64,000 nt of DNA from an uncultured Gemmatimonadales bacterium (GCA_963798845.1 CAWCUS010000002.1:1-64000), one strand, 5' to 3'; positions 1 through 64,000 are shown, counted from the first letter of the stretch. Numbers and translations: made by a program. The notes: generated by a model from the sequence alone, not told the origin.

Positions 1-49
1 GCTCGCGGCTGACCACCGGTTGCGGGCGTGGGAAGCCTGAGGCTTGGAA

Positions 50-68
50 TAGCATGGTATCCGTGCTA
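50..68. promoter_or_regulatory. Imperfect palindrome upstream of higB, putative HigA operator
   Basis: TAGCATGG-TAT-CCGTGCTA (one mismatch), ending 10 bp before the GTG start. Confidence 0.5.
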
Positions 69-78
69 ACATGTTCTT

Positions 79-372
79 GTGACCAGATCCTTCCGTGACA
101 AGGCGACGGAAGACCTCTTCAACGGGGTTGACTCGAAAGCTGTGCGGCAGCGGCTTCCGAGCGAGTTGTGGAGAAGCGGTCGGCGCGAGCTGGATGCGGT
201 CGATCAGGCGGAGGCGCTGGACGACCTACGAATCCCACCCGGGAAGCGACTCGAGCGTCTGAAAGGAAGCCGAGCCCGACAGCACAGCATACGGATCAAC
301 GATCAGTACAGGATCTGCTTCGTCTGGTCCGATCGCGGAGCGGACGACGTCGAAGTAGTTGATTATCGCTGA
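79..372 (+). CDS. higB: HigB/RelE-family toxin (plasmid maintenance system killer type)
   Basis: 97 aa; SFRDKATEDLF...DLRIPPGKRLERLKG...HSIRINDQYRICFVW...VEVVDY is typical HigB; toxin-first order. Confidence 0.9.
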   Translation: MTRSFRDKATEDLFNGVDSKAVRQRLPSELWRSGRRELDAVDQAEALDDLRIPPGKRLERLKGSRARQHSIRINDQYRICFVWSDRGADDVEVVDYR

Positions 373-374
373 GG

Positions 375-713
375 ATGCCTATGATACGCGTACCCACGGA
401 CCGAGCCCCTACCCACCCCGGGGAAATGCTTCTCGAGGAGTTCCTGAAGCCAATGGAGCTCACTCAGCGAGAGCTGGCGGATGCGATCGGAGTTCCGTAC
501 CAGCGAGTGAACGAGATCGTAAACGAGCGCCGTGGAGTCACGCCGAGCACGGCGCTGCGGCTCGCGCAGTTCTTTGGAACGACGAGCGAGTTCTGGCTCA
601 ACGGGCAGATGCGGTGGGACCTGTACCATGCGAAGGAAGCGGAGAAGCAAGAACTCGAACGCATTCCTCGGTATCGGCACCGCCGGTCCTCCGCGGAAAG
701 AGAATCGGCCTGA
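375..713 (+). CDS. higA: HigA-family HTH antitoxin
   Basis: PTHPGEMLLEEFLKPMELTQRELA...RVNEIVNERRGVTPSTALRLAQFFGTTSEFWLNGQ. Confidence 0.92.
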   Translation: MPMIRVPTDRAPTHPGEMLLEEFLKPMELTQRELADAIGVPYQRVNEIVNERRGVTPSTALRLAQFFGTTSEFWLNGQMRWDLYHAKEAEKQELERIPRYRHRRSSAERESA

Positions 714-899
714 CTCGAGGCACGGCCCCCGCGTTGGCCGTCCTCCGCCACCTCCTCGCCTGTCCCGACGACGCATGCGACGAGCCCGCCTCATCGAGCG
801 CCTCCGCGAGAAGCTCCGGATCCGGGAGCGCAGCAAGGAGATCGTCATGGCCTGGCTCTGCCACTTCCCGGCCCCGAGGTCGCTCCCGCCGCCGCCCAC

Positions 900-1091
900 A
901 TGACCGCCCGCCTCAAGGTCGAGGCCAAGACCGACACCGACGTGTCCCTCATCGCCGCGGAGGACCTGGTCCGGCTCGCCGAGCAGTGGACGGCGAGGAA
1001 GCCCGGGCAGCCGATCAACCTCGAGGTGTTCAACATCACCGGGGTGCTCGATCGGACGACGCTGGACGGGCGGATGAGGTTGTTCAGGTGA
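900..1091 (+). pseudogene. Probable C-terminal remnant of a larger unknown protein
   Basis: 63-aa protein-like ORF with host-like GC3 codon bias; upstream 730-900 looks like broken coding sequence; no clear RBS. Confidence 0.35.
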
Positions 1092-1237
1092 CGCTTCGGC
1101 TCTGCTGCCCGCGTTTGCGCCGTGATCGACGAGGCGCCCTGTGCCCGTCCAGCTATGGACGTGCCCCGCTCCGACGCCCATTCCTGGTCGCCCGGACGGA
1201 ACGCCCGGCTCGTCGAGCTCGGGGACGGGGAGGGGCC

Positions 1238-2273
1238 ATGCATCCGCGAGACGAGACGCCGACGCCCGCCGGAGACCCTCGCTGCGAACCCGGTGGTCGG
1301 GAAACGCCACGGACGCCCAGGCTGCTCGAGGAAGTTCGTAGAGCCTGCCGCGCGAGGCAGTACAGCGATCGGACGGCGGAAGCCTACACAGCATGGGTCC
1401 GCCGGTACGTGCTGTTCCACGGCAAGCGCCACCCGCGCGAGCTGGATGGTCAGGCCGTGGCCGCCTACCTCAGCCATCTCGCCGTCGAGCGCCGCGTCAG
1501 CGTAGCCACCCAGCGCCAGGCGTCGAGCGCGCTGCTGTTCCTGTACCGCGAAGTGCTGGGAACACCGATGCAGGCGCCAGAGGGAATCGCCCGCCCAGGA
1601 CGCCATCGCCGCCTGCCAACGGTGGTCTCACGCGACGAGGTCGCCGCCGTCCTCGCCGAAATGCGAGGCACCCCGGGCCTCGTGGCGCAGCTGCTCTATG
1701 GCTCCGGCCTCCGACTCATGGAGGCCCTCGACATCCGCCTCAAGGACATCTCCTTCGAGCGGGGCGAGATCGCGGTCCGCAGCGGCAAGGGTGGGCACGA
1801 CCGGATCACCATGCTCCCCCGCGCCATTCGAGCCCGAACTGCGGCGCCAGGTGAAGGATGTCCGCCTCCGCCACGAAGCCGACCTACGTGCTGGCGCCGG
1901 CTGGGTGGCCCTCCCCGACGCCCTCGCCCGGAAGATGCCGAACGCCGGACGGGATACCGCCTGGCAGTACCTCTTCCCCGCAACGCGACAGCACGTGCAC
2001 CGCGAAACGGGCCAGCGACGCCGTCACCACCTGCACGAAACGGCCGTCCAGCGCGACGTCTCCGCTGCCGGCCGCCGCGCCGGCATCGCGAAGCGAGTGA
2101 CCTGCCACACCCTGCGTCACTCCTTCGCCACGCACCTCCTCGAGGACCGCTACGACATCCGCACCATCCAGGAGCTCCTCGGCCACAAGGACGTCAAGAC
2201 GACGATGATCTATACGCATGTGCTCAACCGCGGCGCCGGGGGTGTGACGAGCCCGCTCGACCGCATGGGTTAG
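1238..2273 (+). CDS. intI: Integron integrase IntI (tyrosine recombinase), one +1 frameshift at ~1833-1835
   Basis: N-part [51 protein letters not shown]-part has IntI-specific insertion [32 protein letters not shown] and [34 protein letters not shown]; removing one C in GCCC joins them into about 344 aa; purine-rich RBS before ATG 1238. Confidence 0.95.
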
Positions 2274-2435
2274 GCTGCGCCAGGAGCGGCAATGGAGCGC
2301 GTCGACGGGAACCACGGCTTTAGCTGCCGGGTTCGCTGCGGAAGGCCCGGCCATAGAGGGGGTCGTTAGGCTGCCCGAGAACCATGCATAACCGCTGCAT
2401 AGCGAGCGGAGAGCAACCTTGCGGTTTCGGACTGG

Positions 2436-2472
2436 TTGGCTGAACCTGGGCGCAGTATAGAAAGCGTTAGGC
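2436..2472 (+). other. Putative attI site (crossover G|TTAGGC at 2466-2472)
   Basis: GTTAGGCAGAA 2466-2476 is the exact reverse complement of TTCTGCCTAAC 3460-3470 at attC1; no attC hairpin upstream of it; left boundary approximate. Confidence 0.75.
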
Positions 2473-2485
2473 AGAACAAGAACTC

Positions 2486-3455
2486 ATGGCATTGACAGAC
2501 GTGTTCTTTCGTAGGTATGGGCAGGTTCTCAGGCGCGGGCAGCCGTTGCCCGATAAGTACCTGACGTTGTTTAGACAGGCTGCCCATGTCGTAGGACAGG
2601 ACGTGTATCCCAATGTTCAGCTAGCAGAACAGTTCTTTCGAGGGATCCATGACAGAGATGGCTAGGGAAATGGCACTCCCTCGGCTCTCGACGCGAGGTT
2701 CTGAGACAGAGGCGGTAGTGCAGTTCCTGGTCGGCCGAAGCGACGTTGAACGGGAAATGTCACCGGACATCTACGTGAGAACCCGTCTATCGCTTCTGGA
2801 GATTGTGCTCGCGGAATCAGACGCGTTGATACAGCAAACAGAAGCCTCGTCGTCTAGCGCACCAAAAACACCAGGCCTGGTACCGCTACTTCCGGCCGGA
2901 GACGAAGAGCCATTCGTCTGGTCGAGCAACGTGCCAAGGCTTCGAAGCGCCATTCGGGAAATTAATGAGAGATTCAGGCTGAATGGCATTGGCTTCCGTT
3001 ATCATAACGGTGTAATTCAAGAGGCTCGAGACGATCTGGTCTCCGAAGTCATTGAAACACCGTTTTGGAACATGATTTCCGCTCGGAAGTGGGCGGTTGT
3101 AGAACATGACATGAAGGAAGCGCTTGATCGCCGGGACCGAGGGAAGTCGGATTCTACGTTTCATGCCCTGAAGGCGCTGGAAAGCGTCATCAAGATCATC
3201 TCGGATGAGAAGAACCTGACCACAGGAAGCGAGCGGGGTGCAAGTAATTACGTAGAGAATCTCGCAAGCAAACGTGGGCGGGGGCTCCTTGCAGATTGGG
3301 AAGCGGAACAACTCAAGCGCCTATTCTCGGTCATTCGTAACCCACAAGGTCATGGACCGGGCTCTGCAAAGCCGCTGGTGCTCAACGACCAGCAAACTGA
3401 TTTCGTGATCGAATCCGCAATGAGTTGGATCAAGAGCCTTGTGGGACGGCTGTGA
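2486..3455 (+). CDS. Cassette 1: AbiJ-like protein (AbiJ_NTD4-like N-terminus + C-terminal HEPN), +1 frameshift near 2650-2657
   Basis: ATG 2486 reads MALTDVFFRRY...FFRGIHD, then shifts into ORF 2649-3455; C-terminus KALESVIKII...IRNPQGHG contains an RxxxxH HEPN motif; GC clearly lower than host. Confidence 0.7.
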
Positions 3456-3463
3456 CGATTTCT

Positions 3464-3528
3464 GCCTAACGAGGGCGTGAACCTGACAGCGCGCTGCGCG
3501 CGCCGCAGGTTACGCCAGTGCGTTATAC
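3464..3528 (+). other. attC1 (65 bp)
   Basis: R'' GCCTAAC; L'' CGT(G)AACCTG pairs with L' CAGGTTACG leaving an extrahelical G; R' GTTATAC. Confidence 0.92.
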
Positions 3529-3707
3529 GCATGCTTCTTAGTTCGTCGGCAACTGAGCTGCCGTCGTGGGAGCGATCCGTGGCACTTCAGGCGCCCAGGC
3601 GGACCATCAACCGGCTCGGCGGGTGAGGCGAGGGGGGGCAGATCTCCGGGCGTGCCGGCCCTCACGATCTGCCTGCTTCGCATAGGACCGGAAGAGGGTG
3701 GTGATCA

Positions 3708-4133
3708 ATGGCTGGACCCAACGGACGCGACGACCTCAAGTTCCCGTTGGACGAGGCGTTCCACGATTGCTGCGGCCGGGAACGTCGGTTCCGGATCGAC
3801 TGCCTCGCGCACGAGGGCGGCTACTTCCTCCGAGCTCGTGAAAGCACGAAGGACGGGGCCGGCTACGAGTTCGCGGCGCACTCGGGAACGGCGGCGTATC
3901 TCGCCCTCGCCGCATTACGCGCAAAAATCCGGCGGGGTCTCTCCATTCGCTACTTGGCCGGTGAGGGAGAGCCCATCGGATTCAGCCACGGCACCGCACG
4001 CGGCTATATCGGTGACGGCGGTGTGGTGATCGACGGACGGCTCGTGGCGTTCGACGACCTTGCCCGACTGCTGCAAGAACACGAGGGATGGCAGCTGTGG
4101 TTGCGCGTCGCCGACCCCTACGAGGATCTCTGA
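3708..4133 (+). CDS. Cassette 2: hypothetical protein
   Basis: 141-aa protein-like ORF between attC1 and attC2; C-terminal VVIDGR..FDDLARLLQEHEGWQLWLRVAD; function not recognised. Confidence 0.75.
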   Translation: MAGPNGRDDLKFPLDEAFHDCCGRERRFRIDCLAHEGGYFLRARESTKDGAGYEFAAHSGTAAYLALAALRAKIRRGLSIRYLAGEGEPIGFSHGTARGYIGDGGVVIDGRLVAFDDLARLLQEHEGWQLWLRVADPYEDL

Positions 4134-4164
4134 CCACCGCATGTGCACGTGATCATCGCCCAGC

Positions 4165-4229
4165 GCATAACGGAGCGCTGAAGCTGACGGTCGCCTGCGG
4201 CGCCCGCAGCTTATCTCAGTGCGTTAGAA
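4165..4229 (+). other. attC2 (65 bp)
   Basis: GCATAAC..GCT(G)AAGCTG..CAGCTTATC..GTTAGAA. Confidence 0.9.
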
Positions 4230-4386
4230 CGCGAACCCCGATTGGGGTGTAGGAGAGCCAGGCGGTAGCGGGCCGCTGTACCGTCAAACGAAAGGCCGCA
4301 GTAGAATCGTGGATGCCATCTCTGGTGCGCTGACGGGCATACCTGGCCTGCGGCTGGACTGCACGAACGGAAGAGGAAGAGCTTGG

Positions 4387-4584
4387 ATGGAAGCGAAACA
4401 GACGGTGCGCGAGTTGCTCGACCGGCTGCCCGACGACAGCTCGCTGGATGACATCCTCTACCACCTCTACGTGGTTCAGGCGGTCAACCGCGGCTTGGCG
4501 GACGCCGATGCGGGACGAACCATATCGCACGAGGAGGTCGAGGAGCGTCTGCGCCGGAAATGGGTACTCGGCACCGAGCGGTAG
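4387..4584 (+). CDS. Cassette 3: putative antitoxin paired with ParE/RelE toxin
   Basis: MEAKQTVRELLDRLPDDSSLDDILYHLYVVQAVNRGLADADAGRTISHEEV; RBS-like AGAGGAAGA; overlaps toxin start. Confidence 0.8.
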   Translation: MEAKQTVRELLDRLPDDSSLDDILYHLYVVQAVNRGLADADAGRTISHEEVEERLRRKWVLGTER

Positions 4585-4877
4585 TCTGGACCGAGGCTGC
4601 GTCTGCTACGCTTGACGACGCGATCGCCTTCGTAGCTGAAGACTCGCCGTCAAACGCCGCGGCACTGCTGGAGCGAGTTCTCGATGCTGCCGCCTCGTTA
4701 TCGACTCTAAGCGATCGCGGCGCGCCCGTTCCTGAAATCAATGATCGGTCGGTGAGGCAGCTGCTACCCGGGCCGTATCGGCTGATCTACCGAGCCGAGG
4801 AGAATCAGGTCACCATACTGGCCGTTCTCCACCAACGAAGAGCTATCGATCTTTGGTCGCGGCGGCCGCAGGGTTGA
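4560..4877 (+). CDS. parE: Cassette 3: ParE/RelE-family toxin
   Basis: VVWTEAASATLDDAIAFVAEDSPSNAAALLERV..RGAPVPE..PYRLIYR..VTILAVLHQRR. Confidence 0.85.
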   Translation: MGTRHRAVVWTEAASATLDDAIAFVAEDSPSNAAALLERVLDAAASLSTLSDRGAPVPEINDRSVRQLLPGPYRLIYRAEENQVTILAVLHQRRAIDLWSRRPQG

Positions 4878-4887
4878 GCCGATCGCG

Positions 4888-5007
4888 TTCTAACGGGGAG
4901 ATGAAGCTGTCGGCTTGCTGGGCTGCTGTAGCTTCGCCCGTTGTTGCCGCTCCCAGGCTGTCCAGCTCCGCCCGGACGGGCCGCCGCTTATCTCCAGTGC
5001 GTTATGC
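4888..5007 (+). other. attC3 (120 bp)
   Basis: TCGCGTTCTAAC (4883-4894) is a perfect complement of cassette start GTTAGAACGCGA (4223); GAT(G)AAGC..GCTTATC; R' GTTATGC. Confidence 0.9.
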
Positions 5008-5043
5008 AGACCTGGGCACGGACAGCGGAGCCTCTGGAGGAAC

Positions 5044-5502
5044 CTATTCCCCGGATGCGCGCCTGGATTTGGCGGAGCGCTTGCTGGAGCTGCGGGGGCG
5101 GCCGCCTTTGAGGCCGTTCTTTCGGGCGGCCCTCGCCTTCGCTTCACTTCGAACCTGGCCCATAATCCGAGGAGCCCAGCCCCGCAGGTTCAGGGCATCG
5201 GTCACGAGGCCGGTGAGTGACGCTTCCACATCGATTTCATCCCAATGGAGGCCGTCTCCACTCGGAGAAATCCGCACGTTCGCAAGCTGCTCCTTCGTCG
5301 CGTCCCGGAGTCCAGGAACGCGCTCCGGAGGAAAGCCGAACGCGAAGCCGTTCCGGAGGTGCACGAGGATGAGGGCCTCGCTCTGATCGTACGTCGCAGA
5401 CGCAGCTCGAGGCTCTACCTGATCGGCTTCGCGAGCCGCTCGAATAGCCTCCTCGTTCTGTCGGTTGAACTCGGCATCAGTGATACCGGTGGACTTACCC
5501 AT
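5044..5502 (-). CDS. Cassette 4: DUF2442-type putative antitoxin
   Basis: PRAASATYD..ILVHLRNG..FPPERVPGL..SPSGDGLHWDEIDVEASL..SEAKARAARKNGLKGGRPR; ATG overlaps the upstream gene end. Confidence 0.8.
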   Translation of the reverse strand: MGKSTGITDAEFNRQNEEAIRAAREADQVEPRAASATYDQSEALILVHLRNGFAFGFPPERVPGLRDATKEQLANVRISPSGDGLHWDEIDVEASLTGLVTDALNLRGWAPRIMGQVRSEAKARAARKNGLKGGRPRSSSKRSAKSRRASGE

Positions 5503-5746
5503 GAAGCCTGCTCCATTCTGCGAGGAAGTGCTGCTGGTGCTGCCTGACGATCCTGAGGGCCTCCCGCGCGTCCGGGGCACTCATGTGGTGGTTCTGCCAG
5601 AGGGAGGGGCGAGTCTCGTCGTACCCCAAGCGAACGAGAACTTCTCCTCCGTTCACGGATTCCACGTGGACGTGCGGCGGCTCGTGCTCTCGCGGGGGAG
5701 AGTATACGTAGACCTTGAAGCGGCCGTCGTCGTGGATCTTGACCAT
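5495..5746 (-). CDS. Cassette 4: DUF4160-type putative toxin
   Basis: 83 aa; FKVYVYS..EHEPPHVHV..FLAEWSRLHG. Confidence 0.82.
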   Translation of the reverse strand: MVKIHDDGRFKVYVYSPPREHEPPHVHVESVNGGEVLVRLGYDETRPSLWQNHHMSAPDAREALRIVRQHQQHFLAEWSRLHG

Positions 5747-5785
5747 GCAGCAAGCTAAAACCCATCGCTAGGTTTGGGAAGTCGT

Positions 5786-5905
5786 GCATAACGAAGAGCT
5801 GAAGCTGACGGCAGGTGAGGCTGGCGTGGGTGCGCGCGGAGCTGTACAGAAGAAGCAGACGAACGGCGCGCGGAGGGGCCGCAGCTTAGCTCCGAGGCGT
5901 TATCC
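5786..5905 (+). other. attC4 (120 bp)
   Basis: GCATAAC..GCT(G)AAGCTG..CAGCTTAGC..GTTATCC. Confidence 0.9.
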
Positions 5906-6009
5906 CGCGGTATTGACTTGATCGCGGGGCTCTGGAAGGAGAGGCTTCGACTTGGCGGCATTGGTCACCTACATTCCAGAGCGAGCAGGCCTTCGAAGAC
6001 AGGTGGATC

Positions 6010-6240
6010 ATGCGCAACGAGTTTACGGCAGTGTACGAGCAGGATGGGGAGTGGATCGTTGCCTACTGCCCTGAGGTTCCGGGCGCCAACGGACAGGGTC
6101 GGACGAAGGAAGAAGCTCGACAGAGCCTCATCGAGGCCATCGAGCTCATCCTCGAGGACCGGCGGGAGGACGGGCTGCGGGGCATCCCGGCGGACGCTGA
6201 GCGGGAAACGATCACGGTTGGTGTCCGCGGTGCCGCCTGA
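6010..6240 (+). CDS. hicB: Cassette 5: short HicB-family antitoxin
   Basis: FTAVYEQDGEWIVAYCPEVPGANGQGRTKEEARQSLIEAIELILE. Confidence 0.88.
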   Translation: MRNEFTAVYEQDGEWIVAYCPEVPGANGQGRTKEEARQSLIEAIELILEDRREDGLRGIPADAERETITVGVRGAA

Positions 6241-6252
6241 GAGGGCGTCGGC

Positions 6253-6441
6253 GTGAAGCGGAATGCCCTGCTGAAGCATCTCCGACTCCACGGGTGCGTA
6301 CTCAAGCGGGAAGGACGATCTCACTCGCTCTGGCTGAATCCCTCTACTGGTGCGGTCGAAGCCGTTCCTCGGCACACTGAGATCTCGAACGTCCTGGCGG
6401 GGAAGATCTGCCGGAACTTGTCGATACCTGAAATCGGTTGA
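6253..6441 (+). CDS. hicA: Cassette 5: HicA-family toxin
   Basis: MKRNALLKHLRLHGCVLKREGRSHSLWLNP..VPRHTEI..KICRNL. Confidence 0.88.
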   Translation: MKRNALLKHLRLHGCVLKREGRSHSLWLNPSTGAVEAVPRHTEISNVLAGKICRNLSIPEIG

Positions 6442-6504
6442 GTGGTGCCTGCCTCTCTCCGTCCTGCAATCTGGGATTGAGCCCTTCATTCCTACGGACC
6501 CGCG

Positions 6505-6624
6505 GTATAACGATGAGATGAAGCTGGCGGCGTGTTGGTTCGCGTTGCATTGGCATGGAGAGGGGCAGACGTATCTGTAGCGCCGCGCCCGGATGGGCCG
6601 CAGCTTATCTCAGAGGCGTTGTCC
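6505..6624 (+). other. attC5 (120 bp)
   Basis: GTATAAC..GAT(G)AAGCTG..CAGCTTATC..GTTGTCC. Confidence 0.88.
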
Positions 6625-6660
6625 GGCACGGATCGGCCGGGGGCGTCGGCCTTGCGCAAC

Positions 6661-6696
6661 TTGATCGCGGTCGGCGTGCGTGATACATTGTAATAC
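6661..6696 (+). promoter_or_regulatory. Putative sigma70 promoter with overlapping operator; probably leaderless mRNA
   Basis: TTGATC-17 bp-TACATT ending 7 nt before ATG 6697; palindrome TACATTGTA 6684-6692; no RBS. Confidence 0.5.
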
Positions 6697-6918
6697 ATGA
6701 AAACTTCCGCCCTGACGATCCGCCTGGAGCCCGAGCTCAATCGGCAACTCGATCGCATGGCGAAGCAGTCCGGGCGTTCCCGGAGCGAGATCGCTCGTGA
6801 TGCGCTGAGGCGCCAGCTCGCGGTGCTTCAGTTCGAAGAGGCGCGCAAGCAAGTCCTGCCTTTCGCCGAAGCACGAGGGTACCTCACCGACGAGGATGTG
6901 TTCCGAGAAGTCTCTTGA
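6697..6918 (+). CDS. Cassette 6: CopG/RHH antitoxin
   Basis: LTIRLEPELNRQLDRMAKQSGRSRSEIARDALRR..AEARGYLTDEDVFREVS. Confidence 0.88.
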   Translation: MKTSALTIRLEPELNRQLDRMAKQSGRSRSEIARDALRRQLAVLQFEEARKQVLPFAEARGYLTDEDVFREVS

Positions 6919-7322
6919 AGGTCTTCCTGGACACGAACGTCCTGGTTGCCGCCTTCGCGACCCGGGGCCTCTGCGCGGACGTCCTCCGCACCACGCTTTC
7001 CGAACACGAGCTCGTCCTGGGCGAGGTCGTGCTCACCGAGTTCCGTCTCGTGCTCTCGAGCAAGCTCAAGCTGTCCGCGGACCGCATTCGCGCAGCTGAG
7101 GCCGTGTTCGAAGGGATTCCGCTGGTTCCGAAGCCCGAGCAGCCCAGTACGCTCGATATCAGATATCCTTCCGACCGGTGGATCCTGGCGAGCGCCGAGG
7201 CTGGCGGCGCCGAGATCCTCGTGACCGGAGACGAGGACCTCCTGGCGGTCGCCGGCGAATCGGTCATCCGTATTGCGAGCCCCCGCGCATTCTGGGAGCT
7301 GCTACGCACCGGTACGAGGTAA
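6915..7322 (+). CDS. Cassette 6: PIN-domain (VapC-like) toxin
   Basis: VFLDTNVLVAAF..E..DRWILASA..LVTGDEDLL; TTGA start/stop overlap. Confidence 0.9.
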   Translation: MKVFLDTNVLVAAFATRGLCADVLRTTLSEHELVLGEVVLTEFRLVLSSKLKLSADRIRAAEAVFEGIPLVPKPEQPSTLDIRYPSDRWILASAEAGGAEILVTGDEDLLAVAGESVIRIASPRAFWELLRTGTR

Positions 7323-7327
7323 GTGCG

Positions 7328-7417
7328 GGATAACGAGGGCGTGAAGCTGACGCGGATTGGCGGGTTGGCTTGTCCTCAGAACTACGGGCCGCGCAGCTAA
7401 CGCCCAGTGGGTCAGGC
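7328..7417 (+). other. attC6 (90 bp), degenerate R' core GTC
   Basis: GGATAAC..CGT(G)AAGCTG..CAGCTAACG..GTCAGGC. Confidence 0.8.
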
Positions 7418-7464
7418 CACCTCCAACCTTTCAGGAACTGGCGGGCTCTCGGGCATCGTGTTAC

Positions 7465-7476
7465 GTTACATGTAAC
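7465..7476. promoter_or_regulatory. Perfect palindrome, putative operator of the MazEF-like module
   Basis: GTTACATGTAAC, just upstream of RBS GGAGG 7485-7489. Confidence 0.55.
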
Positions 7477-7494
7477 ACGTGCATGGAGGCCGTG

Positions 7495-7719
7495 GTGTCA
7501 GATTCGGACCGAAAGAAGTCCGTCCGCGAGAGGGTCCGCGCTCATCGCAGACGCCTGCGGCGGCAGGGGTTGCGCCCTATCCAGATCTGGGTTCCGGATG
7601 TCCGCTCCGAGAGCTTCCGCGCGGAAGCGCACCGGCAGTCGCTCGCCGCGGCCGAGAGTTCGCATGCGGACCGGGACCAGGAATTCGTGGACACGGTTTC
7701 CGAGTTCGACGACGAGTGA
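7495..7719 (+). CDS. Cassette 7: MazE-like (DUF3018-type) antitoxin
   Basis: RERVRAHRRRLRRQGLRPIQIWVPDVRSESFRAEAHRQS; GTG start after GGAGG (7492 also possible). Confidence 0.85.
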   Translation: MSDSDRKKSVRERVRAHRRRLRRQGLRPIQIWVPDVRSESFRAEAHRQSLAAAESSHADRDQEFVDTVSEFDDE

Positions 7720-8063
7720 GGCGCGGCGAGATCTGGACGGTTTCGGGCGGCAGTGCTTACGCCGGGAAGCCTCGACCTGCGGTCGTCGTCCAGGACGACA
7801 GCTTCGACGCCACGGCCTCGATCACGCTCTGCGTCTTCACCACCGATCCCACGGAGGCGCCTCTATTTCGGATCCTTCTCGAGCCGAACGACCGGAATGG
7901 ACTGCACGAGCGTAGCAGCATCATGGTCGACAAGATCACTACGGTCTCCAAGACGAAGCTAGGGCAGCGAATCGGAAGACTCGATGACGAAGATCTTGTT
8001 CGCCTCAACCAGGCGATCCTCGTATTCCTCGGGTTGGCGGGACCTGCTCGGTCGCCGGAGTAA
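7716..8063 (+). CDS. mazF: Cassette 7: PemK/MazF-family toxin
   Basis: MRRGEIWTV..YAGKPRPAVVVQDD..IMVDKITTV..IGRL..ILVFLGL; GTGA overlap. Confidence 0.9.
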   Translation: MRRGEIWTVSGGSAYAGKPRPAVVVQDDSFDATASITLCVFTTDPTEAPLFRILLEPNDRNGLHERSSIMVDKITTVSKTKLGQRIGRLDDEDLVRLNQAILVFLGLAGPARSPE

Positions 8064-8106
8064 CGCCGATCTCTCTCTGTTTTGGTACGCCTGCCGGGCC
8101 TCGGTG

Positions 8107-8197
8107 GCCTAACGAGGGCGGTGAAGCTGACGCGGGTCAACGGGTAGGCGTTTCCTCGGCGGCTGGGGCCACGCAGCTTACCGCCAGGGCGTTAGAA
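8107..8197 (+). other. attC7 (91 bp)
   Basis: GCCTAAC..GGT(G)AAGCTG..CAGCTTACC..GTTAGAA. Confidence 0.88.
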
Positions 8198-8308
8198 AGC
8201 GCGAGAAGTGCCCTCTTCGGTCTCCTCCGCGATGACAGTGGATCCTTCGGTGAGGCCGAAGCGACGGCGCAAGGTAGCAGGAATCACGAAGGTACCGCGC
8301 TTCCCCAC
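8192..8308 (-). pseudogene. Truncated AbrB/MazE/SpoVT-type antitoxin fragment
   Basis: Manual translation VGKRGTFVIPATLRRRFGLTEGSTVIAEETEEGTSRAF*; below the ORF-track cutoff; stop codon lies in the attC7 R' core. Confidence 0.65.
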
Positions 8309-8454
8309 TGCGCGCTGCCCATTGATGGTAAATGCAATTACACGCGTGCCAACGGCAGCGAGCCGCCGGGGATCGACTGGTTTGACGCCACCCGGCTGCT
8401 TCGCCCATCATTCGACCAGAGACGACTGCCCCGTCCCGCGCACCCGAAGCCCCC

Positions 8455-10972
8455 ATGCGCCCAGAAGACCTCCGCCCCCGCCAGGCCCTCTCCGCCTGGT
8501 CGGATGAGCAGCTCGACGCGGCGATCGCCCGCGAGTTCACCCTCATCGGCCAGCGCCTGACCCGCGTCAATGCCGCCGCCAAGGCCACCGGCCGCGCGGC
8601 GTACACCGACGACCTCGCCCTGCCGGGGATGCTGCACGGGAAGATCCTGCGCTCGCCCCACGCGCACGCGCGGATCCTCTCCATCGACACGGGCGACGCG
8701 GAAGCGATGGAGGGGGTGTACGCGGTGATCACGGGGAAGGACCTGCCCACGGAGTACTGCATCATCCCCTGGACGCGCGACGAGACGGCCCTCGCCGTGG
8801 ACCGGGTGCGCTTCATCGGGGACGCGGTGGCGGCGGTCGCCGCGGTCGATGAGGACACCGCGATCAAGGCTTGCGACGCCATCCGCGTGCTGTACGAGCC
8901 GCTCCCGGCCTTCTTCGACCCCCGGGACGCGCTGGACCCGCCGGCGGACTCGACGCCCATCCACGAGCCGAAGAAGGAGGGGCACAACGGCAACATCACG
9001 AAGATCGTGAAGCTGTCGTTCGGGGACGTGGACGCGGAGCTGGCGGGGAGCGACGTCGTCGTCGAGGGGGACTACTACTTCGAGGGGACCACGCACGCGC
9101 CCATCGAGCCGCACTGCGCCATCGGGTACGCGGACCCCGGGGGGAAGCTGACGGTGTGGTCGTCCACGCAGGTGCCGCACTACCTGCACCGGGAGCTGGC
9201 GCGGGTGCTGGACCTGGACGTGGCGAGGGTGCGCGTGGTGCAGCCGGCGGTGGGCGGCGCGTTCGGCGGGAAGAGCGAGCCGTTCGACCTGGAGTTCTGC
9301 GTCGCCGAGCTGGCGCGGCGGACGGGGCGGCCGGTGAAGATCCTGTACACGCGGGAGGAGGTCTTCTACTCCCACCGCGGGCGCCACCCCATGCGCATGA
9401 AGTGCAGGCTGGGCGCGGACGTTGACGGCCATATCAAGGCCGTGGACCACGACATCGTGCTGGACGGCGGGGCGTACGCGTCGTTCGGGCTGGTGACCAC
9501 GTACTACTCCGGCCAGCTGCTGCCGGCGCCGTACGAGTTCGGCTCCTACCGCTTCCACAGTGTGCGTGCGTACACGAACAAGCCGCCGTGCGGGCCCAAG
9601 CGGGGGCACGGCAGCGTGCAGCCGCGCTTCGCGTTCGAAGTCCAGCTCGACCGCCTCGCCCGCGCGCTGGAGCTGGACCCCATTCGAGCTCCGGCGCCGC
9701 AACTTCATGGGCACGGGGCGCACCATCAACGAGCTGCGCGTGCAGTCCAACGGCTTCCTCCAGTGCCTGGACGCGGTGGAAGCCGCGAGCGGGTGGAAGG
9801 AGCGGTGGGGGAAGCTGCCGCGCGGGCGCGGGCTCGGCGTCGCCGGCTCGTGCTACATCAGCGGCACCAACTACCCGATCTACCCGAACGACATGCCCCA
9901 GTCCGCCATCCAGATGGCCGTGGAGCGGAGCGGGCGGGTGACGGTGTGGACGGGGGCGAGCGAGATCGGGCAGGGGAGCGACAGCGTGGTCGCGCTCATC
10001 GCCGCCGAGGAGCTGGGCGTGCCGCTGGACTACGTGCGCGTGGTGGCCAGCGACACGGACCAGGTGCCCGTGGACCTGGGCGCCTACTCGTCGCGCGAGA
10101 CGTTCATGGTGGGCAACGCCGCCGTCCACGCCGCGAAGCAGATCCGGGAGCGGGTATGCGGCGCCGTGGCGGGCGCGTGGGACGTCGCCCCCGACCGCGT
10201 GGGCCTGGCCGGCGGCTGGGCGTTCGACGTCCGGGACACCGCCCGCCGCATGCCCATCTCCGAAGCGTTCAACCTGGCCGAGGCGAAGCACGGCACGCTG
10301 GGCGCCGTGGGGCACTACGACACGCCCAAGGACGTGCACGGCGACTACCGCGGCGGCACCATCGGCGCGTCACCCGCCTACTCCTTCACCGCCCACGTCG
10401 CCGAAGTGGAAGTGGACGAGGAGACGGGCGTCGTCACGGTGAAGAGCATCTGGGCCGCCCACGACTGCGGCCGCGCGCTCAACCCCGTGCTGGTGGAGGG
10501 GCAGATCGAGGGGAGCGTGTACATGGGCTACGCCGAAGCGCTCATGGAGGAGCAGGTCTTCAAGTCGGGCGACGAGGGGAAGGCCGGCCTCCACAACTGC
10601 CCGTCGCTGCTCGACTACCGCATGCCCACGTCCATGGACACCCCGGACATCCAGGCGCTCATCGTCGAGTCCGTCGACCCCGAGGGGCCGTACGGCGCCA
10701 AGGAAGCGGGCGAGGGGCCGCTGCACCCGTCGATTCCGGCCATCGCCAACGCCATCTACGACGCGGTGGGCGTGCGGCTCGACTCCCTGCCGTTCTCACC
10801 GCCCCGGGTGTGGCGGGCCATCCGGGCGGCGAAGGGGGAGGCGTTCGAGGATGGCGGCGGTCCGAGCGCCACGTCGCAGCCGCGGAACGAGCGGGAAGGG
10901 GAGTCGCCCACCAGCGCGCGGCCGCGGGCGTATGCTACCACCCCAGGCGGTGGCCGACCGGGCAAGGGGTGA
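8455..10972 (+). CDS. Xanthine dehydrogenase-family molybdopterin subunit (HcrA-like), +1 frameshift at ~9683
   Basis: LHGKILRSPHAHARI, HAPIEPH, VGGAFGGK, GPKRGHG, EIGQGS, DLGAYSSR, EGQIEG, GAKEAGE across ORFs 8455 and 9560. Confidence 0.88.
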
Positions 10973-11041
10973 CGTTTTCGCTGGGCCGCAGCGGGTATGC
11001 AAACTCCGGTTACCATCACACCACAGCGAGGACGAGCTCCG

Positions 11042-11503
11042 ATGACCAAGGTGACACCGTTCCTGATGTTCAACGACCAGCTCGAAGCGGCCATGGAGTT
11101 CTACACCGCCACGTTCCCGGACTCCGAGATCAGGAATGTCGCCCGCACCGGCAAGGACGGCCCCATCACCTCCGCCGAGTTCGTCGTCGGCGGTCAGTTC
11201 TTCATGGGTTACAACGGGGGCCCGTACTTCGCCTTCTCCGAAGGCCTCTCGCTCTACGTGGACTGCGAGGACCAGAACGAGGTCGACGAGTACTGGGACA
11301 AGCTCGTCGGGGCCGGCGCGCAGCCTACGGCGTGCGGTTGGATCAAGGACCCGTTCGGCCTCTCCTGGCAGATCGTCCCGAGGCGGTTCATGGAGCTCAT
11401 CCGCGACGAGGACCCCGGGAAGGTCAGGGCCGTGATGGAAGCCATGATGACGATGGTGAAGCTCGACGTGGCGGCGTTGGAGCGAGCGTACAATGAAGCG
11501 TAG
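11042..11503 (+). CDS. VOC/PhnB-like (3-dmu-9 3-methyltransferase family) protein
   Basis: KVTPFLMF..NGGPYFAFSEGLSLYVDCEDQNEVDEYW..CGWIKDPFGLSWQIVP. Confidence 0.88.
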   Translation: MTKVTPFLMFNDQLEAAMEFYTATFPDSEIRNVARTGKDGPITSAEFVVGGQFFMGYNGGPYFAFSEGLSLYVDCEDQNEVDEYWDKLVGAGAQPTACGWIKDPFGLSWQIVPRRFMELIRDEDPGKVRAVMEAMMTMVKLDVAALERAYNEA

Positions 11504-11578
11504 CAGTCCGACGCCCACGCCCTTCGTTCGATCCGGAGCCAACCTGCGGCGCTACTGATCCCCCGACCTGGAACCTCC

Positions 11579-12055
11579 ATGGCAAGAAGCCCGGTTCGCC
11601 GAATCGGAGAAGCGGTGGGCCTCCTCGGCGTCGTCGCTTCGCTCGTCTTCGTCGGTCTCGAGCTCCGTCAGAGCCGGATCGCGGCCCGCGCCGCCGCATA
11701 CCAGGAGCTCGGGATCGCGGTGGCGGACAACTGGATGGACAGGGCGGACAACCGCGAGCTCAACGACCTGGTCTTCCTCGCGATGTACGCGGATTCCGCC
11801 ACGTGGGCGGGCATCAGCGACTCGGACGCCTATCTGCTCCGGTCCTACGTCGTCGCGAACGTCCGGCTGTACGAGACTGTCTACCTCCAGGTCCAGCAGC
11901 ACCTTCTCGACGCGGAAGCGCTGGAGAACCTCGGGTGGACCCACCTGATGGACAGCAAGCTTCTCGAGCGAACGTGGTCGCAGGTCAAGCCGGCCGTCAC
12001 GCCCGGGTTCGCCAGGTACCTGGAGGACGAGCAGCCGCTCCTCCGAGGCCGCTAG
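11579..12055 (+). CDS. Hypothetical protein with N-terminal TM helix
   Basis: VGLLGVVASLVFVGLELRQS motif; host-like codon bias. Confidence 0.7.
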   Translation: MARSPVRRIGEAVGLLGVVASLVFVGLELRQSRIAARAAAYQELGIAVADNWMDRADNRELNDLVFLAMYADSATWAGISDSDAYLLRSYVVANVRLYETVYLQVQQHLLDAEALENLGWTHLMDSKLLERTWSQVKPAVTPGFARYLEDEQPLLRGR

Positions 12056-12092
12056 CTTTCGCCAGGAGGTCGAGGGATTGCTCCTGGAGCTG

Positions 12093-12608
12093 CTACGCAG
12101 TGGCGCCGCGTGACCCGCGATCCTTCATCGCCATCACGTGCTCCCCGAGCTGATCGACGGCGATCTCGGTGCCCTCGTAGAAGCCGCTCGCCCTGTTCTT
12201 CTCGAGGTCCGCTTCGTCCCGGTGCAGCGCCGTGAAGACGTAGCGGGTGCCGGTTCCCACGGTCTCCATGGTCATGATGGCGGTGATCGGAATGTCGTCG
12301 AAGACGGCCGGGCGATAGCCGGGGAACAGCATGGAGGTCCAGACGAGCCGCTCCATGGGAACGGCTTCCAGGACGCAGCCGAGGTTGGGAACCTCGGGAC
12401 CGCCGGGCAGCGCGATGTCGATGCGGACGATGCCGCCCGGACGCGCGTCCATCTCGGCCCGCGCCACGCGCCCCCAGGCCCTCGGCATGTACCACTCCCG
12501 GATATGCTCCGGCTGCGTCAACGCTTCCCAGACCAGCCGCGTGGGCGCGTCGATGAACCGCTCGATGGCGAAATCCAGTTTCGGGTCGATCGTGACTCGC
12601 TCGCTCAT
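12093..12608 (-). CDS. SRPBCC/AHSA1-domain protein
   Basis: LDFAIERFIDAP..VWEALTQPE..MDARPGG..LEAVPMERLVWT. Confidence 0.88.
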   Translation of the reverse strand: MSERVTIDPKLDFAIERFIDAPTRLVWEALTQPEHIREWYMPRAWGRVARAEMDARPGGIVRIDIALPGGPEVPNLGCVLEAVPMERLVWTSMLFPGYRPAVFDDIPITAIMTMETVGTGTRYVFTALHRDEADLEKNRASGFYEGTEIAVDQLGEHVMAMKDRGSRGATA

Positions 12609-12958
12609 GACTCGGACTCCTTCTCCTTGAGTTGCCGGATGTACTGGTCGAACCGGTCCAGTCGAGACTCCCACTCCCGACGGCGCGCGCTCAGCCAGTC
12701 CTCAACGACCATGAACCCTTCCGGTGCGATCTCGTACGTCCGCACGCGCCCCCGCTTCTCCGACCGCACCAGCCGGCTCTCTTCCAGTACCGAGAGGTGC
12801 TGCACGAACGACGGGAGCCGCATGTCGAACGGCGACGCCAGCTCGCTCACCGTGGCCCGTCCCACGGACAGCCGCTCCAGCACTTCCCGCCGCGTTCGGT
12901 TCGACAGGGCGTGAAACACGTTGTCAGCGGCTGCGGAGTGAGCCATTCGCGACACCAT
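12605..12958 (-). CDS. ArsR/SmtB-family regulator
   Basis: VFHALSNRTRREVLERL..ATVSELASPFDMRLPSFVQHLSVLE..KRGRVR. Confidence 0.9.
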   Translation of the reverse strand: MVSRMAHSAAADNVFHALSNRTRREVLERLSVGRATVSELASPFDMRLPSFVQHLSVLEESRLVRSEKRGRVRTYEIAPEGFMVVEDWLSARRREWESRLDRFDQYIRQLKEKESES

Positions 12959-13009
12959 CCCGATGCTCGGATCCCATGATCGGCCACGACCATTCTACAC
13001 CCGCGTGAT

Positions 13010-13029
13010 ACTTAGGTCAATACCTAAGT
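13010..13029. promoter_or_regulatory. Perfect inverted repeat, putative ArsR operator
   Basis: ACTTAGGT-CAAT-ACCTAAGT about 50 bp upstream of the ArsR start. Confidence 0.65.
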
Positions 13030-13250
13030 GTTGGGCGTAGATGAAACCGGAGTCCTCGTGCCTCGAAGGGAACGTTGCGCGGGCGCGGCGCCCGGATAGA
13101 TTCTGCGCACGACCCCTGCGCCACTGACCTCGGGCGGGGCCATCGGGCGCCGCCAGGAAGCCGAGGCCGAGCGCTCTCGCCGTTCATGACGCCTCAGCTG
13201 CTGTTCGTTCAAGGCGGTGGCGCGGGCGTTCCCCGAACTCTGGAGAGCCA

Positions 13251-13751
13251 ATGTTCCGGAAGATCGATGACTTCCTCGCCGTGTGGGACGACGAGCGAGA
13301 GGCCACGCTGAAGGTGCTGGGCAGCCTCACGGACGACTGCCTGGCGCGGAAGCTCCACCCGGACGTGCGGGCCCCGGGGCGCCTGGCCTGGCACATCACG
13401 CAGACGATACCGGAGATGGGCGGCCGGACCGGGCTCGAGCTGGAAGGTCCAGGGGAGGATGAGGCGGTCCCGTCTTCCGCGGCCGTGCTGGCGGCGCGCT
13501 ACCGGGAGGCGGCGGATTCCCTCGCGGGAGCGGTGCGCGACCGATGGACGGACGCGGATCTCCTCGTCGAAGACGACATGTACGGCGAGGCCTGGCCGCG
13601 GGGGCGCTCCCTCTGGGCCGTGGTGGGCCACCAGATCCATCATCGTGGGCAGCTGATGACGCTGATGAGGATGGCGGGACTGCCGGTGCAGGGGGTGTAC
13701 GGTCCGTCCCGCGAGGAGTGGGTAGTTTTCGGGATGCCATCGCCGGAATAG
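13251..13751 (+). CDS. DinB-family protein
   Basis: GRLAWHI..HQIHHRGQLMTLMRMAGLPVQGVYGPSREEW. Confidence 0.9.
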   Translation: MFRKIDDFLAVWDDEREATLKVLGSLTDDCLARKLHPDVRAPGRLAWHITQTIPEMGGRTGLELEGPGEDEAVPSSAAVLAARYREAADSLAGAVRDRWTDADLLVEDDMYGEAWPRGRSLWAVVGHQIHHRGQLMTLMRMAGLPVQGVYGPSREEWVVFGMPSPE

Positions 13752-13763
13752 GCCAGGAAGCCG

Positions 13764-14324
13764 ATGAACGTCGAAGAAGCGATCCGCGCGCGCGTGTCCG
13801 TGAAGGAGTATGCGGACGACGCCGTCGCCCGGGAGGAGATCCAGACGCTGCTCGAGCTGGCGGTGCTGGCGCCGAACCACCGGATGACGGAGCCGCTTTC
13901 GTTCCGGGTCATGGGCGAGGGCGCAAAGCTCGCCTATGCCCGTGCGCTGGCCGGCCGCAAGGCGGCGAAGGTGGAGGACGCGGATGCGGCGGAGGCGGTG
14001 CGGCAGAAGGTGATCCATCGCACCACGGGAGTGCCGTGGATGATCGGGGTCGTGGTCCGGCAGGACGAGAACCCGGAGATCCGGGAAGAGGACCACGCCA
14101 CGGCGTTCATGGCGATCGAGAACATGTGTCTCGCGGCGGTGGACATGGGACTGGGAACGCACATCAAGACCGGCGCGGTGATGGGGGAGCCCGCTCTGCG
14201 GGAAGCGCTCGGGGTGGCGGAAGACGAGCGACTGGTGGCAGTGGTCTTCCTGGGTGTGCCGGCGGAGGTGCCGGATCGGAAGCCGCGCACGCCTGCGGTG
14301 CAGGTCACACGCTGGCTGGAATAG
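13764..14324 (+). CDS. Nitroreductase-family protein
   Basis: AIRARVSVKEY..LAPNHRMTEP..AIENMCLAA..GLGTHIKTG. Confidence 0.88.
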   Translation: MNVEEAIRARVSVKEYADDAVAREEIQTLLELAVLAPNHRMTEPLSFRVMGEGAKLAYARALAGRKAAKVEDADAAEAVRQKVIHRTTGVPWMIGVVVRQDENPEIREEDHATAFMAIENMCLAAVDMGLGTHIKTGAVMGEPALREALGVAEDERLVAVVFLGVPAEVPDRKPRTPAVQVTRWLE

Positions 14325-14442
14325 CGCTCTGGCCTCCGTCCGTTTCCGCGATCGGGCGCTTTACCGCGCCCCGGCGCGACCGTACCTTGGGCGTGTCCAC
14401 GCAGACCCCCGATCCCACCCCGTCCAGATGGCGCTTCCATCC

Positions 14443-15006
14443 ATGCGACGGCTGACCGTCTTCCTGCTCTCTGCCGGCGTCGCCATCGGCGCCTGCGGCG
14501 GCGACCGCCCCGAAAGCGCGGGAGCAGAGGGGCGGCCGGCGGCAGGGCGTCAGCCGGAGTCCGCCCCCGCCGACACCGCGAGCCCTGACAGTGGTGCGCA
14601 GGCCGAGAGCGCGGCGCCCGGCGTCCCCGGAGGGGAATCGACCGGTGCGGCGGCTGGCGAGGCGTCGTCGGGCCCAGCTGGCCGGGCGGGCGAGGCTGAA
14701 CCCGCGGGCGATGCGCTGTACACGGTGCAGGTGGCGGCGTTCACCGACGCGAAGACGGCGACGAGCTGGACTGAACGCCTCCAGCGCCAGGACTTTCCGG
14801 CGTGGACGTCCATGGTGGAGCTGGGCGGGACGACGTACTACCGCCTGCGTGTCGGGGCGACGCCGAGCGTGCCGGAAGCCATGCGGCTGGGGCAGCTCCT
14901 GATGCGGAAATACGACTGGCCGGTGTGGGTGGCCCCCGTCGCCGGGGGCGAACGGGTCCCGGACGGCACGGTGTCCGAGACGCGCCGCGTGCTGGGCGAC
15001 GGCTGA
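14443..15006 (+). CDS. SPOR-domain lipoprotein
   Basis: Lipobox-like IGAC, Ala/Pro/Gly linker, YTVQVAAF..YYRLRVG. Confidence 0.8.
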   Translation: MRRLTVFLLSAGVAIGACGGDRPESAGAEGRPAAGRQPESAPADTASPDSGAQAESAAPGVPGGESTGAAAGEASSGPAGRAGEAEPAGDALYTVQVAAFTDAKTATSWTERLQRQDFPAWTSMVELGGTTYYRLRVGATPSVPEAMRLGQLLMRKYDWPVWVAPVAGGERVPDGTVSETRRVLGDG

Positions 15007-15018
15007 GGCAGGGGCGCC

Positions 15019-16020
15019 GTGCTGCGTCTCCCCCCGTTCGAGTACCATCGTCCCGGGACCGTCGAGGAGGCGTTGCGTCTTCTTGCGTCGCTCGGCGGCG
15101 CGGCCATGCCGGTTGCGGGCGGCACGGACGTGATCCCGAACATGAAGCACCGGCTGCACGAGCCGGCGCACCTGGTCTCGCTTCGGGGGATCGAAGCGCT
15201 GAAGGGGATCCGCCACGGCGACGCCGGGCTCGTCATCGGGGCCGGGGAAACGCTGGCCGACATCGCCGCCCACCCGCTGGTGGCGGCGCACGCGCCGGCG
15301 CTGGCCGCCGCGGCGGGGCAGGTGGCCGGTCCCCAGCTCCGCAACGCCGGCACCGTGGGCGGGAACCTCTGCCTGGACACCCGCTGCACGTACTACAACC
15401 AGACGCCGTTCTGGCGGGAGGCGCTCGGGTTCTGCCTCAAGAAGGATGGCGACACCTGTCACGTCACGAAGGCGGGACGGAAGTGCGTGGCCGCCCACTC
15501 GGCGGACACCCCACCGGTGCTGTGGGCGCTCGGCGCGTCCGTGGTGCTGACGTCGGTGGACGGCAGCCGGACGGTGCCCGTGGAGGATTTCTTCGTCGCG
15601 GACGGGATCCGCAACACCGTCCGCGAGGCTGGCGAGATCCTCACCGAGGTACGCGTCCCGGCGCAGCCGGCCGGCACCCGCATGGCGTTTCGGAAGCTGC
15701 GTCAGCGCGCGGCCATCGACTTCCCGCTGCTGAACACGGCGGTGGTGGCGAGGCTGGACGGCGACGGCACGCTGCGAGCGCTCCGCATCGTGGTGTCCGC
15801 CCTGGGCTCGCGCCCGCGGGAGCTTTCCGGGCTGGACGCGTTCCTTGGCGAGCCGCTGGACGACCAGGCCGTGGACGGGATCGCCGGGCTGGGGCAACAG
15901 CAGTGCCGCCCGCTGACCAACCTCATCGTCGATCCCGAGTGGCGCCGCGCGATGGTCCCCGTCGAGGTCCGGCGCGCACTCCGCGCGATCAGCGGAAGCG
16001 CCACCTCCGGCTCCCGCTGA
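15019..16020 (+). CDS. FAD-binding subunit of molybdo-hydroxylase with [4Fe-4S] insertion (HcrB-like)
   Basis: VAGGTDVIPNMK, QLRNAGTVGGNLCLDTRCTYYNQ..FCLKKDGDTCHV..KCVAAHSAD, KLRQRAAIDFP. Confidence 0.88.
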   Translation: MLRLPPFEYHRPGTVEEALRLLASLGGAAMPVAGGTDVIPNMKHRLHEPAHLVSLRGIEALKGIRHGDAGLVIGAGETLADIAAHPLVAAHAPALAAAAGQVAGPQLRNAGTVGGNLCLDTRCTYYNQTPFWREALGFCLKKDGDTCHVTKAGRKCVAAHSADTPPVLWALGASVVLTSVDGSRTVPVEDFFVADGIRNTVREAGEILTEVRVPAQPAGTRMAFRKLRQRAAIDFPLLNTAVVARLDGDGTLRALRIVVSALGSRPRELSGLDAFLGEPLDDQAVDGIAGLGQQQCRPLTNLIVDPEWRRAMVPVEVRRALRAISGSATSGSR

Positions 16021-16927
16021 GCGCCCCGGTCCGCTTCGGGCGGCCGCCGCCAGCGATCACCTGCGCGTAGTTCAGCGCAGAAACCAGCGCCACGCCCCCC
16101 ACCACGTTCCCCGCCAGCGTCGGCGGCGCGTATCGGAGCGCATAGTCCGCCCAGGTGAGGCCGTCCGCTCCCACCGCGTAGATCACCTCCACCGAGCCCG
16201 CCACGATGTGCGGGAAGCCGCCCACTCCGATCAGGTACGTCATCATGACGATGATGGGGACCTGGCCGCCCTGCGCCGCCGGGAGCATCCAGACCATCAG
16301 GGCGATCAGCCATCCCGCGAAGACCCCCTGGAGGAGGAGCTGCAGCCACGAGCCCGAGGCCGCCTCCGTGCCGATCTGGAGCAGCGCCGCCTGCACGGGG
16401 CCGTCCAGAACGGGCGTGTGCGACGTCCCCAGCGCGAAAATCGCGGCGCCCAGCAGGTTGGCGCCCAGCACCACCGCCCACAGCCTCGCCACGTTCAGCA
16501 GCGCCGAGCCGCTGCGCCGGGAAAGCAGCGGGATGATGGCCGTGAGCGTGTTCTCGGTGAACAGCTGCTGGCTCCCCAGCGTGATCATCAGGAAGCCGAC
16601 GCTGTACCCGAGCTTGCTCACCAGCGTCGACCACGGCGCGTCCGGCAGGTGCGTCCGGAGCAGTCCCTCCGCCACCAGCGAGAACCCCATGGACAGCCCC
16701 GCCGCGAGTCCCGAGAAGAAGAGCGCGGCCGACGGCCGCGAAAGCTCCTCCTCACCACGCCGACGGATCACCTCGTACGTGATGTCCGCGTTCAGCGGCG
16801 CTTCCCGCTCCGCCTTCTCGATCTCCTGCTCAGTCAGCTCGGGCGAGCTGCCCCGCTCCTCGCCCTCGGGGGCGCGATCCTCCGTGCCGTCCGCCGACAG
16901 ATCAGGTTCCTCTGGTGTGCGCGTCAT
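15989..16927 (-). CDS. Formate/nitrite transporter family protein
   Basis: GEEELSRP..GLAAGLSMGFS..QQLFTENTLT..FPHIVAGS..LAGNVVGG. Confidence 0.88.
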   Translation of the reverse strand: MTRTPEEPDLSADGTEDRAPEGEERGSSPELTEQEIEKAEREAPLNADITYEVIRRRGEEELSRPSAALFFSGLAAGLSMGFSLVAEGLLRTHLPDAPWSTLVSKLGYSVGFLMITLGSQQLFTENTLTAIIPLLSRRSGSALLNVARLWAVVLGANLLGAAIFALGTSHTPVLDGPVQAALLQIGTEAASGSWLQLLLQGVFAGWLIALMVWMLPAAQGGQVPIIVMMTYLIGVGGFPHIVAGSVEVIYAVGADGLTWADYALRYAPPTLAGNVVGGVALVSALNYAQVIAGGGRPKRTGALSGSRRWRFR

Positions 16928-16992
16928 GGAGGCGCACGCCCGTTCAAGTTTCACGCCCGGGCCAGAGTCGACAGGCCTTCCGGGCGCCAGCG

Positions 16993-17925
16993 CTACGCTC
17001 GAGCCCGCTCGCGTCCGCGAGCGTGCGCGCGGGCGCCGGTGATGAGGGCCACGCCGCCGACGATGATGGCGGAGGCGAGGAGGACGCGGGCGGTGAGGCG
17101 CTCTCCGGCCAGGAGCCAGCCGAGGAAGACCGCGACGACGGGGTTGACGTAGGCGTAGGTGGAGGCCAGCGCTGGCGGAGTGACGCGGAGCAGCCAGACG
17201 TAGGAGGTGTAGCCGAGGAGGGAGCCGAAGACGACGAGGTAGGCGAGGGCGAGCACGGAGCGGCGGGAGAAGGCTGCGGGGTCGACGCGGCCGAGCTCCC
17301 CGGCGAGGGTGCCGGCGAGCATGAGGAGCGCGCCGCCGGCGAGCATCTGCATACCGGTGGCCAGGAGCGGCGCGGGGAGAGTGGCGGTTCGGGAGTAGAG
17401 GGAGCCGGCGGCCCAGGCCACGGAGGCGAGCACGAGCACGATCCAGCCCACGAGGTGGTTGGGTCCGGTCTGGGGCCCGCCGAGGAGCAGGGCGACGCCG
17501 CCGAGGCCGACCAGGATCCCGAGCCACACGGCGGGCGCTGGCGCCCGCCCGCCGGGCCGGAGCCAGTCGAGGACCACCATCCAGAGGGGGACGGCGGCGA
17601 CGATGAGGGCGGCGGTGCCGGACTCCACCCACTGCTCGGCCCACACCACGCCGCCGTTGCCGCCGAGGAGCATGAGGCCGCCAACGATCGTGGCGGCGCG
17701 CCACTGGCTCGCGCTGGGGCGGGAGAACCCCGCCGCACGGCGCCAGCCGTAGAGGATCGCGCCGGCCACGAGGAAGCGGGTGCCCGCCATGTAGAACGGC
17801 GGGAGGGTCTCGACGGCGAAGCGGATGGCGAGGTAGGTGGATCCCCAGATGACGTAGACGGTGCCCAGGGCCAGCGCGATGCGCGTCGCCGACGCTGTCT
17901 CGGGCGCTCGGGCTGCCGCCGTCAC
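16993..17925 (-). CDS. EamA/DMT transporter (YedA-like)
   Basis: VYVIWGSTYLAIR..LLGGNGGVVWAEQ..STYAYVNPVVAVFLG; start approximate. Confidence 0.9.
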   Translation of the reverse strand: MTAAARAPETASATRIALALGTVYVIWGSTYLAIRFAVETLPPFYMAGTRFLVAGAILYGWRRAAGFSRPSASQWRAATIVGGLMLLGGNGGVVWAEQWVESGTAALIVAAVPLWMVVLDWLRPGGRAPAPAVWLGILVGLGGVALLLGGPQTGPNHLVGWIVLVLASVAWAAGSLYSRTATLPAPLLATGMQMLAGGALLMLAGTLAGELGRVDPAAFSRRSVLALAYLVVFGSLLGYTSYVWLLRVTPPALASTYAYVNPVVAVFLGWLLAGERLTARVLLASAIIVGGVALITGARAHARGRERARA

Positions 17926-18193
17926 GCGCCGGCTCCCGCGCGTGCCATTCGCCAATCGACCATCGCACCTCTCGTTCGGGGCCCATCGGCCGCCAGGGTC
18001 CTGCCCACCCGTGGGCACCCTGGTGTCGAGCGGGGCCCGGTCGCCGGCCGAAGATAGCGCACGCTCTGTACGCCGCCAGCGCGTCGTCGCGCGGGAGCGG
18101 CGCGCCCGGGGGTCTCGCGCGCCGGGGTGGCCGCGGGTGGGGAGTGTACGTTAATGTCTCACCGTCGTTCCCCCGCGACCCGATCCTTGCTGC

Positions 18194-19222
18194 ATGCGTC
18201 TGGAATTCGACATCCTCGAGCTGCGAACCCGCGAGCCGTTCCACATCGCGCGCCCGTCCGACCCGCATGGGCGGCGCAACGTGTGGGTCCGGGTGCGGAC
18301 CGACGAGGGCGAGGAGGGTTGGGGGGAGGCCGCGGCCACGGCGTTCTATGGCGAGACCGCCGGGACAGTGGCGGCCGTGCTCCCGCGCTACGCTCGCGTC
18401 CTCGAGTCCGCGGCGGACCCTTTCTCGCTCGACGCGCTGGAGGCGGCGCTGGAAGCGGCGGTGGGCCGGAACCCGTCGGCGCGGGCGGCCATCTCCGCGG
18501 CGCTCCACGACCTGCTGGGCAAGCGGCTGGGGCAACCCGTGTGGCGGCTGTGGGGGCTGGACCCGGCGGCCGCGCCGCGGTCCTCGTTCACGCTCGCGAT
18601 GGCGGACCCGGAGGAGACGCGTGAGAAGGCGCGTGGAGCGTCGCACCGCCCGGTGCTGAAAGTGAAGGTGGGCCGCGCGGACGACGAAGCCCGCCTGCGC
18701 GCGGTCCGTGAGGAAGCGCCGGACGCGCTGCTGTACGTGGATGCCAACACGGCCTGGACGGCGAAGGAGGCGCTGCGTCGGCTTCCGATGCTGGAAGAGC
18801 TGGGGGTGGCGTTCGTGGAGCAGCCGGTGCACCCGGACGACCGGGAAGGGATGCGCCTGCTGGCGAGGCGGTCGCGGCTGCCGATCGTGGCGGACGAGTC
18901 GTGCGAGAGGGCGGCCGACATTCCCCGCCTGGTGGGGGCGGTCGACGGCATAAACATCAAGCTGGCGAAGGCCGGGTCGCTCCGGGAGGCGATGCGGATG
19001 GTGCACACGGCCAGGAGCCACGGGATGAGCGTGATGCTGGGGTGCATGCTGCAGAGCACGCTCGGGATCGCGGCCGCCGTGCAGCTCGCGCCCCTGATGG
19101 ATTACCTCGACCTGGACGGCGCTCTGCTCCTGCGGGACGATCCGTTCACGGGCCCCGGGATGGAGGAGGACGGCCGGATCCGCTTCAACGAGGCCCCGGG
19201 CCTGGGCGTTAATCGCGCATGA
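18194..19222 (+). CDS. L-Ala-D/L-Glu dipeptide epimerase (enolase superfamily)
   Basis: GWGEA, LKVKVG, YVDAN, EQP, ADES, NIKLAKAG, DLDG. Confidence 0.88.
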   Translation: MRLEFDILELRTREPFHIARPSDPHGRRNVWVRVRTDEGEEGWGEAAATAFYGETAGTVAAVLPRYARVLESAADPFSLDALEAALEAAVGRNPSARAAISAALHDLLGKRLGQPVWRLWGLDPAAAPRSSFTLAMADPEETREKARGASHRPVLKVKVGRADDEARLRAVREEAPDALLYVDANTAWTAKEALRRLPMLEELGVAFVEQPVHPDDREGMRLLARRSRLPIVADESCERAADIPRLVGAVDGINIKLAKAGSLREAMRMVHTARSHGMSVMLGCMLQSTLGIAAAVQLAPLMDYLDLDGALLLRDDPFTGPGMEEDGRIRFNEAPGLGVNRA

Positions 19223-19833
19223 CCGCCGGGCACGTTGAAGGACACGGGGATCGGCCGCGTACCCCGCTATCTCGCCCGGACACCGAGACGGAGCTGATCC
19301 GGAAGTGCCAGGCCGGGCGGAAGGATTTTTACGAGCCGCTGGTGCGGGCGTACGAGGGGGAGGCGCACAGGGTGGCGGTGGCGATCATGGGGGACGTGGA
19401 CGCGGCCCGAGACGCGGTGCAGGAGGCCTTCATCAAGGCGTACCGCGCGCTCGACCGCTTCGAGCTGGGCCGAAGCTTCCGACCCTGGTTCCTCCAGATC
19501 CTGCGCAACCAGTGCCGGGACGCGCTGCGCCGACAGAAGGCGGGGTTCCGCACCGAGCGGATCAGCCCGCTGATGAGCGAGCGGATGCCGTCGCACGCGG
19601 ACACCGAGCGGGCGAGGCGGCAGGCGGAGGCGAAGGAGCTCCTCTGGCAGGGGCTGAGCCGGATCTCGGTGGATCACCGGGAAGTCCTGGTCCTGAAGGA
19701 GCTGGAGGAGTTGAGCTACGTGGAGATCGCCGAAGCGCTCGGAATCCCGGAGGGGACGGTGGCCAGCCGTCTCTTCCACGCGCGTCGAGCCCTGAAGGAA
19801 GCGCTGGACGAGATCGGGGTGGAGTACCCGTGA
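19219..19833 (+). CDS. ECF RNA polymerase sigma factor
   Basis: DAVQEAFIKAY..FRPWFLQILRNQCRD..LSYVEIAEALGIPEGTVASRLFHAR. Confidence 0.92.
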   Translation: MTAGHVEGHGDRPRTPLSRPDTETELIRKCQAGRKDFYEPLVRAYEGEAHRVAVAIMGDVDAARDAVQEAFIKAYRALDRFELGRSFRPWFLQILRNQCRDALRRQKAGFRTERISPLMSERMPSHADTERARRQAEAKELLWQGLSRISVDHREVLVLKELEELSYVEIAEALGIPEGTVASRLFHARRALKEALDEIGVEYP

Positions 19834-20243
19834 TCACGCACGACGAGCTGATGCGCTACCTGGACGGCGAGCTCGCGCCGGAGCGTCGGCGCGCCGTCGA
19901 GGAGGCGCTCGAGACGAGCACGGAGCTGAAGCGGGAGCTCGCGCTGTATCAGCGCATGAAGACGGATCTGGCGGAGCTCGGAGCAGACATGGGAACACAC
20001 AGGACGGTTTGGGACGCGGTGAGCCGGAAGCTCACGCAGCCGGTGGGCTGGATCCTCTTTCTCGCGGGCACCACCGTGTGGCTGGCGTACGCCATCTACC
20101 AGTTCCTCACGGGCGGCGAGGCGCTCTGGGAGAAGCTGGCCACGAGCGCCATCGTGGTGGGGCTCGTCATGCTCGCCCTCAGCGCCGTGATCGACCGGCT
20201 CCGCGACCTGAAGACGGATCCGTACCGGGGGGTGCAGAGATGA
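19830..20243 (+). CDS. Membrane anti-sigma factor
   Basis: ELMRYLDGELAPERRRAVEEAL plus two TM helices; GTGA overlap with sigma. Confidence 0.8.
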   Translation: MITHDELMRYLDGELAPERRRAVEEALETSTELKRELALYQRMKTDLAELGADMGTHRTVWDAVSRKLTQPVGWILFLAGTTVWLAYAIYQFLTGGEALWEKLATSAIVVGLVMLALSAVIDRLRDLKTDPYRGVQR

Positions 20244-20563
20244 TCGTGACCACGACGTCCGAGATCGAGGGGCGGCGGGTGGTGGAGACTCTGGGGCTGG
20301 TGCGCGGCAACACCATCCGGGCGCGTTTCGTGGGCAGCGACATCATGGCCGTGTTCCGTGCACTGGCCGGCGGCGAGATCCGCGAGTACACGAAGATGAT
20401 GGCCGAGTCGCGCGAGCAGGCCATCGACCGGATGATCGAGGAGGCCGACTCCCTTGGCGCCGATGCCGTCATCTGCGCCCGGTTCCAGACTTCCATGATC
20501 ATGAAGGGCGCGGCGGAGATCATGTGCTACGGCACCGCGGTGCGCACGGAAACCACAGCTTAG
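20240..20563 (+). CDS. YbjQ/UPF0145-family protein
   Basis: MIVTTTSEIEG..LGLVRG..GGEIREYT..LGADAV..CYGTAV. Confidence 0.9.
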   Translation: MIVTTTSEIEGRRVVETLGLVRGNTIRARFVGSDIMAVFRALAGGEIREYTKMMAESREQAIDRMIEEADSLGADAVICARFQTSMIMKGAAEIMCYGTAVRTETTA

Positions 20564-20600
20564 CCGCGTCACGCGTTCGTCCCTGCGGAGGGGCGGCCGC

Positions 20601-23366
20601 CTAGCGGCTCCGGCCGGCTCGGGCTGCGGCCTCCGACGCGCCCTCCCTGGCCTCCGCGTCCTCGCTCGGCGCCGCGTCGCCGCCCGGCTCCGCCTGGTCC
20701 GCGGGCAGCGGCACGTCCGGCGCCACCAGCGGGAGAGTGAGGGTGAAGGTGCTGCCGCGCTCGGCGTCGCTGTCGAGCGCCAGCCCGCCTCCGAGCAGCC
20801 TGGCCAGGTGGCGGCTGACCGGCAGCCCGAGCCCGGTCCCACCGGCCCGACGCGTCATGGACTGATCCACCTGCGTGAACGCGTCGAAGACCCGCTCCTG
20901 GTCTTCCGCGGAGATCCCGATCCCGGTATCGGAGACCTGGACTTCCACCCGGTCACCGTCGACGGTGAAGCGGACGGCGATCTCCCCGTCCTCGGTGAAC
21001 TTGATGGCGTTGGAGATGAGGTTGAGCAGGATCTGCCGCACCTTCCCGGCGTCGGTGCTCCCCTCCACCTCCCCCTCCGGGATGTCGACGCGGAACACCA
21101 GCCCCTTGGCCTCGACCTCGCGCTCCATGAGCAGGGCGACGTCGCGGGTCAGCTCGGCCAGGTCCACGCTCTCCCGGAATACTTCCTCCTTCCCGGCCTC
21201 GATGCGCGACAGGCTCAGGATCTGATTGATCAGGTCGCGCAGGTGCGTGGCGGAGGCGCGAATGCGCGAAAGCTGATCCTTCTGTTTCTCGTTCACCGGC
21301 CCCACGATCTCTTCGGACAGGAGCTCCTGATAGCCGATGATGGCGGCGAGGGGGGTCCTGAGCTCGTGGCTCATCATGGCCACGAACTGGCTCTTGGCCT
21401 GGCTCGCCGCCTCCGCCGCCTGTCTGGCCGCGTGCTCGGTCTCGTACAGCCGCGCCCGTTCCAGGGCCTGGACGCACTGGCGCCCGATGGCCAGCAGGAA
21501 CTCCCGGTCCTCCGACGTGAAGTCGCGGGGCGTCGGGTAGGTGAAGCCCAGACCGCCCAGGATGCGATCGCCGGAGCGGAGCGGAACGGCGGAAAGGGCG
21601 CCGACGGTCGTCCGCTCCGCGAGCGTGTCCGCCAGGTCGGGGAACCGTTTCGCCAGCTCCCGGGTGCTCTCGACCAGGACTACCTCTCCCAGCCGGACGG
21701 CCGAGGCGAGCGGGGCGTGCGCGTCGGGGCCGAACACGCGGTAGCGGTCCACGACCTTCTGGGGCACGCCCACGGAGCGGACGATGCGGAATGAGGGCGG
21801 ATCCCCGCTGGCGAGGATGAGGGACCCGCTGTTCGCGTCGAGGGCGGCCATGCCCGCATCGACGATCACGGAAGCCACGGCCTCCGGCGTGACCGCCTCG
21901 GACAGCTCGGCCGTGATGGACTGAAGACGGGTGATCCGCTCCTTCGCCTCCTCCGCTCGCCGTCTGGCCTCGCGCTCCGCGGCGTGGAGCTGGGTGTTCT
22001 CGATGGCGAGGGCGGCGCGGCCGGCGAGCTCCTCGGCCACGATCAGGTCGTCGGTGCCGTAGCTCCGGTCGGACTCCGCGTTCATGAACGTGATGACGCC
22101 GAGGGCGCGGTCGCGCACGCGAATGGGCACGGAGATGTAGGAGCGCAGCCCCAGGTCGCGGATGAGGCGGCGGTGGCTGTCGTCGTGGGCGAGCTCGTCG
22201 AGCAGCGCCGGCGGGATCTCCGGGGCCAGCTCCGGCTTCCCGCTCCGCAGGACCGCGCGGGGCCCGTGCTCGGCATCGGGCTCGGGGGGATAGCGCTCGT
22301 CGATCTGGCGGGCGAGAGCGACGCGGTCGGGGTCGATGTGGGCGACCGCGAGGCGGTCCAGGTCGCCGTCCGGGTTGACCATGTCCACGACGCACCAGTC
22401 GGCGAACGAGGGGACGGCCAGCCAGGCGATGGTGCTGAGGGTCTCCTCGAACTCCAACGACGCGCCGACCAGGGCGCTTGCTTCGGCCAGGAAGCCCATC
22501 CGCTGCGCCGTGCGCTCGGCTTCGGCTCGCGCGATCTGCTCCGCGCTCAGGCGCCGGGTCCTCTCCTCGGCCACCTTCAACTCGGTGATGTCGAGCGCGG
22601 TGCCGTGCAGGCCGACCATCCGGCCCTGTTCGTCCCGGAGCACCTCCCCGCGACCCTGCACCCAGCGCTCGACGCCGTCGGGCGTGACGACCCGGTGCTC
22701 GTGGACGAGGGCTGTGCCCGTGGCGATGGCGTGGTCGACTGCGGCGAGGACGCGATCGCGGTCGTCGGGGTGGATGGCGTCAATGTACCCGGGGTAGTCG
22801 ACCGGGGTGCCCGGCTCGCGACCGTAGATCCGGTACATCTCGTCGGACCAGCGGAGGGCGCCGGTGTGGCGGTTCCACTCCCAGCTTCCGACGTGGGCGA
22901 TCTGCTGGGCCTCGGCGAGCTGCCGCTCGCGGGACCGCAGCTCCTCGAGCGCGCCGCGCAGGTCGGTGAGGTCCGCGGTCACCTTCGCGAAGCCGACGAG
23001 GCGGTCGCCGTCGAACAGGGCGGTGATGACCACGTGGGCCCAGAAGCGGCTTCCATCGCGGCGCAGACGCCAACCCCGCCCCTCGACCCGGCCCGTTCGG
23101 GCGGCTTCCTCGAGCTGTCGCTCCGGCCTGCCGGATGCTCGCTCCGCGTCCGGATAGAACATCCGGTAGTGCTGCCCGATGGCCTGCTCCGGGGTGTAGC
23201 CCTTGAGGCGCTGGGCGCCCGGATTCCAGCTGGAGATCCGTCCCTGTGGGTCCAGCAGGAAGATGGCGTAGTCCTGGACGCTCTCCACCAGCAGGCGGAA
23301 GTAGGCGTCCGGCTGGGCGGCGTGCGGTCTGATCTCCGGCAGCTCGCGCTGCGGATCACGCGCCAT
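20601..23366 (-). CDS. PAS-PAS-GAF-GAF sensor histidine kinase
   Basis: DYAIFLLD..WNPGA, AQQIAHVGSWEW, SHELRTPL, QILLNLISNAIKFT, DTGIGI, GGTGLGL. Confidence 0.92.
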   Translation of the reverse strand: MARDPQRELPEIRPHAAQPDAYFRLLVESVQDYAIFLLDPQGRISSWNPGAQRLKGYTPEQAIGQHYRMFYPDAERASGRPERQLEEAARTGRVEGRGWRLRRDGSRFWAHVVITALFDGDRLVGFAKVTADLTDLRGALEELRSRERQLAEAQQIAHVGSWEWNRHTGALRWSDEMYRIYGREPGTPVDYPGYIDAIHPDDRDRVLAAVDHAIATGTALVHEHRVVTPDGVERWVQGRGEVLRDEQGRMVGLHGTALDITELKVAEERTRRLSAEQIARAEAERTAQRMGFLAEASALVGASLEFEETLSTIAWLAVPSFADWCVVDMVNPDGDLDRLAVAHIDPDRVALARQIDERYPPEPDAEHGPRAVLRSGKPELAPEIPPALLDELAHDDSHRRLIRDLGLRSYISVPIRVRDRALGVITFMNAESDRSYGTDDLIVAEELAGRAALAIENTQLHAAEREARRRAEEAKERITRLQSITAELSEAVTPEAVASVIVDAGMAALDANSGSLILASGDPPSFRIVRSVGVPQKVVDRYRVFGPDAHAPLASAVRLGEVVLVESTRELAKRFPDLADTLAERTTVGALSAVPLRSGDRILGGLGFTYPTPRDFTSEDREFLLAIGRQCVQALERARLYETEHAARQAAEAASQAKSQFVAMMSHELRTPLAAIIGYQELLSEEIVGPVNEKQKDQLSRIRASATHLRDLINQILSLSRIEAGKEEVFRESVDLAELTRDVALLMEREVEAKGLVFRVDIPEGEVEGSTDAGKVRQILLNLISNAIKFTEDGEIAVRFTVDGDRVEVQVSDTGIGISAEDQERVFDAFTQVDQSMTRRAGGTGLGLPVSRHLARLLGGGLALDSDAERGSTFTLTLPLVAPDVPLPADQAEPGGDAAPSEDAEAREGASEAAARAGRSR

Positions 23367-25494
23367 GTCTGGTCATCTCTCCGGCCTCCGGGATCCACAC
23401 CGTGAACGTGCTCCCGACTCCGGGCTCGCTGTCCACTTCGATGCTCCCGCCCAGCAGCCCCAGGAGGCGCTGGTTCACGCTCAGCCCCAGTCCGGTTCCC
23501 CCCACGGTCCGGGTGTTCGGAGACTCCGCTTGCCAGAACGGCTCGAAGATCCGGGTGGTGTCCTCCGGCGCGATGCCGATCCCCGTGTCGCTGACCCGCA
23601 GCTCCACGGCATGGTCGAGCGCGCGCGCCTCCACGGCCACCTCGCCCTCGTGCGTATACTTCACGGCGTTGCTCAGCAGGTTGACCAGGATCTGTCGGAC
23701 CTTCCCGATATCGGTCACGATCTCGGGACCGTGCTCGGGGACGGCGACCCGAAGCTTCAGCCCCTTGTCCCGCGCGTCTGGCTCCAACAAGACTGCCGCT
23801 TCACGCACGACGTCGCCGATATCCGCGCGCGTGGCCCGCACCTCGGTACGCCCCGTCTCCACGCGGGCGTAGGCCAGGATCTCGTCTATGATCTGCGCCA
23901 GATGGCGCGCGCCCACCTTGATCCGCTCCACCTGGTGCAGCTGGGGGTCCGGGAGCGTGCCGCCGACGCCGCTCGCCATGAGGTCGGCGTACCCGGCAAT
24001 GGCGTTCAACGGGGTGCGCAGCTCGTGCGAGACCACGGCCAGGAAGTCGGCCTTGGCGCGGTTCCCCTCCTCCGCCCGACGGTATAGCCGGGCGTTCTCG
24101 ATGGCCAGCGCCGCGCGCCGCGCCAGCTCCTCCGCCAGCTCGATGTCGGAGCGGTCGTGGCGCCGGCCTGAGTGCGTGACCGCGAACGTCATGGTCCCGA
24201 TCGCCGTGTCCCGGCCCAGGAGCGGGACGACCAGCACGGAGCGGATGCCGAGCTCTTCCAGGCGACCGGGGCGCAGCAGCTCCGGTCCCTCGCTGGACGG
24301 CCCGGTCAGCGTGTCCGCGGAACGGACGACAGCGGCCACCAGCCCGGTCTCCGGCGTTCCGGCTTCGGCTTCGAAGCGGGCGGCGGCGTCCCGTTCGGCA
24401 TCGGGAAGCACGCGGGCTACGGTGTCGCCGCCGGGGGCGTCGCGGGAGGTGGTGTGCACGATGCACCAGTCCCCGAGAGTGGGCACGGCGAGAGCGGCCA
24501 CGGTGCGGAGCGTGATGCCGAAATCGAGCGAGCTGGCCAGCACCCGCCCCGCCTCCGAGAGGAAGCGCTGCCCCTCTTCAGCGCGCTTGCGCTCGGTGAT
24601 GTCCGTGGAAACGCCGACCACGCCCACCAGCCGCCCTTCCGCGTCGGTGATGGGGGAATCCGTAAGAAGTACCTGGAACTCACGGCCGTCGCGGCTTTGC
24701 ACGCCGAACTCCCCCGACCAGCTCTCTCCCTCGCGCAGCCTCGCCATGATCGCCTGCGCCTCGCCTCTGGCGTGGGCGGCCGGCGTGACCTCGGCGACGT
24801 CCCGGCCGAGTACCTCGGCCGCCGACCAGCCGAACATGCGCTCGGCGTGAGCGTTCCAGTAGAGGATGCGGCCGGCCAGGTCCGTCGCGATCACCGCTTC
24901 GCCCACCGCGTCCAGGAGCCGCGCCTGGAAGCGGAGCCGACGCTCCTTCTCCCGCAGAGCCGCCTCCGCGCCTCGCCGGAGGAGAAACTCCCCGAGGTGG
25001 GCCGCCATGGCGACCATGGTCTCGAGCAGCTCCGGATCGCGCTCCACACGCTGGCGAGTGAACAGCTGCAGCACTGCGCACCCGCCGCCGTCCAGTGGGA
25101 CCGGGACGGCGAAGGCGCCATGGAGCCCGGCCCCGCGCGCGGGCTCCCTGCGGACCAATCCTCCGTCCTCCAGCACGTCGGGGACCCAGGCCGGGCGGCG
25201 AGAGTCGGTCACCCGGCCGGGCAATCCGGTCCCGGCGGGGAGTGTGAGGGTCTCGCCCGCGTCGACGAACGCGCCCACGTCGGCCAGCGGGTCGCTCCAG
25301 CACGCCGAGCGGCGCAGCGCGCCGGAAGTGTCGGCCGGGACCCAGTACTCCGCCACGGTCCACTCCAGGCCCCCGCCGACGGCGGCGAGGACGTCGTCCA
25401 CAGCCTGCGCGGCCGTGTCGGCGGTCATGAGCGCGCGGGCCACACCGGTCAGTGCGGCCAGGCGGAGCCGTGTCCTGCGCTCCGGATCGGCCAC
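23356..25494 (-). CDS. GAF-PAS-GAF sensor histidine kinase
   Basis: AVIATDLAGRILYWN, SHELRTPLNAI, NLLSNAVKYT, GGTGLGL; GTG start 1 bp after the bcp stop. Confidence 0.9.
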   Translation of the reverse strand: MADPERRTRLRLAALTGVARALMTADTAAQAVDDVLAAVGGGLEWTVAEYWVPADTSGALRRSACWSDPLADVGAFVDAGETLTLPAGTGLPGRVTDSRRPAWVPDVLEDGGLVRREPARGAGLHGAFAVPVPLDGGGCAVLQLFTRQRVERDPELLETMVAMAAHLGEFLLRRGAEAALREKERRLRFQARLLDAVGEAVIATDLAGRILYWNAHAERMFGWSAAEVLGRDVAEVTPAAHARGEAQAIMARLREGESWSGEFGVQSRDGREFQVLLTDSPITDAEGRLVGVVGVSTDITERKRAEEGQRFLSEAGRVLASSLDFGITLRTVAALAVPTLGDWCIVHTTSRDAPGGDTVARVLPDAERDAAARFEAEAGTPETGLVAAVVRSADTLTGPSSEGPELLRPGRLEELGIRSVLVVPLLGRDTAIGTMTFAVTHSGRRHDRSDIELAEELARRAALAIENARLYRRAEEGNRAKADFLAVVSHELRTPLNAIAGYADLMASGVGGTLPDPQLHQVERIKVGARHLAQIIDEILAYARVETGRTEVRATRADIGDVVREAAVLLEPDARDKGLKLRVAVPEHGPEIVTDIGKVRQILVNLLSNAVKYTHEGEVAVEARALDHAVELRVSDTGIGIAPEDTTRIFEPFWQAESPNTRTVGGTGLGLSVNQRLLGLLGGSIEVDSEPGVGSTFTVWIPEAGEMTRHGA

Positions 25495-25495
25495 T

Positions 25496-25966
25496 TCAGG
25501 CGCCGAGGACCTCAAGGACCTGTTCCGCGTGTTTCTTGGGACGGACACGTCGAAACGCCCTGGCGATCCGCCCCTCGTCATCGATGATGAACGTGGAGCG
25601 CTCGATCCCCATGGACTTCCTGCCGTACAGCGATCGCTCCTTCCACACCCCGTACGCTTCCGCCACCGCGTGGTCCGTGTCGGACAGGAGGGTGAACGGC
25701 AGCTTGAATTTGCTGGAGAAGCGCCGGTGGGAGTCCACGTCATCTGGGCTGACGCCGAGCACCACGGCATCGGTGTTCTGGAACTCCGGCCATTCGTTCC
25801 GGATGCCGCACGCCTGCACGGTGCAGCCGGACGTGTCGTCCTTGGGGTAGAAGTAGAGGACCACCCGCTGGCCCCTCAGATCGGACAGCGCGATCTCCAC
25901 CTCCTGCCCGCTCCCCGTGATGCCGCGCAGCGAGAAGTCCGGTGCCCGCTCACCCTGCTCTGGCAT
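25496..25966 (-). CDS. bcp: Thioredoxin-dependent peroxiredoxin (BCP/PrxQ)
   Basis: VVLYFYPKDDTSGCTVQAC..GVSPD..RSTFIID. Confidence 0.93.
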   Translation of the reverse strand: MPEQGERAPDFSLRGITGSGQEVEIALSDLRGQRVVLYFYPKDDTSGCTVQACGIRNEWPEFQNTDAVVLGVSPDDVDSHRRFSSKFKLPFTLLSDTDHAVAEAYGVWKERSLYGRKSMGIERSTFIIDDEGRIARAFRRVRPKKHAEQVLEVLGA

Positions 25967-26151
25967 GCTCCTCCCCCGGTCGCGTCTCTGTGGCGCCTCG
26001 AACCAGTCGAGACGGTGCCATTATCGTGCCAGCTCGCACAAGCCCGCGCACGTGCGGAGGCGAGATCGGCGGTCAGCAGCTTTCGGCACTCCGGCGCCTG
26101 AGCCTACGTTGGGCCGGAGCGCTTTGTGCATCAAGTCCACTCGGAGAATCC

Positions 26152-26754
26152 ATGCCTTCGACCGACGCATTGCTGATCGTGGACGTCCAGAACGATTTCT
26201 GCCCTACGGGCGCGCTCGCGGTGCCGCAGGGGGATCGTGTGGTGCCGGTCCTGAACGAGTATGCGGCGCGGTTCCACGGCCTGGGCCTCCCGGTCTACGC
26301 TTCGCGGGATTGGCACCCCGAGCGGACGCGGCACTTCGCAGCCATGGGCGGGCCGTGGCCACGCCACTGCGTCGCCGGGACGCCGGGCGCGGCGTTCCAC
26401 CCGGAGCTCCGGCTGCCGGAAGGGACGCTCGTGCTGTCGAAGGGCACCGATCCCAACGACGACGGCTACTCGGCCTTCGAGGCCGTGGCGGAGGACGGCC
26501 ACGGGCTCTCGGAGGCGCTGAAGGCGCGCGGAGTCGATCGCCTGTACGTGGGCGGCCTGGCGACGGACTACTGCGTCCGAGCCACGGTGCGGGACGCCGT
26601 AGCGCGCGGCATCCGACCGGTCGTGCTACTGGATGCCGTCCAGGGGATCGACGTGCGGCAGGGGGACGAGGCGAGAGCGCTGGACGAGATGATGCGGGCG
26701 GGTGCGGGAACGGCGACGCTGGCGACGATCGACGAGGATCTGGAGGAGCGGTGA
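26152..26754 (+). CDS. pncA: Nicotinamidase/pyrazinamidase
   Basis: LLIVDVQNDFCP.GAL, DWHP, WPRHCV, YSAF, GLATDYCV. Confidence 0.92.
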   Translation: MPSTDALLIVDVQNDFCPTGALAVPQGDRVVPVLNEYAARFHGLGLPVYASRDWHPERTRHFAAMGGPWPRHCVAGTPGAAFHPELRLPEGTLVLSKGTDPNDDGYSAFEAVAEDGHGLSEALKARGVDRLYVGGLATDYCVRATVRDAVARGIRPVVLLDAVQGIDVRQGDEARALDEMMRAGAGTATLATIDEDLEER

Positions 26755-28211
26755 TGTCGGACGACAGAGCGGCGACGGCAGCGGAGCGGCAGGCCGGCGG
26801 CGAGGCCGGCGGAGATGCCAGTGGCAAGGCCGGCGGGGGCGGCACGGGGTTCGGGACGGGTGACGCCGCGAGTGCCGGGAACGGCGCCGGTGTGCACGCG
26901 CACCGGGGCGCGGAGCGGAAGACGCTGCGCACCGCGGAGCTTCCGGCGGGTGCGGAGGCGCAGCCGCCGGCCGACGAGATGACGCCGTTCGACGCGGTCA
27001 ACTATCAGTTCGACTGCGCGGCGAGGCGGCTGGGACTGTCGGAGCACCTCCAGGTGGCGCTGAAGACGCCGTACCGTGAAGTGATGGTGGAGATCCCGCT
27101 GATCGGCGACGATGGCGACATCCGCACGTTCCACGGCTACCGCGTCCAGCACAACAACGCCCGGGGCCCCATGAAGGGCGGGCTGCGCTACCACCCGGAC
27201 GTCGACCTCGACGAGGCGAGGGCGCTCGCATCGCTCATGACGTGGAAGACGGCGGTGGCGAACATCCCGTTCGGCGGGGCGAAGGGGGGCGTCGACATCG
27301 ACCCCGCCCGATTCTCGCGCGCGGAAGTCGAGCGGATCACGCGCACGTTCATCGGCCGCATCCACCAGTTCATCGGTCCCAACGAGGACGTGCCAGCGCC
27401 GGACGTGAACACGAACCCGCAGGTCATGGCGTGGATCGTGGACGAGTACTCGAAGTTCCGCGGCTTCACCCCTGCCGTCGTGACGGGAAAGCCGCTGGAG
27501 GTGGGCGGCTCACCCGGCCGGATTTCCGCCACCGGCCGAGGCGTTGCCATCATCGCAGCGAGGGCGGCAGCGGACGAACGCCTGGCACTCGACGGCGCCC
27601 GCGTTGCCGTACAGGGGTTCGGCAATGTGGGCAGCTGGAGCGCGCACTTCCTCTCGGAGCTCGGCGCTCGGGTGGTGGCCGTGAGCGACGTCGACGGCGG
27701 CGTGTACCGCGAGGACGGGCTGGACGTGGCGCGGCTGCGGGAGATGACGGCCGCGGGCGAGAGCGTGGCCGCCTGCGGAGACGGGGCCGAGCCGATCACC
27801 AACGCCGAGCTCCTGGAGCTGGACGTGGACGTGCTCGTCCCCGCCGCGCTGGGTGGTGTGATCACGCGCTGGAACGCCCGCAACGTCCGGGCGAAGCTGG
27901 TGGTGGAGGGGGCGAACGCGCCCACCACGCCCGCCGGCGACGCCATCCTCGAGGAGCGCGGCGTGAAGGTCGTTCCCGACATCCTCGCCAACGCCGGCGG
28001 CGTGACGGCATCATACTTCGAATGGGTGCAGAACCTCCAGCAGTTCCGCTGGTCCGAGGAGCAGGTGGACCGGGAGCTGAAATCCGTGATGGAGCGCGCA
28101 TGGGCCGAGGTGCGCGATGCCGCCCGAGAGCAGGAGACGTCGCTGCGGACCGCCGCGTTCATGGTGGCGATCCGCAGAGTGGCGCGGGCTGTTCAGGTGC
28201 GGGGGGGGTAG
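26754..28211 (+). CDS. gdhA: Glu/Leu/Phe/Val dehydrogenase (glutamate dehydrogenase) with Gly/Ala-rich N-extension
   Basis: GYRVQHNNARGPMKGGLRYH, FGGAKGG, DVPAPD, QGFGNVG, EGANAPT, PDILANAGGV. Confidence 0.9.
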   Translation: MSDDRAATAAERQAGGEAGGDASGKAGGGGTGFGTGDAASAGNGAGVHAHRGAERKTLRTAELPAGAEAQPPADEMTPFDAVNYQFDCAARRLGLSEHLQVALKTPYREVMVEIPLIGDDGDIRTFHGYRVQHNNARGPMKGGLRYHPDVDLDEARALASLMTWKTAVANIPFGGAKGGVDIDPARFSRAEVERITRTFIGRIHQFIGPNEDVPAPDVNTNPQVMAWIVDEYSKFRGFTPAVVTGKPLEVGGSPGRISATGRGVAIIAARAAADERLALDGARVAVQGFGNVGSWSAHFLSELGARVVAVSDVDGGVYREDGLDVARLREMTAAGESVAACGDGAEPITNAELLELDVDVLVPAALGGVITRWNARNVRAKLVVEGANAPTTPAGDAILEERGVKVVPDILANAGGVTASYFEWVQNLQQFRWSEEQVDRELKSVMERAWAEVRDAAREQETSLRTAAFMVAIRRVARAVQVRGG

Positions 28212-28217
28212 CGGGGG

Positions 28218-28492
28218 GAGGGGCTCGGCCTGACGGCCTCGCAGAGGGGCTCGGCCTGACGGCCTCGCAGAGGGGCTCGGCCATTCGGCCTCGCAGAGGG
28301 GCTCGGCCTGCGGCCTCGCAGAGGGGCTCGGCCATTCGGCCTCGCAGAGGGGCTCGGCCTGCGGCCTCGCAGAGGGGCTCGGCCTGCGGCCTCGCAGAGG
28401 GGCTCGGCCTGCGGCCTCGCAGAGGGGCTCGGCCTGCGGCCTCGCAGAGGGGCTCGGCCTGCGGCCTCGCAGAGGGGCTCGCTGACGCTCGC
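28218..28492 (+). repeat. Tandem array A: 10 x 25-26 bp plus partial unit
   Basis: GAGGGGCTCGGCC-(TGAC/ATTC/TGC)-GGCCTCGCA. Confidence 0.95.
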
Positions 28493-28543
28493 TCCGCGGC
28501 GGCTGTCGCCGCCGGGGTGAGTGGACCCGATCTGACCGCGGGC

Positions 28544-28756
28544 GAGCCCCTCTGCGCGCCTCCGGCGCGCCCCTCTGCGAACGAAGTGAGCCCCTCTGCG
28601 CGCCTCCGGCGCGCCCCTCTGCGAACGAAGTGAGCCCCTCTGCGCGCCTCCGGCGCGCCCCTCTGCGAACGAAGTGAGCCCCTCTGCGCGCCTCCGGCGC
28701 GCCCCTCTGCGAACGAAGTGAGCCCCTCTGCGCGCCTCCGGCGCGCCCCTCTGCGA
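28544..28756 (-). repeat. Tandem array B: 4 x 44 bp plus a 37-bp partial unit, core inverted relative to array A
   Basis: GAGCCCCTCTGCGCGCCTCCGGCGCGCCCCTCTGCGAACGAAGT; full units identical. Confidence 0.95.
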
Positions 28757-28860
28757 GGGCGGAGCCCGAGCCCCCCGCGGTGTACCACTTGGCCGGTGAC
28801 CTCCACGCCGGTAGTGTTGGCGAGACCGGAGCGGGACGGAAACGGCCGCATGGGAGCAGC

Positions 28861-30072
28861 GTGATCGAGCGACGGCAGACGGTGACGGTGGACGTGGGCG
28901 GAGTGAAGGTGGGGTCGGCCCACCCGATCGTCGTACAGTCCATGACGAACACGGACACGGCCAATGCGGCCGGCACGGCGGAGCAGGTGGCGCACCTGCG
29001 TGGTGCGGGCAGCGAGCTGGTGCGTGTCACGGTGAACAACGACGACGCGGCGAAGGCGGTGCCGGAGATCGTCGCGCGGCTGGCGGACGTGGGGCTGGAC
29101 GTGCCGATCGTGGGGGACTTCCACTACAACGGGCACCAGTTGCTGGCGAAGCACCCTGATGCGGCGGCGGCGCTGGCGAAGTACCGGATCAACCCGGGCA
29201 ATGTGGGAGCCAGGCGCCGGGACGAGAACTTCCAGACCATCGTGCGGATCGCGATGGAGCGGGGGAAGCCGGTCCGGATCGGCGTGAACTGGGGGTCGCT
29301 CGACCAGCACCTCCTGACGGAGATGATGGACGCCAACGCGCTCAGCTCGACGCCACTGGACGCGCGGGCCGTGATGATCGAGGCGATGATCGAGAGCGCG
29401 CTGCGCTCGGCCTCGCTGGCGGAGGAAACGGGACTGGGCCACGACCGGATCGTGCTGAGCGCGAAGGTGAGTGGTGTGCAGGACCTGGTGGAGGTTTACC
29501 GGAAGCTCGCGGCGCGCTGCGACTACCCGCTCCACCTCGGGCTCACCGAGGCCGGGATGGGGACGAAGGGGGTGGTCGCCACCACCGCCGGCCTCAGCAT
29601 CCTCCTCCAGGACGGGATTGGCGACACGATCCGCGTTTCGCTCACGCCGCGGCCGGGCGGCGACCGGGCCGAGGAGGTGCGGGTGGCGCAGCAGGTCCTC
29701 CAGTCGATGGGGATCCGGAGCTTCACTCCGCAAGTGACCTCGTGCCCCGGCTGCGGGCGCACCACGAGCACGTACTTCCAGCGGATGGCGGAGGAGATCC
29801 AGGCGTACACTCGCGACCGCATGCCCGATTGGCGGGTGCGCTACCCCGGGGTGGAAGAGCTCCGGCTGGCGGTGATGGGGTGCGTGGTAAACGGCCCGGG
29901 CGAGTCGAAGCACGCGCATATCGGGATCAGCCTGCCGGGCACGTTCGAGGAACCGAAGGCGCCCGTGTACGTGGACGGAGAGCTGCTCACCACCCTGAAG
30001 GGGGAGGGCCTGGTCGAGGAGTTCAAGGGGATCCTGGACCGCTACGTGGCAGACCGTTTCGCGCCGCGCTGA
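28861..30072 (+). CDS. ispG: HMBPP synthase (MEP pathway)
   Basis: [63 protein letters not shown]. Confidence 0.96.
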
Positions 30073-30137
30073 GTGAGGCGGAGTGCCCCCGCGCGTGAAC
30101 GGTCGTCCCGTCGCAGGTCTCGCCCTGGAGGAGCGGG

Positions 30138-30548
30138 ATGGCAAAACGCGACACCGGTGACCCCGGTATGGCGGGCTGGCGCGGGCGACGCGCGGTGGCG
30201 GCGTCGATCCTGGGCGTGGTCCTGGTCGGTGGGTACTTCGCCGCGCCGAGCGGGGACGCGGGGGCGCTTCCGGGGATCTACCTGCTGAACGCTGCGATCC
30301 TGGTGGTGGCATTCTGGTTCCCTGCCATGCGCATCGAGTCGGCGGGGGACGTGGTGCGCCAGTGGGTCCCGCTGCTGGTGTGGCTGCTGGCCTGGACGCT
30401 GGTCTGGGACCTCGCCAGCTCCGGCATCTGGGGCCGCCGCCGCGTCTTCCAGGAGTGGTGGCTGGTGTATCCTTCCGGCGTCGTGGTCCTCGGTGCGCTC
30501 CTGGCGCTGCACGGCGCCGTGGTCGGGCGGGTCGAAGGGCCCCGTTAG
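30138..30548 (+). CDS. Hypothetical membrane protein
   Basis: About four hydrophobic segments; RBS GGAGGAG. Confidence 0.7.
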   Translation: MAKRDTGDPGMAGWRGRRAVAASILGVVLVGGYFAAPSGDAGALPGIYLLNAAILVVAFWFPAMRIESAGDVVRQWVPLLVWLLAWTLVWDLASSGIWGRRRVFQEWWLVYPSGVVVLGALLALHGAVVGRVEGPR

Positions 30549-30568
30549 GCGACGGCGGAGGCCTCCCC

Positions 30569-31774
30569 ATATCCGCTCTCCTCTTCATCCTCGCCCTGGC
30601 CACGTGCGCCGGGAGCCTGCTGCTCGGCTTCGACCTGGTGCGGGGCCTGGCATCGCTCCCGCGGCTGCGGGACGCGCCGGACGCGGTGCAGACGGGCGGA
30701 GTGGAAGTCCCGACCGTGTCCGTGGTGGTCGCGGCCCGCGACGAGGCGCCCCACATCGCCCGAGCGATCCTGACGCTCCTGCGGCAGGACTATCCGCGCT
30801 TCGAGGTCGTGGCAGTGGACGACCGCTCCAGCGACGGGACCGGGCAGATCCTGGATCACATGAGGGACCCGCGGCTGAAGGTGCTGCACGTGACGGAGCT
30901 TCCGGACGGCTGGCTGGGGAAGAATTACGCACTGGAGCGGGGGGCGCGGGTTGCGACGGGAGAGCTGCTCCTGTTTACGGACGCCGACGTCCACATGCGC
31001 CCGGACGCCCTCCGACGCGCGGTCGGGCTGCTGGAGCGCGACCGGCTGGACCACCTGGCCGTGACGCCCCGGATCGACGCCGGAACCCGGTGGGCGAGGG
31101 CGGTGGTGGCGGTGTTCCTCGTCGTCTTCTCCACCTTCTTCCGCCCGTGGAAGGCGGTGGATCCGCGCAGCCCCTGGTTCATCGGCGTGGGCGCGTTCAA
31201 CCTGGTGCGGACCGACGCGTACCGCGCAGTGGGCGGCCACGGATCCGTGGCGCTGCGCCCGGACGACGACGTGCGTCTGGGCCGCGAGTTGAAGCGGGCC
31301 GGGTACCGGCAGGCGGCGGCCTCCGGTGCCGAGCGGGTGCAGGTGGAGTGGTACCCCTCCGTCGGAGCCATGGCCCGAGGCCTCCGCAAGAATGCCTTCG
31401 CCGTGGCGCGCTATCGCCTGTCGCTGGTCGCGGCCGGAACGGCGCTCCCTATCGTGTTCATCTTCTGGCCGCTCACGGCCCTCCTGGTCACCTCGGGCGC
31501 CACCTGGTGGCTGAACCTGGTCGTCGTGCTCACGGGTGCCCTGGTGACGGGCTCCATCGCCCGCGGTTCCGGCCTCCCGGCGTGGACGGGCGCAGTTTAC
31601 CCGCTGGCGGCGGCGACGCTGCTGTGGATCATCTGGTCAGCCGCGCTGCGGGCGGTCTTGCGCGGGTCCATCGAATGGCGAGGAACGGAGTACCCGCTGT
31701 CACGGCTGCGCCTGGCGGACCAGCGCCGTTTCAGACGAGCAGGATGGTGGCCGCGAAGGCGAGGGGGACGGTGA
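30569..31774 (+). CDS. Glycosyltransferase family 2, membrane-bound
   Basis: VSVVVAARDE, VDDRSSDGT, LPDGWLGK, LFTDAD, RPDDD, IEWRG; start codon uncertain. Confidence 0.85.
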   Translation: MSALLFILALATCAGSLLLGFDLVRGLASLPRLRDAPDAVQTGGVEVPTVSVVVAARDEAPHIARAILTLLRQDYPRFEVVAVDDRSSDGTGQILDHMRDPRLKVLHVTELPDGWLGKNYALERGARVATGELLLFTDADVHMRPDALRRAVGLLERDRLDHLAVTPRIDAGTRWARAVVAVFLVVFSTFFRPWKAVDPRSPWFIGVGAFNLVRTDAYRAVGGHGSVALRPDDDVRLGRELKRAGYRQAAASGAERVQVEWYPSVGAMARGLRKNAFAVARYRLSLVAAGTALPIVFIFWPLTALLVTSGATWWLNLVVVLTGALVTGSIARGSGLPAWTGAVYPLAAATLLWIIWSAALRAVLRGSIEWRGTEYPLSRLRLADQRRFRRAGWWPRRRGGR

Positions 31775-32786
31775 TGGCGAAGACCCAGAAATAGGCCCAC
31801 CCGAGCGTCCACCACTTGAGGAAGGTGACCATTCGACCCTGGCCGTACACCCGCCGCATGGCCAGGAAAACGTACGCGGCGACCCACAGGAGCAGGCCCA
31901 GGACAATCCAGCCGGCGAGCAGCCCCACCTGCCCCAGCAGCAGCATCGCGGTGAAGATCAGGAAGACGAAGGTGTGGACGTGGAGCAGGAAGATGAAATG
32001 CTCGGCGTAGAAGCGGCCCGTCCGAACGTAGAGGAGCTTCAACACCAGCGCGAAGATCGGCAGCAGGATGAACATCACGGTCGGGATGTAGCCGAAGAAC
32101 CCCCGCGCCACGCGCTCGGCGGCCTGTCGCGGCTCCATGGCACCGAGCTCGCGGGTTCGCCGCACGAGGACGGAATCCAGGCGCGCGATGCCCGTGTGGG
32201 CCGGCCCCAGCTTCAGCCAGCTGTCGCTCGTGTCCTGCTGCGCGGGCCCCGAGGCATCGGCGTGGGCGAGGCCGCTCACCCCGGAGTTGCGGGCGAGGCG
32301 GCTCGCCAGGGAGTCGCGGGCGGCGCGCACGTTGGCGCGCACCTGGGGCGCGAGTGTCGAGTCGGCGAGCAGGACGTCGAAGCGGGCCACCGCGGCCGAG
32401 TCGGCGTTGGCGCCGGTGACGCGGTCTGCCTCCCCGAACTCCGCGTGTTCGAGCGCATGCAGACTGAAGAACGAGAGGACGAGGAAGAAGATCACGCTAC
32501 CGGCCAGGTACATCTTGAGCGGCCGGACGTACCGGACAATGCGGCCGTCAATGTGCTCCCGGGTGAGAAAGCCGGGGTGCAGGAAGAGCCCGGCGAGCGT
32601 CCGGGGCAGCCGCTTGTCCAGGACGAACTGGTCCTCCAGAACGTCCATCACCATCGCCCGGACGGACACGCGCACCTCCGTCTTCCGCTGCCCGCACGTG
32701 GGGCAGTACTGCCCGGGCGTGGGATCCCCGCAGTTCCGGCACGGCTCCTCTGGGCGGATCACCGGCTCCTGGCGCGCTCTGGTCAT
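31731..32786 (-). CDS. DUF3667-type membrane protein with N-terminal zinc ribbon
   Basis: CRNCG..YCPTCGQ..PGFLT..RYVRPLKMYL; C-terminal TMs with YAEHFIFLLH. Confidence 0.82.
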   Translation of the reverse strand: MTRARQEPVIRPEEPCRNCGDPTPGQYCPTCGQRKTEVRVSVRAMVMDVLEDQFVLDKRLPRTLAGLFLHPGFLTREHIDGRIVRYVRPLKMYLAGSVIFFLVLSFFSLHALEHAEFGEADRVTGANADSAAVARFDVLLADSTLAPQVRANVRAARDSLASRLARNSGVSGLAHADASGPAQQDTSDSWLKLGPAHTGIARLDSVLVRRTRELGAMEPRQAAERVARGFFGYIPTVMFILLPIFALVLKLLYVRTGRFYAEHFIFLLHVHTFVFLIFTAMLLLGQVGLLAGWIVLGLLLWVAAYVFLAMRRVYGQGRMVTFLKWWTLGWAYFWVFAITVPLAFAATILLV

Positions 32787-32908
32787 GTGGCACAGAATTT
32801 CGGGACGGCGGCGGGTTGCCGCCACCCGGTGTGCGCGCCGCTCCGCCGCCCCGGCGTCCGCGCCTCACGACGAGGAGCGCGCCTTCCCTCACCCTTCCCG
32901 GCGTCGCC

Positions 32909-33244
32909 ATGGTATCCAACGACTACCGCGACTTCGTTCTGGAGCAGCTCCGGCGGGCCACGCCGGCCGTCGTTCATCATCGGGCAATGTTCGGCGGTGT
33001 GGGCATCTATGCGGACGGCGTGTTCTTCGCCCTCATCGCGGAAGACGTGCTGTACCTGAGGGCGGACGAGGAGACGCGGCCGGCGTTCGAGTCGCGCGGC
33101 ATGGGCCCGTTCCTCCCGTACGACGACCCGGCGCGCCCAATGCGCGGCTACTATCAGCTCCCCGGCGACCTGCTGGAGGATGCCGAGTCGCTGGGCGAAT
33201 GGGTGGAGGGGGCGGTGGCCGCGTCGCGGCGGGCTCGCCGCTGA
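32909..33244 (+). CDS. TfoX/Sxy N-terminal domain protein
   Basis: RAMFGGVGIYADGVFFALI..LYLRAD..YYQLP. Confidence 0.88.
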   Translation: MVSNDYRDFVLEQLRRATPAVVHHRAMFGGVGIYADGVFFALIAEDVLYLRADEETRPAFESRGMGPFLPYDDPARPMRGYYQLPGDLLEDAESLGEWVEGAVAASRRARR

Positions 33245-33249
33245 CACGA

Positions 33250-33861
33250 CTACCGGTCCACCGCACTGGCAGGAACCGTGACCCGCACCACGCCCCGGAA
33301 CTCGCCTTCGCGATAGCCGGTGGCCTGGTCGAGGGGGTAACGCTCGCTCAGAATGCTGCGCACGGCGGGGTCCATCTGGTCCGGGTCTCCGTGGCATTCC
33401 AGGCACATGTGCCCGATCCGGAGCGGAATGTAGTAGCGGTAGCTGCCCGCGGACGTGCGCTGCACGTACGATGACGGCGCTCCCGACGCCGACCCTTCCC
33501 GCGACGCGAAGTACGCCAGCGCTTCGGCTTCCAGGGAATCGGGGGCGTTGCGCGGGTTCCGCGTTCGGAGCGTGGTTCGCTTCACTTCCCACCCCGGCCC
33601 CAGGGAGCGCGACACGCTGTCGGTCAGCTCCTGCGCCTCCCCCGAGCAGAACGCGATTGCGTCCGCCGGGCCGCCGTTCGCCAGCGCAGCGTTGAGCCGC
33701 CCGCCGAGGGTTCGCACGAGCGACATGGCAGCGGAATCTCCGACCTCCGCCACCGCGGCGCGCGCGCCATCGTCAATGGCTGACTCGCCGCTCCCCCCGC
33801 ACGCGGCGGCGGCGACGGCGAGCGCGAGCATGCCCGTGACTGCGGTCCTCCTCTTCGCCAT
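33250..33861 (-). CDS. c-type heme lipoprotein (DUF3365/Tll0287-like)
   Basis: Lipobox AAAC; RNPRNAPD; CLECHG; YPLDQATGYREGEFRG. Confidence 0.85.
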   Translation of the reverse strand: MAKRRTAVTGMLALAVAAAACGGSGESAIDDGARAAVAEVGDSAAMSLVRTLGGRLNAALANGGPADAIAFCSGEAQELTDSVSRSLGPGWEVKRTTLRTRNPRNAPDSLEAEALAYFASREGSASGAPSSYVQRTSAGSYRYYIPLRIGHMCLECHGDPDQMDPAVRSILSERYPLDQATGYREGEFRGVVRVTVPASAVDR

Positions 33862-34107
33862 CGGTCCTCCTGGTTCGCTGCATCGCTGGAGGAAGCTGAC
33901 GCGCCGACGCTTCCCGCGCCATGGTTCCAGTCCTCGTGGCGGTGGGGGATCGGCTGGCGTTCGAAGCGCGGATGCGTGACGTTCGCTTCTGGTTTTCGCC
34001 CAATCATCCAGCTCACGGCGGATTCGTCACCGTCTTCCCGGTGAAGGTGCTGGTCGCGCGGCACCAAGTGAAGGAAGCGCTGAACGAGCCGCGAAGGACG
34101 GCAGGAC

Positions 34108-34758
34108 ATGGCTGACGGCAGGGGGTCCTTCTACGCCGATCGCCTCTACCCCCACCTTCTGGAGTGGGTGTCGGGACACTTCGATGATCGACGCCGCGCG
34201 CTGCTGGCCCGGGCGTCGGGGCGCGTGCTGGAGCTCGGTGTAGGGACGGGGGCGGGGCTCGGGCTCTACCCGCCGCACGTGAAGGAGGTCGTGGGAATCG
34301 ACCCCCATGCCGCCGTTCTGCGGCGCGCCGAGCGTCACCTGCGCCGGCTGCGCGCCTCGGACGTGGCCGCGCCGCCGTACCGCGTCGAGCTGGAGGCGGC
34401 GGATGCGCAGGCGCTCCCCTTCGAGGACGCCGCGTTCGACACGGTGGTCGCGTTCCTGACCCTGTGCACCGTGCCCGACCCCGACGCGGCGGCGCGGGAA
34501 GCGCGGCGGGTGCTGAAGCCCGGGGGTCGCCTGCTGGTGCTGGAGCACGTTGGGGCGGAGCCCGGGACGTCGCTGGCCCGATGGCAGGCGCGGCTCGACC
34601 CAGCCTGGTCGCGGCTGGCGGTGGGGTGCCACCTGGACCGCGACACGGCGGCCATCCTCCGCCGCGCCGGCTTCGACACCTCCCCGCTCTCCGCCTACCG
34701 CGACGACGCGCTCTTCCCGCCGACCGCCCCGAGGATCGAGGGCGTGCTGGTGCGGTGA
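34108..34758 (+). CDS. Class I SAM-dependent methyltransferase
   Basis: VLELGVGTG, LPFEDAAFDTVV, RVLKPGGRLLVLEH. Confidence 0.9.
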   Translation: MADGRGSFYADRLYPHLLEWVSGHFDDRRRALLARASGRVLELGVGTGAGLGLYPPHVKEVVGIDPHAAVLRRAERHLRRLRASDVAAPPYRVELEAADAQALPFEDAAFDTVVAFLTLCTVPDPDAAAREARRVLKPGGRLLVLEHVGAEPGTSLARWQARLDPAWSRLAVGCHLDRDTAAILRRAGFDTSPLSAYRDDALFPPTAPRIEGVLVR

Positions 34759-34895
34759 CCACCCGTCAGGCAACGCTTTCCGGCGCCTGCGCGTCCGAGG
34801 TTCGGGAAGGCGAGTGACCCCGATCCGCGCGACGGGGTAGACCACGAGGCCGGCGACCCGGCCGGCCCGGCAGACACAACGAGGAAAGCAGGCAC

Positions 34896-36968
34896 ATGCG
34901 AAGCAGCATTGGCAGGACGGCCGCGCTCGCGGTCGCGACCATGGTGGCGACGGCGTGCGCCAGGCCGGAGGCGCGGACGATGGCGGCGCCGATGGCGTCT
35001 GCCCCGTCGGCGGGGCTGGTGAGCGGGATCGCGCTGGAGAACTTCGACACCGGCGTGCGGCCGCAGGATGACTTCTACCGCTACGTGAACGGGAAGTGGC
35101 TGGAACAGACGGTGATCCCGTCCGACCGCTCGACCTACGGCGCGTTCACGGAGCTTTCCGACCGCTCGGAGCAGGATCTGAAGGAGATCGTGGAGGAGGC
35201 CGCCGCGGCCGAGGACGCGCCGGCGGGTAGCGACCTGCAGAAGGTGGGCGCGCTCTATCGCAGCTTCATGGACAGCGCGCGCATCGAGGCGCTGGGCGTG
35301 GAGGCGATCCGGCCGGAGCTGGATCGCGTCGCCGCGGTGAGGAGCCACGAAGACCTGCCGCGCTACTGGGGAGAGGCCGCGCGCACCGGCGGGGCTGCGC
35401 CGTTCGGCTCTCGCGTGTCGTTGGATCAGAAGCAGTCCGACCGGTACATCACGTACATGGGCGAGCGCGGGCTCGGGCTGCCCAACCGCGATTACTACTT
35501 CCAGGATGGGGCGCAGTTCGATCAGCTTCGCGACGCGTACCGCGCCCACATCGCGCGCATGCTGAAGCTCGGCGGGTGGCCGGACGCGGATGCGGCGGCC
35601 TCCTCGGTGTTCGATCTGGAGAAAGCCATCGCGGACAAGCACTGGACGCGCGTCCAGAACCGCGACCGCAACGCCACCTACAACAAGATGAGCGTCGCGC
35701 AGGCGGATTCGCTGATGGGCGACATCGACCTCGCCGCCTACCTGCACGCCGCCGGGCTCGAAGCCGCCGATCAGGTGATCGTGGCGCAGCCCACGTACTT
35801 CGAGGCGCTCCCCGCCATCGTCCACTCCGCCCCGATCGAGACGTGGAAGGCGTACGAAGCGTTCCACCTGCTGGACGGCGCAGCGCCCATGCTCAGCTCG
35901 GCGTTCGTGAATGCCAGCTTCGATTTCAACGGCCGTGTCCTCCAGGGGATCGCGGAGCAGCGGCCGCGCTGGAAGAACGGCGTCGACCTGGTGGGCGGCT
36001 CCCTGCGTGACGTGCTCGGGCGCCTGTACGTCGAGCAGCACTTCACGCCGGAGGCCAAGGCGAAGATGGACACGCTCGTCCACAATCTCCTGCGCGCTTT
36101 CGAGACGGGCATCGACAACCTCGACTGGATGAGTCCCGCCACCAGGACGGAGGCGAAGAGGAAGCTGGCGAACTTCACGCCGAAGATCGGCTACCCGGAA
36201 AAGTGGGAGGACTACTCGTCACTGGAGATCCGGGAGGGCGACCTCATGGACAACCTCCGCCGGGTGCGCGACTTCCGCTACCAGGACAACATCAGCCGAC
36301 TGGGCAAGCCCGTGGACCGGACCGAGTGGGGGATGCCGCCCTACATGGTCAACGCCTACTACAATCCGGTGATGAACGAGGTGGTGTTCCCGGCCGCCAT
36401 CCTCCAGCCGCCGTTCTTCAACGCCGCGGCCGATGATGCAGTGAACTACGGCGCCATCGGGGCGGTGATCGGCCACGAGATCAGCCACGGCTTCGACGAC
36501 CAGGGGCGCAAGTCGGACGGGGAGGGGAACCTGCGCGACTGGTGGACGCCCGAGGACGCAGCGGCGTTCCAGGAGAAGGCGGACCGGCTCGTGGCGCAGT
36601 ACACCGCGTACGAGCCGCTGCCGGAGCTGCACCTGAACGGACAGGCCACCCTCGGCGAGAACATCGGCGATCTTTCCGGCCTCACCGTGGCCTATGGCGC
36701 GTACAAGATCTCGCTGGCCGGGAAGGAAGCCCCGGTGATCGACGGGCTCACCGGTGACCAGCGCTTCTTCCTGGGGTGGGCCCAGATCTGGCGCACACTC
36801 TACACGGACCAGGCGCTCCGAAACCGCATCATGACGGACCCGCACTCCCCCGGCGAGTACCGCACCAACGGCATCGTCCGGCACGTGCCGGCGTTCGATG
36901 CAGCGTTCGACGTGCAGCCGGGCGACAGCATGTACCTGGCGCCGGACCAGCGCGTGAAGATCTGGTGA
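34896..36968 (+). CDS. M13-family zinc metalloendopeptidase (PepO-like lipoprotein)
   Basis: PQDDFYRYVNG, VNAYY, FPAAILQPPFF, GHEISHGFD, GENIGD, DPHSP. Confidence 0.95.
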   Translation: MRSSIGRTAALAVATMVATACARPEARTMAAPMASAPSAGLVSGIALENFDTGVRPQDDFYRYVNGKWLEQTVIPSDRSTYGAFTELSDRSEQDLKEIVEEAAAAEDAPAGSDLQKVGALYRSFMDSARIEALGVEAIRPELDRVAAVRSHEDLPRYWGEAARTGGAAPFGSRVSLDQKQSDRYITYMGERGLGLPNRDYYFQDGAQFDQLRDAYRAHIARMLKLGGWPDADAAASSVFDLEKAIADKHWTRVQNRDRNATYNKMSVAQADSLMGDIDLAAYLHAAGLEAADQVIVAQPTYFEALPAIVHSAPIETWKAYEAFHLLDGAAPMLSSAFVNASFDFNGRVLQGIAEQRPRWKNGVDLVGGSLRDVLGRLYVEQHFTPEAKAKMDTLVHNLLRAFETGIDNLDWMSPATRTEAKRKLANFTPKIGYPEKWEDYSSLEIREGDLMDNLRRVRDFRYQDNISRLGKPVDRTEWGMPPYMVNAYYNPVMNEVVFPAAILQPPFFNAAADDAVNYGAIGAVIGHEISHGFDDQGRKSDGEGNLRDWWTPEDAAAFQEKADRLVAQYTAYEPLPELHLNGQATLGENIGDLSGLTVAYGAYKISLAGKEAPVIDGLTGDQRFFLGWAQIWRTLYTDQALRNRIMTDPHSPGEYRTNGIVRHVPAFDAAFDVQPGDSMYLAPDQRVKIW

Positions 36969-37014
36969 CGCGAGGCTGAGACCGTCACGGCGGCGGCTGG
37001 CCGCCGAAGCGAGG

Positions 37015-37048
37015 AGCGGCGCGCCGGAGCACCCGGGGCGCCGCTTTT
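37015..37048 (+). terminator. Putative intrinsic terminator between convergent genes
   Basis: AGCGGCGC..CCGG-loop-CCGG..GCGCCGCT followed by TTT. Confidence 0.6.
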
Positions 37049-37056
37049 CCGTGATG

Positions 37057-38205
37057 TCAGTCGCGGAAGAGCCACTGAAGGGCCGGGCCGAGGCGCCTGG
37101 CCCACGCGGACTCGTGGTGGATGGCGCCCGGCACCACGGCCACGCGGATCCGTCGGGCGGGAACGCCGGCCGCGGCGAGGGCTCTCGCGACCGCCGAGGT
37201 TCCCTCCACGTACGCCCGCGGGTACGTGAGCCTCGCGCCGCTCTTGTCCAGCACGTCCGGATCGGTGTCGCGGCTGCGCTCCGCAGTGCCCACGTCCAGG
37301 TAGAAGCGGGACGCGGACAGCGGACGGCGCACCCGTGCTCGTCCGTCGTCGTCATCGGCCCCGCCGGCATCGCGGATGGCGGCCAGCAGGCGATTGCCCG
37401 AAAGCCACGGACCGCCCGCCTCCGCGAACCACACGGCGCTGGACATGGCCAGCACGCGGGAGAACACATCTGGGCGGGTGACGCCCGCGTACAGGGCGAT
37501 GAGGCCGCCCATGCTGGAGCCACCGATGCCGGTGTCCTCCGGCCCGGGCCGGGTGCGGTAGCGGCGGTCGATCTCGGGCTTCAGCGTGCCGACCAGGAAG
37601 TCGACGTATGCGCCGCCCTCGCCGCCCTCCGTGGGTCGCGCCCAGGAAAGGTCCACCCAGTCCGCCATGTGGGTGTTGGGCCACGGGCCGTATTCGTCCC
37701 AGCGAGCCGGGCCGTTGTCCACTCCGACCATGATGAGCCCCGGGAACACGCCCGCGGCCACCAGGCTGTCCACCGTCTCATCCGCGCGCCAGTCCCCGTA
37801 CGGGCCCGCCGAGAAGAGGCTCTGCGCATCCTGAAGGTAGAGGACCGGGTAGTCGCCACCGGCGTCGTCGTAGCCCGGGGGGAGGTAGACCCGGACCGTA
37901 CGCTCGCGCCCGCCGAGCGTGGACATGAGCACCGTGAAGGAATCCACCCGGCCCGGGGAAACGGGGGCGGATCGGTGAGCAGAGGCCGCCGCGCGTTGTT
38001 GGCCCTGCGCCTGCCAGCCGGCGGCGGTCGCTTCGCTGCGGGTGGTCCCGCAGCCCGCGAGCGCCGAGAGGACGAGGAGCGTCAGCGCCCGGAGAACGTC
38101 CCTGGCAGGCGGAGGCGCCGAGCGGGTGTGGTCGGCGCCGCGCGGGTGACCGGTGCCGAAGCCCGCTGGGGAGCCGGCGGGCGAGCGTCGCAGGCGGAGT
38201 CGCAT
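37057..38205 (-). CDS. Alpha/beta-hydrolase esterase, probable lipoprotein
   Basis: VYLPPGY..YPVLYLQD, GGSSMGG, HHESAW; LAGC lipobox; start uncertain. Confidence 0.85.
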   Translation of the reverse strand: MRLRLRRSPAGSPAGFGTGHPRGADHTRSAPPPARDVLRALTLLVLSALAGCGTTRSEATAAGWQAQGQQRAAASAHRSAPVSPGRVDSFTVLMSTLGGRERTVRVYLPPGYDDAGGDYPVLYLQDAQSLFSAGPYGDWRADETVDSLVAAGVFPGLIMVGVDNGPARWDEYGPWPNTHMADWVDLSWARPTEGGEGGAYVDFLVGTLKPEIDRRYRTRPGPEDTGIGGSSMGGLIALYAGVTRPDVFSRVLAMSSAVWFAEAGGPWLSGNRLLAAIRDAGGADDDDGRARVRRPLSASRFYLDVGTAERSRDTDPDVLDKSGARLTYPRAYVEGTSAVARALAAAGVPARRIRVAVVPGAIHHESAWARRLGPALQWLFRD

Positions 38206-38280
38206 GGTGCGACGGTACGGGTCCGGAACGTCGGGATCAAGACGACACCGCAAAGGACGACGACGACCAGAGGAAGTGAC

Positions 38281-38796
38281 TTACGGTCCCCACTCCAGGA
38301 CTTCGACCCGGACCCGCGCGTGACCGGCCCGGTGAATGCCGAGCGCCTTCGCCGCCGCGGACGACAGATCGAGGATCGGGGTGAAGCTGCCGTGGCTTCC
38401 GTACGGGCCACGATCGATCACCGTCACCTCGATCTCCCGCTGATTCCGCAGGTTCGTGACCCGCAGACGGGTGCCGAACGGGAACGCCCGATGCGCCGCC
38501 ACCATGTCGCCCTGCGAGAACGCCCGCCCGCTGGCGGTCCGCTTGCCCTCGAACGTGTCGGCGTAGAACGTCGCCTGACCTTCCTCCACCTTCAGCGCGG
38601 AGCGGTCAACGGCCTTCGCCACCCGCCGGCTCGGCGCGGCGGGGAGGATGGAGGCCGCCTCCGGCGGCTCGAACGACTGCAGCTCCTCGGCGGGCGGCCG
38701 GTCCGGAGTGTCCTCGGGCGGGCCACACGCCGACAGGGCCACCACGGCGGCGAGGCCGGTGGCGCTCAGGAGCGGGCGGAGATCGGTGAAGCGCAT
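38281..38796 (-). CDS. rlpA: Septal-ring lytic transglycosylase RlpA family lipoprotein
   Basis: GQATFY..TASG..AAHRAFPFGT..VIDRGPY..LDLS; LSAC lipobox. Confidence 0.88.
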   Translation of the reverse strand: MRFTDLRPLLSATGLAAVVALSACGPPEDTPDRPPAEELQSFEPPEAASILPAAPSRRVAKAVDRSALKVEEGQATFYADTFEGKRTASGRAFSQGDMVAAHRAFPFGTRLRVTNLRNQREIEVTVIDRGPYGSHGSFTPILDLSSAAAKALGIHRAGHARVRVEVLEWGP

Positions 38797-39005
38797 CGTA
38801 TTCCCTTTACTGGTGAATCGCTCACTACTTCCTGGACCGCAAGGACCGTTCGAACGTCCGCCCACGTTCCTGCTGCGACGGCGGCAGGAGACCGCTGCAC
38901 GGCGCGTCCTGTTCGACGCGCAGGCCGTGCACAGGAATCTGAAGCTGACGGCCCTGCGCGGACGTATGTTCTCCTGGGTCGACTCGACAAGAACGGGAGA
39001 GACGC

Positions 39006-39353
39006 ATGCGCAGACACGTCAAGATCCTCGGCTGGCTCCAGATCGGACTCGGCATCCTCGACCTCCTCATGGGCCTCGCCGCGTTCGGCCTGCTCACCGG
39101 AATCGGCGTGCTCTCGGGCGACGCCCACGCGTTCGGGGCGATGGCGCTCATCGGGAGCTTCGCCGGCGTCCTCATGCTCGTCATGTCGGTGCCCAACTTC
39201 CTCGTGGGGCTTGGCCTGCTGCGGAACTGGGGCGGCTGGGTGATCGTCCTGGCGGTCCTGCTCGGGGTCTTCAACCTCCTCAAGTTCCCCTTGGGCACCG
39301 CGATCGCCATCTACACGTTCTGGATCGCGTACCGCCTCTCGAAAGGGGATTGA
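39006..39353 (+). CDS. Small hypothetical membrane protein
   Basis: Hydrophobic; RHVKILGWL..FPLGTAIAIYTFW. Confidence 0.75.
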   Translation: MRRHVKILGWLQIGLGILDLLMGLAAFGLLTGIGVLSGDAHAFGAMALIGSFAGVLMLVMSVPNFLVGLGLLRNWGGWVIVLAVLLGVFNLLKFPLGTAIAIYTFWIAYRLSKGD

Positions 39354-39528
39354 GCCCTCGACTACCCGAGTGGGCGCCGGCGCCGCGCGCCGCGGCCGCT
39401 CTCGGACATCATCCTCCCGAAGTCCGTCCGTCCGTTCCCTACCGCCGCCCGAATCTTGCAACGATGGGCGTCTGCCGCGTAGGCTTTCTGTCTGACAAAT
39501 ATTTCTTGACAATGACCAGTGGAGCGTG

Positions 39529-41596
39529 ATGGCCCGAGCGAAGAACGTTTTTCCGACGAACGCCCGCAGCCGCGTGATCATCGAGGCGGTCGAGCCGGAA
39601 GTGGATGGGGGGCGGTTCCCCGCGAAGGGGACGCCCGGGACGGTGTCTGTGGAGTGCGACGCGTATGCGGACGGACACGATGCCATAGCGGTGGCGCTGC
39701 TCTACCGGAAAGAGGGCAAGCGACAGTGGCAGGAGGTCCCTATGTCGCTGGCGTACAACGACCGCTGGCGGGGGTGGTTCCGTGCGGAGGAGGTGGGGCG
39801 TTGGGAGTACACGGTGGAAGCGTGGCCGGACCCGTGGTCGACGTGGGAGCGCGGGATGCGGAAGTGGCTGGAAGCGGATGTGGACGTGGAAACGCACCTG
39901 TTGGTGGGGGCGCAACATTCTGGCGGCGGCGGCGGCACGGGCGGGGAGCGGATGGCCGGAGGACGCGGAGCGGCTGTCGGCGCTGGCGAGCCGCCTGACG
40001 GAGGCGGACGAGCCCGCGGAGACGCGTGCGGCGGCGGCGTTCACGGAGGAGGTCGCGGAGCTCATGCGCAAGCACGCGGACCGTTCCGCCGCGACGCGCT
40101 ACTCGCGGGTGCTGCGCCTGGTCGTGGACCCGGAGCTGGCGCGCTTCAGCGCCTGGTACGAGCTGTTCCCCCGATCTCTGGGCCCGGCGGGGGAGCACGG
40201 GACGCTCAGGGACGTGGAGGCTCACCTGGCGCACGTGGCCGAGCTGGGGTTCGACGTGCTCTACCTGCCGCCGATCCACCCGATCGGTAGAACGCACCGG
40301 AAGGGGAAGAACAACACGCCGGACGCGGCGCGGGATGCCGTGGGCTCGCCCTGGGCGATCGGGTCGGAAGAGGGCGGCCACAGGTCGATCCACCCGTCGC
40401 TCGGCACGCTGGGGGAGCTGAAGCGGCTGGTGAAGCGGGCGAGGGAGGAGCACGGGATCGAAGTGGCGCTGGACATCGCGTTCCAGGCATTGCCCGACCA
40501 CCCATGGGTGAAGGAGCACCCGTCGTGGTTCAGGCACCGGCCGGACGGGAGCATCGCCCACGCGGAGAACCCGCCGAAGAAGTACGAGGACATCTACCCG
40601 CTGGACCTCGAGACGGAGGATTGGCAGGGGCTGTGGGGTGAGCTGGAGGGCGTGTTCCGGTACTGGAGGGAGAAGGCGGGGGTGCGTGTGTTCCGGGTGG
40701 ACAACCCGCACACGAAGAGCCTGCGGTTCTGGGAGTGGTGCATCGGGCGACTGAAGGCGGAATACCCCGACCTGGTGCTCCTCTCGGAAGCATTCACGCG
40801 GCCGAAGGTGATGTATCGCCTGGCGAAGCTCGGCTTCACGCAGAGCTACACGTACTTCGCCTGGCGCAGGGCGAAATGGGAGATCGAGGAGTATTTCAGG
40901 GAGCTCTCGAGCCCGCCCGTAGTGGATTTCTTCAGGCCGAACGCGTGGCCGAACACGCCGGACATCCTCACGGACCAGTTGCAGACGGGGGAGAAGGCGA
41001 TGTACCTCCAGCGGCTGGTGCTGGCGGCCACGCTGTCCGCGAGCTACGGGATCTACGGCCCGGCGTTCGAGCTGCTGGAGGGGCGGCCGCGGGAGGCGGG
41101 GAAGGAGGAATACCTGGACAGCGAAAAGTACCAGATCCGGGACTGGGACTACGCGGGGGAATCGCTGAAGGAGTACATCCGCCGGATCAATCGGATCCGC
41201 CGCGAGAACCCGGCGCTCCAGCACAACCGGTCGCTGCGCTTCCACGGGGCCGACAACGACCAGGTCCTGGCGTTCAGCAAGTGGAGCCACAGCGACGGCA
41301 CGCCGTTCCGCTACCGCTACCTGGAGGAGAAGCCTGGAGATGGCGGCAACCTGATCCTGGTCGTGGTGAATCTGGACCCGTGGCACACGCAGCCTTCCAT
41401 GGTCCACCTCCCCCTCGACGACTGGGGGATCGGCAGCGACGAGAGCTTCGAGGTCCACGACCTGATGAGCGACGCGCGTTACGTCTGGCGCGGGGGGGAC
41501 AACTACGTGGAGCTGAATCCCTACGTCTTCCCGGCGCACATCTTCCGGGTCACCCGAAGCGGGTCCCGCGACGAACACGGGCGGGACGAGTTCTGA
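39529..41596 (+). CDS. glgE: Alpha-1,4-glucan:maltose-1-phosphate maltosyltransferase, +1 frameshift at ~39906-39916
   Basis: VDGGRFPAK; FSAWYELFPRS, YLPPIHPIG, ENPPKKYEDIYP, FRVDNPHTK, QSYTYF, NTPDIL. Confidence 0.93.
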
Positions 41597-41768
41597 CGAG
41601 CATTCGACGAACGCTCGCTGCGCTCGCCTCCGAACGGCCCGGTCGGCCGCTCCGCGGCCTCCGGGCTGCCGCGCGGCGCGCGGATTCGAGGCGTCGCCGG
41701 GAGGCAGCGCAGCGACCGCAGGGCCAACGAACGACGAAAGCACGGACAACCACGCGACCACGGACGAG

Positions 41769-44700
41769 ATGCCCGCCAAGCCGAAGACCCCGAAAGCTCC
41801 TTTGAAGCCCGATGTTGCCCCGGACGATCCGTTCTGGTACAAGGACGCGATCATCTACGAAGTGCACGTGCGGGCGTTCTTCGACACGAATGGCGACGGA
41901 ATCGGCGACTTCCGGGGTCTGACGGAAAAGCTGGATTATCTGGAGGACCTGGGGGTGACGGCGCTCTGGCTGTTGCCGTTCTACCCGTCGCCGTGGTTCG
42001 ATGACGGCTACGACATTGCGGACTACACGGACGTACACGGTGCGTACGGCACGGTCGGGGATTTCCGGCGGTTCCTGAAGGAGGCGCACAAGCGGGGGAT
42101 CCGGGTGATCACGGAGCTGGTGATCAACCACACATCGGACCAGCACCCGTGGTTCCAGCGGGCGAGGCGGTCGAAGAAGGGATCGAGCCACCGAAACTTC
42201 TACGTGTGGAGCGACTCGCCCGAGAAGTACAGGGACGCGCGGATCATCTTTCAGGATTTCGAGGCGAGCAACTGGAGCTGGGACCCGATCGCGGACCAGT
42301 ACTACTGGCACCGCTTCTACGCCAAGCAGCCGGACCTGAACTACGACAACCCGGCCGTGCACCGGGAGGTGTTCAGGGCCATGGACTTCTGGTGGAAGAT
42401 GGGGGTGGACGGGATGCGGCTGGACGCCATCCCGTACCTGTACGAGCGGGAAGGGACGAACTGCGAGAACCTGCCCGAGAGTCACCAGCTCCTGAAGTCG
42501 CTGCGCGCGCGCATCGAGGAGCGCTACGGCAACCGGATGCTGCTGGCGGAAGCGAACCAGTGGCCGGAAGACGCCGTGGAGTACTTCGGCGACGGCGACG
42601 AGTGCCACATGTCGTTCCATTTCCCCGTCATGCCGCGGCTGTTCATGTCTGTCCAGATGGAGGATCGATTCCCGATCCTGGACATCCTGGACCAGACGCC
42701 AGCGATCCCGGACAACGCGCAGTGGGCTGTGTTTCTGCGCAACCACGACGAGCTGACGCTGGAGATGGTGACGGACGAGGAGCGCGACTACATGTACCGG
42801 ATGTACGCCCAGGACCCGCAGATGCGGATCAACCTGGGGATCCGGCGCCGCCTCGCCCCGCTGCTCGGGAACAACCGTCGCAAGTTCGAGCTGCTGAACG
42901 GGCTGCTCATGTCGCTGCCCGGCACGCCGGTGCTGTACTACGGCGATGAGATCGGGATGGGCGACAACGTCTACCTGGGCGATCGGAACGGCGTGCGGAC
43001 ACCGATGCAGTGGAGCGGCGATCGCAACGCAGGCTTCAGCCGTGCCAACCCCCAGAAGCTGTACCTGCCGGTGATCACCGATCCGGAGTACCACTTCGAG
43101 GCGGTGAACGTGGAAGCGCAGCAGAACAACCCCAGCTCGCTGCTCTGGTGGATGCGCCGGCTGATCGCGCTGCGGAAGCGGTTCAAGGCGTTCAGTCGGG
43201 GGAGGATCGAGTTCCTGCAGCCGGAGAACCGGAAGGTGCTGGTGTTCGTCCGGCACTTCGAGGATGAACACGTCCTCGTGGTGGCGAACCTGTCGCGCTT
43301 CACGCAGGCGGTGGAGCTGGACCTCTCGGAGCACGAAGGGCGTGTGCCGGTGGAGCTGTTCGGGCACACCGGGTTCCCCCGCATCGGAGAGCTGCCGTAC
43401 TTCCTGACCCTGGGGCCGCACACGTTCTACTGGTTCCAGCTGACGCCGGAACGGAGCGGCGAGCAGCCGAGCGAGGAGCTGGGGCTGCGCCCCGATTGGC
43501 CAGTGCTCGCGCCCGCGGATGGGGACTGGCGCTCGCTGGTGGCGGGCGACGAGCGGGAAGCGCTGGAGCAGGTGCTCCCGGCGTATCTACGCCCCCGTCG
43601 CTGGTTCGGCGGGAAGGCCAGGAAGATCCGGAGCGCCGAGGTGGTGGAGGCGCTGGATGCCAGCAACCACGAGCTGACCGCGTACCTGCTGCTGGTCCGC
43701 GTCAACTACATGCAGGGGGACGCGGAGACCTACGTGCTCCCGGTTGCGCGGGCGGAAGGGCGGGGCGCCACCAGGCTGGAGAAGGAGCATTCGCACTCGG
43801 TGATCGCGCGGCTGGCCGGCACCGCGGGGAAAGACGGCGGAGTTCACCACGCGGTGCTGTTCGACGCCACGGCGGAGCCGGCGTTCGCGCAGGAGCTGCT
43901 GCGCGTGATGGCCACGCGGCGGAAGCTGCGTGGCGAGAAGGGCGAGGTGGTGGGCGCGCTGGTGAAGGAGTTCCGGGACCGGCGTCGGTCGGATCCGGAG
44001 TCGCTGAAGCCGCAGCTGATGAAAGTGGAGCAGAGCAACACCTCGCTCATGTACGGGTCGGAGCTGTTCCTGAAGCTGTTCCGGAAGGTGGATCCCGGCG
44101 TGAACCCGGATCTCGAGATCGCGCAGCAGCTGGTGCGGAAGGGGTTTGTGCACACCCCCCCGGTGGTGGGGGAGCTGTCGTACGTGCAGGGGAAAGCGTC
44201 TTCGACCGTGGCCGTGCTGAAGCGCTACGTGGCCAACGAGGGGGACGCGTGGTCGTACACGCTCGATGCTCTCAGCGGCTTCTTCGAGCGGGCGCGCAGC
44301 ACCGAAGCGAAGCCGGAGCGGCTGGCGCTGGACGTGGACGGGATGCTGGAGCGCGCTGCCGCGGAAGAGCCGCCGGAGCTGGCCAAGATGCTCATGGGCT
44401 CGTACCTGGAATCGGCCAGGACGATCGGCAACCGTACGGCCGAGATGCATCGAGCGCTGGCCGAGGGGATCGACCGCAAGGAGTTCGCGCCCGAGCCGTT
44501 CAGCGCGCTGTACCAGAGGTCGCTCTACCAGTCGATGCGCAACCTGACGGGGCGGACCCTGCAGACGCTCGAACGCGAGGTCCGGGCACTTCCGGAGTCG
44601 GTCAGGAGCGACGCCGCTTCGGTCCTGGAGCGCCGGGGCGAGATCCTGACGCGCATGGGGGCGCTGGTGGGCGAGAAGATGGAGGCGCAGAGGATCCGGA

Positions 44701-45173
44701 CCCACGGCGACTATCACCTCGGGCAGGTCCTCTACACCGGTCGCGACTTCATCATCATCGACTTCGAGGGCGAGCCCGCGCGACCGCTCACGGAGAGGCG
44801 GCTGAAGCGGTCACCGCTTTCCGACGTGGCCGGGATGCTCCGCTCGTTCCACTACGCCGCGTACACGGCGCTGGCGGACGACGAGGCCCGTGGCGCGGCG
44901 CGGGCGGGGGACCGGAAGAAGGCGGAACGGTGGGTGCGATTCTGGGCCGGCTGGGCGAGCGCGGCGTTCCTCCGAGCCTATCTGCGGGAGGCGAGATCCG
45001 GCGAGAACGGGGCGCCGTTCCTCCCCACGCGGAAGGACCAGCTGCGCACGCTCCTGGAGGCGCACCTGCTGGAGAAAGCGGTGTACGAGCTGGGCTACGA
45101 GCTGAACAACCGGCCCGACTGGGCGCGGGTCCCGATCCTCGGAATCCGGCAGCTGCTGAACGGAAAGGCGTAA
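41769..45173 (+). CDS. treS: Trehalose synthase fused to maltokinase (TreS-Mak/Pep2)
   Basis: WYKDAIIYEVHV, RLDAIPYL, FLRNHDELTLE, NLGIRRRLAP; C-terminal EQSNTS, HGDYHLGQVL, DFEGEP. Confidence 0.95.
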   Translation: MPAKPKTPKAPLKPDVAPDDPFWYKDAIIYEVHVRAFFDTNGDGIGDFRGLTEKLDYLEDLGVTALWLLPFYPSPWFDDGYDIADYTDVHGAYGTVGDFRRFLKEAHKRGIRVITELVINHTSDQHPWFQRARRSKKGSSHRNFYVWSDSPEKYRDARIIFQDFEASNWSWDPIADQYYWHRFYAKQPDLNYDNPAVHREVFRAMDFWWKMGVDGMRLDAIPYLYEREGTNCENLPESHQLLKSLRARIEERYGNRMLLAEANQWPEDAVEYFGDGDECHMSFHFPVMPRLFMSVQMEDRFPILDILDQTPAIPDNAQWAVFLRNHDELTLEMVTDEERDYMYRMYAQDPQMRINLGIRRRLAPLLGNNRRKFELLNGLLMSLPGTPVLYYGDEIGMGDNVYLGDRNGVRTPMQWSGDRNAGFSRANPQKLYLPVITDPEYHFEAVNVEAQQNNPSSLLWWMRRLIALRKRFKAFSRGRIEFLQPENRKVLVFVRHFEDEHVLVVANLSRFTQAVELDLSEHEGRVPVELFGHTGFPRIGELPYFLTLGPHTFYWFQLTPERSGEQPSEELGLRPDWPVLAPADGDWRSLVAGDEREALEQVLPAYLRPRRWFGGKARKIRSAEVVEALDASNHELTAYLLLVRVNYMQGDAETYVLPVARAEGRGATRLEKEHSHSVIARLAGTAGKDGGVHHAVLFDATAEPAFAQELLRVMATRRKLRGEKGEVVGALVKEFRDRRRSDPESLKPQLMKVEQSNTSLMYGSELFLKLFRKVDPGVNPDLEIAQQLVRKGFVHTPPVVGELSYVQGKASSTVAVLKRYVANEGDAWSYTLDALSGFFERARSTEAKPERLALDVDGMLERAAAEEPPELAKMLMGSYLESARTIGNRTAEMHRALAEGIDRKEFAPEPFSALYQRSLYQSMRNLTGRTLQTLEREVRALPESVRSDAASVLERRGEILTRMGALVGEKMEAQRIRTHGDYHLGQVLYTGRDFIIIDFEGEPARPLTERRLKRSPLSDVAGMLRSFHYAAYTALADDEARGAARAGDRKKAERWVRFWAGWASAAFLRAYLREARSGENGAPFLPTRKDQLRTLLEAHLLEKAVYELGYELNNRPDWARVPILGIRQLLNGKA

Positions 45174-47284
45174 TGGCGGCCCTGAAGGGATTGTACGCCC
45201 TGGCGCGGCTGCACGGCATCCAGACCGCCTACCGGGAAAATGGCGGCCGGCGAGTCGGCGCCTCACCGGAGTCTCTGCTCGCCGCACTGGCCGCACTGCG
45301 GGTCCCCGTCCGCGACGCGGCGGATGTCGCGCGCCTCCTGCGACACGGGGAGCGCATGCGCTGGGAGCGGGCCCTCGAGCCCGTGGCCGTGGCGTGGGAG
45401 GAGCGCGCCTCCTCCTTCGGTGTCCGGCTGCGGGGCTCATCCGGCGTCCGGCTGCACGTCACCGTCGCGCTCGAGGGCGGGGGTGAGCGGTCGTGGTCGG
45501 CGGAAGCGGCGACGCTGGACGTTCTCGACTCCGCGGTGGTCGATGGGGTCGCCTTCACCCGCATCCGGGTCGGTCTTCCCGACCTCCCGTATGGCTACCA
45601 CGACCTGCACGTTGAAGTGCGAGATCCGACGCGTCCGCCCGCGCGGCATCGGGCGCTGCTGATCTCGGCGCCCATGAGGGCCGCGGGTTGGGAGTCGCTG
45701 GGCGAGCGGCGCGCCTGGGGCGTCTTCGCTCCGCTGTACGCGCTGTGGGAAACGGCCGGGCCACCGTCGTTCTCGCTCCTGGATCGGCTGGCAGAGGAGG
45801 TGGCGCGGCTGGGCGGCTCGGTGGTGGGCACGCTGCCGCTGCTCGCCGCGTTCCTGGACCGGCCGTACGAGCCGAGCCCGTACTCGCCTGTGAGCCGACT
45901 CTTCTGGAACGAGGTGTACGCGACGGCTGAGGGGGAGGGCGCCGCCGCCGCCCCGGTATCCGCCTCGCCATCGGCGACCGGGGGCGGGGCCGATGAGCCC
46001 GCGATGTCCGGCACCGGAAGCGCGGCAGGCGCCGGACGCCCGGGCAGTTTCGACCCCCGCGCCGCGCTGGCGAGGAAGCGGCCGGCGGTGGAGCGGCTCG
46101 CCAACCGGCTGTTCGCGGCGGCAGACGGGTGGCCGGCGGAGCTGGCGTCGTTCCGGGCGAGGAACCCGGCGGTGGAGGACTACGCGCGCTTCCGTGCGCT
46201 GACGGAGCAGCGGGGTCCGTGGCGCAGGTGGCCCGATCGGATGCGGGCGAGGGATGTCCGGGCGGGCGACTACCCGGAGCAGGCGGCGCGCTACCATGCG
46301 TGCGCGCAGTGGCTGGCGGAGCGCCAGCTCGCGGAGGCACGAGAATCCGCAGAGGCCCGGGGAGTCTCGCTGTACCTCGACCTCCCGCTCGGCGTCCACC
46401 CCGACGGCTACGACGTCTGGCGTCACCGCGCGGTCTTCGCCACGGGCGCCGCCGCGGGCGCACCGCCGGACCCCCTGGCCGCGGGAGGCCAGAACTGGGG
46501 ATTCCCGCCGCTGCACCCGGAAGCGAGCCGGCTGGACGGGCACGCGTATTTCATCGCTTCGATCCGGAAACACCTCCGCTTCGCCCGCGTGCTGAGGATC
46601 GACCACGTGATGCAGCTCCACCGGATGTTCTGGGTGCCGGACGGGGTGGACGCGGCGCGCGGCGTGTACGTGCGCTACCCCGCCGAGGAGCTGTACGCGA
46701 TTCTCTGTCTCGAGTCGCACCGGGCGGGGACGGTGATCGTGGGTGAGGACCTGGGGACCGTGCCGCAGGAGGTACGGCGGGCCATGCGCCGGCATGGCCT
46801 GCCGGGGATGTGGGTCGCGGAGTTCGAGATGACCGAGACGGAGAAAGGGGCGCTCGAGCCGAGCAGGGTCCCCGCGCGGGTCCTGGCATTGGTGGACACG
46901 CACGACACCCCGACGTTCGGCGGGTGGTGGTCGGGGCGTGACGCGGAGATCCGGCGCGACGCGGGGCTGATGTCGGCGGAGGACGCGGCGGTGGAAGTGG
47001 CGGGACGGGCGGAGCTGCGCCGGAAGCTGGCGCGGGGAGCAGGCGTGTCGGGGGCCGGAGAAGTCCACGCGGAGCTGCTGCGCCGGATGGGACGCTCGTC
47101 GGCCGGATTGGTCCTTGCGACAATGGAGGATCTCTGGCAGGAGACGGAGCCGCAGAACGTGCCGGGCACCACGCTGGAGTCGAACTGGTCGCGGCGGTCG
47201 CGTCGTCCGCTCCGGGCGCTGCGCGACCCGGTGGTGTCAGAGCAGCTGAGAGGGTTGAACCAGGCGAGAGAAGGCAACGGATGA
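45173..47284 (+). CDS. malQ: 4-alpha-glucanotransferase (GH77)
   Basis: [56 protein letters not shown] overlap. Confidence 0.92.
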
Positions 47285-49167
47285 GTGAATCGGCAACGCT
47301 GACGGAATACGACCGCTACCTTTTCAACGAGGGGAGCCATCAGGCCGTGTACGAGCGCCTCGGTGCGCACCCGGAGGCGGACGGGACGCGCTTCGCGGTC
47401 TGGGCCCCATCGGCGGAGGCGGTGAGCGTCATCGGGGACTTCAACGACTGGGACAAGACCGCGACGCCGCTGGAGCCTCAGGGCTCGTCCGGGATCTGGA
47501 CCGGGCGGGTGCCCGGCGTGGAACGGGGTGCGATCTACAAGTATCACATCCGCTCGCGCCGTGCCGGGTACCGCGTGGACAAGGCGGACCCGGTAGGGTT
47601 CCACCAGGAAACGCCACCGAAGACGGGGTCGGTGGTGTGGGATCTGGCTTACGATTGGGGAGACGAGGAATGGCTGGCGGGGCGCGGCGAGCGGAACCGC
47701 CTGGACTCGCCGATCTCGATCTACGAAGTGCACCTGGGATCGTGGATGCGGCCGCCGGACCGGGAGTTCAACACGTACCGGGAGATGGCGCCTCGCCTGG
47801 CGGAGTACGTGCGCGACGCCGGCTTCACGCACGTGGAGCTGCTCCCGATCATGGAGCACCCGTTCTACGGGTCGTGGGGGTACCAGACCACCGGGTACTT
47901 CGCGCCAACGAGCCGCTACGGCACGCCGCAGGACTTCATGTACCTGGTGGACCACCTGCACCAGGCGGGGATCGGCGTGATCCTGGACTGGGTCCCCAGC
48001 CACTTCCCGAACGACGAGCACGGGCTGGCCTACTTCGACGGCACGCACCTCTTCGAGCACTCCGACCCCCGGAAGGGGTACCACCCCGACTGGAAGTCCG
48101 GGATCTTCAATTACGGCCGGAACGAAGTGCGCAGCTTCCTGATCAGCAGCGCCATGTTCTGGCTCGACCGATACCACGTGGATGGGCTGCGTGTGGACGC
48201 GGTCGCCTCCATGCTCTACCTCGACTACTCGAGGCAGGAAGGGGAGTGGATCCCCAACCAGCACGGAGGGCGTGAGAACCTGGAAGCGATCTCCTTCCTG
48301 CGACAGCTGAACAGGGCGGTGTACGAGCGCTTTCCGGACGTACAGACGTTCGCGGAGGAGTCCACCGCATGGCCGATGGTGTCGCGCCCGCCGGAGATCG
48401 GCGGGCTCGGCTTCGGGCTGAAGTGGGACATGGGGTGGATGCACGACACGCTCGAGTACATGGCCCGCGACCCGGTCCACCGCGTGCACCACCACGACGA
48501 GATCACGTTCCGGGCCGTGTACATGTTCACGGAGAACTACACCCTGCCGCTGTCACACGACGAAGTGGTCTACGGGAAAGGGTCGCTGATCGGCAAGATG
48601 CCCGGCGACGCCTGGCAAAAGCGGGCCAACCTGCGAACGCTCCTGGCGTACATGTACGGCCAACCGGGCAAGAAGCTGCTGTTCATGGGGGGCGAGTTCG
48701 GCCAGTGGGGGGAATGGGCGCACGAGCACGAACTGGAATGGGGGCTGCTCGAGCAGCCGGAGCACCGGGGTCTGCTCAAGCTCACCTCCGCCCTCAACAC
48801 CCTGTACCGCGAGCGACCGGAGCTGTACGAGAAGGATACCGTGCCGGAAGGGTACGAATGGGTGATCGGCGACGACCGCGCCAACAGCGTCCTCGCCTTC
48901 CTCCGGCGCGGCCACGACCGGGGCAGCGCCGTGCTCTGCGTATACAACTTCACCCCCGTCCCCCGCGACGAATACCGCGTCGGCGTCCCGTTCGCGGGGA
49001 CGTGGGACGTGCTGCTGGACTCCGACGCCGAGCAGTTCGGCGGGAGCGGGTACGCCGCATCGCAGGAAACGGTGGAGACCGACGAAGAGCCGGCGCACGG
49101 GCGGGAGCAGTCGCTCTCGCTGGTGCTGCCGCCGCTGGCAGCGGTGTTCCTGGCGCCGCGGCGGTAG
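47281..49167 (+). CDS. glgB: 1,4-alpha-glucan branching enzyme
   Basis: [49 protein letters not shown]. Confidence 0.96.
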
Positions 49168-49178
49168 GCGCCGGGCCA

Positions 49179-49269
49179 CGCCGCTTCGAATCCGGCTCCG
49201 CCGGGCGGCGCCGGGACGCGCCGCTTCGAATCCGGCTCCGCCGGGCGGCGCGGGACGCGCCGCTTCGAA
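49179..49269 (+). repeat. ~40-bp tandem repeat (about 2.3 copies), intergenic
   Basis: CGCCGCTTCGAATCCGGCTCCGCCGGGCGGCGCCGGGACG repeated. Confidence 0.8.
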
Positions 49270-49347
49270 AGCGAGCGGAGCGAGCGTGCGTGGCTCACCT
49301 GGCGCGAGGACATCAACCTGCCTGGGCCTTTCCAGGCGCAAGGACAC

Positions 49348-51951
49348 ATGAACGACCAGAAACCCCGTTACCTCTGCATCCACGGGCACTTCTATCAGCC
49401 GCCCCGCGAGAACCCGTGGCTGGAGGCGATCGAGCGCCAGGACTCGGCGTTCCCGTACCACGACTGGAACGCCCGCATCGACGCTGAGTGCTACGGCCCG
49501 AACGCGGTGTCCCGGATCCTGGACGACATGGGCAGGATCCGGGAGCTGGTGAACAACTACGAGCGCATCAGCTTCAACTTCGGGCCCACGCTCCTGCACT
49601 GGATGGAGGACCACGCACCGGCGACGTACCAGGCCGTGCTGGACGCCGATGAGCGCAGCATCGAGCGGTTCAGCGGCCACGGCTCCGCGCTGGCGCAGGT
49701 CTACAACCATGTCATCATGCCTCTCGCGAACGGCCGCGACCGGCGCACGGAGGTGATCTGGGGGATCCGCGACTTCCAGCACCGGTTCGGGCGGAGGCCG
49801 GAGGGGATGTGGCTGGCGGAGACGGCCGCGGACATCCCGACGCTGGAGGCCCTCGCGGAGCACGGGATCCGCTTCACCATCCTGGCGCCGCACCAGGCGG
49901 CGGCGGTCCGCCCGCTGGCGAGAGCCGCGGCGGCGAGCGGAGCCGGCGTGCCCTCGGAGTCAGGGCCGTATGCGCCATCGAAGGGTGGCGACAATGGGGC
50001 GGGAGGGGATGGGAGCAGTCCCGAAGGGGAGTACCTGAACGACGCCGCTGGGGCCGGTGCCCCCCAGGGTGGGGATGCCGCGAGCGAAGCTCCGTGGCAG
50101 GATGTGACGGGGGCGAGGATCGACCCCACCCGCGCGTACCTTTGCCGTCTGCCCAGTGGTCGGGAGATCACGCTCTTCTTCTACGACGGTCCGGTCTCCC
50201 GCGCAGTGGCGTTCGAAGGGCTCCTCCGCAGCGGTGAGACCTTTGCTTCACGGCTGATGGAGATGTTCCAGCCGGATCGCGACTGGCCGCAGCTCGGGCA
50301 CATCGCCACCGATGGGGAGACTTACGGCCACCACCACCGGTACGGGGACATGGCGCTCGCCCGCGCGCTCCAGGCGATCGAGCAGCGCCGGGACGTCCAG
50401 CTGACGAATTACGGAGAGTACCTCGAGCGGCATCCGCCCGTGCACGAGGTTCGGATCCTGGAGTCGACGTCCTGGAGCTGCTCGCACGGGGTGGACCGAT
50501 GGAGAGCGAACTGCGGCTGCAACACGGGCGGGCGCCCGGAGTGGACGCAGGAGTGGCGCGGTCCGCTGCGCGACGCGCTGGACTGGCTGCGGGACGAGCT
50601 CGCGCCGCGCTATGAAGCGGCTGCGTCGGAGCTGGTGGAGGATCCGTGGGCGGCGAGGGACGACTACATCAATGTCATCCTGGATCGGGAGCCGGAGGTG
50701 ATCGACGCCTTCCTCGAGAAGCACGCGTCGCGGGACCTGGACTTCCTCGAGCGTGTCCGGCTGACGAAGCTGCTGGAGCTCCAGCGTCACGCGCTTCTCA
50801 TGTACACCAGCTGCGGTTGGTTCTTCGATGAGCTTTCGGGGATCGAGACGGTGCAGGTGATCGAGTACGCCGCGCGGGTGCTCCAGCTGGCGGAGGATGC
50901 GCTGGAGTACCGGGTGGAAGAGCCGTTCCTCCAGGAGATGCAGGACGCGGTCTCCAACATTCCCGAGCAGGAGAACGGCCGAGCGATCTATGACAGGTCG
51001 GTGCGCGGTTCGCGCGTGGACCTCTCGGAGGTGGGTGCGCACTTCGCCATCTCGTCGCTGTTCGGCGACGCCGCGGAGCAGACCCGGGAGTACTGCTACG
51101 ACATCGACGTGGCGGACGTGGACCAGCAACAGGCAGGGCGCGCGCGCCTCGCCACGGGGCTGATCACCGTGACCTCGCGGGTGACCAAGGAGGTGGCAGT
51201 CCTCAGCTACGGCGTGCTGCATCTGGGCGACCACACCATCCACGCGGGCGTCCGCCCCTTCATCGACGCCAACGCCTTCGACGCCATGCGGGAGGAAGTG
51301 ACGGCGCCGTTCGAGGCGGCGGAGTTCACGGAGACGATCCAGACTCTGGACCGTCACTTCCACAATTCGACCTACAATCTCCGCTCGCTCTTCCAGGACC
51401 AGCGGCGGCAGGTGCTCGATCAGATCATCCAGTCGACGCTGGGCGACGCGGAAGGGGCGTACCGCCAGGTCTACGAGCGCAACGCGCCGCTGATGCGGTT
51501 CCTGCACGACCTTTCCATCCCGATGCCGGCCGCCCTTTCACTGGCCGGTGAGTACGTGATCAACACGAGCCTGCTCCGGGAGGTCTCGAGCGTGGACATG
51601 GACGCAGACCGCGTCCGCTCGCTGCTTCGCGACGCCCGCCGCCGGGAGATCATGCTGGACCGGGAGGGGATCGGGTTCGCGCTCCAGGGCACACTGGAGC
51701 GTATGGCGCTCGAGCTGCTGGCGGAGCCGGACGAGCTGCCGCTGCTGGAGCGGCTGGAAGCCGCGACGCTCCTTGTGAAGGAGTCGCCGTTCGACGTCAA
51801 TCTGTGGACCCTGCAGAACGCGCTCTACGACCTGCGGCGCGACCACTCCGGATCCGTGCGGGCGAACGCGGACGCGGGTGACGCGCGGGCGAAGCGCTGG
51901 CTGACGCATTTCCGCCCGCTTGTCGAAGCGGTGGGCGTGGCGTTCCCCTAG
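49348..51951 (+). CDS. GH57-family glycoside hydrolase with DUF3536-type C-terminus
   Basis: IHGHFYQPPRENPW, SFNFGPTLL, GMWLAET, ATDGETYGHH, SWSCSHG, MYTSCGWFF. Confidence 0.92.
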   Translation: MNDQKPRYLCIHGHFYQPPRENPWLEAIERQDSAFPYHDWNARIDAECYGPNAVSRILDDMGRIRELVNNYERISFNFGPTLLHWMEDHAPATYQAVLDADERSIERFSGHGSALAQVYNHVIMPLANGRDRRTEVIWGIRDFQHRFGRRPEGMWLAETAADIPTLEALAEHGIRFTILAPHQAAAVRPLARAAAASGAGVPSESGPYAPSKGGDNGAGGDGSSPEGEYLNDAAGAGAPQGGDAASEAPWQDVTGARIDPTRAYLCRLPSGREITLFFYDGPVSRAVAFEGLLRSGETFASRLMEMFQPDRDWPQLGHIATDGETYGHHHRYGDMALARALQAIEQRRDVQLTNYGEYLERHPPVHEVRILESTSWSCSHGVDRWRANCGCNTGGRPEWTQEWRGPLRDALDWLRDELAPRYEAAASELVEDPWAARDDYINVILDREPEVIDAFLEKHASRDLDFLERVRLTKLLELQRHALLMYTSCGWFFDELSGIETVQVIEYAARVLQLAEDALEYRVEEPFLQEMQDAVSNIPEQENGRAIYDRSVRGSRVDLSEVGAHFAISSLFGDAAEQTREYCYDIDVADVDQQQAGRARLATGLITVTSRVTKEVAVLSYGVLHLGDHTIHAGVRPFIDANAFDAMREEVTAPFEAAEFTETIQTLDRHFHNSTYNLRSLFQDQRRQVLDQIIQSTLGDAEGAYRQVYERNAPLMRFLHDLSIPMPAALSLAGEYVINTSLLREVSSVDMDADRVRSLLRDARRREIMLDREGIGFALQGTLERMALELLAEPDELPLLERLEAATLLVKESPFDVNLWTLQNALYDLRRDHSGSVRANADAGDARAKRWLTHFRPLVEAVGVAFP

Positions 51952-52052
51952 GGGCCGCGCTCACCGTTTGGCTCTCGCGAGGCCCCGCGCGCCCCCTGGC
52001 CGCCCAGGGCCCCCCGGGCCCCCGGGCCCCCCGACGCCCCCTGGGCCTCCGC

Positions 52053-53369
52053 CTACCGGAACGACAGCGCGAGCCCGAGCGCCGCCAGGGTCTGGTCGCC
52101 GAAGTCGTCGTGCCGGGTCGCCGCGGCGCCGTTGATCTGGAACGCGCCGAGATGCACCCCGAGCCCGCCGGCGAGCTGATATCCGCCGGAGACGGCGGAT
52201 ACGCCAGCCTGGAGCGGAAGGAAAGGTAGGATGGTGAGCTCGGCCCCGAGGCCGGCGTGGGTGCGCGCGCCGACGTGCAGGTCGTCGCCGAAGGCGTGCC
52301 TCAGGTCTCCCGTGACCGTCAGATAGGGGAGCACTCGGGCGGCAGCACCGGCGGCGAGCACGGGCGAGAACGTGAACAGGTCGTCGATCCGGCGAGCGAC
52401 GTCGCCGGGGAGCGGCCCGTCGCCCGGCACCAGGTCGAAGCTGGTATAGGACGTGTCGGCCGTCCACACCGCCGCGCCCGCCCGATACTCCACGTTCGAC
52501 GTGTCCCACTCGAAGGTGTTGAACAGGTTCTGGAGGACGACGCCGGCCGAGAAGATCCCGCCCTGCCAGGCCGCGCCGACGTCCATCCCGACGCCGCGCC
52601 CGTTGTCGAAGAACTGGCTCTCGCCGGCCTCGCGGGCGCTGTCCGAGAGGGGCGAGCTGACCACCGGGAAGTGGATGGTCACGGCCACCGGGTCGCTGGT
52701 GATGCTGCCTCCCTCCTCCTGTCCGGAGATGAAGAAGTTGCCGACCGTGTACTTCAGCGTGACGCCCAGGGCGAAATGCTGGTCGGGTAGTGATCCCAGG
52801 CGGAGCGCCAGCGGAGCTGCGAAGCTGGCGGCGATCGTGCTCGTTCCCGCCATGTCGAATCGGGACCCGGCGAGGGTGTAGTCGCCCGGCTCACCCGAGA
52901 GGCCGGCGTTGCCGAACAGGAGCAGCTCGGCGACGTCCGGGGCGAGATTGATGCGCCCGCGGAGACTGGTGGAAGCGGACAGCGCGAAGTGGCCGGCGCT
53001 GAACGCCACGTAGGTGACGTCGCCGCCGAGGTCACCCTTCTCGCCGCCATCGCCGCGGATGGCGTCGAGCCAGGCGAGCTTGACGTCCCGCGGAATCAGC
53101 TCGCCTCCGTAGTCGGCCAGGTCACCGGTTGTCACGGGCCCCACGCCGACCATGCCGACGATAGGGATCACCGTGACGGAGGTCTCCGGGTTGTCCGGCA
53201 TCCCGAGCCCCGCCGGGTTCCAAGCGGGCGCGGAGAAGCCGCGGGCGAGGGCCGTGTAGTTTTCGCCGAGGCCGAGGGCGCGAGCCGAGGGGTTGCCAAC
53301 CTGGGCGCTGGCGGCGGCGGGCAAGGCAAGGGCGAGCGCCGCGGCGGCGCCGAAGCAGAGAGCGCGCAT
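52053..53369 (-). CDS. Secreted protein, probable outer-membrane beta-barrel
   Basis: Signal peptide; SARALGLG..WNPAGL motif of FadL/PorV/TraF-like barrels; amphipathic strands; ends LALSFR. Confidence 0.7.
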   Translation of the reverse strand: MRALCFGAAAALALALPAAASAQVGNPSARALGLGENYTALARGFSAPAWNPAGLGMPDNPETSVTVIPIVGMVGVGPVTTGDLADYGGELIPRDVKLAWLDAIRGDGGEKGDLGGDVTYVAFSAGHFALSASTSLRGRINLAPDVAELLLFGNAGLSGEPGDYTLAGSRFDMAGTSTIAASFAAPLALRLGSLPDQHFALGVTLKYTVGNFFISGQEEGGSITSDPVAVTIHFPVVSSPLSDSAREAGESQFFDNGRGVGMDVGAAWQGGIFSAGVVLQNLFNTFEWDTSNVEYRAGAAVWTADTSYTSFDLVPGDGPLPGDVARRIDDLFTFSPVLAAGAAARVLPYLTVTGDLRHAFGDDLHVGARTHAGLGAELTILPFLPLQAGVSAVSGGYQLAGGLGVHLGAFQINGAAATRHDDFGDQTLAALGLALSFR

Positions 53370-54427
53370 CAGCCAACCTCCGCCGTGTCGCCAATCAGGA
53401 GCACAGCGTTCAGCTCGATCGCCACACGGATCCTGTCGGTCGGGTGAAGCGTGACGGACCCCGTCTGGCTCGTGCCCGTTCCGGTGGCGGTGATCCGAAC
53501 GTCCGGGCTCGACAGCAGACTGCGGAGCTGCTCCGGGGTGAAGTCCACCCGCACCTGCTGCTCGCCCGGCTGGAGCGGCACGGTCCTGCGGATGGTGCCG
53601 TCGGCCACGCCGAAGTCGAGGACGAGGGAGCCGGACACCGCCAACGGGTTGTCGGTCGACAGGATCAGCGCCCCCGACTGGACGTGGCTCACGATGGTCG
53701 AGTCCACGTCCAGGTTCGCGGTCTGGCTGTACGGCCCGAACGCGCGCGTGTCCAGGGGCACCGTGGCGCCGGAGAACTGCAGCGTTCCGGGCGACAGCGT
53801 GACCTTCAGGCCGTCATCCGCGCCGACGCTCACCGGGCCTCCGGCGGGCGAGTACACGATCACGTCGAAACCGAGCTGCCCGGTGACCGTGGCGGGCTCC
53901 AGCTCGAGCGACGGACGGAGCGTGTCCGCTGCCGTGAAGCGCGCGTCCGCCCCGTCGATGCTGTCCTGCGCGACCAGAACGCCGTCGCTGGTCACGCGCA
54001 CCACGACATAGCCGTGCCCGGTCGCGCCGGGCGGCGACAGAGGATCGAACTCCAGCGTGTGCGTGATGGCCATGGCCACCGACCCGCCGGCCACCTCGGC
54101 GGAGACCAGGTCGGTGGCCAGCGTGGTGGTGGCGGTGAGCGTTTGGCGGAACTGCGGTTTCACGGGCAGGGTCCCGGTCCCGGGGCACAGCCCGCCGCAC
54201 AGGCTGGCGAGGGACACCGACACCGCAGTGCCGGGATAACTCACGACGAAGCGGCTGCTGTCCGGGCTCAACCCGATGCCGTCCGGCAGGAAATCGGCCG
54301 TGCCGACCGTCACCGAGTCGAGCGCCACCTGCCATTCCTGCTCGAGGAGCGGCGCCTCGGTGGGAACATCGCACGCCACGGCGAATGCGGCGGCAGCTGC
54401 GAGCGTCGCGAGGCATCGTCGCGTCAT
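53369..54427 (-). CDS. Hypothetical beta-rich lipoprotein
   Basis: AVAC lipobox; Thr/Val-rich; TGATG coupling to the barrel gene. Confidence 0.75.
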   Translation of the reverse strand: MTRRCLATLAAAAAFAVACDVPTEAPLLEQEWQVALDSVTVGTADFLPDGIGLSPDSSRFVVSYPGTAVSVSLASLCGGLCPGTGTLPVKPQFRQTLTATTTLATDLVSAEVAGGSVAMAITHTLEFDPLSPPGATGHGYVVVRVTSDGVLVAQDSIDGADARFTAADTLRPSLELEPATVTGQLGFDVIVYSPAGGPVSVGADDGLKVTLSPGTLQFSGATVPLDTRAFGPYSQTANLDVDSTIVSHVQSGALILSTDNPLAVSGSLVLDFGVADGTIRRTVPLQPGEQQVRVDFTPEQLRSLLSSPDVRITATGTGTSQTGSVTLHPTDRIRVAIELNAVLLIGDTAEVG

Positions 54428-54577
54428 GATGGGTTCGGCTCCTGATCCGGATGTGTCGCGCCTGAAGAGCATGCATGGGAGAGAGAGCAAATGATAAACC
54501 GGTCGAGCCGGCAGCGTCAACGCGCGACCGGGGGGCGGGGGGTGGCTTCGGGCAGCAGCAGACGGGCGACTCGGTGG

Positions 54578-55114
54578 TCAGCGAGGCGGCGCGACTTCAC
54601 CCCACGACGACGGCGAGGTCCCGGGCTCGCCGGCGATCCATACCCGCCGGCCGACGAGCGCCCGGAGCCCGGCCGGAGCCTCGCCGAACCGGACGCGGTG
54701 GCCGTCGCCGGTGGCGAGCACGGCGGCGCCGCCATCGAGCTCGAGGACGCCGTCGACGACGGGCATGTCGGCCACCTTCTCGACCCGGAACCATCGGACG
54801 CGCAGCTCGTCGTCGCGGCGGTCGCCGACCACGACCGCTTCCGCGCGGGAAAGGGAGAGGAGCGAGTCGGCGACGGGGCCGGTGAGGCGAACGCGGGCGT
54901 CGTCGGTCCGCAACTCGACGCGGGGAAGCGGATCGGCGCCCGTGACCAGGATCATCCCGGAAAGCGTGTCCCGCGCCTGCGGCGCGAGCTCGGCGGGGCG
55001 GCCGCCGGCGCGGCAGCCCGGGGCCACGAGTCCCAGCGCACCGGCCAGGAGGAGGCCGATCACCGGACCGCCGGCGGGCCGGACCCGCGGGAAGGGAGGG
55101 CGGGGACGCATCAT
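54578..55114 (-). CDS. Hypothetical exported protein/lipoprotein
   Basis: Hydrophobic leader ending APGC; ATGA overlap with upstream stop. Confidence 0.65.
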   Translation of the reverse strand: MMRPRPPFPRVRPAGGPVIGLLLAGALGLVAPGCRAGGRPAELAPQARDTLSGMILVTGADPLPRVELRTDDARVRLTGPVADSLLSLSRAEAVVVGDRRDDELRVRWFRVEKVADMPVVDGVLELDGGAAVLATGDGHRVRFGEAPAGLRALVGRRVWIAGEPGTSPSSWGEVAPPR

Positions 55115-57940
55115 TGCACCCTCACGATGGCAAGGCCGAGGTTGGAGGGCGTGCTGCCGCCCGAGGGGGAGAGGATCTGGAGCAGCTGCCCGCCGGGGAA
55201 CGCACCGGAGAGCTCGAAGATCGAAGCGCTGCCGCCGCGCACGCCGCTCACGTCCACGGTGAAGTCGCCGAAGGAGAGCGCGTGGGTCGAGAGAGGCCAC
55301 GGCGTGGGGTAGTTGCTGGCCACGCTGGAGTTCGCGTAATCCTCGTGCATGCCGTCGAAGATGTCGCGCGTGTCCCAGCCCGGGAGGCCGAGCGCGGCGC
55401 GCTGCGGCGAGACGCCCGATGGGTGGTCGTCCACGGCCATGGCCAGGCTGAAGTCGGCCAGGAGGTCGCGGAAGCTGCGCCCGGTGCGGGCGATGATGTT
55501 GGCCACGCCGGTGGCGTACCGTTCGTCGACCATGGCCTTGATGAACTGGGCTTCATCCCGCCCGGACTGGTCGATCGCCCAGCGGACGAAGAGCCAGCCG
55601 CTGCCGTAGAAGGACCAGTCGCCGGATACGGCGCGGCCCAGTGGAGAGAGCCCCTCGATGCCCTGGTAGTACGTGTTCAGCCCAGCGAAGTGGTTCCCCA
55701 TGATGAGCGGATACGGGTCGCACTCGGGCCAGTTGGGGCCGACCCGGCGCTCGCAGTAGATGCTCTCGTGATAGCCGACGTTGGACGTCCGGGTGAAGCC
55801 GAACAGAGCGCGGGCGTAGTACTCCTCCGCGAGCCTCGCCGTGGACTCCTCCAGCCACTGCTCCTCCCAGTTGGCGGTTCCGCTGCCCGCGGCCACCAGC
55901 TTGTGGGCGTACGAAGTGATGTGCTTGACCTCGTGGATGACGGTGGACCTCATCCCCCAGCGCCATGCCAGGATCGAGTTGCCGTCATAGCCGCTGCTGG
56001 GGTCCGTGGGCACGCGGCCGTAAAACATTCTCCGTGGCATTGCTCGCGGGGCACTGGATCCGGGTGAAGAAGTCTCCGGAGAACACGAAACCTTCCACGC
56101 CCGCGGTGAAGTCGTTGACGTTCTTCGAGAAGAGCATGAAGAACCGGCCATCGCCGTCCAGGTGGCTGTCGTAGACCAGCGGGTCACCGAAGTACTGCAG
56201 GAGCACCGGGTACATGACCTGATCGAACTCCTGTCCGAGCCTCGCCCAGGCCGTGTCCATGGTGCCGGCCAGCGGGGCGGCCGTGTCCTCCCAGACGACC
56301 CCCTTCGTTCCCGAATAGGCCACGCGCGCCGTGACCGTTGCGTAGTCGCTGCACAGCTGGTCTCCGTCGATGTTCGGGATCCGGAACGTGCGGACGTCGC
56401 CCGGCTGCGGTGCGGTGGCCGACGCAGTGGCGCGGGCCGAGACCGCCCCGTCGGCGGACGTCTGAATCCGCGTCCCCGGCCACCCCAGCGTGCGCAGCAG
56501 CCGCTGGTTCGCGTCCAGCATCCGGAGGTGCCCGCGGGCTTGGGGGTTGTCCGGGAGCGTGACCGCGGCAGGCTCGATGCTGAGGAAGCGGCGGGCGCCA
56601 GCGCCGGCCGCGCGCAGAGCCGCGCCGGGGGCGTCGGCGGTGCCCTTGAGCTCGAACCCGGTGAACACGCTCAGCGACGGGCTGGCGTTGAACACGGTTG
56701 CGACGTAGTGCCCGTCCGCCGTGAGCTCGTTGCACGCCGCGGCGCCGCCATGGAAGACCACCGACTCGCCCACTGCGAGGGCGTGGCGCTCCGCTCCGGC
56801 CACGGGGTGCGCCAGCGTGGCCGCGAGGTCGTTGACCGAGACCACCACGTCCATGTCCGTCTGCGGGCCGCACGGGAACGCGCCGGGCGCGGGCATGACG
56901 GCGCGGATCTCGGTGCTGGTGGCGCTCTGGACGGTGGCGGGGATGCCGCCCACGGTGACCGCGATCGCGGACAGGCTCGAGGAGAAGCCAGTGCCCGTGA
57001 TGGTGGCCGTGTCGCCCGCGCCGAGCACGGCGGGGAGGATGGCCGAGATCTCCGGCTTCGGGCCGGATCGCACGCGCGCGTTCGCCTCGGCGGTGAACGA
57101 CCCGGCGCTGGCGGTGATCACGGCGTCGCCCGGGCCGATCCCGCGCACGGTGCCCCCGGCGTCCACCGTGGCAACGCTCTCATCGGAGCTGCTCCAGGTG
57201 GTGGCCATGGTGGTGTCCACGGCGTTGCCCCGGGCGTCGGCCGGCGTCGCCGTCATGTTCACCGAGTCGCCGGTCGTCAGCGCGGGCGCGGGCGGGTCCA
57301 GGCGCAGCCCGGTCACAACCTGGTCGACGACGACCCGCGCGGTGTCGGTGAGCGGACCGTTCACGACCACGATCAGGGCGCTCCCCTCTGCACGCGCCAC
57401 GACCGTCCCGGCGTTCACGCTGGCGACTTCCGGCGCGGTCGAGATCCAGGTCAGCCCGGAGGTGGACGTGTGGTTGTCGTAGCTGTCGCGGCCGTCCGCG
57501 TGGATGTGGAGCGTGTCGCCCAGGGAGGTGAGGGTCGTGTCCTGAATGTCCAGGACCACGGCCGCCGCCGGACCGGGGCTGACATACGTGTCGAACACGG
57601 CCTGGAGTGACCCCACCGTGGCCGTGAGCTGCTGCTGTCCGGAGACGGTGCCGAGCGTCCAGCGGGTGGCCGCCACCCCGCGACCGTCGGTGGCGCCGCG
57701 GGAGGGGGTGGCGCTGCCGGCTGTCGCGCTCCACGACACCTCCACGCCTTCCACCCCGCGCCCGTCCTTGTCGGTGACGGTGATGGCGACCGAGTCGACC
57801 ATGCCGCCCACGACGAGACCGCCCGGGATCGCGCGCTTCTGGATGGAGGCGGGCGGACCGGAGCTGGGGCCGGTGCTGTCGCACGCCGACAGGAGCACGA
57901 CCCCCGCGAGAAGGGTCAGGCCGAGAGCCGCACTGCGCAT
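55111..57940 (-). CDS. Lipoprotein with Ig-like/IPT domains and C-terminal HExxH metallopeptidase, +1 frameshift at ~56028
   Basis: LSAC lipobox; Big-type WSSSDESVATVD repeats; IPT TITGTGF; STVIHEVKH..WLEE. Confidence 0.82.
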
Positions 57941-58060
57941 GGAAGTTCCTCTGGTTCCGCTGGGATCCTGCGGCGCACGGGGGCGCCTCCCGGAAGAATG
58001 TAGAAGGACGATAGCCCCCGGCGGTGGGCAGCGGAAGGCCGCCGCCGGGGGCGGGACCGT

Positions 58061-60655
58061 CTACATGGCGCCGCCGAGGAAGACGGCGTTGGCGAAGAGC
58101 GGGAGCAGCCCGCGCCACATCGCGCGGAAATTCGGGTCGCCGGTGAAGGCGATGAGGCGGCCGGAGCCGAGGCCCTCGGTGAAGAGGTACGGCGTCCCGG
58201 CCACGCGGGCCGGGATCTCGGGCCAGAGGTAGCCGGCCAGGCGGAGTCGGTCCTCGTCGGCGTAGCGGAGCACGACCTCGCCGGGCCGCGCGTCGTCGGG
58301 CGCCTGGTAGACGCGGCTGCCGAAGAGAAGAACCGGAATCTCCCGATCCTCGATCCCCGCCATGATCGGAGAGAGCGTGTCGGCAACGGTGCGCAGGATG
58401 GCGCCCGGCACGGAAGTCGGGAGTGGCGCCCCGGTCTCGCCCTCGGCCGGCTCCGGCTCGGGCCGCGCGGTCAGCCGGGAGAACCCGTCCGCGGAGGCGA
58501 GCCAGGCGGTCGCGGCGTCCAGCGTGATGAGCGTGCCGCCGTTGCGGACCCAGGTGCGGAGCGCGTCCGCGCCGTGGTCGCCGAGAGCCGAGCCGAAGTC
58601 GAACGCGGACGGCACGACCACGACGTTGAAGTCGTCGAGGGCCTCGAGGAGGTCCGGCAGCTCGATGCGCGTGACGGGAAAGTCGAGGAGCTGGTCGAAC
58701 GTGAACCAGGTGGCCCCGTAGGAGCTCGAGCTCACCGCGTCGCCGGCCACCAGCGCCACGCGCGGGATCGGGATGGACTGCACGCTGTTGCTGCCCAGGT
58801 CGGTGCCGCTCTCCACCAGGGCGTTGTTCACCGGAACGACGCGCGCGCGCGTGGCTTCGCCCGCCCGCGCCACCAGGGCGTGCACGTCTCGCCCGGGGTT
58901 CCGGTTCACCACCACGACGAAGGCGCCACGCGGGAAGTCCCCGCCGGGGACGGTGAACGAGCGGGGGGCGAAGCGCACCCGTACACTGTCGGCCAGGAGC
59001 CGCGCGAGCATGCGCAGTCCGCTCTCGCTGCCCGGCTCGAAGGCGTAGGCGTACCCGGCGCGGCCGGGTGGGGCGGGAGCGGCGGTCTCCGGCGGGACCT
59101 CGCCCGTCGGCTGCACGGTTTCCGGCGTCCACCACGCGTCGACCCGGTAGAGGAAGGGGAGCGCCCAGCCGGTCATGTCGTAGAAGCGGTCGCCCATCCC
59201 CGCTTCGCGCCGCGCAAGCTCCTCCTCGATGAACGCCGGGTCGAAGGCGGGATCGGGCTCCAACAGCGTCTTCGCGAGGGTTCCCTCGGGCTGCGAAAGG
59301 TCGACCACGTAGGCGCCCGCGTCCACGCGCACGCGGCCCGCATGCTGATCGCCGTAGCGGGTCGCGCGGCGCAGGTCGACCGGGGCCGTGGTGCGCTTCA
59401 CCTCGATGTCGTTGCGGCGCAGCACCGTCACCATGGAGTCTGCCCGGCCATCGGCGTCGCGGGCGAAGATGAGCGTGCGCATGGGGGCGTTCGCGTTGCC
59501 GCGGATGGACGCCTGGCGGAAGGCCAGGAAATCGCCCACGCGCTCGGCGCGGTAGCGGGCGGCGGTGAGCAGCGTCGCCCGGCTGGTGGTGTAGTGGTGC
59601 TTCGCCGCGTCCATGAGGGTGAGGAGGGAGCCGTCATCGCGGCGGATCGCCCCGCCCTCGCTGGAGCCCTGCTCGTAGGTCATCCCGATGGCGCCGCTGT
59701 AGAGCGGCCACGAGGGGCCGTAGCCGGGGAAGAACTCGTCGTAGCCCTCGCGGGTGAAGAAGCCCCAGCCGTGCTCCGCGAACGCCGCGGCGTTGGCGCG
59801 CGAGAAGCGCTGCCACCCCTTGCGGATGAGGTCGGAGACATTGGCGTTCACAGGCGCCATGGGCGGAGCGAAGAAGTACGTGGAACTGGACCCCATCTCG
59901 TGCAGGTCCGCCGCTACGTGCGGGTACCACTTCCGGAACACGGCCATCCGGCCCTGCGTCTCCGGGTTGTCGTGGACGATCCAGTCCCGGTTCAGGTCGA
60001 ACAGGTAGTGGTTCGTCCGCCCGCCGTGCCAGTCGTGAAAGTGGACCACCGCGCGGGGGTACGGGTCAGGGCCGAAGCGGCCCAGGTCCCACATCACCTG
60101 CTGCACGTGCCGCTCGTGGCCGTCCGGGTTCTGCACCGGGTCGATCAGCACCAGGACGCTGTCCAGGATCATCTTCGTGTCCGGGTCCTGACCGGCCGTG
60201 AGCTGGTACAGCGTGGCCATGGCCGCTTCCACGCCCGACGCCTCATCGCCGTGGACGGTGTAGCCGAGCCACACGATGGCGGGCGTGGACGCGACCGCCT
60301 GGCGCAGCTCCGCTTCCGAAGCGCCACGGGGATCCGCGAGCCGGTGGGCCAGCGCGTTGAGCTCATCGAGGCGACGCATGTTGGCCTCGGATGACACCGT
60401 GGCCAGCAGCACCGGTCGACCCTCCCAGGTCGTCGCCACCGTGTCCAGGCGCATGCGCGGACTCGCGCTCGCCAGCGCGGACAGGTAGCGCACCACCATG
60501 TGGTCGGGGGTGAAGCGGGTGCCGATCTCGTAGCCCAGCACCGACGCCGGGGTCGGGATCGAGGGATCGTATGGCCCGCCCTCACCCAGCGCGTGCTGCG
60601 CGACGGCGGGAGCGGCGGAAACGAGGAGCAGGCAAAGGGCGAGGAGACGCCTCAC
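58061..60655 (-). CDS. Secreted M14-family zinc carboxypeptidase-like protein
   Basis: TVHGDE, QNPDG, GRTNHYLFDLNRD, DLHEM; C-terminal GATase-like domain. Confidence 0.9.
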   Translation of the reverse strand: MRRLLALCLLLVSAAPAVAQHALGEGGPYDPSIPTPASVLGYEIGTRFTPDHMVVRYLSALASASPRMRLDTVATTWEGRPVLLATVSSEANMRRLDELNALAHRLADPRGASEAELRQAVASTPAIVWLGYTVHGDEASGVEAAMATLYQLTAGQDPDTKMILDSVLVLIDPVQNPDGHERHVQQVMWDLGRFGPDPYPRAVVHFHDWHGGRTNHYLFDLNRDWIVHDNPETQGRMAVFRKWYPHVAADLHEMGSSSTYFFAPPMAPVNANVSDLIRKGWQRFSRANAAAFAEHGWGFFTREGYDEFFPGYGPSWPLYSGAIGMTYEQGSSEGGAIRRDDGSLLTLMDAAKHHYTTSRATLLTAARYRAERVGDFLAFRQASIRGNANAPMRTLIFARDADGRADSMVTVLRRNDIEVKRTTAPVDLRRATRYGDQHAGRVRVDAGAYVVDLSQPEGTLAKTLLEPDPAFDPAFIEEELARREAGMGDRFYDMTGWALPFLYRVDAWWTPETVQPTGEVPPETAAPAPPGRAGYAYAFEPGSESGLRMLARLLADSVRVRFAPRSFTVPGGDFPRGAFVVVVNRNPGRDVHALVARAGEATRARVVPVNNALVESGTDLGSNSVQSIPIPRVALVAGDAVSSSSYGATWFTFDQLLDFPVTRIELPDLLEALDDFNVVVVPSAFDFGSALGDHGADALRTWVRNGGTLITLDAATAWLASADGFSRLTARPEPEPAEGETGAPLPTSVPGAILRTVADTLSPIMAGIEDREIPVLLFGSRVYQAPDDARPGEVVLRYADEDRLRLAGYLWPEIPARVAGTPYLFTEGLGSGRLIAFTGDPNFRAMWRGLLPLFANAVFLGGAM

Positions 60656-60750
60656 GTCCAGCCTCCGGTTGGTCGCATTCTGTGGTCAGGTGTGACCGCA
60701 AAAGCTACGGAAGCCGTGGAGCGGGGGCCAGCCCCGCACGGTGCGGGCGC

Positions 60751-63432
60751 CTATCTCAACGTCGGCCCGAGGAACACCGCGTTGGCGAAGACCGGCATCA
60801 GGCCGCGCCACATGCCGCGGAAGTTGGGGTCGCCGGCAAAGGCGACGACGCGGCCCGCGCCCACTCGCTCCGTCCACAGGTACGGGCTCCCCGCCACGCG
60901 CTCGGGCACTTCGGGCCAGAGATAGCCAGCGATGCGAAGCCGGTCCGCGCCGGCGTAGCGCAGCACCACCTCGCCCGCGCGCACGTCGGCGGGGGCGGCG
61001 TAGATGCGGTCGCCGGAGAGCAGCACCGGTAGCTCCGCTCCGGCAACGCCCGCCAGCAGCGGAGACAGGGTGTCGGCCAGGGTCCGGACGATCGCGCCCG
61101 GGACGGAGGCGGGGAGCGGCGCGCCGCCATCGGCCGCCGGGGGCGGAAGCGGCGAGAAGCGGCCGAGCCCCGAGTCACCGGCGAGCCAGGCCGTGGCAGC
61201 GTCGAGCGTCACCAGCGTCCCGCCGCCCCGGACCCAGCGCTCGAGCGCGGCCGCCCCGTCCTCTCCGAGCACGGCATCCAGGCGTGCGGTGGACGGGAGC
61301 ACGACCACGTCGAGGTCGCCGAGGGCGCGGCCGAGACGTCCAGCCTCGACACGGGTGACCGGGTAGCGGAGCAGGCGGTCGAACGCGTACCACGCCGCGC
61401 CGTACGAGGAGGCGCTCACGCCTTCGCCCCCGACCAGCGCGACGCGCGAGACCGGGATCGTGACCACGCTGTTGCTCCCCAGGTCGGTGCCGGCGTCCAC
61501 CAGAGCGTTGTCGATCGCCACGATCCGGGCGCCCGTGGCCGCAGCCAGCGCGCGCACCCGGTCGTGGATGGCGGAGCCGTTGCGACCCACCACCACCAGG
61601 AACGCGCCATCGGGGAAGTCGGCGCTCCCCACGCGGAACCCTCGCCGGGCGTGCCGCACCCGGACGCTGTCCGCGAGCAGCCCGGCGAGCATGCGCAGGG
61701 AGGCGTCGCTCCCCGGCGCGAACGCATAGGCGTAGCGGGCCGCGGCCAGGGGCGGCTCGACCGACCCCGCGGGGAGCGGTGCGAGCGCGGCCCGCTCCAG
61801 GGTCTCGGCCGTCGCGGGGGAGGCGCTCCACGCCAAGTACGCGGGCGGGGGCACGGGCCGGGCGCCCGTCAGGGCGCCGGCGGTGGCCCAGGCGCGGACG
61901 CGGAACGTGAACGGGAGCGACCAGGCGGTGATGTCGTAGAAGCGGTCGCGCTGACCGGTCCGGCGCGCTTCCAGCTCCTCCCTGATGAAAGCGGAATCGA
62001 GCGCGGCATCCGGCTCCAGGAGGGCGCGGGCGAGCCGACCCTGCGGCTGCGCGAGGTCCACCACCCACGCGCCGGCCGGCAGCGTGACACGGCGAGCGCG
62101 TGACTCGCCGTACGGAGTGGCGGTGCCCGTCGTCGCCTGCGGGAGCATGCCCACCTCGATCCCGTTCTCGAGCAGGACCCGTACGAGCGCGGACGCCCGG
62201 CCGCCGGCGCCGGGCTCCAGCACCACGGTCCTGAGCGGCGCGAGCCCGGCTTCCGTCACGGCCGAGCGGCGGAAGGCGGCAAAGTCGCGCACCCGGTCGG
62301 TCCGCAGACGGGCGGCGGTGACGAGGGTGGCCATGGCCGCGGTGTAATGGCGGCGTGCGGCGTCGGCAAGCGTGACGATGGTGCCGTCGTCCCGGCGAAC
62401 GGCCCCGCCGCCGCTCGACGCCTCCTCGTACGTCATGCCGATGGCACCGGTGAGCACGGGCCAGGAGACGCCATAGCCGGGGTAGAACTCGTCGTAGCCT
62501 TCGCGGGTGAAGAAGCCCCACCCCCGTGCGGCGAGGGCGTCGGCGTTGGCTCGCGCGAAGATGCGCCACCAGGCCTCGATCCCGGGGGTGACGTTCGGGT
62601 TGATCGGCTCCATCGGCGGCGCGAAGAAGTACGTGGAGCTCGAGCCCATCTCGTGCAGGTCCACGGCCACGTGGGGGTGCCACGCCGCGAACGTCCGCAT
62701 CCGCCCCAGCGTCTCGGGGTGCGTGTGGAGGAACCAGTCACGGTTCAGGTCGAAGAGGTAATGGCTCGTCCGCCCGCCTGGCCAGCCCTGCGTCTGCACC
62801 ATCGCCCCGGGGTAGGGGTCGGGGCCGTACGCCCCGAGGTCCCGCAGCACATCCTGGACGTGCCGCTCGTGGCCGTCCGGATTCTGCACCGGATCGAGCA
62901 GGACCACGACGCTGTCCAGCACCATCAGCGTCTCCGCATCCCGACCGGCCGCAAGCTGGTAGAGCACGCCCAGCCCCGCCTCGACGCCCGACCCCTCGTT
63001 GCCGTGGATCGTGAAGCCGAGCCAGGCCACCGTCGGCGTGGTCGCCACGAGCCGATCCAGCTCGGTCCGGCTCTCGCCCCGTGGATCCGCCAGCTTGTCC
63101 GCCGCCTCGCGGATCGCGTCCAGCCTCGCCTGGTTCTCCGGCGACGTCACCGTCAGCAGGAGCACGTCGCGCCCTTCGTAGCTCACCGCCACCGTGTCCA
63201 GCCGCACGCGTGGGCTCGCTTCCGCCACTGCACGGGCGTAGCGCTCGATCAGGTGGTGCGGCGTGAAGCGCGACCCGAGCCCGTAGCCCAGAACGGACGC
63301 CGGCGTCGGCACGGCCGGGTCGTACGGACCGGCCTGCGCCGGATCCGCCAGGGCGTGCTGCGCTACCGCGGGCGAGAACGCGCCGCTCGTGACGGCGGCC
63401 ATGAGCAGAAGGACGGCGAGGATGCGCTGCAC
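60751..63432 (-). CDS. Secreted M14-family zinc carboxypeptidase-like protein (paralog)
   Basis: TIHGNE, QNPDG, DLNRD, DLHEM; GTG start after GGAGG; signal peptide. Confidence 0.9.
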   Translation of the reverse strand: MQRILAVLLLMAAVTSGAFSPAVAQHALADPAQAGPYDPAVPTPASVLGYGLGSRFTPHHLIERYARAVAEASPRVRLDTVAVSYEGRDVLLLTVTSPENQARLDAIREAADKLADPRGESRTELDRLVATTPTVAWLGFTIHGNEGSGVEAGLGVLYQLAAGRDAETLMVLDSVVVLLDPVQNPDGHERHVQDVLRDLGAYGPDPYPGAMVQTQGWPGGRTSHYLFDLNRDWFLHTHPETLGRMRTFAAWHPHVAVDLHEMGSSSTYFFAPPMEPINPNVTPGIEAWWRIFARANADALAARGWGFFTREGYDEFYPGYGVSWPVLTGAIGMTYEEASSGGGAVRRDDGTIVTLADAARRHYTAAMATLVTAARLRTDRVRDFAAFRRSAVTEAGLAPLRTVVLEPGAGGRASALVRVLLENGIEVGMLPQATTGTATPYGESRARRVTLPAGAWVVDLAQPQGRLARALLEPDAALDSAFIREELEARRTGQRDRFYDITAWSLPFTFRVRAWATAGALTGARPVPPPAYLAWSASPATAETLERAALAPLPAGSVEPPLAAARYAYAFAPGSDASLRMLAGLLADSVRVRHARRGFRVGSADFPDGAFLVVVGRNGSAIHDRVRALAAATGARIVAIDNALVDAGTDLGSNSVVTIPVSRVALVGGEGVSASSYGAAWYAFDRLLRYPVTRVEAGRLGRALGDLDVVVLPSTARLDAVLGEDGAAALERWVRGGGTLVTLDAATAWLAGDSGLGRFSPLPPPAADGGAPLPASVPGAIVRTLADTLSPLLAGVAGAELPVLLSGDRIYAAPADVRAGEVVLRYAGADRLRIAGYLWPEVPERVAGSPYLWTERVGAGRVVAFAGDPNFRGMWRGLMPVFANAVFLGPTLR

Positions 63433-63592
63433 GGGCGTGCCTCCGTCAGCAGAGGTGTCGGCGGCGGGAAGGGCGCCCGGAAGGTACGCGGGCCGCAGTA
63501 CGGCGGAAAGCCGTACGGGCGGGAGGCGGCGAGGCGCGGGACCCGGGGGCCGCGCTGGACCCGCCTGCGGTTGCGCACCCGCACGGTGACGA

Positions 63593-63985
63593 CTATGCCG
63601 TCTCGACCAGGGTGGCGACCCGGCTGCCGTGCTCGAGGGTGTGGTGGATCGTGCAGTGGCTCGCCACCCGGCGCGCTGCCCCGGCTCGGTCGTCGGGGAG
63701 GCCAGGCCAGTGGATCTGCATCCGGACCTCCGTGACGCGCACGGGCTCCCCGCCGATTTCCCACTCGATGCCGATCTCGAGCCCCTCCAGGGGCAGACCG
63801 GCGTGTTGCGCCCAGCCATGCAGCACGGAGAAGGTGCACGTGGCGAGGGACGCCGCGAAGAGGTGGAAAGGCGAGAGGCTCGCTTCGTTTGCCACGTCGA
63901 AGGCGAACGCCGGGTCGAGCCCGGAGTGCAGCCTGATTCGGTGCTCGGAAACGGTTTCGATCGTCACGGACCCCGTCTGGGGCAA
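63593..63985 (-). CDS. OsmC-family protein
   Basis: SPFHLFAASLATC..CTIHHTL; start near the window edge, uncertain. Confidence 0.8.
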   Translation of the reverse strand: MPQTGSVTIETVSEHRIRLHSGLDPAFAFDVANEASLSPFHLFAASLATCTFSVLHGWAQHAGLPLEGLEIGIEWEIGGEPVRVTEVRMQIHWPGLPDDRAGAARRVASHCTIHHTLEHGSRVATLVETA

Positions 63986-64000
63986 GAAGGAGGCCGGCAG

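Follow-up and report, generated by a model that had tools for sequence, protein, structure and literature searches.

The name "inverted integron-integrase" reportedly goes back to Boucher et al. 2007. It denotes a group of integrons in which the integrase gene is transcribed towards attI, in the direction of the cassettes, as in the chromosomal integron of the Treponema denticola type (PMC4889954, PMC3607928); the group was found to be paraphyletic by Cury et al. 2016 (PMC4889954). Gemmatimonadota are already listed among the phyla with integrons (PMC8618304). The other close term of comparison is the sedentary chromosomal superintegron of Vibrio cholerae, whose intI is divergent from its array and which holds 179 cassettes, 19 of them of the toxin-antitoxin (TA) type; these are interspersed, promoter-bearing and in some cases inverted (PMC13108822).

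The window analysed here, 64,000 nt of a contig from an uncultured Gemmatimonadales bacterium, contains a region that is best explained, with a probability of about 0.85, as a co-oriented sedentary chromosomal integron ("inverted integron-integrase" type). Its parts, the polarity of its sites, both borders of its array and the recurrence of four of its cassettes in a genome of the same genus (the congener) are direct observations. The features are as follows; bit scores of the attC sites come from a covariance model built from these same seven sites, which therefore match it by construction.

79-713, + strand: higB (79-372) and higA (375-713), remnant of a HigBA cassette 5' of intI, without attC
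1238-2273, + strand: intI, integron integrase (TIGR02249 in two frames, VchIntIA alignment)
2274-2466, + strand: candidate attI region, crossover between G2466 and T2467
2467-3522, + strand: cassette 1, AbiJ_NTD4/HEPN-like protein (ORF 2649-3455); attC1 3464-3528, 63 bits
3523-4223, + strand: cassette 2, DUF7686 + DUF7713 protein (3708-4133, Pfam); attC2 4165-4229, 58.6 bits
4224-5001, + strand: cassette 3, small ORF (4309-4584) and ParE toxin (4560-4877); attC3 4888-5007, 85.9 bits
5002-5899, genes on - strand: cassette 4, DUF4160 (5495-5746) and DUF2442 (5044-5580); attC4 5786-5905 on +, 84.3 bits
5900-6618, + strand: cassette 5, HicB-like (6010-6240) and HicA-like (6253-6441) proteins; attC5 6505-6624, 83.5 bits
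6619-7411, + strand: cassette 6, ribbon-helix-helix antitoxin (6697-6918) and PIN toxin (6915-7322); attC6 7328-7417, 82.1 bits
7412-8197, + strand: cassette 7, MazE-like antitoxin (about 7483-7719) and PemK/MazF toxin (7716-8063); attC7 8107-8197, 83.2 bits, array end

The integrase gene ends at 2273, as the first-pass annotation had it, and would encode 344 aa if read through. The TIGR02249 profile matches it in two frames, positions 1-167 in the frame from 1238 to about 1826 (196.7 bits) and positions 169-315 in the frame 1827-2273 (218.5 bits), the cut-off of 265 bits being set for the whole protein. The V. cholerae integrase VchIntIA (2a3v) aligns with the product over its whole length, residues 6-169 and 175-320 corresponding to the two halves. 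This alignment contains the IntI-specific insertion (23 residues) and the HxxR, H, and Y motifs, with GSGLRLME and GKGG in one half and IYTHV in the other. The gene is the only one in the genome to score at TIGR02249 level, all other matches being at or below 109.8 bits.

The seven attC sites are 65, 65, 120, 120, 120, 90, and 91 nt long. They share one hairpin, in which 92.4% of cells are paired (24-38% with slid partners), with compensatory changes at five pairs and a score matched by none of 500 shuffles. Mean column identity is 58%, the stems being conserved and the loops different. The AAC core is found in all seven sites and GTT in six; attC6 has R' = GTCAGGC, a change expected to hamper recombination where cassettes 6 and 7 join. 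In every site the 5' arm of the + strand bears two bulges at a spacing of 6 bp, and the central spacer is 3 nt versus 4-5 nt. The G/TT crossovers (the slash marks the cut) lie at 2466/2467, 3522/3523, 4223/4224, 5001/5002, 5899/5900, 6618/6619, 7411/7412, and 8191/8192, and coincide exactly with the borders of the seven cassettes proposed in the first-pass annotation. The covariance model scores the sites, by construction well, at 58.6-85.9 bits on the + strand, but at no more than 11.8 bits on the - strand; elsewhere in the window, with filters off, it reaches at most 13.6 bits. Independent support for the sites is provided by the fact that the same model finds arrays beside related intI genes, including those of other phyla.

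Each cassette head had been said to be complementary to the R'' flank of its own attC, and this was borne out in all seven cassettes, with 9-12 of 12 bases complementary. Beyond the shared GTTA, own pairs agree at 6.9 of 10 bases and the 42 cross pairs at 3.4, and only one of 5040 permutations, the true pairing, attains the observed sum. Being symmetrical, this complementarity shows the cassette structure but not the polarity of the array. The + strand is the top strand of the attC sites; site polarity, the attI crossover and the array end were each confirmed against the same-genus genome. The ORFs of six of the seven cassettes are on the + strand and stop 8-63 nt ahead of their own attC.

From the end of intI to the start of the array there are 193 bp, and both lie on one strand. 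Three platforms, one in the window and a pair in the congener, can be aligned up to GCGCAGTATAGAxxGCG/TTA (2466/2467) and then diverge, the first cassette after GCG/TTA being different in each; in one congener platform, cassette 2 of the window follows attI directly, without attC1. These alignments suggest that 2274-2466 is the attI at which cassettes enter. No attC-like fold was detected by the attC model to the left of 2466 (2391-2478 scored only 10.4 bits, E = 1), and a promoter for the array was looked for and not found. The arrangement that would have overturned the first-pass annotation, an attI 5' of intI with its array outside the window, does not apply, since 1-1237 contains no attC (attC model, filters off) and the homology of the platforms ends at 2466/2467. 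The array ends at 8197; from 8203 on, 6 nt past attC7, the sequence again matches the same-genus chromosome, with 97.5% identity.

The array at the same locus of the congener, about 13 kb including IS21 copies, was compared with that of the window, as had been proposed. Cassettes 2, 4, 3, and 5 recur in the congener as whole units, in another order and at other positions, and the shared units start at the G/TT on the right of each attC. Cassettes 2 and 4 are 99.4 and 99.6% identical to the first and second cassettes, respectively, of the second same-genus platform. Cassettes 3 and 5 each have a same-genus counterpart of 97.9% identity, that of cassette 3 lying in the syntenic array. Over 12-64 kb the syntenic backbone is 69.5-86% identical to the congener, and intI is 89-90% identical to the congener copies. 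Since the shared cassettes are 97.9-99.6% identical against about 70-86% for the backbone, the comparison points to recent cassette traffic.

The chromosomal location is upheld by the surroundings. A scan of 34 ORFs in 10997-63819 gave housekeeping genes (GcpE/IspG, GlgE, GlgB-type, and others) and not a single transposase, in line with the first-pass annotation, and the right flank of the integron is syntenic with the same-genus genome; the left context is limited by the start of the contig 1237 bp upstream of intI. The suspected Gemmatimonadota lineage also holds: the closest IntI loci, within the best 80 of 567 relatives, come from MAGs with Gemmatimonadales and Longimicrobiales in their titles, and one of these loci agrees in contig position and score with that of a genome of the same family. 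The attC model gave 88 matches in 26 of these 80 loci, 87 of them downstream of intI and on its strand, and the layout is co-oriented in 25 of the 26. The first-pass annotation overstated the rarity of the co-oriented layout, which has a named group in the literature and is the rule among the relatives of this IntI. The same 80 loci also include Treponema MAG loci, whose IntI C-terminal halves are 58-60% identical. Unlike the Treponema type, the locus belongs to Gemmatimonadota and has a GC content of about 70%; its attC type seems to differ as well, since the attC model had no matches in the four Treponema loci, although this may only reflect the model.

The likeness to the V. cholerae superintegron covers the sedentary chromosomal setting and the interspersed, partly inverted TA cassettes. 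The attC bottom strands also probably belong to the template of the leading strand, as in V. cholerae: the + strand has a positive GC skew across the first 180 kb. In contrast to V. cholerae, intI is co-oriented with the array, and the first extrahelical base of the bottom strand is C rather than G. The array is small, with seven cassettes where large sedentary arrays are expected to have tens, bounded by highly similar attCs, and five of the seven are TA-like.

Two readings that would remove the integron or turn it around were rejected. The less probable, with a chance next to nil, takes the repeats for intergenic palindromes (REP-like elements or terminators) and the recombinase for an Xer-type enzyme. 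Hairpins after genes are indeed common, and an Rfam search of the repeats gave no match with an E-value as high as 0.1 allowed, Rfam having no attC family; but the gene has the IntI-specific insertion, and XerC/XerD profiles fit it far worse than TIGR02249 does (54 and 84 versus 197 and 218 bits). Moreover, no further attC was found in the 4.26-Mb genome (150 of 5721 first-look candidates scored), the model finds the same kind of site beside related intI genes in other phyla, and whole units move between genomes at G/TT borders. Very improbable, too, is a reversed polarity, in which the - strand would be the top strand, the true attI and any working integrase would have to be sought beyond 8197 on the right or outside the contig, and the recombinase gene at 1238-2273 would not serve this array. 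The symmetry of the head and flank complementarity fits both directions. Furthermore, on the + strand the bulge closest to the R box is a G, which is the usual base on the recombining strand (PMC2727003); on the recombining strand assigned here the first extrahelical base is C, not the usual G. However, extrahelical bases lie by definition on the R''-L'' arm (PMC2727003), and the bulges here are on the 5' arm of the + strand, which qualifies as R''-L'' only with + as the top strand. The congener junctions described above, including that of cassette 2 with attI, contradict a reversal, as does the complete attC that closes the array at 8197 ahead of conserved chromosome. No integrase-like gene was found to the right of the array (genome profile search; ORFs scanned in 10997-63819), and the genes of six of the seven cassettes would become antisense.

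A third reading accepts the integron but takes intI for a true pseudogene, the platform for dead and the array for frozen, with surviving cassettes mainly of the TA type, which kill deleters; it is possible, though we consider it rather unlikely. As assembled, intI is not one open frame, an extra T (+1 shift) being present at 1827/1828 within CCATTCGAGC, and the word "complete" in the first-pass annotation has to be qualified accordingly. Both congener copies of intI carry other, independent lesions (an 84-bp in-frame deletion and an IS21 insertion of about 5 kb), which shows that integrase decay occurs in this genus. The mutated R' of attC6 and the HigBA cassette that has lost its attC also fit a decaying platform, and TA-like content in five of seven cassettes fits survival by addiction, an idea put forward for such cassettes (PMC13108822). 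The extra T is missing from both same-genus copies and from a 93%-identical metagenome contig, which belongs to a relative and is the sole cover of the break, so that a real frameshift keeps some probability. On the other hand, the same T in the same 10-mer CCATTCGAGC breaks a neighbouring gene of housekeeping type, encoding a dehydrogenase (at 9683, by comparison with the congener), and CATTCGAG interrupts another three genes unrelated to these, among them that of a TonB receptor (profile 98-323 / 328-436). Of five CATTCGAG sites that showed a phase change and were tested, four cut one gene exactly at the motif, and +1 phase changes were found at 6 of 33 CATTCGAG sites versus 16 of 769 CATCGAG sites (Fisher p = 1.4e-4). 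Site totals of 1607 CATCGAG and 90 CATTCGAG tell against an artefact, in that only a small share of CATCGAG is affected; an unbiased 7-mer scan, confounded by gene borders, placed CATTCGA 9th, after stop-codon words. As the same extra T or the same motif breaks several unrelated genes, independent real mutations are unlikely, and the break in intI is probably a systematic error in the assembly consensus. On either side of the break all catalytic and IntI-specific motifs are intact, and shared cassettes 98-99.6% identical against a backbone of about 80% argue for recombination not long ago.

The cargo of the integron, by profile matches, is dominated by TA-like two-gene modules, which make up cassettes 3-7. 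In cassette 3, Pfam ParE_toxin scores 58.2 bits, while the upstream ORF 4309-4584 had no family match. Cassette 4 carries DUF4160 (44.5 bits) and DUF2442 (54.6 bits), a pair that we take to be a TA system. The cassette 5 matches, UPF0150 (23.1 bits) and HicA_toxin (22.6 bits), are both below their cut-offs. Cassette 6 has RHH_1 (38 bits) and PIN (43.4 bits), with NCBIfam TIGR00305 at 35.9 bits, above cut-off, and cassette 7 has MazE-like (80.6 bits) and PemK_toxin (75.7 bits). Cassette 1, with a GC content of 54.5% versus 70.7% in the backbone, looks like an AbiJ/HEPN defence gene: Pfam AbiJ_NTD4 scores 33.8 bits (cut-off 34), and the nearest Atlas clusters are AbiJ_NTD4 + Abi_C (scores 0.95-0.97, 282-341 aa); ORF 2486-2665 is probably the N-terminus of this protein. 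Upstream of intI lie higB (Pfam HigB-like_toxin, 64.4 bits) and higA (NCBIfam HigA, 107.9 bits), and the segment 44-709 is 84% identical to a HigBA cassette located between two attCs in the same-genus array; the homology stops where the R'' box of that cassette starts.

For the co-oriented integron preferred here, we infer the catalytic steps from the established integron mechanism. IntI would bind each attC as a folded bottom (-) strand and cleave it at AA/C of the R' box, which corresponds to G/TT on the + strand; recombination between two attCs would release a cassette as a circle, and recombination of attC with attI would insert it at 2466/2467. The five TA-like modules, likely with promoters of their own, would stabilise the array. 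Both the layout and the occurrence of integrons in this phylum are already known, and the locus is a further member of a known integron type.

The source genome (G000; 4.26 Mb in 6 contigs, approximately 70.5% GC) carries intI close to the end of contig C2, which is reached 1237 bp upstream of the gene; the window takes up the initial 64 kb of this contig. Two + strand frames of intI (1238 to about 1826, and 1827-2273) match the NCBIfam integron-integrase model TIGR02249, the first along profile positions 1-167 (196.7 bits) and the second along 169-315 (218.5 bits); the XerC and XerD models give only 54 and 84 bits, respectively. The Vibrio cholerae integrase VchIntIA (2a3v) is alignable with both halves (residues 6-169 and 175-320), the alignment taking in the insertion that separates integron integrases from Xer enzymes, together with motifs including IYTHV. 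Here and for cassette 1, the two halves were searched separately. No second good TIGR02249 match was found genome-wide, the next best scoring 109.8 bits.

The array contains seven attC sites, all placed by their shared fold and by R1, the covariance model made from them:

3464-3528, + strand, attC1
4165-4229, + strand, attC2
4888-5007, + strand, attC3
5786-5905, + strand, attC4
6505-6624, + strand, attC5
7328-7417, + strand, attC6
8107-8197, + strand, attC7

All seven have the pattern TAACG...GTGAAGCTGAC...CGCAGCTTA...GCGTTA in common, with a loop of variable length. In the attC structure, written by hand from DNA folds, 92.4% of the cells are paired versus 24-38% with the partners slid; compensatory changes are seen at five pairs, and the observed score was reached in none of 500 shuffles. 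R1 gives these sites 58.6-85.9 bits on the + strand (it matches them by construction), no more than 11.8 bits on their own - strand and, with filters off, no more than 13.6 bits elsewhere in the window. Scoring of 150 of the 5721 first-look candidates in G000 revealed no further attC, and neither the genome nor its contig ends yielded a second array. An Rfam search of window positions 1-9000 (E<=0.1) returned no match and is uninformative, Rfam having no attC family. The R' box of attC6 reads GTC, since cassette 7 starts with TC and not TT, a change expected to make recombination less efficient there.

The independent test of R1 is provided by arrays found beside related integrase genes. Among 599 pattern matches there were 567 relatives of the C-terminal half of intI, and the best 80 of the 567 were examined; the two closest come from MAGs titled Gemmatimonadales (72%) and Longimicrobiales (69%), and Treponema MAGs reach 58-60%. 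In these 80 loci R1 produced 88 matches, distributed over 26 loci, and 87 of them lie downstream of intI and on its strand, the exception being a single match upstream of intI on the opposite strand (locus L091). No match came from the remaining 54, perhaps because their flanks are short or their attCs of other types. With the integrase model (E<=1e-40), 9 of 24 other genomes of the family and 1 of 16 genomes in two other families of the order were positive; exclusion of the unpublished genomes G016, G017, G020, and G026 (three of the nine, and the one) leaves 6/21 and 0/15. The rarity that the first-pass annotation attributed to a co-oriented integron is therefore overstated, as the layout prevails among the R1 matches and both layout and phylum are already in the literature: an “inverted integron-integrase group” has been named (PMC4889954, excerpt), the co-oriented layout of Treponema has been described (PMC3607928, excerpt), and Gemmatimonadota appear on a list of phyla with integrons (PMC8618304, excerpt). 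Among the papers listed on integrons of this phylum, none is, by its listing, a detailed account of such an element. In L043, a Gemmatimonadota contig of 2.1 kb, intI is preceded on its own strand by a homolog of the C-terminal end of the dehydrogenase (78% identity; parts 1-312 and 1449-1880). The order differs from that in the window, but so short a contig does not allow an interpretation.

The cassette borders proposed in the first-pass annotation coincide exactly with the G|TT points, and every cassette head is complementary to its own R'' flank at 9-12 of 12 bases. Beyond the GTTA common to all, own head/flank pairs match at 6.9 of 10 positions versus 3.4 of 10 for cross pairs, and the observed sum was reached by one of 5040 permutations, the true pairing. 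This footprint is symmetrical; it thus demonstrates cassettes, not polarity. Polarity is shown by the bulge arm, gene strand, array ends, and comparison with the congener G001, and on these four lines the proposed co-orientation of intI and array is borne out. Each of the seven attCs has its two bulged bases on the 5' arm of the + strand; the R''-L'' arm is where extrahelical bases are located by definition (PMC2727003, excerpt). Six of the seven cassettes have their genes on the + strand, ending, by their coordinates, 8-63 nt ahead of attC. No attC-like fold was detected by R1 in the window left of 2467, and the array is closed at 8197 by a complete attC. Finally, the window platform and both G001 platforms can be aligned as far as GCGCAGTATAGAxxGCG|TTA and diverge directly after it, which sets the attI crossover at 2466|2467. 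The anatomy first proposed is correct to the base, and the element is a real, well delimited integron of a known kind.

A promoter and terminator scan of 1-8600, with totals not above those of shuffles, placed no promoter-like site in the interval from intI to cassette 1; a TATAGA box just ahead of the crossover, conserved in the three platforms, is a promoter candidate only. The motif GTTAGGC(T/A)G occurs in three direct copies about 100 bp apart (2267-2278, 2363-2374, and 2464-2474); the first overlaps the stop codon of intI, and the third is the attI crossover. The copies are partly conserved in the two G001 platforms, and our guess is that they are integrase binding sites. The + strand has a positive GC skew across the first 180 kb of contig C2 (0.003-0.097 per 20 kb), so that the attC bottom strands are probably on the leading-strand template, as has been reported for the chromosomal integron of V. 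cholerae.

The reading frame of intI is broken: frame 0 ends with ...ITMLPRAI and frame +1 takes over. At 1827/8, where the window reads TT, both G001 intI copies have a single T, and so does a 555-nt metagenome contig of about 93% identity. The 10-mer at this break, CCATTCGAGC, recurs at 9680-9689, where one extra T (9683) splits the molybdopterin dehydrogenase large-subunit gene (8455-10972); the 97.5%-identical G001 copy lacks it, and stretches more than 90% identical to G001 showed no frame-breaking difference beyond these two. Among sites genome-wide that are flanked on either side by a clear third-position GC phase, a +1 change accompanies 6 of 33 CATTCGAG sites versus 16 of 769 CATCGAG sites (Fisher p = 1.4e-4). 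Pfam searches of both frames at five CATTCGAG sites with a +1 change showed, at four of them, a single gene broken precisely at this word:

MoCoBD_1 / MoCoBD_2
TonB receptor, profile 98-323 / 328-436
CHASE3-HAMP / MCPsignal
Wzz / GNVR-AAA_31

The last three are a TonB-dependent receptor at C6:189832 (L119), a chemotaxis receptor at C6:969478 (L120), and a Wzz-type tyrosine kinase at C2:795925 (L121). At the fifth site, in a DUF1028 gene, no gene was split.

Identical insertions recurring in unrelated genes indicate a systematic consensus error, and the data suggest a recurrent one of the G000 assembly at CATCGAG; base modification affecting long reads is a guess at its cause. The alternative is a truly decayed integrase. 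It draws on the small share of CATCGAG sites affected and on the state of the G001 intI copies, which are damaged otherwise: both have an 84-bp in-frame deletion, and that of the C1-array platform (L107) is also split by IS21 sequence of about 5 kb. Weighing these points, we favor an intact intI in the cell by about two to one. An unbiased 7-mer scan at +1 changes mostly picked up stop-codon words from gene borders and ranked CATTCGA 9th; the argument for an artefact is therefore based on the gene-level Pfam test and the congener comparison. Three public runs contained small shares (0.05-0.13) and contigs of relatives only (88-99% likeness); neither the extra T of this strain nor a habitat is judged from them. 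In cassette 1, ORFs 2486-2665 and 2649-3455 overlap, with frames +1 apart near CTTTCGAGG (approximately 2637-2645). They are probably one AbiJ-like gene of about 320 aa, the nearest Atlas clusters being 282-341 aa long, and the frame change may be another extra T before TCGAG. Since what looks like an integrase pseudogene probably reflects an assembly error recurring at one sequence word, integrons scored as “decayed” in long-read MAGs should be counted with caution.

The congener G001 has two integron platforms, one of them (C1) at the syntenic locus, where collinear matches to the window reach 64 kb. In the other (C6), cassette 2 of the window (99.4% identical) directly follows attI, without attC1, and is followed by cassette 4 (99.6%); cassettes 3 and 5 occur in the C1 array, with 97.9% identity each. 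The syntenic backbone is 69.5-86% identical over 12-64 kb, and intI 89-90%. As cassette identity is far above that of the backbone, whole G|TT-bounded cassettes must have moved or been exchanged well after the split of the two species. Beside the array, 2.7 kb (8203-10932) is 97.5% identical to G001 C1, versus 69.5-86% over 12092-63998, and may be a recombination tract including the integron edge that travelled with the array by homologous recombination.

Upstream of intI, a HigBA pair (window 44-760) is 84% identical to a HigBA cassette within the G001 array as far as the start of the R'' box and divergent beyond, which marks it as a cassette remnant without attC; HigBA cassettes are also present in the arrays of loci L016 and L094. 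Both G001 platforms have an attC upstream of intI in the array's orientation (L108 6196-6273 and L115 2739-2816, both - strand), with a gene ahead and a dihydrofolate-reductase-like gene after, within a 2060-bp stretch 99.4% identical between the platforms. The G001 C1 array (L107 2128-10316) includes three IS21-type IstA/IstB pairs, one of which parts the body of the cassette 5 homolog from its own attC.

The cassettes (54.5-65.3% GC versus 70.7% in the backbone) encode mainly toxin-antitoxin (TA)-type pairs:

Cassette 1: AbiJ_NTD4-like, RxxxxH motif near the end (33.8 bits, cut-off 34)
Cassette 2: DUF7686 and DUF7713
Cassette 3: small ORF and ParE
Cassette 4: DUF4160 and DUF2442, - strand
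Cassette 5: HicB-like and HicA-like, both below cut-offs
Cassette 6: RHH and PIN
Cassette 7: MazE-like and PemK/MazF, GTGA start/stop overlap

The nearest Atlas clusters of cassette 1 carry AbiJ_NTD4 and Abi_C (scores 0.95-0.97). PADLOC gave weak matches only for 16 proteins of the region (E 0.00036-0.0069), and no defence system can be named on the basis of this library. TA-type pairs are abundant in relatives' arrays too: L016 has HicA, HigBA, two DUF433/DUF5615 pairs, BrnT, and a HEPN protein, and the G001 arrays have HigBA, ParE, HicAB, and Fic/Doc. In V. cholerae, promoter-bearing TA cassettes kill cells that lose cassettes and so stabilize the array (PMC13108822, excerpt); by analogy, we infer that those of the window could act likewise.

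In all seven attCs the bulged base closest to the R box is a top-strand G, which makes it C on the recombining strand, whereas the textbook site has G there. According to Bouvier et al., the bottom-strand G is absolutely conserved and determines strand choice, and a G-to-C change cuts IntI1 recombination just 2.7-fold (PMC2727003, excerpt). Across 96 R1 matches from 27 related loci, the bulge column contains G 80, C 13, T 2, and A 1 times, counts that are a lead only, because R1 favors G. The window attCs, together with many arrays of related co-oriented integrases from several phyla, could form a distinct site class with C as the first extrahelical base on the recombining strand. If the cognate integrases read the bulge base differently, they would constitute a clade with its own site grammar, and its mostly TA and defence cassettes would now be circulating among Gemmatimonadales species as a partly separate pool; we consider this reading unlikely, with a probability of about 0.2.

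These results leave the current picture of integrons unchanged. They provide a cleanly delimited, fully readable co-oriented chromosomal integron from a little-studied soil phylum, with both array borders set by congener comparison and direct evidence of recent whole-cassette movement between species. With TA and defence-type cassettes dominant in the arrays of this family, the C in place of G at the bulge that selects the strand poses a simple testable question in integron biochemistry.
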